28,683 bases of DNA from Pachysolen tannophilus NRRL Y-2460 (lineage: Eukaryota): NCBI GenBank assembly GCA_001661245.1, contig KV454012.1, positions 186,001 to 214,683 of the forward strand. The letters run 5' to 3'. Positions within the stretch are counted from its first letter, which is position 1. Each line of letters begins with the position of its first letter. Shown here piece by piece: positions 1 through 28,683 of the stretch. The notes under the pieces were generated by a model. The model did not search any database. It had not been told where the DNA came from and was given only the letters and a program-made list of their open reading frames with translations. A program made the translations under genes and the position numbers.

Positions 1-1
1 A

Positions 2-787
2 GTTATAATTTCCATTTGTAAAAATAGCGAACCAAAGTTTGTTAGAGATGAAAAAGATGACCATAACGATGATAATCAGGAATATAATCACCGGTCCTTG
101 GTAAATAAAAATGGTAATAATGAAGGATTTGATTTCATAGAAGAAGATAATTCTCCAAATTATATCATACAAGATAATAATGATTCAGATTCAGATCTCT
201 TGGAATATGATAGTGGTTATGAAAGTGACTATAATAATATTGAACAACAATTGCCAGTCATGACACCTGGTGAAAGTAACCCTCCAAGTATAAATATTCA
301 CTCTCTGGCATCTCGTCAAAGACATTTAGATGTCATTGGCAAACGGGAGACCACAAACCAACATACGAATCCTTTGGTGGAACTCATCAATTCTCCTGAT
401 GATTTATTGTCTTTATTTTCTTCCAATAATGATGATAGCCAATTACTTTCTGGGGAGAATTTTAGAATTTTGAAAGCGCACTTAACCAAAAATGAGTTCA
501 AACCTTTAACAAGATCCATGTTCAACAATAATGATTTTGAACAAACTAACAAGCTAATCGACTTGATTGGTCAGCATAGAAAAGTGAATTCAGAAACATC
601 TAGTGATGATGAACTGTTTTGTAAATGTGTTATTTGTCAGGTTAATCCAAGGCAGATAATACTTTGGCCTTGCAAATGTTTTGCAATCTGCGAGAGTTGC
701 AGAATGTCTTTGGTAGTTAGGGATTTTAATGACTGTGTTTGTTGTAGGGGTAAAGTAGAAGGTTACAGTAAAATTTACATTCCATAA
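2..787 (+). CDS. ASI3: Asi1/Asi3-family inner-nuclear-membrane RING E3 ubiquitin ligase, 5'-partial (C-terminal part)
   Basis: Frame is open from base 2 to TAA at 785-787, so the TTG at 98 is not the real start. The C-terminal RING CVICQVNPRQIILWPCKCFAICESCRMSL...CVCCRGKVEGYSKI matches the Asi1/Asi3 RING pattern. Confidence 0.8.
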   Translation, partial: VIISICKNSEPKFVRDEKDDHNDDNQEYNHRSLVNKNGNNEGFDFIEEDNSPNYIIQDNNDSDSDLLEYDSGYESDYNNIEQQLPVMTPGESNPPSINIHSLASRQRHLDVIGKRETTNQHTNPLVELINSPDDLLSLFSSNNDDSQLLSGENFRILKAHLTKNEFKPLTRSMFNNNDFEQTNKLIDLIGQHRKVNSETSSDDELFCKCVICQVNPRQIILWPCKCFAICESCRMSLVVRDFNDCVCCRGKVEGYSKIYIP

Positions 788-1099
788 ACTTTTCGAATGT
801 ATTGATGTGGTATTGCATAAGTAAAGCTTATTTTTTGGGTTGAAATTTTTTTTTTTTTTTTCGTTTGAAAGGTATTTATGAGGTATAGTTCAGATGAAGT
901 ATTTTGATATATATATGTTTTATTGTTATTAACGAATAACATGGGTTATCTGCATGATTTATACTTAACCTTAGCCGATCACCAACCTCTAAAGACTCTA
1001 TTTAGAACCCTATTTAATTACGCATATTTATTAAAAATAAACGTTGCATATATAAAAGCCATAAAAACCAAATTGTTTTTTTTTTTTTTTTTTTTTTAA

Positions 1100-2845
1100 T
1101 CATTTCCGAGATAATCCTGAATGTAATTGATGTTCCTCGATATTAGTGCAGCATATATATCCCAAGATGATCACAACTAAACCAAACCAAAAACTAGCAT
1201 GGCAACCAGCACCATAACTGTCTCTAATCAGTTGCACAGACCATTCAGGAGCGATTTTCATATACTCAGCACTTTCCATAGCCTTCAGAACAATTTTAGC
1301 AATATCAACATCTGGAGATGGAACAACTTTTGATATATTAGAGAACAAAGCATTTTCTAAACGGTGCTGGAAAATTGCTGAGCTTATAGATAGTCCTAAT
1401 GTAGATCCTACTGCTCTAAATGCATATTGAATCGAAGTTGTTGAAGCCTGGTAATGTACTGGAACTGATGCTATTAAAGCTGAAAGACTTACCGTTAAAA
1501 CTGTTGCATATCCAAAAGTTGGTAAAGAAAGGAGAAAAAATTGGTAGAAAGTATCAATTTTTGGTGTAATAAAGCAAATAAGAAAAATTCCAATAACTGA
1601 AACAAATCCAGTTATTTTTGTAAAATTTAAATATTTTCCTGTTTTTTTCATATACATACCTGAAAGTACTGAAGCCAGAGATGCAACAAAAAAATTTGGA
1701 ATCATTCTTAAACCACTTTGTGTAGCATCAAGGCTTAATACCGTTGTAAAATATACTGGGACATAATATAATACACCAAAGATTGCCATAGTATAAAACC
1801 AATTTGAAAGAGCGCAAAATAAGACAGATTTATCTGCTAAGAGATGCACAGGGATTGTTGGTTCTTTTGAAATGTATAATTCAACATAACCAAATGATAA
1901 TAAGGTAGCACCGGAAAAAACACATAATGTTATGAATATAGAGCCATTATAAGGAATATCCTTACCTCCAAAAGCAGCTGCTGATATAATACCTGTTAAT
2001 GATAGAACTAATAAAGTTGAACCTAAAAAATCGATTTTTTTAACTTTACTAATCATATCATGTCCTTGAACACCGAGTCCTTGGGATCCTTCAGGTAGTT
2101 TTAAAAATAAAATGATTAAAGTTGCTCCAATTATAGCTAATGGAGCTTGAAATATAAAAACCCATCTCCAACCAAAATTATCAGCTACTAAACCACCAAT
2201 TAATCCACCAGAGGAAGCGCCAATGGCAAAGAAAATGTTTGCGAAACCTTGAAATAACCCTCTTTTACGAAGCGAGACTAAATCGCTCATTGTAATAGTT
2301 CCTAAAGTTGTCATACCACCTCCTCCTATTCCACTTATAAATCTACCTATAACCAATGGCCATAAAGAATTTGAAAATCCACATATTAAACATCCAACTG
2401 CAAATGAAAAATCGCATACTAAAAGCATTGTCTTCCTACCAAAGATATCTGATAATTTACCAAACAATGGTTGAAAAGCACTACAGGATAATAAATAACT
2501 TGTACCTATAAGCGACATTCTAGGTAATGCATCTATATCAGAGGCAATAACAGTCAATAACGTAGTTACAACCGTAGTATCTAATGCAGATAAATATGCA
2601 CACATCATAATTGAAGACATGATAAACCATAACCTTGGTGGGGGCACTGCATATTCATCATCCTCAAGCCCTTCACCATTTTCGCCATCCAAAGAACCAG
2701 TTTCAACAGCTCCATAATTAGGTTCTTGCGTCAACTCATTAGCTATAACTCCCGGAACCGCTGATGAAGCATCATTTATAATCGTCGGTGAAAAAGTCGG
2801 CTTCAAACCCAATAAAGATTCTGTTTCTTCATGATCCGAGTGCAT
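1100..2845 (-). CDS. MFS transporter, DHA2/VBA family (vacuolar basic amino-acid transporter-like), 581 aa
   Basis: Many hydrophobic segments; motifs LSALDTTVVTT, QPLFGKLSDIFGRK (MFS motif A), GRFISGIGGGG, GWRWVF. Acidic N-terminal tail with ETESLL dileucine-type vacuolar sorting signal. Confidence 0.85.
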   Translation of the reverse strand: MHSDHEETESLLGLKPTFSPTIINDASSAVPGVIANELTQEPNYGAVETGSLDGENGEGLEDDEYAVPPPRLWFIMSSIMMCAYLSALDTTVVTTLLTVIASDIDALPRMSLIGTSYLLSCSAFQPLFGKLSDIFGRKTMLLVCDFSFAVGCLICGFSNSLWPLVIGRFISGIGGGGMTTLGTITMSDLVSLRKRGLFQGFANIFFAIGASSGGLIGGLVADNFGWRWVFIFQAPLAIIGATLIILFLKLPEGSQGLGVQGHDMISKVKKIDFLGSTLLVLSLTGIISAAAFGGKDIPYNGSIFITLCVFSGATLLSFGYVELYISKEPTIPVHLLADKSVLFCALSNWFYTMAIFGVLYYVPVYFTTVLSLDATQSGLRMIPNFFVASLASVLSGMYMKKTGKYLNFTKITGFVSVIGIFLICFITPKIDTFYQFFLLSLPTFGYATVLTVSLSALIASVPVHYQASTTSIQYAFRAVGSTLGLSISSAIFQHRLENALFSNISKVVPSPDVDIAKIVLKAMESAEYMKIAPEWSVQLIRDSYGAGCHASFWFGLVVIILGYICCTNIEEHQLHSGLSRK

Positions 2846-3522
2846 ATTACTTTCAAGACCTCTAAGAAAACGATCGAAATGAATAATATTGAATAATTAA
2901 TAAAATAGATCTAATCTACTCAAACTGTGTTTAACACACTTTCTATATATATTTATGGCGCTTATCTGCTTTCATCTATTTCTGTTTCCGTCCAATATCC
3001 GGTCCCTTTCTCGGTTCGGTCCGGTTATTAAGTCGGTATGTTTTGATTAAACTAGTTTGCAACACTAAGAGAAACATAGAGATATATATATAAAATTAAT
3101 AGAAAAGAATATAAATACAATCTTGTAAATCTAATGAAATAATATTAAATAAAAGAGAGTGAGAAAGGAAAAAAAAAAAGATTGGAAAGGTATATATTTT
3201 GTATCAAGTACGGTAATACTTGATATAGACTATACAGTACAGTACTGTCGTGTATTCTTTCCCAGCCAAACGTTACCCTGTTTTGTCTCGTTTCGCATTC
3301 TTTTTTTCTTTTTTTTTGTTTTTTTTTTTGTTTTGTTTACTTTTTTTTCCTAAAACAGCGAATTTTAATTGTTTATACAAGTTTAAAAATTAGTGTTAAA
3401 ATCTATCTTTAATAAACCAATATTAACAATTTATATATAACTATAAATATTATTGGTAGAGACCCCAGTATATTTTTCTTATTATACCCTTGAAGAATAG
3501 AAGTTAATATTATTAGAAAACA

Positions 3523-5234
3523 ATGAGAGAGATTGTAAGTGATTGATATTTAAAATAGATTTGGTTTCTTTAATCTTTTTTTTTGTTTTGAAAACAATAA
3601 AAGAAGGATATATATATATATATATAATTTTTTTCATTGGCGTTTAAATTATGGTATACTAACTGAGCTTAAAATTATTTTGATTATAGATTCATTTATC
3701 AACTGGTCAATGTGGTAACCAAATAGTAAGTTGAAACTGAAGGCTGTTAAATGAAGGAAAGCGATGATAAATTATAATAAAAATAATAATCATAATAATT
3801 AAAAAATTTTTTTATTTGTTTTTGTTTTTATATTGATCAAGAGATAACCGCGCGTTTACTTTAACGCTGAATATTTATAATTATTAGCGCTTCCCAGAAT
3901 CCTTGTTGTTGGACTTTGTTACTAACATAACTCTTGTTTAGGGTGCTGCTTTTTGGCAAACAATTTGTGGTGAACATGGTTTAGATAATGAAGGAAATTA
4001 TCATGGTGATAATGAAAATCAAAGATCTAGATTAAACGTTTATTTTAACGAGGCTAATAGTGGTAAATACGTTCCAAGAGCTGTATTAGTTGATTTGGAA
4101 CCAGGAACTATCGATGCAGTAAGATCTTCCTCTCTTGGTAATTTATTTAGACCTGATAATTATATTTATGGCCAATCTTCTGCTGGTAATGTTTGGGCTA
4201 AAGGTCATTATACTGAAGGTGCAGAATTAGTAGATTCAGTCTTGGATGTTGTTAGAAGAGAAGCTGAAGGTTGTGATTCTTTACAAGGTTTCCAAATCAC
4301 TCATTCGTTAGGTGGTGGTACTGGTTCAGGTATGGGTACTTTATTAATTGCTAAAATTAGAGAAGAATTTCCAGATAGAATGATGGCAACATTCTCAGTT
4401 GTTCCATCTCCAAAAGTTTCTGATACAGTTGTTGAACCATATAATGCTACTTTATCTGTACATCAATTAGTTGAAAATGCAGATGAAACTTTCTGTATTG
4501 ATAATGAAGCTTTATATGATATTTGTATGAAAACTTTAAAATTACCTCAACCAAGTTATGATGAATTAAATCATTTAGTTTCTTCAGTAATGTCAGGTGT
4601 TACTACTTCATTACGTTATCCAGGTCAATTAAATTCTGATTTAAGAAAATTAGCAGTTAATTTGGTTCCATTTCCAAGATTACATTTTTTCATGGTAGGT
4701 TATGCTCCATTAACTTCATTAGGTTCTCAATCTTTTAGATCATTAACCGTTCCTGAATTAACACAACAAATGTTTGATGCTAAAAATATGATGGCTGCAT
4801 CTGATCCAAGACATGGTCGTTACTTAACAGTTGCTGCCTTCTTTAGAGGTAAAGTTTCTGTTAAAGAAGTTGAAGATGAAATGCATAAAGTTCAAACTAG
4901 AAATTCTGCTTATTTTGTTGAATGGATTCCAAATAATGTTCAAACTGCTGTTTGTTCAGTTCCACCAACAGATGTTGATATGTCAGCTACATTTATTGGT
5001 AATTCAACTTCTATTCAAGAATTATTTAGAAGAGTAGGTGATCAATTTAGTGCCATGTTTAGAAGAAAAGCTTTCTTACATTGGTATACTTCTGAAGGTA
5101 TGGATGAAATGGAATTTACAGAAGCAGAATCTAATATGAATGATTTGGTCAGTGAGTACCAACAATATCAAGATGCAGGTGATGACGATGAAGAATTAGA
5201 TTACGCAGATGAGGCTCCAATGGAAGAAATCTAA
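3523..5234 (+). CDS. TUB2: Beta-tubulin; join(3523..3534,3690..3725,3942..5234), 446 aa
   Basis: Exon 1 ATGAGAGAGATT = MREI; exon 2 = [12 protein letters not shown]; exon 3 starts [13 protein letters not shown] in frame with the 4095 ORF. GGGTGSG tubulin signature and acidic C-terminal tail present. Confidence 0.98.
3535..3689 (+). other. Spliceosomal intron 1 of TUB2 (155 nt, phase 0)
   Basis: GTAAGT donor at 3535, TACTAAC branch site at 3657-3663, TAG acceptor ending at 3689. Confidence 0.96.
3726..3941 (+). other. Spliceosomal intron 2 of TUB2 (216 nt, phase 0)
   Basis: GTAAGT donor at 3726, TACTAAC branch site at 3920-3926, TAG acceptor ending at 3941. Confidence 0.96.
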
Positions 5235-5614
5235 TTCTAATTTTTTTTTCAATAATTTTATTTTTTTATTTTTCTTTTAATTTTTTTCTTTTATTCTTTT
5301 TTCATCGTTTATCAAAAAAATTTTTTCCTCTGGTCGTTGTTGTTGTTGTTGTTGTTGCTGTTTTTAGTTACTTTTTTATTTTTATTTTTTTTTTATTTTT
5401 TATTATGATTATAATTATATTTTGCGTGTAATCCTCCCCCTTTATATATACTTTAGACATTATGGTACATTATAGTATGGTATGGTACAGTATGGTACGG
5501 ATCCAGAGAATGGAGGTAGATTTTACAAATTATATTCTACGCGTCAGTTCTGTTCTATGATATGGATGTAAGAAAGTTTTATTTTTGTCTGAGTTGTCGA
5601 AATGATCAAAATTG

Positions 5615-7576
5615 TCATCTGTTTAAAGAGTAATATTTGTAAATACCTCTTTCGCTAAACTCTACTGGGAATACATCTTCTTCTAAATTTTCTTCATCTC
5701 TGCCATCGTAATATGAGTTTTCGCGGGCTAGATCAAAAGGTCCTATTGAACAATTTATTTTTTTTGAAGCGTATTTTAAAAACTTTGGAGGTTTAACTAT
5801 TTTTGTAATTTTCTGACCTGTTTCTATATCATAAAAAACTAAATTATCGGTAAAATTATTGGACAAGCTTTGTGGATTTTTTAAATGTTGTAATCTTTCT
5901 TCTTTTGATGATTTATATAACCAACCTCTTCTACTTAATTGGTTATTATCATACAATTTCCATATTGAAGATGGTGTTTGTAGTGTCGATACAAGTCTTA
6001 ATTCATCAACTATTTTTGAGCCTAACTCTATAGCTTCTAAAGAGTTTGAAGCATCTAATAGTAATGGCTGGTCTATTGTCCAACGTGTAATGCTTTTAAT
6101 TCCTGATAAATCAATAAATTTCAAATTTTGTCGAAGGTTTTGCTGCTCACGCTCATGCTGCTGTTGATGTTGTTGTTGATGATGATGATGATGATGATTT
6201 TTAGTTTCTTTTAAAAAATGATATAAATCATCAACTGATATTTTTGCATTTGAAATTCCTAAACTTTCCAAATGAGGGAAATTTTCTTTCATTATTTGTA
6301 AATGTTTTGAATTTATTGGGAAACCTCCTAAATTTAAATATTTTAAATTTTTAGTATTTAAATGTTTCAATAAATAAGTTAATTGATCTTCATTTAAAGG
6401 AGAAACAACAGAATTATCCACTTGAAGATTTAACCATTTTAAATTTCCTGCTTGAATAATTTCATTATGTACAAAAAATTCTAAAAGTTCTCTTGTAGTT
6501 AATTTTGAACAACGAGAAAGTGATAAATGAGTTAATTTACAAGTTTTTGGAAGAAAATTATCTAAAATTTTACAAGTTATCATTGTATGACTTAAATCCA
6601 ATCTTTGTAAATTTATCAATTTTGGTAATAATTTAATGAAAACATCACTTGGTAAATTAGTACAATCATGGAATGAAATTTTTGTTATATTCGGTATTGA
6701 ATATCTTAATATATTTAAATCTTGAAACAGTTTAATAAATTTTAAATTTGTAGCACCACAAAAATCTAAAGATTTTAAAAAAATTAAATGATTAAATAAA
6801 TGATTTAAGATATTAACATCAATATCTGTTTCAATACTTTCACTTGCCAAAAATTCCAATAAATTTGGAGTCAATTTTAAACAATTTAAAATTGTTTTAT
6901 TTGTAACCATTTGAATTTCTTCATTCATTTTACCTGTTCTACCTAATCCAATTGATGTAAATTCCATAAAATCTAAAAATTTGACATTTAAACCTAATTG
7001 TTCATCAGAATTTAAATTTGTTAAAAATTTATCAAATGAATTTGGTCTTGTGAAAACTGCATAACGATACAAGAGTCTTTGTGATAAAATTTTAAAAATA
7101 TGTGATACAGGTACAATATTTTTAGCAAAATTATCCAAATTTGATGTTATTGATTTAATATCACTAATATTATTATAATAAACCTGTTCTATAATTTGAT
7201 TTAAAATTTCCACTGGGAAAACATACCTATTAGTTATTATTCCGGAATTAGAATTAGAATTAGAATCTAAACCCAGGTTTGAGTTGGAACCACCTCTACC
7301 AATCCCATTTGATTCATGCACAAATCCATCTCCACTTTTAGCGCCGTTACCATAATTCCCAAAAGAAGTAGTCAAAGTTGAAGTTGGACTAGAAGATATT
7401 AAACAATTATCATTATTATTAAGAGCGCTTTGTAAAAAAGATAAATTATTACTTATAGAAAGCCGCTGTTTAGTTGGAACAAATAAACACTGCTCTCGTC
7501 TTTCATTCCATTCATTTTGCTCATTCTGCTCGCTCTGCTCATTCAGCTCATGCCACTCTTGTTGTTGCTCTGTCAT
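5615..7576 (-). CDS. LUG1: F-box / leucine-rich-repeat protein, YLR352W (Lug1)-like, 653 aa
   Basis: F-box-like FPVEILNQII; conserved block LDFMEFTSIGLGRTGKMNEEIQMVT...TPNLLEFLASE; LRR units (LKSLDFCG, LQRLDLSHT, LTHLSLSRC); C-terminal ERGIYKYYSL; internal poly-H/Q tract. Confidence 0.75.
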   Translation of the reverse strand: MTEQQQEWHELNEQSEQNEQNEWNERREQCLFVPTKQRLSISNNLSFLQSALNNNDNCLISSSPTSTLTTSFGNYGNGAKSGDGFVHESNGIGRGGSNSNLGLDSNSNSNSGIITNRYVFPVEILNQIIEQVYYNNISDIKSITSNLDNFAKNIVPVSHIFKILSQRLLYRYAVFTRPNSFDKFLTNLNSDEQLGLNVKFLDFMEFTSIGLGRTGKMNEEIQMVTNKTILNCLKLTPNLLEFLASESIETDIDVNILNHLFNHLIFLKSLDFCGATNLKFIKLFQDLNILRYSIPNITKISFHDCTNLPSDVFIKLLPKLINLQRLDLSHTMITCKILDNFLPKTCKLTHLSLSRCSKLTTRELLEFFVHNEIIQAGNLKWLNLQVDNSVVSPLNEDQLTYLLKHLNTKNLKYLNLGGFPINSKHLQIMKENFPHLESLGISNAKISVDDLYHFLKETKNHHHHHHQQQHQQQHEREQQNLRQNLKFIDLSGIKSITRWTIDQPLLLDASNSLEAIELGSKIVDELRLVSTLQTPSSIWKLYDNNQLSRRGWLYKSSKEERLQHLKNPQSLSNNFTDNLVFYDIETGQKITKIVKPPKFLKYASKKINCSIGPFDLARENSYYDGRDEENLEEDVFPVEFSERGIYKYYSLNR

Positions 7577-8101
7577 TCAAGATCCAATATAAAATTATTA
7601 AAACCATAAATACCTTTTAAATAAAAAAGAATACAAGAGATTTTTCTATTCTATTATATATATATATATATATATATGGCAAAGAAGAAAAAGAAGAAAA
7701 AGAAGAAGAAAAAAAAAAATTCCTTTTTGAAGGGGCAAAACGGAAAAGGGGCAAGATGGGGCTTAACGATGGGGTTTAAAGATGGGAAGCGGGGGCATTT
7801 TCCCGTAAAACCCATAAATATTTTTTTAGTTGCGATGAAAAAGATAAAATGAAAATTATTGGTAGTGTTAAAATTACTTAAAAAACTTTAAACCGCCTCT
7901 TTGCAAAAAAAATTTTGTTAAAAAAAAATTAGGAACCGCCCTGTTATATCTTTTTTAGGAAACTACTTTTTTCTTAACTTCCCGATCTGGTTTTTGTTTT
8001 ACTGGTTTCCATATTAGTATTTTTAGCACGCGCTGCCACTACTATTTTAATTTTTTTTTTTTTTTTTTCGTTTTTCGTTTTTCGTTTTTCGTTTTTCTCT
8101 T

Positions 8102-8125
8102 TGAAACAAAAGAGAATGTGTTTCA
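8102..8125. promoter_or_regulatory. Inverted pair of pheromone response elements (Ste12/Cph1 sites)
   Basis: TGAAACA at 8102-8108 and TGTTTCA at 8119-8125 with a 10-bp spacer, about 280-300 bp upstream of the MAPK ATG. Confidence 0.7.
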
Positions 8126-8385
8126 GACTAATTTCTTCCCCTTTAAGTAGAAATAGTAATTCTTTTTCTTTTTCTTTTTTATTTTATTTTTTTTTTGGCG
8201 TTCTATGGATCAATCTTACCACTTTAAAGTACTAGAATCTAAGGGATAAAAAGCTACAATTATAAAATATAAAAAAATAAAAAAAATAAAAAATATATAA
8301 TTTATTTATTTTATTCTGTCATCTAAGATTTATAAGTTTGATTTGATTTCATTAGCATAGATTTTTTTTTTTAATTTTCATTTAA

Positions 8386-9483
<1,098 letters not shown>

Positions 9484-9507
9484 AAAAAAAAAAAAAAAAA
9501 AAAAAAA

Positions 9508-9911
9508 NNNNNNNNNNNNNNNNNNNNNNNNNNNNNNNNNNNNNNNNNNNNNNNNNNNNNNNNNNNNNNNNNNNNNNNNNNNNNNNNNNNNNNNNNNNNN
9601 NNNNNNNNNNNNNNNNNNNNNNNNNNNNNNNNNNNNNNNNNNNNNNNNNNNNNNNNNNNNNNNNNNNNNNNNNNNNNNNNNNNNNNNNNNNNNNNNNNNN
9701 NNNNNNNNNNNNNNNNNNNNNNNNNNNNNNNNNNNNNNNNNNNNNNNNNNNNNNNNNNNNNNNNNNNNNNNNNNNNNNNNNNNNNNNNNNNNNNNNNNNN
9801 NNNNNNNNNNNNNNNNNNNNNNNNNNNNNNNNNNNNNNNNNNNNNNNNNNNNNNNNNNNNNNNNNNNNNNNNNNNNNNNNNNNNNNNNNNNNNNNNNNNN
9901 NNNNNNNNNNN
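9508..9911. other. Assembly gap (404 N)
   Basis: Run of N with a poly-A tract directly before it and a poly-T tract shortly after. Confidence 1.
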
Positions 9912-10359
9912 TTAACCCATGAGTTTTTTTTTTTTTTTTTTGGTTAGTTGGCTTTTTTGCTCTCTTCTCCTCCTTCTTTTCTTTTATTTCATTTTATTTT
10001 ATTTTATTATTTTCACTTCTTACTCTTCTGATTGCCTTCTGCATTTTTTTTTTTTTACCTTTGATCTTTTAATTCATTTTTTCCTCAAACATTCACCGAG
10101 TATTTTACTTGTAGCCATCATTTTTGTATATACCATTTTTTTACTTTTGCTTTTTCTTTGTTTGCTAGACACTAGATAACATTAAACTCTCTTTGTTCTT
10201 TTTCACTGCTTTGTTTTTCGATTTTAAATGCATTAGGAATATAATACGTTAACTCAATTTAAAAAAAAGCTATTTGGAAAATATCAACTTTGTATTTTAT
10301 TATCGTTTCCTCTTTAGTAATGATCTATTTTCCCCGTGTTATGCGAAGAAAAAAAAAAC

Positions 10360-10366
10360 TGAGTCA
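10360..10366. promoter_or_regulatory. Gcn4 binding site upstream of AAT2
   Basis: Perfect TGAGTCA (TGACTCA on the minus strand) next to a poly-A tract, about 150 bp upstream of an amino-acid metabolism gene. Confidence 0.65.
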
Positions 10367-10517
10367 GAGAGCAAAAAAGGTGAAAAATGAAAAATTTTGA
10401 AAAATTCAAAAATTTTTTCTTTTTTTTGAAAAAAAAACCATTTATTAAAACTTACTCATCACTTGAATAATTCCCAATAATTTGGTTAAAGAGGAAGAGA
10501 GAAAGAGAAAGAGAAAG

Positions 10518-11780
10518 ATGTCAGGAAGTGCGTTTTCTTTAGAACATATTTCGCTTTTACCAGCAGATCCACTTTTTGGACTTAATGCTCGTTATAATGC
10601 AGATAAAAGATCTCCCAAAGTTTCGTTAGGTATTGGTGCTTATAGAGATAGTAATGGTAAACCTTGGATTCTTCCTTCTGTGAAAAAAGCAGAAGAACTT
10701 TTAGTTAAGGATCCTAGTTATAATCATGAGTATTTGCCAATTTCTGGGCTTCTGGAATTCACCCAGGCTGCTGCTAAAGTTATTTTAGGAAATGACTCAA
10801 TTGCTATAAAAGAGAAAAGAGTTCTTTCTATTCAATCATTATCAGGTACAGGAGCATTACATTTTGCTGGAATTTTCCTCAAGAAGTTTTACAAAAATAC
10901 AAAAGAAACTGATGGGATTCCAACTGTATATGTTTCTTCACCAACTTGGGGGAACCATTTTCAAATTTTTCAAAGTGCAGGATTGAAAACTGCAACATAT
11001 CCATATTGGAATAACGATACAAAAAAAATTGATTTGAAAGGGTTTATTAATACAATCAATGATGCTCCTAAAGGTTCTATTTTCTTGTTACATGCTTGTG
11101 CGCATAATCCTACAGGTTTGGATCCAACTCATGAACAATGGTTGCAAATTTTAGAAGCAATTAAAGTCAATGGACATTTTTCTTTATTTGATTCTGCATA
11201 CCAAGGTTTCACCTCTGGATCTTTAGAAGAAGATGCTTGGGCTGTAAGGAAAGCTGTTGAATTAAAATTGCCATTACTTATATGTCAATCATTTGCTAAA
11301 AATTGTGGAATGTATGGTGAAAGAGTTGGTTGTGTTCATATTGTATTAACAGAAATTTCTGAAGACTTAAATGCTGCCATCTTATCACAATTGAATAGAA
11401 TCATTCGGTCAGAAATATCAAATCCTCCTGCATACGGTGCTAAAGTTGTCTCCAAGATTTTAAACAATCCTGAATTAAGATCACAATGGGAACAAGATTT
11501 GAAAACTATGTCTACAAGAATCATCAAGATGAGATATGCTTTAAGAGATGAATTGGTCGCCTTGAAAACACCAGGTAATTGGGATCACATAGTTAATCAG
11601 CAAGGTATGTTCTCCTTTACAGCTTTATCTGCTGAAGAAGTCAAGAGATTAGAAGAGAAACATGCTGTTTATTTAGTAGGTACTGGAAGAGCTTCTATTG
11701 CTGGATTAAACGAGCATAATGTCAAATTCGTTGCTGAGGCAATTCACGAAGTTGTTTGTCACTCTAACAGTAAATTATAA
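10518..11780 (+). CDS. AAT2: Aspartate aminotransferase, cytosolic/peroxisomal, 420 aa
   Basis: First ATG at 10518 (MSGSAF). Motifs LGIGAYRD, QSLSGTGAL, HACAHNPTGLD, DSAYQGF, PLP-lysine QSFAKNCGMYGERVG. C-terminal SKL (PTS1); no mitochondrial presequence. Confidence 0.95.
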   Translation: MSGSAFSLEHISLLPADPLFGLNARYNADKRSPKVSLGIGAYRDSNGKPWILPSVKKAEELLVKDPSYNHEYLPISGLLEFTQAAAKVILGNDSIAIKEKRVLSIQSLSGTGALHFAGIFLKKFYKNTKETDGIPTVYVSSPTWGNHFQIFQSAGLKTATYPYWNNDTKKIDLKGFINTINDAPKGSIFLLHACAHNPTGLDPTHEQWLQILEAIKVNGHFSLFDSAYQGFTSGSLEEDAWAVRKAVELKLPLLICQSFAKNCGMYGERVGCVHIVLTEISEDLNAAILSQLNRIIRSEISNPPAYGAKVVSKILNNPELRSQWEQDLKTMSTRIIKMRYALRDELVALKTPGNWDHIVNQQGMFSFTALSAEEVKRLEEKHAVYLVGTGRASIAGLNEHNVKFVAEAIHEVVCHSNSKL

Positions 11781-11798
11781 GGATAATATTCACTCTTC

Positions 11799-11871
11799 TT
11801 GTTGTCGCTATCGTCGTCGCTGTTGCTATCCTCGTTGCTGTCGTCGTTGTCGTTGTCGTTGTCGTGGTTGT
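11799..11871. repeat. Degenerate (TGT/CGT)n microsatellite in the AAT2 3' region
   Basis: tgttgtcgctatcgtcgtcgctgttgc...cgttgtcgttgtcgttgtcgtggttgt. Confidence 0.7.
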
Positions 11872-12184
11872 CTCTTTAAAAGGTTTTGGTTGGAAAAGAG
11901 CAAAAGGTCGTGTGATCTCTGATAAAATGATCTTTGATGATTGAACTGATAACAGAACAATCCATATATATAGTTAATATAATATAATATTTTATATTTT
12001 ATATATATATATATATATAAGGATCTACTTTTTAGTATATTGATTATTGTTGGCCTTTTGTTAGATTAGTTGTAGTTGTTGTGATCAAATTTCCAAAGAA
12101 TTGAAAAAATTGTATTAGCTGGTATTTAGGTTTTTTTTTTTTTTTTTTTTTTATTTTGTTTGATCAGTAATAATCATATATAAG

Positions 12185-13621
12185 ATGCTGTTTAAAAAAT
12201 CGCAGTATTCATTTAAAGAATGGTTTGAACTTCTCAAAAAGCAATCTTCTTATAGTGATGAGGAACATCTTAATAACTGTGATGATGATGGATCAAATAA
12301 AAAATTGACCAGGGAAATTCATAATAGATTGAAATTGAATTTATTAATTTTAAATTGGTTAATAAATGAGTGTTATGAAAATGCAGTTGAGAATTTTAGT
12401 AAAGAAATCGGATTAGACTTGAGCGATTATTCAAGAGATAAAAAATTTGATGAGGAAAATAATGATGGTAATACCGATTTGAAAGATATTGAAATGGTTG
12501 ATTATAAAGGAACTAAGATTTCCAATAAAAATAAAGTTTCGAGTATTGCTACTTCTGCTTTTGAAGAAGTAGGAAATGAAGAAGAAGAAGCGGATGATGA
12601 TGATGATTCATTTTTTTCATTGGATCATTCTGTCAGTAGTACTGTTCAATCATCAAATAAATCGATTCCTATCATTGATCCAAATTTAAATAAATTTGTT
12701 GATAAAAATGTCTTGGATAAATTATTTATTGGATTAGAAACCATTAAATCAAGAAATCAAATAAAGTTGAGTATTTTAAGTGGTAATATTGAAAAAACAA
12801 TTGATTTAATAAATTTAAAGTTTCCAACATTATTTGATAAAAATCAATTTATTTATTTCAAATTATTACATTTAAATTTAATTGAAATAATTAGGTTACA
12901 AGTTTTGAAAAAATCTAAAGCAATTAATTTAAGTAAAGATGAATTAGAAAAAGATGAAAAGATTTTTTTAAATAAAGTTTTGTCATTTATTAAAGAAAAA
13001 TTATCAAATGTTAGAATGTTATCTAGTAAACCTTTTTTGAAAGATTTAGAATTGACGATGGCGTTGTTATGTTATACAGATGAATTCGCCAAGATAATGT
13101 CAAAATCAAACGATATATCTTCTTCTTCTTCTTCTTCATCATCATCGGTAAAGATACCATCAAAATTGAAGAAATTATTTGATTTGAGATTGAGAAGACA
13201 TGTTGCAAATTTGGTAAATAGGGCAATACTTTTAAATATCACCAATGGAGATGATATTAATTTAGTAAAATATGGTAATCATAATATTAACGGGAAAAGG
13301 AAAAATCCATTAGCATTTGCTTCAAATGAAGAGGAAATTGAAAACAAGAAGGACAATAATAGTAATGAAACAAATGCTACTGCTGATAATGACGATAATG
13401 GCACTGGCAATGATGACATGGGTGACGATGAAGAAGAAAGTAACGATAGTAATGATGATGGTCTGTGCGACGATAACATCGATTCATTGATCCAGCGGTA
13501 TGATGATCGGGATGAAAATGTGACACTTGAATCGTTGATAAAATTATGGATTTGGGGAGAAAATAAATTGGGCAAATACGATGTCAAGTTTCCTGGGTTG
13601 GATTTAAGTGATTTAAACTAA
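12185..13621 (+). CDS. GID8: GID/CTLH ubiquitin-ligase complex subunit Gid8 (LisH-CTLH), 478 aa
   Basis: LisH LNLLILNWLINECYENAVENFSKEIG; CTLH RNQIKLSILSGNIEKTIDLIN...KLLHLNLIEIIR; CRA-like LELTMALLCY...VANLVNRAIL. Convergent with ERG29, as in S. cerevisiae. Confidence 0.85.
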   Translation: MLFKKSQYSFKEWFELLKKQSSYSDEEHLNNCDDDGSNKKLTREIHNRLKLNLLILNWLINECYENAVENFSKEIGLDLSDYSRDKKFDEENNDGNTDLKDIEMVDYKGTKISNKNKVSSIATSAFEEVGNEEEEADDDDDSFFSLDHSVSSTVQSSNKSIPIIDPNLNKFVDKNVLDKLFIGLETIKSRNQIKLSILSGNIEKTIDLINLKFPTLFDKNQFIYFKLLHLNLIEIIRLQVLKKSKAINLSKDELEKDEKIFLNKVLSFIKEKLSNVRMLSSKPFLKDLELTMALLCYTDEFAKIMSKSNDISSSSSSSSSSVKIPSKLKKLFDLRLRRHVANLVNRAILLNITNGDDINLVKYGNHNINGKRKNPLAFASNEEEIENKKDNNSNETNATADNDDNGTGNDDMGDDEEESNDSNDDGLCDDNIDSLIQRYDDRDENVTLESLIKLWIWGENKLGKYDVKFPGLDLSDLN

Positions 13622-13694
13622 TGTATATTTTTTTTCTATATATGTCTTCAAGAATATAGAATTGCTTTTCTTTAGTTTTTTTTTTCTTTTTTCT

Positions 13695-14363
13695 CTAAAT
13701 ATCTATAAAGCAATCGATTCCATGACCCGTTTCTACGCCTAATAAGCATAAAAACTCATCATCATTTAACAATTCTTTTTTCTTATGAAACAACCTAATA
13801 TTGTTTACATCTATCTTTCCAAATTCTGGATTATCGTTTAAATTTTGTTTTAAAAAATTGGAATTGATAAATAATTCCAAAACTTTATTTCTTAAAAATT
13901 TTAAAGTTGTACCATATTCAGGATTTCTTGGATCATAATCTGTAGGTCCAAATTCTATATGATAATTTAACGTTTTCTTCAATAAAAGTTTCCCATTTTC
14001 AGTTTTCTTATCATAAAATTTAATTGGATCATCTTTCTTTGAATTTTTTCCATTTTGGAAAATATTTAAGGAAACATATAAATGTGCACAATGAACTGGA
14101 GTATCAATAAATATACCATGACCAATTTCGTATAACACACCAAGTTTAATTAACAATGCGTGGACCAAAATGAAAATTAAACAATAGAGCAAAGATATAG
14201 TAATAAACCTAGATGCCGGATGACTGATTAAACTTTTTGTTAAACTCGTATAATTTAGTAATATCAAAAGATTATGATTTAAAATCGTAAATGGAATTAA
14301 TAACTTTTTAGCAAAACCTATAGTCTCCTGCAATACAAATTGATCCATCATAATCGTTACCAT
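13695..14363 (-). CDS. ERG29: Erg29-like ER membrane protein (ergosterol biosynthesis, Erg25 partner), 222 aa
   Basis: One N-terminal TM segment. LNYHIEFGPTDYDPRNPEYGTTLKFLR and DDEFLCLLGVETGHGIDC resemble remembered YMR134W motifs (FHVEFSPEDY..PEFGTTLRVLR; DDVQLCFLKIDTG). Adjacent to GID8. Confidence 0.8.
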   Translation of the reverse strand: MVTIMMDQFVLQETIGFAKKLLIPFTILNHNLLILLNYTSLTKSLISHPASRFITISLLYCLIFILVHALLIKLGVLYEIGHGIFIDTPVHCAHLYVSLNIFQNGKNSKKDDPIKFYDKKTENGKLLLKKTLNYHIEFGPTDYDPRNPEYGTTLKFLRNKVLELFINSNFLKQNLNDNPEFGKIDVNNIRLFHKKKELLNDDEFLCLLGVETGHGIDCFIDI

Positions 14364-14641
14364 ATATATTCCCTGTAACCAAACAAAAAAAAAAGTGTAA
14401 AAAAAAAACCCCTTTGTAGCAAATTTTAACCGTAACCCTCAGTCAATATATTAGTTGTATATGCTTTCTTTGTCTAATTGAATTGAAAATTGAAAACAGA
14501 AATCATCAAATTAAATATTTACATTTCCATTTCCATTTTCAGCTTCATCAAGACCTTTTCGGGGTATTATTCAATTTTAAGATCCTACACCATTTCCTGC
14601 TTAAAAAAAAAAGTTTTTTGAAAATGACGTGAGAAAATGGT

Positions 14642-14672
<31 letters not shown>

Positions 14673-14900
14673 TCAGCTTTTGTTCGCGCATACGCGTTTG
14701 CCTTGAGTGCTCGCGCTGAGTTCTCTCTCAAATTGTTTCGGGCCCAGTGTCCGCTTGGTGTCCGCTTGGTGTCCTTTTAATGCCCGCCGGCCCTATACTC
14801 GAAAAAGAACGGTTACTCCTCCTCTAAAAAGCTCATCGTCTCCTCTTTCCAACCTCATCTCTTTTCTCTCTCTGCAGAAACTTTTTTCAACTCCTCTTGA

Positions 14901-14951
14901 CCCCCTCGCTACCCCTCATCCCCTCCCTACCCTCCTTTACTCCCTACCCCC
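14901..14951 (-). other. G-quadruplex-forming motif (minus strand) / STRE cluster
   Basis: Seven C3-5 runs on the plus strand (14901-05, 14912-15, 14920-23, 14925-27, 14930-32, 14942-44, 14947-51); three CCCCT STRE cores. Confidence 0.55.
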
Positions 14952-15390
14952 GGTCACCTGCTTCTAAATAATCAATAGTCATCAATTGTCTTGGTATTAT
15001 TTAAAATTTTATTGTCATTGGCTACATTAAAAACACAATACTCATTGCTAAGACAAAGAAACTATTAGACTAATGCTGCTCTAATATGCCGTTGAGAACA
15101 TTTGAGCATATTTAGCTAAAAAAGCTCGTGGATTCCCTTTTAGGATAAGTAATTGAAAAAAAAAAAATGAAAAAAAAAAATTTTCACTAGCAATAGTAGT
15201 AGCAGTAGTAGTAGTACAGTACTAAATAAAAATTCACATGCTAATAATTATTTAAACGATAATACACAAATGACACCATACTTTTGGTTTTTATCTTGAA
15301 TCTGTCTGGTCTAAATTATATCGCGAACTAACTAAGCAATGTCTCAATTGTAATTGAACGAAATTGTATGTATCTACACGGACCTGGTTT

Positions 15391-15441
15391 GGCTTGGCTT
15401 GGCTTGTATCTTGGGCTTGTATCTTGGGCTTGTATCTTGGC
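15391..15441. repeat. Tandem repeat (GGCTT)2 + (GGCTTGTATCTTG)3 carrying five CCAAG cores
   Basis: 13-bp units at 15401-15413, 15414-15426 and 15427-15439. Confidence 0.85.
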
Positions 15442-15916
15442 TAAGAGAATTCCAATTTATAGTGCGTAAAGTGTGAAGGTGAGGGTGAATATTTCAATTT
15501 TTCCAAGAGTTTTTAATTTTTATTGTAAATTGGCTCATTTACTTCAAATGAGAAATCAATATGCACTACAACAATATGGTGATTAAGAAGGACATCGGTA
15601 AAAGAAAACAACGCGCAAGAAAAAACAGAAAGAAAGAGAGAAAAGAAAAAAAAAAAAAAAAAGAAACTTTTTTTCGTTTCTTCCGTACTGACTTGGTCAC
15701 TTTTCCAGGCGTTAACTGCACTATACAGTCTTCTTTTCGCTTTTGGCTGCATTAAAAATCTGTACGCGATATAGATCTGATTTAGTTTGAATATTTCACT
15801 AACTGATTAAACGGAAATTATATAAAAGTCATAAACTATTCCCCCTAAAAATCTTTTTAAAGCTCATTTCCAAACTAAAAAAATAGCCATAATTCATCGT
15901 CAATAAAAAAAAAGAA

Positions 15917-16504
15917 ATGAAGTTCACTAGATCATTGATAACATTTGTTGCATTTACTAGGGTATTAAATAAATCTCAAGTTGGTTTTGCTGAAGCTTTC
16001 GCTAATAATGTACAAAAAAATGTGGGGGAAATTTTTTCAAATATAGATTCCATACCAGATATGATAATGATGATTCCACCAGTTTTAAAACAGATTGTAT
16101 ACCAGAAAGAAGAACAGTCTTTACTGGTAAATTCATTTGCTTCTTCATTTGCTTCTTCAATACAACTGGATGTGGCTTCTACCGGTTCACCAATTTACAA
16201 TTATCATTCATACCCACCTTCACAGATTAGTGATGTTATTATTTCCAACACTCCGACTGCCGCTTCCTCTGCTTCAAATTCTGCTTCAAACATAAATACT
16301 ATAACTTCTGGTCCAAGAAGTAGTATACAAACTAGTGGAATAGGTTTCAGCAGTAGTAAGTTGATATCTTCTAGCAGTAGTAGCACAAATACTATTGTCA
16401 AAACAGCTATGGATAAAGCTCTGGTGATTAATGTAGATGGTTTACTATTAGTTCCATTAGCTGTCACTAGTGCCTTGATTATGGCTGGAAGCATATTAGC
16501 ATAA
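15917..16504 (+). CDS. Putative secreted, Ser/Thr-rich GPI-anchored cell-wall protein (possibly distant Srp1/Tip1-like), 195 aa
   Basis: N-terminal MKF signal-like peptide, S/T-rich middle, hydrophobic C-terminus (GLLLVPLAVTSALIMAGSILA). TATATAAA at about 15818 and A-rich start context. Confidence 0.7.
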   Translation: MKFTRSLITFVAFTRVLNKSQVGFAEAFANNVQKNVGEIFSNIDSIPDMIMMIPPVLKQIVYQKEEQSLLVNSFASSFASSIQLDVASTGSPIYNYHSYPPSQISDVIISNTPTAASSASNSASNINTITSGPRSSIQTSGIGFSSSKLISSSSSSTNTIVKTAMDKALVINVDGLLLVPLAVTSALIMAGSILA

Positions 16505-16861
16505 TAATTCAACTCGCAAAATAAAAATAAAAATAAAAAAAAAAAAGTTTAGTTTGGAGTACGGATACTAGGAAAATATAAGCATATATATAGATTTTTA
16601 AATACCAATAAAAACATATTTTCATTTACTATTTATATTAATTAACTATATTGTGCGAATTAGTTATTAAGAGTGGATCTTGGATGATATCCCGTAGATA
16701 AAAAAAAATAGGTATAAAAATTGTACACTCATTAAAGGAATAAAGAAAAAAAAGAATTAATTAAGAAATACTCAAATGTAATAATATTACTACTCATTAG
16801 TTTTGAAACAATAAATAAAAAAAAATTAATAAACACACACACACGTATTAATTTATTGTTT

Positions 16862-17821
16862 TTAAACACTGATTGGCTCTGAAACTGGAGTCTCTGTTAC
16901 TGGTGAGGTTGCATCCTGTGGGGTATTTTCACCAACGGTACGGCCAGAATGAACAGATGAATGGTAACTAAGATCTTTTGGTAAGACTTCTTTTTCAACA
17001 ATATTGGTTGGAAGAACTAAAGAAACATCTTCATCATCCTTTTTAACTAAAACAGTATGAACTAATGGAATAAATCCAAACAATACTACATCCAATATAC
17101 CGTAGAAGACAGCCTCTGAATCTGGTTGAATTACGTTACCACCTTCACAAAGACCCCATGAAACAAGATAACCAATCCAAACAACACCGGAGAATAATGT
17201 AAGAAATATTGTCCTAGCTGGAGCATCTGTAATCATAATTTGTCTATGACAAATTATACCAATACACAGGAAAGCTGCAGTTACTGCAAAGACAAAATAA
17301 CCCCATTTATAAGTCGATTTGATAAGTGCACCAATCAACAAAGCTAAGATAAATATTTCAGAAAGTAAAATTTGTGTAAAAAAATTTCCTAAAAATGAAA
17401 GATCAATTTGAATAGGAGAAGTATGAGAAACAGATTCAAATGTGAACAAAAGACTTGGCCAAGCTAAAAACCAACCAATGTATCTGGCATAGAAGATTTG
17501 TCTCTTACCTGGTGTCTCTGAAGAGTCACTAACTTTATCATTGTTAAATTCAGCTTGGATTCCTGTCCAACCCAAATCTGAAGCCAATGCAAAATAAGTA
17601 TAAAACAACGCAAGAGTGGCTAATAATGGAGCAAAATGCAATATTTTCTTCTTTTGCCATAATGGAGCAGTCAAATGAAATAAGACGAAGAATCCGAACA
17701 AAGAAAATGCTGCCCATAACCATGAACTACCATGAGATGTCAAATGAATATCAACACCAGTTGGTTCGTTAATAGAAACAGCTTGATTACCAGCTTTAAT
17801 AACACCGCTTATTGAAGACAT
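16862..17821 (-). CDS. Opsin-related 7-TM protein, Hsp30/Yro2/Mrh1 family, paralog 1, 319 aa
   Basis: GNQAVSIN..HLTSHGSSWLWAAF, LASDLGW, RQIFYARYIGWFLAWP, YKWGYF, WGLCEGGNVIQPDSEAVFYGILD. Confidence 0.9.
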   Translation of the reverse strand: MSSISGVIKAGNQAVSINEPTGVDIHLTSHGSSWLWAAFSLFGFFVLFHLTAPLWQKKKILHFAPLLATLALFYTYFALASDLGWTGIQAEFNNDKVSDSSETPGKRQIFYARYIGWFLAWPSLLFTFESVSHTSPIQIDLSFLGNFFTQILLSEIFILALLIGALIKSTYKWGYFVFAVTAAFLCIGIICHRQIMITDAPARTIFLTLFSGVVWIGYLVSWGLCEGGNVIQPDSEAVFYGILDVVLFGFIPLVHTVLVKKDDEDVSLVLPTNIVEKEVLPKDLSYHSSVHSGRTVGENTPQDATSPVTETPVSEPISV

Positions 17822-18963
17822 TTTATCAATATACTAATTATGTTTTACTAAACTTCTTTAAGAATAATTTAGTGAAAAAATATTAATTATAATAACTTAT
17901 AAAATGAAAAATTAAGAGAAATTTACGAGGTTTAAGTATCATTTCCAAGAGGTACTTAACTTTATAATCATGCTTTCCAGGAATCGAAAGAGTTCTGCTA
18001 AGTTAAGAATCTAAATTGCCGAACACAGTTTAAAAGAATAAAAATGAAAGAAAAAAGAAATAAGAAAATAAAAAAAAAAAAAAAAAAAAAAAAAAAATAA
18101 CGGATTAAGCGGTGTTCTGTATTCCATATAATAATGATAATGTTTGTATGTAATGACATGGACGGAACAAGGTAAAGGTCAACAAAAACACTTAGTTTAC
18201 CAAGTTAGGATAAAATCACTTGATTTACAGCTTATTTTGTTGTAAAATTGTAAGCATAATTAAATGTGAAATTGATGATCATTCCGGCAAAGGACGCAAA
18301 TTTTTATAAAACTTACTTTCTAGTTTTTTCTATTTTATTTCTCATGTCGCTATTTTTTAGTCCATATAGTCATTTCAAAGACTAACATATTTCTATAGTT
18401 TTCTTGTTTATGACGTAGAATATCTCTGACTAATGAATCCATTATTCCACCACATTCCGAATCTCTTTATTGGACAATTATTTTTACTTTTATCTATCTA
18501 TCACGACCAGTACAGTTTTACAATCTTACTAATTATTACATTTCCTCGATGCAAAAAAAATAATGGGAAGTGTAGTTTACAAGGATTCTTTTGAAAAAAA
18601 ATTGCACCCAAAGCTGTAATGGGTTTAATAATAATACTTAATCCATGGCCTGAAATAAACTGAAGGATTGTGCTGTGAAGGATGAATTATTACGTTTCTA
18701 TCTCATCATATGGTTTTTAAAACGCATCGGCCGGAAATCCCGTATAGTTAAATTACTTGCATGTAAGATCTATAATTTTCCTTTTTGGGAAACACTTACT
18801 TGCATCTGTAGGATATGGTAAATAATCGAAGCGCAAAATCATCACCTTTATAGAATACTATTATCTTGATAATTTGATAAATTGTTAATTTTTCAGTTAT
18901 TATTGAGGATCTTCGTTTATAAATTGAAAATTGATATTCCAAATTGTAGTAAGGTAGTTTTGC

Positions 18964-19017
18964 AGCCTTACTCTTCAAGCCTTACACATTTGAGCCTTAC
19001 ACATTTGAGCCTTACAC
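18964..19017. repeat. 15-bp tandem repeat AGCCTTACACATTTG
   Basis: Full units at 18978-18992 and 18993-19007, partial unit at 19008-19017, degenerate unit from 18964. Confidence 0.85.
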
Positions 19018-19410
19018 TGTATAATGTTTAAAAAGAAAGAAAGAAATTTAAAACCCATATTTCATGTATTCCATTCTCTGATACTCATTCAGTCTACAAA
19101 TTCATTTTATCTATAGTAAAATTAGTTATTAAATATATATATACTCATATCAAATTGATTAATTGAATTCTCAAAAAAAAAAGAATATTCAAATGGTGAA
19201 CAAAGTAAAATAAAAAAAAAGATTAAAACTTGTCACCAAAATATTTTTAACTCATAATTAATTAATTATTAAAAAGGTAAAAAAAAAAAAATTACTGTTC
19301 CTTAAAACAACGTTCACACATTATATCATGAAAAAAAAGCACTTAAAACATTAAATTGACAAAATAAAAAAGCTCACTCAAAATAACAGTGAAGATGCTA
19401 ATTCGTTTGT

Positions 19411-20340
19411 TTAAACTTGTTCAGCAACTTCATTACCGTCTTGGGTTTCCAGTTGAACTGCAGTTTCACCTGATTGTCTTGCTGCAGGAGCTTCTTCTTT
19501 CTTACCTTCTGGAGCTTCAGATGCAGCTTCTGGGTAAGTCAATTGATCATCTGTCTTTTCATTTAAAAACGATAAAGCTAATGGAACAAAACCAAATAAT
19601 AAGACATCCAAGACACCGTAGAAAGCAGCTTCTGAATCAACTTGGATGACATTACCACCTTCTGATAAACCCCAACAGATAGGATATAAGATCCATAACA
19701 ATGTGATAAAACTGAAAACAAGAACGTATTTAATTGGGGTTTTCAATTCAACCAAGAATCTATTGAAAATGATACCAATAGCAAATAATTGAGCAGCAAC
19801 TGCAAAAGTAAAGTAACCCCATTTATAAGTGGATTTGATTAAAATACCAATCAATAGACCTAAAACATAAATCTCAGTAGAACCAATTTCTAAGGCCAAT
19901 GATGATAAGGTCTTTAAATTATATTCCAAGTTACCCTGGTGAGCAACCAATTCTAAAGCATATAAAACACCAGGCCATGATAAGAACCAACCAATATATC
20001 TTGCATAGAATACTTGTCTAATACCTGGGGTTTCGGATTGATCTGAAGTAGTTACATGGTTAAATTCAGCTTCAATAGCTGTCCAACCTAAATTCGAAGC
20101 CATTGTGAAATAAACGTAAAACATAACAGAAGAGGCAATCAAAGGACCAACATGACTTAACTTCTTGGTCTTTCTAATTGGGAACATCACAGCATGATAT
20201 AATGCCAAGACACCAAAGACAGAGAAAGCAGCCCAGTACCAATCGGAACCGTGGCTTGTTAATCTGAAATCAACATCGGTGGCAGGATTAATGCTAACCG
20301 CTTGGTTACTCTTTTGAACTAATTCTGAAATAGCGACCAT
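19411..20340 (-). CDS. HSP30: Opsin-related 7-TM protein, Hsp30/Yro2/Mrh1 family, paralog 2, 309 aa
   Basis: NQAVSINP..LTSHGSDWYWAAF, MASNLGW, RQVFYARYIGWFLSWP, YKWGYF, LYPICWGLSEGGNVIQVDSEAAFYGVLD. Which family member it is orthologous to is uncertain. Confidence 0.85.
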   Translation of the reverse strand: MVAISELVQKSNQAVSINPATDVDFRLTSHGSDWYWAAFSVFGVLALYHAVMFPIRKTKKLSHVGPLIASSVMFYVYFTMASNLGWTAIEAEFNHVTTSDQSETPGIRQVFYARYIGWFLSWPGVLYALELVAHQGNLEYNLKTLSSLALEIGSTEIYVLGLLIGILIKSTYKWGYFTFAVAAQLFAIGIIFNRFLVELKTPIKYVLVFSFITLLWILYPICWGLSEGGNVIQVDSEAAFYGVLDVLLFGFVPLALSFLNEKTDDQLTYPEAASEAPEGKKEEAPAARQSGETAVQLETQDGNEVAEQV

Positions 20341-21386
20341 ATCTAATTTCTAATATCTAATTTCTAATTTTTTAGTTTTCTATTTTAAAAACTTGATCTA
20401 ATTATTATTAATATAGATATAAATTTTATCAATATTCAAATATTAATGATATTTATAAAATAATAAAAAATAAAAAAAATAAACCTAAATTCAAACGAAA
20501 GATGAAGCTACTTAAATATCATTTTCTCAACTTTAGCATTATTAATTCTAAACCATTCTAAACCATTCAAAATCGTGTTGATCATCAAAAATACCAAAAA
20601 CAAAACCGGGTTCCAGCGGTTGACCCTGCAGGAATATGTAGTTTATGTATAATATGTACGAGAATTACTGACAGGGACAAGCCGCGCGATGCGTTTTTTT
20701 TTTTTTTTTTTATTTTTTTTTTCTAAGTCTTTTTTAACAGTTTAACAACTAAAGAAAAAGAATTTCTGGAATTTTTTACGCACCAAAAGGGGAAACTTTT
20801 TTTTTAAAGTTTGAGCCAAAAATTTAAAAGAAAACTAACCCGTCGGACTAATGACCTCATTATCTTTGAATTTAGTACTAATTACCTCACTATTTGAAAC
20901 ATAATGCACTCATTAATTCCTGTAATTTCTAATGTTCTAAAGTTGCCTCACGTATTAGTAACATGGTGCGATTTGGTTCCGTTAATCAATCGCCGTTAAT
21001 ATTCTTGGAACACTCTAGAAAATTTTTACTCTTTATAAAATGGCAGAATACTCTGGAAAAATCTAGGGCAAAAAGATCCGCGTAGTAATTTTAATTTTAG
21101 TTTCAAAACTAATAATTTTTATTTTTGTACGTGTACGTACGGTTAAACTTAAGTAGAAGAGAAATAAAAAAAAAGCGTGATCTCTTGTCTCATCTATCCT
21201 GGAATAAACTCCGCACAATCCGAGATCCAGATTTTCGTAACAAAGGGGGAAACAAGGTGTACGACAAAAGACTAAACTAACTGTAAAGATTAAGTTAAGT
21301 AATTAAATTAATTAATTTAATTAATATTATTAATTTAATTTAGTTTCATTTGATTTACTAATCAATCAAGGTAGGATTGCTTTAAC

Positions 21387-22727
21387 ATGATCAGCTATGG
21401 TTTGACCAATAATAATAACAATGGCGTCGAATCAGTTCAAGTTCGAAAATTTTCTTCGTCTAAGGAGTCAATTCCAACCGCGCTTTATGGCGATAATTTG
21501 TCAATTTTGAATTCCACAAAATCCTACAACAGTAATAATAATAATACTTGGAATCATTTCCCTTATAAAAACTCAATCTCGATCAATTTTATTCCATTAC
21601 AAAATGCTTTTGGATCCAATGGCGCTTTAAGCGCCATTGGTATCATGGATAATTTACCCCATGTTCCAAATTGTAAGATAAAAATTTTATGGAAAACCAC
21701 TGTTTTGGTTTGTATTACCCTCACGACTTTATTCATTTAATTTTATGATATAAAGATAATTAATTGATCTTTTTAACTAACCGATATAACGCGCGTATAC
21801 TAATTAAATTACCTGCAGGAAGATATAAACGTTCCTGAATTGTACGCAAAGTTTAAAGCTTTGAATAACGATAATTCACCTCCTTGTATTGCTGTCTGCA
21901 AGTGTCCATCAATCGGATTCAAATATTTACATAATAGTTTAAATAATGATGGTTCCACAACGCCAACACCCACAACACCAACGGTTAGAAGGTTTCAATT
22001 GAGTTTCCCTAATAAGGCTGAATATTCTAAATGTGTCTTAGCATTTAAGAAAAATAATTTCTTAGTTAAGGAAGTTCCGGAGAATAATGGATTTTGTTCT
22101 CAACAACAAAATTTTAATGAATCTTACCAACAAATGACGACAACTATGTCAACAATGTCTCAAAATCCGCCACAATCACAATCTCAATGGCAAATTTTCG
22201 ATCCTAATAATAATAATCAATCACAAGAAGAAGATCTTTTAATTAGTCAATGGTTACATAATAGATATGGCGGACCAGATACGGACCAAATTCAAAATTC
22301 ACGTAACCAAAGATTTAAAATTAACTGTCCGATCGATATGTCCCGACAATTACAACTGCCGTTACAACTGCCATTACAACTGCCCTTACCAAATTCTGCA
22401 CCTATTGCTGCTGATCTTGCTGCGGCATCTGTGCCTGTCCCCGCTGCCCCCGCTGCCCCCGCCGTACCCCAACTTCCTATTGATCTGGAGGTTTCGGAGG
22501 TCTCGGAAGTTCCAACTACAACCCCAGCAGCAATAAATAACGTCAAAGTAAATGCTATTTCAACAGAACTTAGCCCACAAAAAAGAAGAAAATTAGATGA
22601 CACGAAAATTAATTTTAATGATGAAAAAGAATTAGAAAATTATATATTGGAAACATTGAAAAATGAAGAATTTGTTTTATTTCTGAAAAAAATTGATGCA
22701 ATTGTGCTTAAAATGACAAGAAACTAA
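21387..22727 (+). CDS. REC114: Meiotic double-strand-break protein Rec114/Rec7; join(21387..21707,21819..22727), 409 aa
   Basis: Two track ORFs join in phase 0 to give KIKILWKTTVL|EDINVP. PH-domain motifs KFS, WNH, CPSIGFKY, VRRFQLSF; C-terminal helix LENYILETLKNEEFVLF.KKIDAIV typical of Rec114; near GID8-ERG29 as in S. cerevisiae. Confidence 0.8.
21708..21818 (+). other. Predicted spliceosomal intron of REC114 (111 nt, non-consensus donor)
   Basis: GTTTGT donor at 21708; branch candidates AACTAAC 21775-21781 and TACTAAT 21798-21804; first downstream AG is the CAG ending at 21818; removal restores the frame. Confidence 0.75.
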
Positions 22728-22796
22728 AATAAATTAAACTAATGAAATTTTTTTTTATATATGTATAAATAAATAATAAATATCAATATCAATAAT

Positions 22797-24575
22797 TTAA
22801 ATTAAAGATAAAACTGCAACACTTTCAACATGATGTGTTTGAGGGAAAAAATCAAATCCTCTAATACTTTCAATTTTATAATTTTTACCAGTATCGGTTT
22901 TTTTAATGAAAAATTCTAAATCTCTTGCTTGGGAATGAACATTACAACTAATATAAATAATTTTTGTTGGATTAAATGCAGCCAATTGTTTCAAGAAAAC
23001 TTCATCACATCCTTTTCTTGGAGGATCCAAGATTATTGAAGTTTTATCGTTTGGTAATTTGATATCTGCAAAGATCTTTTCTGCTTTACCAACAATGAAT
23101 TCACAATTTTCTACACCGTTCAATTTGGCATTATGTTCTGCAAATTTAACACTATCAGCACTAATTTCCACTCCAATTACTTTTTTAACTGCTTTAGAAG
23201 AAGTAATACTGAATAAGCCTGAACCACAATAAGCATCAATAAGATAATTTTCCTCAGTATTATCCAATTTTAAATTTTGTTGAACATAACTTACAATTTT
23301 TGGTAAAATCGAATTATTGTTTTGGAAAAATTCACCAGCGGAAAATTCAAATTTGAATCCACAAACTATTTCTCTAACAATTTGTCTTGTGTTTGTTACA
23401 CAAGTCTTTATTTTCACATCACCATGTTCTTCATCTATTTCTTCTATTTTAGAAACCTGTGCTGTTTCTGGATCCCTTGAACCTTCTTCTTCTTCTTCTT
23501 TATCTTCTATTGATTCTTTCTTTAACTTTGTGTTTTCTCTTAAAAGTATAGTTGCACCTTTCTTATACTTATTAAATTCCTTCATGAATTTCCCTCTTTC
23601 ATTTGCCATACCTTTGTTTATAATGGTGGTTCCGATAACACATTCTTCAATATCTATGATTCCTCCAGTTTTAATACCATCCATAACTCTCCATTGTGGT
23701 CTACCTTTTGCACCGAAACCTAAGTTTGGCCTTTGGAAAAATTCAGGTTTATGTTTTGGCATATCAAAATGCGGAGTCAACTTGGTTCTATAACCGTATT
23801 GTAAAGGAGAAGAAATGGTTTCATCTATTTCTGGTAATAAAAATGACTGGTTTAATTCTGGAGCAAAATTTTTATATGCATTTTCAATTGTTTGTTTTTT
23901 AAAAAATAATTGTTGTTCATAATCAATAGTTTGAAATTGACAACCAGAACAAATTCCAAAATATTTACACCTTATTAGATCATCATTTCTAAACTTGGAA
24001 CTTTGAGTAATTTTAATCAAATCACTTTCAACATAAAGAGGATGAGACTTGAAAACCTTGATAGAAACTACATCACCAGGTATACCAAACGGCACAATAG
24101 CAATTTGCTTTTTCTGTATAGGGTCTTCTGGATTATCAATAATAGCTAAACCATCTCCATTTGAAGTAAATTTCAAGATTTCAACGTTATCAACAACTCT
24201 ATGATATATTTCCATAGGTATTTCTTCATTTAATAACAGGTTCACTGGGTTTGTTATTTGATCTTCAGTTAAATTTTTTTCCTTTAGCAACTCTTGAATT
24301 TCAAGAATCAAAACTCCCAGCGGCGACGTTGATTCAACTGCCTTTTGTTTATATTTTCTCCTTTTAGTCTTTGGATGTTTCTTAATAATAGCAGCAACTG
24401 AAACATCAGTTGCAGCAGCAACATCAGTTGAAGCAGCATCAGTGGGAGGTAAAGAAGCAACAGAGCTGGAACTTTGAGGTTCCAGCTCCAGATCTACCTC
24501 TGATATATGCCTCTTGTACTGTTTTTTACTGTCTTCAACCTTCTGTTGTTGCTGAATCAAGGCTCCTGAAGGCAT
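22797..24575 (-). CDS. TRM2: tRNA (uracil-5-)-methyltransferase Trm2, 592 aa
   Basis: TRAM-like GDGLAI..PFGIPGD; Cys motif CKYFGICSGCQFQ; FFQNN; SAM motif DAYCGSGLF; DPPRKG; YISCN; DFFPQTHHVE. Confidence 0.95.
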   Translation of the reverse strand: MPSGALIQQQQKVEDSKKQYKRHISEVDLELEPQSSSSVASLPPTDAASTDVAAATDVSVAAIIKKHPKTKRRKYKQKAVESTSPLGVLILEIQELLKEKNLTEDQITNPVNLLLNEEIPMEIYHRVVDNVEILKFTSNGDGLAIIDNPEDPIQKKQIAIVPFGIPGDVVSIKVFKSHPLYVESDLIKITQSSKFRNDDLIRCKYFGICSGCQFQTIDYEQQLFFKKQTIENAYKNFAPELNQSFLLPEIDETISSPLQYGYRTKLTPHFDMPKHKPEFFQRPNLGFGAKGRPQWRVMDGIKTGGIIDIEECVIGTTIINKGMANERGKFMKEFNKYKKGATILLRENTKLKKESIEDKEEEEEGSRDPETAQVSKIEEIDEEHGDVKIKTCVTNTRQIVREIVCGFKFEFSAGEFFQNNNSILPKIVSYVQQNLKLDNTEENYLIDAYCGSGLFSITSSKAVKKVIGVEISADSVKFAEHNAKLNGVENCEFIVGKAEKIFADIKLPNDKTSIILDPPRKGCDEVFLKQLAAFNPTKIIYISCNVHSQARDLEFFIKKTDTGKNYKIESIRGFDFFPQTHHVESVAVLSLI

Positions 24576-24646
24576 AACTAGCTATCTATGGTTTATAAAG
24601 TCAATCAAAACGTACTTTCATTTCACTTCATTTCACTTATCTAGAA

Positions 24647-24670
24647 GAGATGAGATTGAAAAATTTTTCA
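24647..24670 (-). promoter_or_regulatory. RRPE + PAC ribosome-biogenesis promoter module of TRM2
   Basis: Palindromic RRPE TGAAAAATTTTTCA at 24657-24670 and PAC GAGATGAG at 24647-24654, RRPE upstream of PAC, 72-95 bp before the ATG. Confidence 0.8.
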
Positions 24671-24957
24671 GATACAAAATATGGTCGTGCTCCCAAAACA
24701 CAATTTGCAAAGTAACAAGTTAAAAACTATACAATTGTAATACTCTTGAATTGAAAGATGTCAAAGTAACAAGCAATAAAGGAAAGGAAAGGAAAGGAAG
24801 AGAAAGAAGAAGAAGCAAGTAGCGATAAACGATAGAAAAGTTTGAATGTATATAGGTATGCCGAAAACACAAAAACATGGAACATAAAATATAAGAAGCA
24901 ATGAAAACAAAAAAAAAAAAAAATTATTAGAAAAAGCATCATCATTACACCTAATGC

Positions 24958-25977
24958 CTATAATATAGTACATTTTAATTTTCTTGATCTTTTTTTTTCG
25001 AATGGGCCAACGAAACTCGAACCACCATTTAAATAGTCATTGTTTGATGATAGGAAATTTGAATCTTTAGAATATAAATTTTCAGTATTATCATCATCAT
25101 CTTCGTTATTATAAGTTGTATGTTTAAGAGGCATTAATGACATTCTACTTTTTCTATTTTTTTTAGCTTTTAATTCCATTTCTTTTTCTTTTAATTGTTT
25201 TTCCTTCATTGCTATTGTTAAAGCTATATTGAAGACATTAGCAACATTTTTCATAGTCTTTGCTGAACATCTTAAATGAGCGGAACATTGAATATTTTTG
25301 GCAACATCTAATGAACAAGCTTTAATTTCTGAAGATCTTTTTAAATCACTTTTTGTACCAACCAATACAATTGGTATTCCTGGACAAAAATGAGTTACTT
25401 CTGGGTACCATATATCTCTAACATTATGTAAAGAACTCATACTATCAACACTATAACAAATTAATAGTACATCTACATCAGGATATGATAAAGGTCTTAA
25501 TCTATCATATTCTTCTTGTCCTGCAGTATCCCATAAACTCAATTCAACTCTTTCATTATTAGGACTAATTAATTCTGTAACATAATTTTCAAAAATTGTT
25601 GGAACATAAAGTTCAGGAAATTTTCCCTGGGTATAACTAACCAATAAACATGTTTTACCACAACCACCATCACCAACTACTACTATCTTAACACTATGGT
25701 GAGGTTTTTTAAAAGATTTGGAATCTTTAACCAATTTAAACTGTGGAATATCAACAGAATGTCCATTACTGATACCATTATTACTGGAAGTAATCTTACC
25801 ATCTCCATTTACTTTAGTAGAATCAACTATATGCGATAACCTTTCATTTCTGCGTTGCAACAGCAGCTGGTTTCTAGCCTCTTCCTCATAGGGATTCAAC
25901 AGCAAATTTCTCTCTCTATCTTTTCTCTGATCGGTATTATTGTTACCATGATTTTTCGAATGACGTTTAGAACTCAT
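24958..25977 (-). CDS. RHO4: Rho-family GTPase Rho4 with N-terminal extension, 339 aa
   Basis: First ATG at 25977 (MSSKRH). GDGGCGKTCLL, YVPTIFENY, LWDTAGQEEYDRLRPLSYP, GTKSDL, polybasic region plus CAAX (CTIL). Adjacent to TRM2 as in S. cerevisiae. Confidence 0.9.
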   Translation of the reverse strand: MSSKRHSKNHGNNNTDQRKDRERNLLLNPYEEEARNQLLLQRRNERLSHIVDSTKVNGDGKITSSNNGISNGHSVDIPQFKLVKDSKSFKKPHHSVKIVVVGDGGCGKTCLLVSYTQGKFPELYVPTIFENYVTELISPNNERVELSLWDTAGQEEYDRLRPLSYPDVDVLLICYSVDSMSSLHNVRDIWYPEVTHFCPGIPIVLVGTKSDLKRSSEIKACSLDVAKNIQCSAHLRCSAKTMKNVANVFNIALTIAMKEKQLKEKEMELKAKKNRKSRMSLMPLKHTTYNNEDDDDNTENLYSKDSNFLSSNNDYLNGGSSFVGPFEKKRSRKLKCTIL

Positions 25978-26525
25978 CTTCAAAACAAAAGAAACAAACA
26001 AACAAATAAATAAATAAAAAAAAAAATACTTTCTTTTTCTTCAGTCTCTGATTTCCAAAAAAGCTCAAGTAACACCAAGTTTCACTCAAAATACAACACA
26101 ATCAATAACTAATACTCAATCACAAGAAACAATAAAATTTAAAAAGTAATTGAAAAAGACGGACATATTGTTTATGTTTCCTATGTTTCTATATTTACAA
26201 TTTACTGCAAAAAGAAATTTTGATCCAATTGTGCACGACCTCTGGGGGGGGGTTTTTTTTTTTCCTCACTTTTTCTTTCTCTCTTTGTCTCTTTTAAACT
26301 AACAAACAAACAAGAACAAAAACGCAGCCAATTTTTTTTTTGCGCCTCCAATTAAATTATAAATATGACCAAATTAATTGAAAAGTAATCATATCTGTAT
26401 ATGTATATATAAATAGTTAGTAAGCCTTAAAATTTTTAGAGTCTTAGACTCGTAGAGTCGGAGTAATAGGTTGAAATTGTCAAGTTTTTAAGAAATTTAA
26501 TTTTATTAAATAATTAAGCGCTCTT

Positions 26526-26580
26526 TAAATTTACGGTAAATTTACGGTAAATTAATTGTAAATTTATAGTAAATTTCACT
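26526..26580. repeat. 11-bp degenerate tandem repeat (TAAATTTACGG) x5
   Basis: taaatttacgg taaatttacgg taaattaattg taaatttatag taaatttcact. Confidence 0.75.
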
Positions 26581-27161
26581 TTTTACTCAAATTAAGAATT
26601 TTTTTAGTTTCAGAAAAAAGTAATAGTACCTTCGATTCTTGATTAATTATTTCAAGTTATTGTAATTGATTTCTTTAATATATCTGTCCCTATTATTACC
26701 GCTGTTATCATTATCATCATAAATTCCTTTTTTATGGAATAAAAATAAAAGATTTTTTTTTGTTTTTTGTTTTTCTTTCTTTTTTTAACGCTGTTATCAG
26801 ATCAATTTAAAAATCTATATAAACTAACCCGTATCGCTTCGGGAAAAATATCTAATTCTACACAGAATATATATAAAATACAATACAATACATTAAAATA
26901 AAATAAATTAAAATAATTAATCGCTCTTCTAATAAAAGCGATCATTTCAATTTTTTCAACTCTATTCATTAGAGTTTTTTTTTTTTTTTAAAAAAAAAAA
27001 ATAATTTCAGTTCTTTCTTTTTTTTTTTAATTTTACTTTTAATTTTATCTTTGAGTTAATTTTGAATTTTTCAATTTTCAATTCTTCAATTTTCAATTTA
27101 TTTCTTTTTTGGATTTTGGGTTTTGCTCATTTAAAAAGAAAATTGAATATTAATCCTTAGA

Positions 27162-28502
27162 ATGTCGAATAAAGATGTTAATTCAAGTTCAGTAGATATG
27201 TCATTTAGTACAAGAAAAAATGGTTCTAGTACGAGAAATGGTTCTCGTACTAGAAATGGTTCTGGTTCTTCATTGAAATTTAAATCAAAACATGTAGATG
27301 AAACAATTACTGATTTTACCAATACAGGAGCAAGTGATTCTGGGAAAATGCCACTGCCATATTATGAAAAAAAATTATCATTTTTACGTTTTAAGATAAG
27401 ATCATTATTATTACCAATTGTATTAAGAGAAGAAACAATACTTTATAAAATTCAAAAAAATTTAAGAAGTCCAATAACAGATTTATATTTTGCATGGACA
27501 GCTAATTTAGGTAGTCATACTTTTTATGTTTTAATGTTACCGTTACCACTTTGGTTTGGATATTGTCAAGTTGGTAGAGATTTAATATTTGTATTAGGTT
27601 TTGGAATATATTTTACTGGTGTAGTAAAAGATTATTTATGTTTACCAAGACCTCTGTCACCTCCCTTGCATAGAATCACAATGAGTCATTATACTTCAAA
27701 AGAATATGGATGTCCATCTTCTCATAGTGCTAACGCTACTGGAGTGGTGTTGGTTTGTTTAAATCATTTATTTACCATTAAACATTCTTTATCAAATTCT
27801 GCATTAATTTTATCTGTAATTTTTTTTTGTATTTATTATTTTTCATTAGTATTTGGTAGAATTTATGCTGGTATGCATGGTTTTACAGATATTATTATTG
27901 GATCAATTATTGGTACATTAGTTTTCATTATTAGACATTTTACTCATGATTTATGGGATTCAATTGTTTATTCAGGGAATTGGTTAGTACCCATATTATT
28001 AATTTCTTTTTATTATTCATTAGTTTATTTTCATTCAATTCCACTGGAAAATTGTCCTTGTTTTGATGATTCTGTATCTTTTATTGGAGTTTTATTAGGT
28101 TTAGAATTGGCATATTGGAATTATAGTAAATCTTCATTTATAATACCAGAAGGTGGAATTGAAAATTATTGTGTCATTCCTTATAGTTTTAAACAAATTG
28201 GTTTATTTAAAAGTATATTAAGAGTAATTGTTGGTGTTACAACAGTTCTTTCATGGAAGGCAATTTCAAAACCATTATTAAGAAAAATTATATCACCAAT
28301 TTATAAAAAATTTATTTCAATTCCAATAACTACAAATGCTTCCATATATGGATGTGGTGCTTTAATGCCTAGGTATCATATAGATATCATCATAAGAATA
28401 AGTTCATATGCGATTTTAACAATGTTAGTTTTATTTTCTGCATTTTCATTTAAACAATTAGGATTGGATTGTAAATTTATACCAGCTGATTACATTCATT
28501 GA
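27162..28502 (+). CDS. LCB3: Long-chain-base-1-phosphate (dihydrosphingosine-1-P) phosphatase, PAP2 family, 446 aa
   Basis: GSHTFYVLMLP; KDYLCLPRP (C1), EYGCPSSH (C2), GRIYAGMHGFTD (C3); CPCFDDSV; multiple TM segments. Confidence 0.92.
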   Translation: MSNKDVNSSSVDMSFSTRKNGSSTRNGSRTRNGSGSSLKFKSKHVDETITDFTNTGASDSGKMPLPYYEKKLSFLRFKIRSLLLPIVLREETILYKIQKNLRSPITDLYFAWTANLGSHTFYVLMLPLPLWFGYCQVGRDLIFVLGFGIYFTGVVKDYLCLPRPLSPPLHRITMSHYTSKEYGCPSSHSANATGVVLVCLNHLFTIKHSLSNSALILSVIFFCIYYFSLVFGRIYAGMHGFTDIIIGSIIGTLVFIIRHFTHDLWDSIVYSGNWLVPILLISFYYSLVYFHSIPLENCPCFDDSVSFIGVLLGLELAYWNYSKSSFIIPEGGIENYCVIPYSFKQIGLFKSILRVIVGVTTVLSWKAISKPLLRKIISPIYKKFISIPITTNASIYGCGALMPRYHIDIIIRISSYAILTMLVLFSAFSFKQLGLDCKFIPADYIH

Positions 28503-28683
28503 AATAAAGAAATTAAAGAGATACAAAAAAAAAAAAAAAAAAAAAAGAAAACCCAATAAAACTGTATATTCAATAAAATAATTATTATGAACTTTTTAAA
28601 CCTTTTTATTTAATATTTCTTGTATATTTACGCTAAAACCCTTTTACTATATTGTATTAGCTATTTATACTTATAAATTTACT

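Follow-up and report, generated by a model that had tools for sequence, protein, structure and literature searches.

The window analysed here, a stretch of 28,683 nt of the genome of the yeast Pachysolen tannophilus (G000:C2:186001-214683), contains a REC114 gene that appears to be interrupted after 107 codons by a short intron, with a non-consensus donor and, directly behind it, an element resembling the Mer1 enhancer of S. cerevisiae. This raises the question of whether splicing of REC114 is under meiotic control in this organism, and whether it is so alone or as one of a set of genes. In budding yeast, Mer1 is the example that textbooks give of splicing under developmental control. The literature consulted names four targets, in S. 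cerevisiae only (MER2/REC107, MER3/HFM1, SPO22/ZIP4 and AMA1), and give the enhancer there as AYACCCUY (PMC3082912). The features of the locus, in window coordinates, are as follows:

21387..21707, plus strand: REC114 exon 1, starting with ATG, 107 codons, encoding the first half of the Rec114 N-terminal domain (PF03525, E 9.6e-08)
21708..21818, plus strand: REC114 intron, 111 nt, phase 0, its ends inferred from the reading frame, the splice signals and the continuity of the Pfam match
21708..21713, plus strand: non-consensus donor GTTTGT, with 4/6 Watson-Crick pairs to the organism's own U1 5' end over +1..+6
21714..21722, plus strand: ATTACCCTC, likely Mer1 enhancer, intron positions +7..+15
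21738..21740, plus strand: in-frame TAA, ending the unspliced product at 117 aa
21775..21781, plus strand: branch-point candidate AACTAAC
21798..21804, plus strand: branch-point candidate TACTAAT
21816..21818, plus strand: acceptor CAG, the first AG past both branch candidates
21819..22727, plus strand: REC114 exon 2, 302 codons and stop (PF03525, E 4.9e-15, model positions 62-132)

Both exons match PF03525 (Meiotic_rec114) above its cut-off, at 32.7 and 56.3 bits, and exon 2 enters the model at position 62, where codon 107 of exon 1 stops; a phase-0 join onto the CAG at 21816-21818 gives a single frame of 409 aa. The junction 21707/21819 is placed from this frame, the Pfam match and the splice signals. 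The first-pass annotation had described the donor as GTTTGT, unlike the GTAAGT donors of TUB2, with a motif 7 nt inside the intron matching AYACCCUY at seven of eight positions and a stop at 21740 that would leave an unspliced product of 117 aa. All of this stands: both TUB2 donors are GTAAGT, TTACCCTC lies at 21715-21722 with 7 intron bases ahead of it and its CCC intact, and reading the frame through the intron gives the same stop and length. (The label "PH domain" for the truncated part is that annotation's own.) The intron also contains ACGCGCGT, an MCB/CGCG-like word, at 21789-21796, between the two branch candidates.

Translation table 26 was used because CTG is found at the conserved alanine of a MAP kinase TEYV-x-TRWYR motif (window 8386-9483), as fits CUG = Ala. 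Elsewhere in the window, two tandem paralogs on the minus strand (16862-17833 and 19411-20349) encode an opsin-like membrane protein, presumably, from the translations, of the Hsp30/Yro2 type.

In a search of the whole genome, GTNNNNWTTACCCTY gave 18 matches versus 57 for its reversed control, and a lone motif near a GT is no more frequent than chance; the placement of the intron-type matches does exceed chance. All 18 matches were examined, and four of them, in REC114, SPO22, MYO1 and a MutS gene, have a frame-compatible donor. Relaxing the pattern and leaving its offset free brought in no further introns (30/30 matches examined), a wider one added REC102 (39/40 examined), and further widening added none (27/27, 40/41, 34/39 and 3/4 examined). 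The intron filter used can miss UTR introns and those next to short exons, and its coverage of other offsets was only partial. The four known S. cerevisiae Mer1 targets were fetched by Pfam family, with SPO22, HFM1 and AMA1 chosen beforehand. The intron-type matches are those of six meiotic genes and MYO1.

The octamer ATTACCCT stands at intron position +7 with no mismatch in REC114, SPO22 and MSH5 intron 2, with one in HFM1 and REC102, and with two in AMA1. MSH5 intron 2 is identical to the REC114 intron over 15 nt, including ATTACCCTC; the phase-1 intron of SPO22 opens with GTATTT ATTACCCTT, that of HFM1 with GTAGTT ATTACCTTA, that of REC102 (a gene recognised by PF21736) with GTATGA ATTACCTTA, and the 72-nt, stop-containing intron of AMA1 with GTAAAG TTTACTCTA. 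Three of the four known S. cerevisiae targets thus carry the signal here (SPO22, HFM1/MER3 and AMA1). All six introns have T as the first base of the motif, against A in the S. cerevisiae consensus. The ACCCT core of the element occupies +10..+14, adjacent to the U1 footprint. The degenerate form WTTACYYT was fixed after HFM1 and AMA1 had been seen. Products of intron retention would be 117 aa long for REC114, 52 for REC102, 38 for SPO22, 32 for HFM1 and 428 for AMA1.

HFM1 and AMA1 were separated from their paralogs by length and layout, in part on features that we assume to be diagnostic. The genome has six MutS genes; the one with the signal has the MSH5 motif and is taken to be that gene, and another has the MSH4 form. 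A PDB search on the MutS paralog brought up neither an Msh4 nor an Msh5 entry. MSH5 intron 2 was read by hand, since its branch site, TATTAAC, and the shortness of the following exon put it beyond the script; it has a single AG at its 3' end, in frame with the GTTTGT donor. A metagenome scan with MSH5 for related species returned bacterial MutS at 7/7 loci and no eukaryotic relative. In an MSH6-like gene the MutS V domain is split over opposite strands (G000:C2:116985-117815), reflecting either a local inversion or an assembly error.

For comparison, 39 control introns, all chosen for their consensus donors, were predicted by script in 108 genome stretches (1.06 Mb), five stretches placed on pattern matches being excluded from the sampling, and 16 more were read by eye: eight in DMC1, four in HOP2, introns 1 and 3 of MSH5, and one each in MND1 and the MER1-like gene described below. 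At +7, all 55 differ from ATTACCCT in at least four bases. At any one position, agreement with no mismatch has a chance of 8.8e-6, with up to one of 3.9e-4 and with up to two of 4.6e-3, and the joint chance for the three pre-chosen genes is very small, even with the motif having been broadened afterwards. The eight introns of DMC1 (locus G000:C6:618600-620900) and four of HOP2 are a large number by budding-yeast standards, and consensus donors are found in all of them except one.

These figures bear on whether REC114 itself belongs to the set. The regulon might be real for SPO22, HFM1 and AMA1 and yet not extend to REC114, either through use of another GT donor or through a coincidental motif. 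Other in-frame joins do exist in REC114, chief among them GTATTA (21712) to AAG (21822), which likewise gives 409 aa; splicing of S. cerevisiae REC114 is nearly Nam8-independent (87% vs 76%), as is that of REC102; and the junction has no match in the public protein records searched, where an exact look-up of five partial Rec114 products found none on record and a protein search with residues 1-100 of exon 2 led to none of 20 candidates being accepted as relatives. The alternative join, however, uses an AAG downstream of a CAG, the 15 nt shared with MSH5 intron 2 stand there in an intron whose single AG fits GTTTGT in frame, and an exact octamer at the fixed position has a chance of only 8.8e-6. 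We therefore consider exclusion of REC114 from the set improbable.

A switch of the Mer1 kind calls for a non-consensus donor, and by the first-pass annotation GTTTGT should then not be a common donor in this genome. U1 and U6 are canonical here, and all six donors pair with U1 at 4/6 positions. GTTTGT shows no excess ahead of TACTAAC (53 vs 96 in the control), GTAAGT in the same setting is enriched (255 vs 98), and none of 30 examined GTTTGT matches requires it as donor; it is thus a rare donor, which speaks in favour of the switch. Among 33 acceptor-anchored candidates, 25 have a consensus donor and eight have none, though several of these eight resemble false anchors. An estimate of donor use from hexamer excess (8 vs 2.5 for GTTTGT) was dropped as too noisy, most hexamers, donor-like or not, being about threefold above control. 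The one apparent GTTTGT donor among the acceptor-anchored candidates, in RPS6, was rejected, the true ATGAAG|GTATGT donor sitting further upstream. The REC102 donor, GTATGA, also serves HOP2 intron 2 and MND1 with no motif beside it, and so may not be weak.

Such donors might also be helped by the +7 signal directly, with no meiotic factor involved and splicing either constitutive or controlled by structure. An AT at +7/+8 would lengthen pairing with U1, and an ATT at +7..+9 pairing with U6, the canonical snRNAs being complementary to these positions, and AT at +7/+8 is found in 5/6 targets versus 9/55 controls; the signal, moreover, resembles the U1 5' end and could fold back on the donor, a donor-motif hairpin being predicted in SPO22 (p 0.97) and MYO1 (p 1.0). 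Yet neither U1 nor U6 pairs with the ACCCT core at +10..+14, no such hairpin is predicted in REC114, MSH5, REC102 and HFM1 (p 0.02-0.06) or in AMA1 (0.22), and folding of the REC114 intron is unremarkable (z -0.39). Help of this kind would also leave the meiotic bias of the intron matches unexplained, and we regard it as an unlikely account of the signal. In MYO1, the one non-meiotic gene, a one-mismatch copy, TTTACCCTT, follows an in-frame GTAATG (G000:C7:836579-836593, minus strand), and a consensus GTAAGT lies 24 nt upstream of GTAATG in the same phase; TTTACCCTT is predicted to fold back on GTAATG and may there mask a decoy donor.

A Mer1-dependent switch further presupposes a Mer1, which the first-pass annotation had also made a test of its idea, and the genome does encode a likely counterpart, again in the idea's favour. 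It has 18 KH matches, one of which is the 321-aa protein P0001, with a single C-terminal KH domain:

L012:1462-2613, minus strand: MER1-like gene (P0001; PACTADRAFT_80097)

Residues R255, R260, K268 and Q289 of P0001 have spacing identical to that of R209, R214, K222 and Q243 of S. cerevisiae Mer1. That protein is 270 aa long, its KH domain is likewise C-terminal, and tests of all four residues there found R214 and Q243 essential (PMC3082912). The P0001 gene is the immediate upstream neighbour of SSB and shares its strand, just as MER1 (YNL210W) adjoins SSB2 (YNL209W) in S. cerevisiae, and this pair is flanked by a tyrosine-phosphatase gene on one side and, beyond SSB, by a RIO kinase gene. 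(In S. cerevisiae, PTP1 neighbours SSB1 and RIO2 is near SSB2.) Relatives with an equal layout are found in Wickerhamomyces mucosus and [Candida] anglica. None of them bears the name Mer1, and looking for a relative that does gave only unnamed or hypothetical KH proteins. The best Atlas match of P0001 (0.82) is a lead only, its AlphaFold model is poor beyond the KH part of the protein (mean pLDDT 46), and Foldseek returned generic KH matches. The MER1-like gene has introns, the first of which, per the public protein record, is 87 nt long with a GTGAGT donor; these 87 nt are in frame and stop-free with no clear branch point, and may instead be coding. From synteny, architecture and the four residues, P0001 is likely the Mer1 orthologue. 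Syntenic MER1 homologs have been described in the Phaffomycetaceae, Ascoideaceae and Saccharomycopsidaceae (PMC8567612), and KH domains similar to that of Mer1 in Debaryomyces hansenii and Pichia pastoris (PMC8567612; PMC3082912, Fig. 5), so that a homolog in Pachysolen, which is absent from 11 supplementary files of PMC8567612, is unsurprising.

P0001 has one oddity: compared with all seven aligned relatives, its GXXG loop lacks one residue, and this may impair RNA binding. The regulon could accordingly be a relic, its signals inherited, its KH protein no longer binding RNA and its introns weakly spliced without it; the deletion in the loop and the low identity to relatives (22-28%) would both fit. 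Without selection it would nonetheless be hard to maintain exact copies of the motif at one constant offset in three genes that are not related, or an intact frame in which R260 and Q289 are kept, and a relic of this kind seems to us rather unlikely.

The REC114 intron is thus, quite probably, a Mer1-dependent meiotic splicing switch. In vegetative cells, poor pairing of U1 with GTTTGT would leave the intron in place, and only the 117-aa stub would be made. In meiosis, by analogy with S. cerevisiae, the Mer1 orthologue would be induced, its KH domain would bind the ACCCU core, and U1 would be stabilised together with Nam8, so that the intron would be removed and full-length Rec114 produced. 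The first-pass annotation had placed such control on REC114; that much is supported, but the proposal was too narrow, the same signal recurring at the same offset in five more meiotic genes. Judged from sequence, a meiosis-only switch is likely present here with a target set partly different from that of S. cerevisiae.

Transcription of several of these genes appears to be marked by a second signal. The palindrome ACAACAT-N5-ATGTTGT (TACAACAT-N5-ATGTTGTA) has 20 sites in the genome and none in the control. It lies 96-177 nt before the ATG of MER2, MSH4, MSH5, HFM1, DMC1, HOP2 and MND1, and one copy is within the SPO22 intron (C7:589758). Of the remaining 12 sites, one is ahead of a HORMA gene and one ahead of an FHA-domain gene, likely HOP1 and MEK1 respectively; at the other ten, Pfam named no meiotic gene. 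Sites include:

C6:618742: palindrome, DMC1
C1:2197417: palindrome, MER2
C7:692544: palindrome, HORMA gene

Allowing a looser match raises the number of sites to 29 (control 4) and brings in the MER1-like gene, with a variant at C3:624751, 180 nt before it, which fits meiotic expression of that gene. The palindrome is thereby common to DMC1, HOP2, MND1, MSH4, MSH5, HFM1, MER2, the MER1-like gene and the likely HOP1, and is absent within 500 nt of the ATG at REC114, REC102 and AMA1 (best 4, 5 and 6 mismatches). It is likely an early-meiotic transcription-factor site and points to such a factor, though nothing relevant to it was found in the literature searched.

MER2 is a single 401-aa open frame across its PF09074 match, and therefore has no coding intron there. 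An intron in its 5' UTR, starting from GTATTTTACCTCT before the ATG, was considered and is unsupported, no branch-point match being found up to the ATG; GTATTTTACCTCT itself lies about 90 nt upstream of the ATG, just past a TATA-like word, and resembles a weak donor plus motif offset by two bases. For MEI4, the third subunit of the Rec114-Mei4-Mer2 complex, the genome has no PF13971 match, which does not imply that the gene is absent. The S. cerevisiae MER2 gene, whose donor is GUUCGU, is already transcribed during vegetative growth, with splicing as its gate, so that the two layers of control look as if they had been swapped in Pachysolen: intronless MER2 would be under the palindrome, and REC114 and REC102, which have no palindrome, would be gated only by Mer1 splicing. 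We offer this tentatively, as somewhat short of an even chance. If true, the licence for DNA-break formation would come from splicing of Rec114 and Rec102 rather than of Mer2, an unchanged logic applied to other subunits, and the early-meiotic transcription signal would be unlike URS1.

Mer1 targets outside S. cerevisiae, and these Pachysolen introns in particular, were not found in the literature searched. Published MER1 homologs outside the Saccharomycetaceae are presented, in the passages of PMC8567612 on them, as genes, with neither enhancer nor targets. Should the present reading hold, the code of enhancer plus weak donor would date at least to the split of Saccharomyces and this CUG-Ala yeast, and the target list would shift in evolution with the same processes still covered: break formation (by Mer2 in Saccharomyces, by Rec114 and Rec102 in Pachysolen), the formation of crossovers (Mer3 and Zip4, joined here by Msh5) and the meiotic APC activator. 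The fixed spacing beside the U1 footprint would also offer a handle on the contact between Mer1 and U1, the mode of which is called unknown in a 2024 review (PMC11585973).

In several respects the Pachysolen set looks much like the S. cerevisiae regulon: non-consensus donors with a YACCCUY-type element nearby, three of the four targets, truncation on intron retention (32-428 aa) and a protein with a single C-terminal KH domain encoded beside SSB. The variant elements fall in with this as well, that of HFM1 and REC102 being CCU and that of AMA1 CUC, the forms with which S. cerevisiae SPO22 still responds fully to Mer1 (89% and 85%; PMC3082912). There are also differences. The element lies at a fixed +7, with its core at +10..+14, whereas one review places the enhancer 18-25 nt from the donor (PMC11585973). 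Its first base is T in place of A, the KH loop lacks a residue, and introns interrupt the MER1-like gene itself. No coding intron is seen in MER2, and the signal is carried by REC114, REC102 and MSH5; S. cerevisiae MSH5 is not known to carry an intron, and the REC114 intron of that yeast lies near the 3' end of the gene. Compared with that regulon, then, the Pachysolen set shares SPO22, HFM1 and AMA1, is without MER2, and also includes REC114, REC102 and MSH5.
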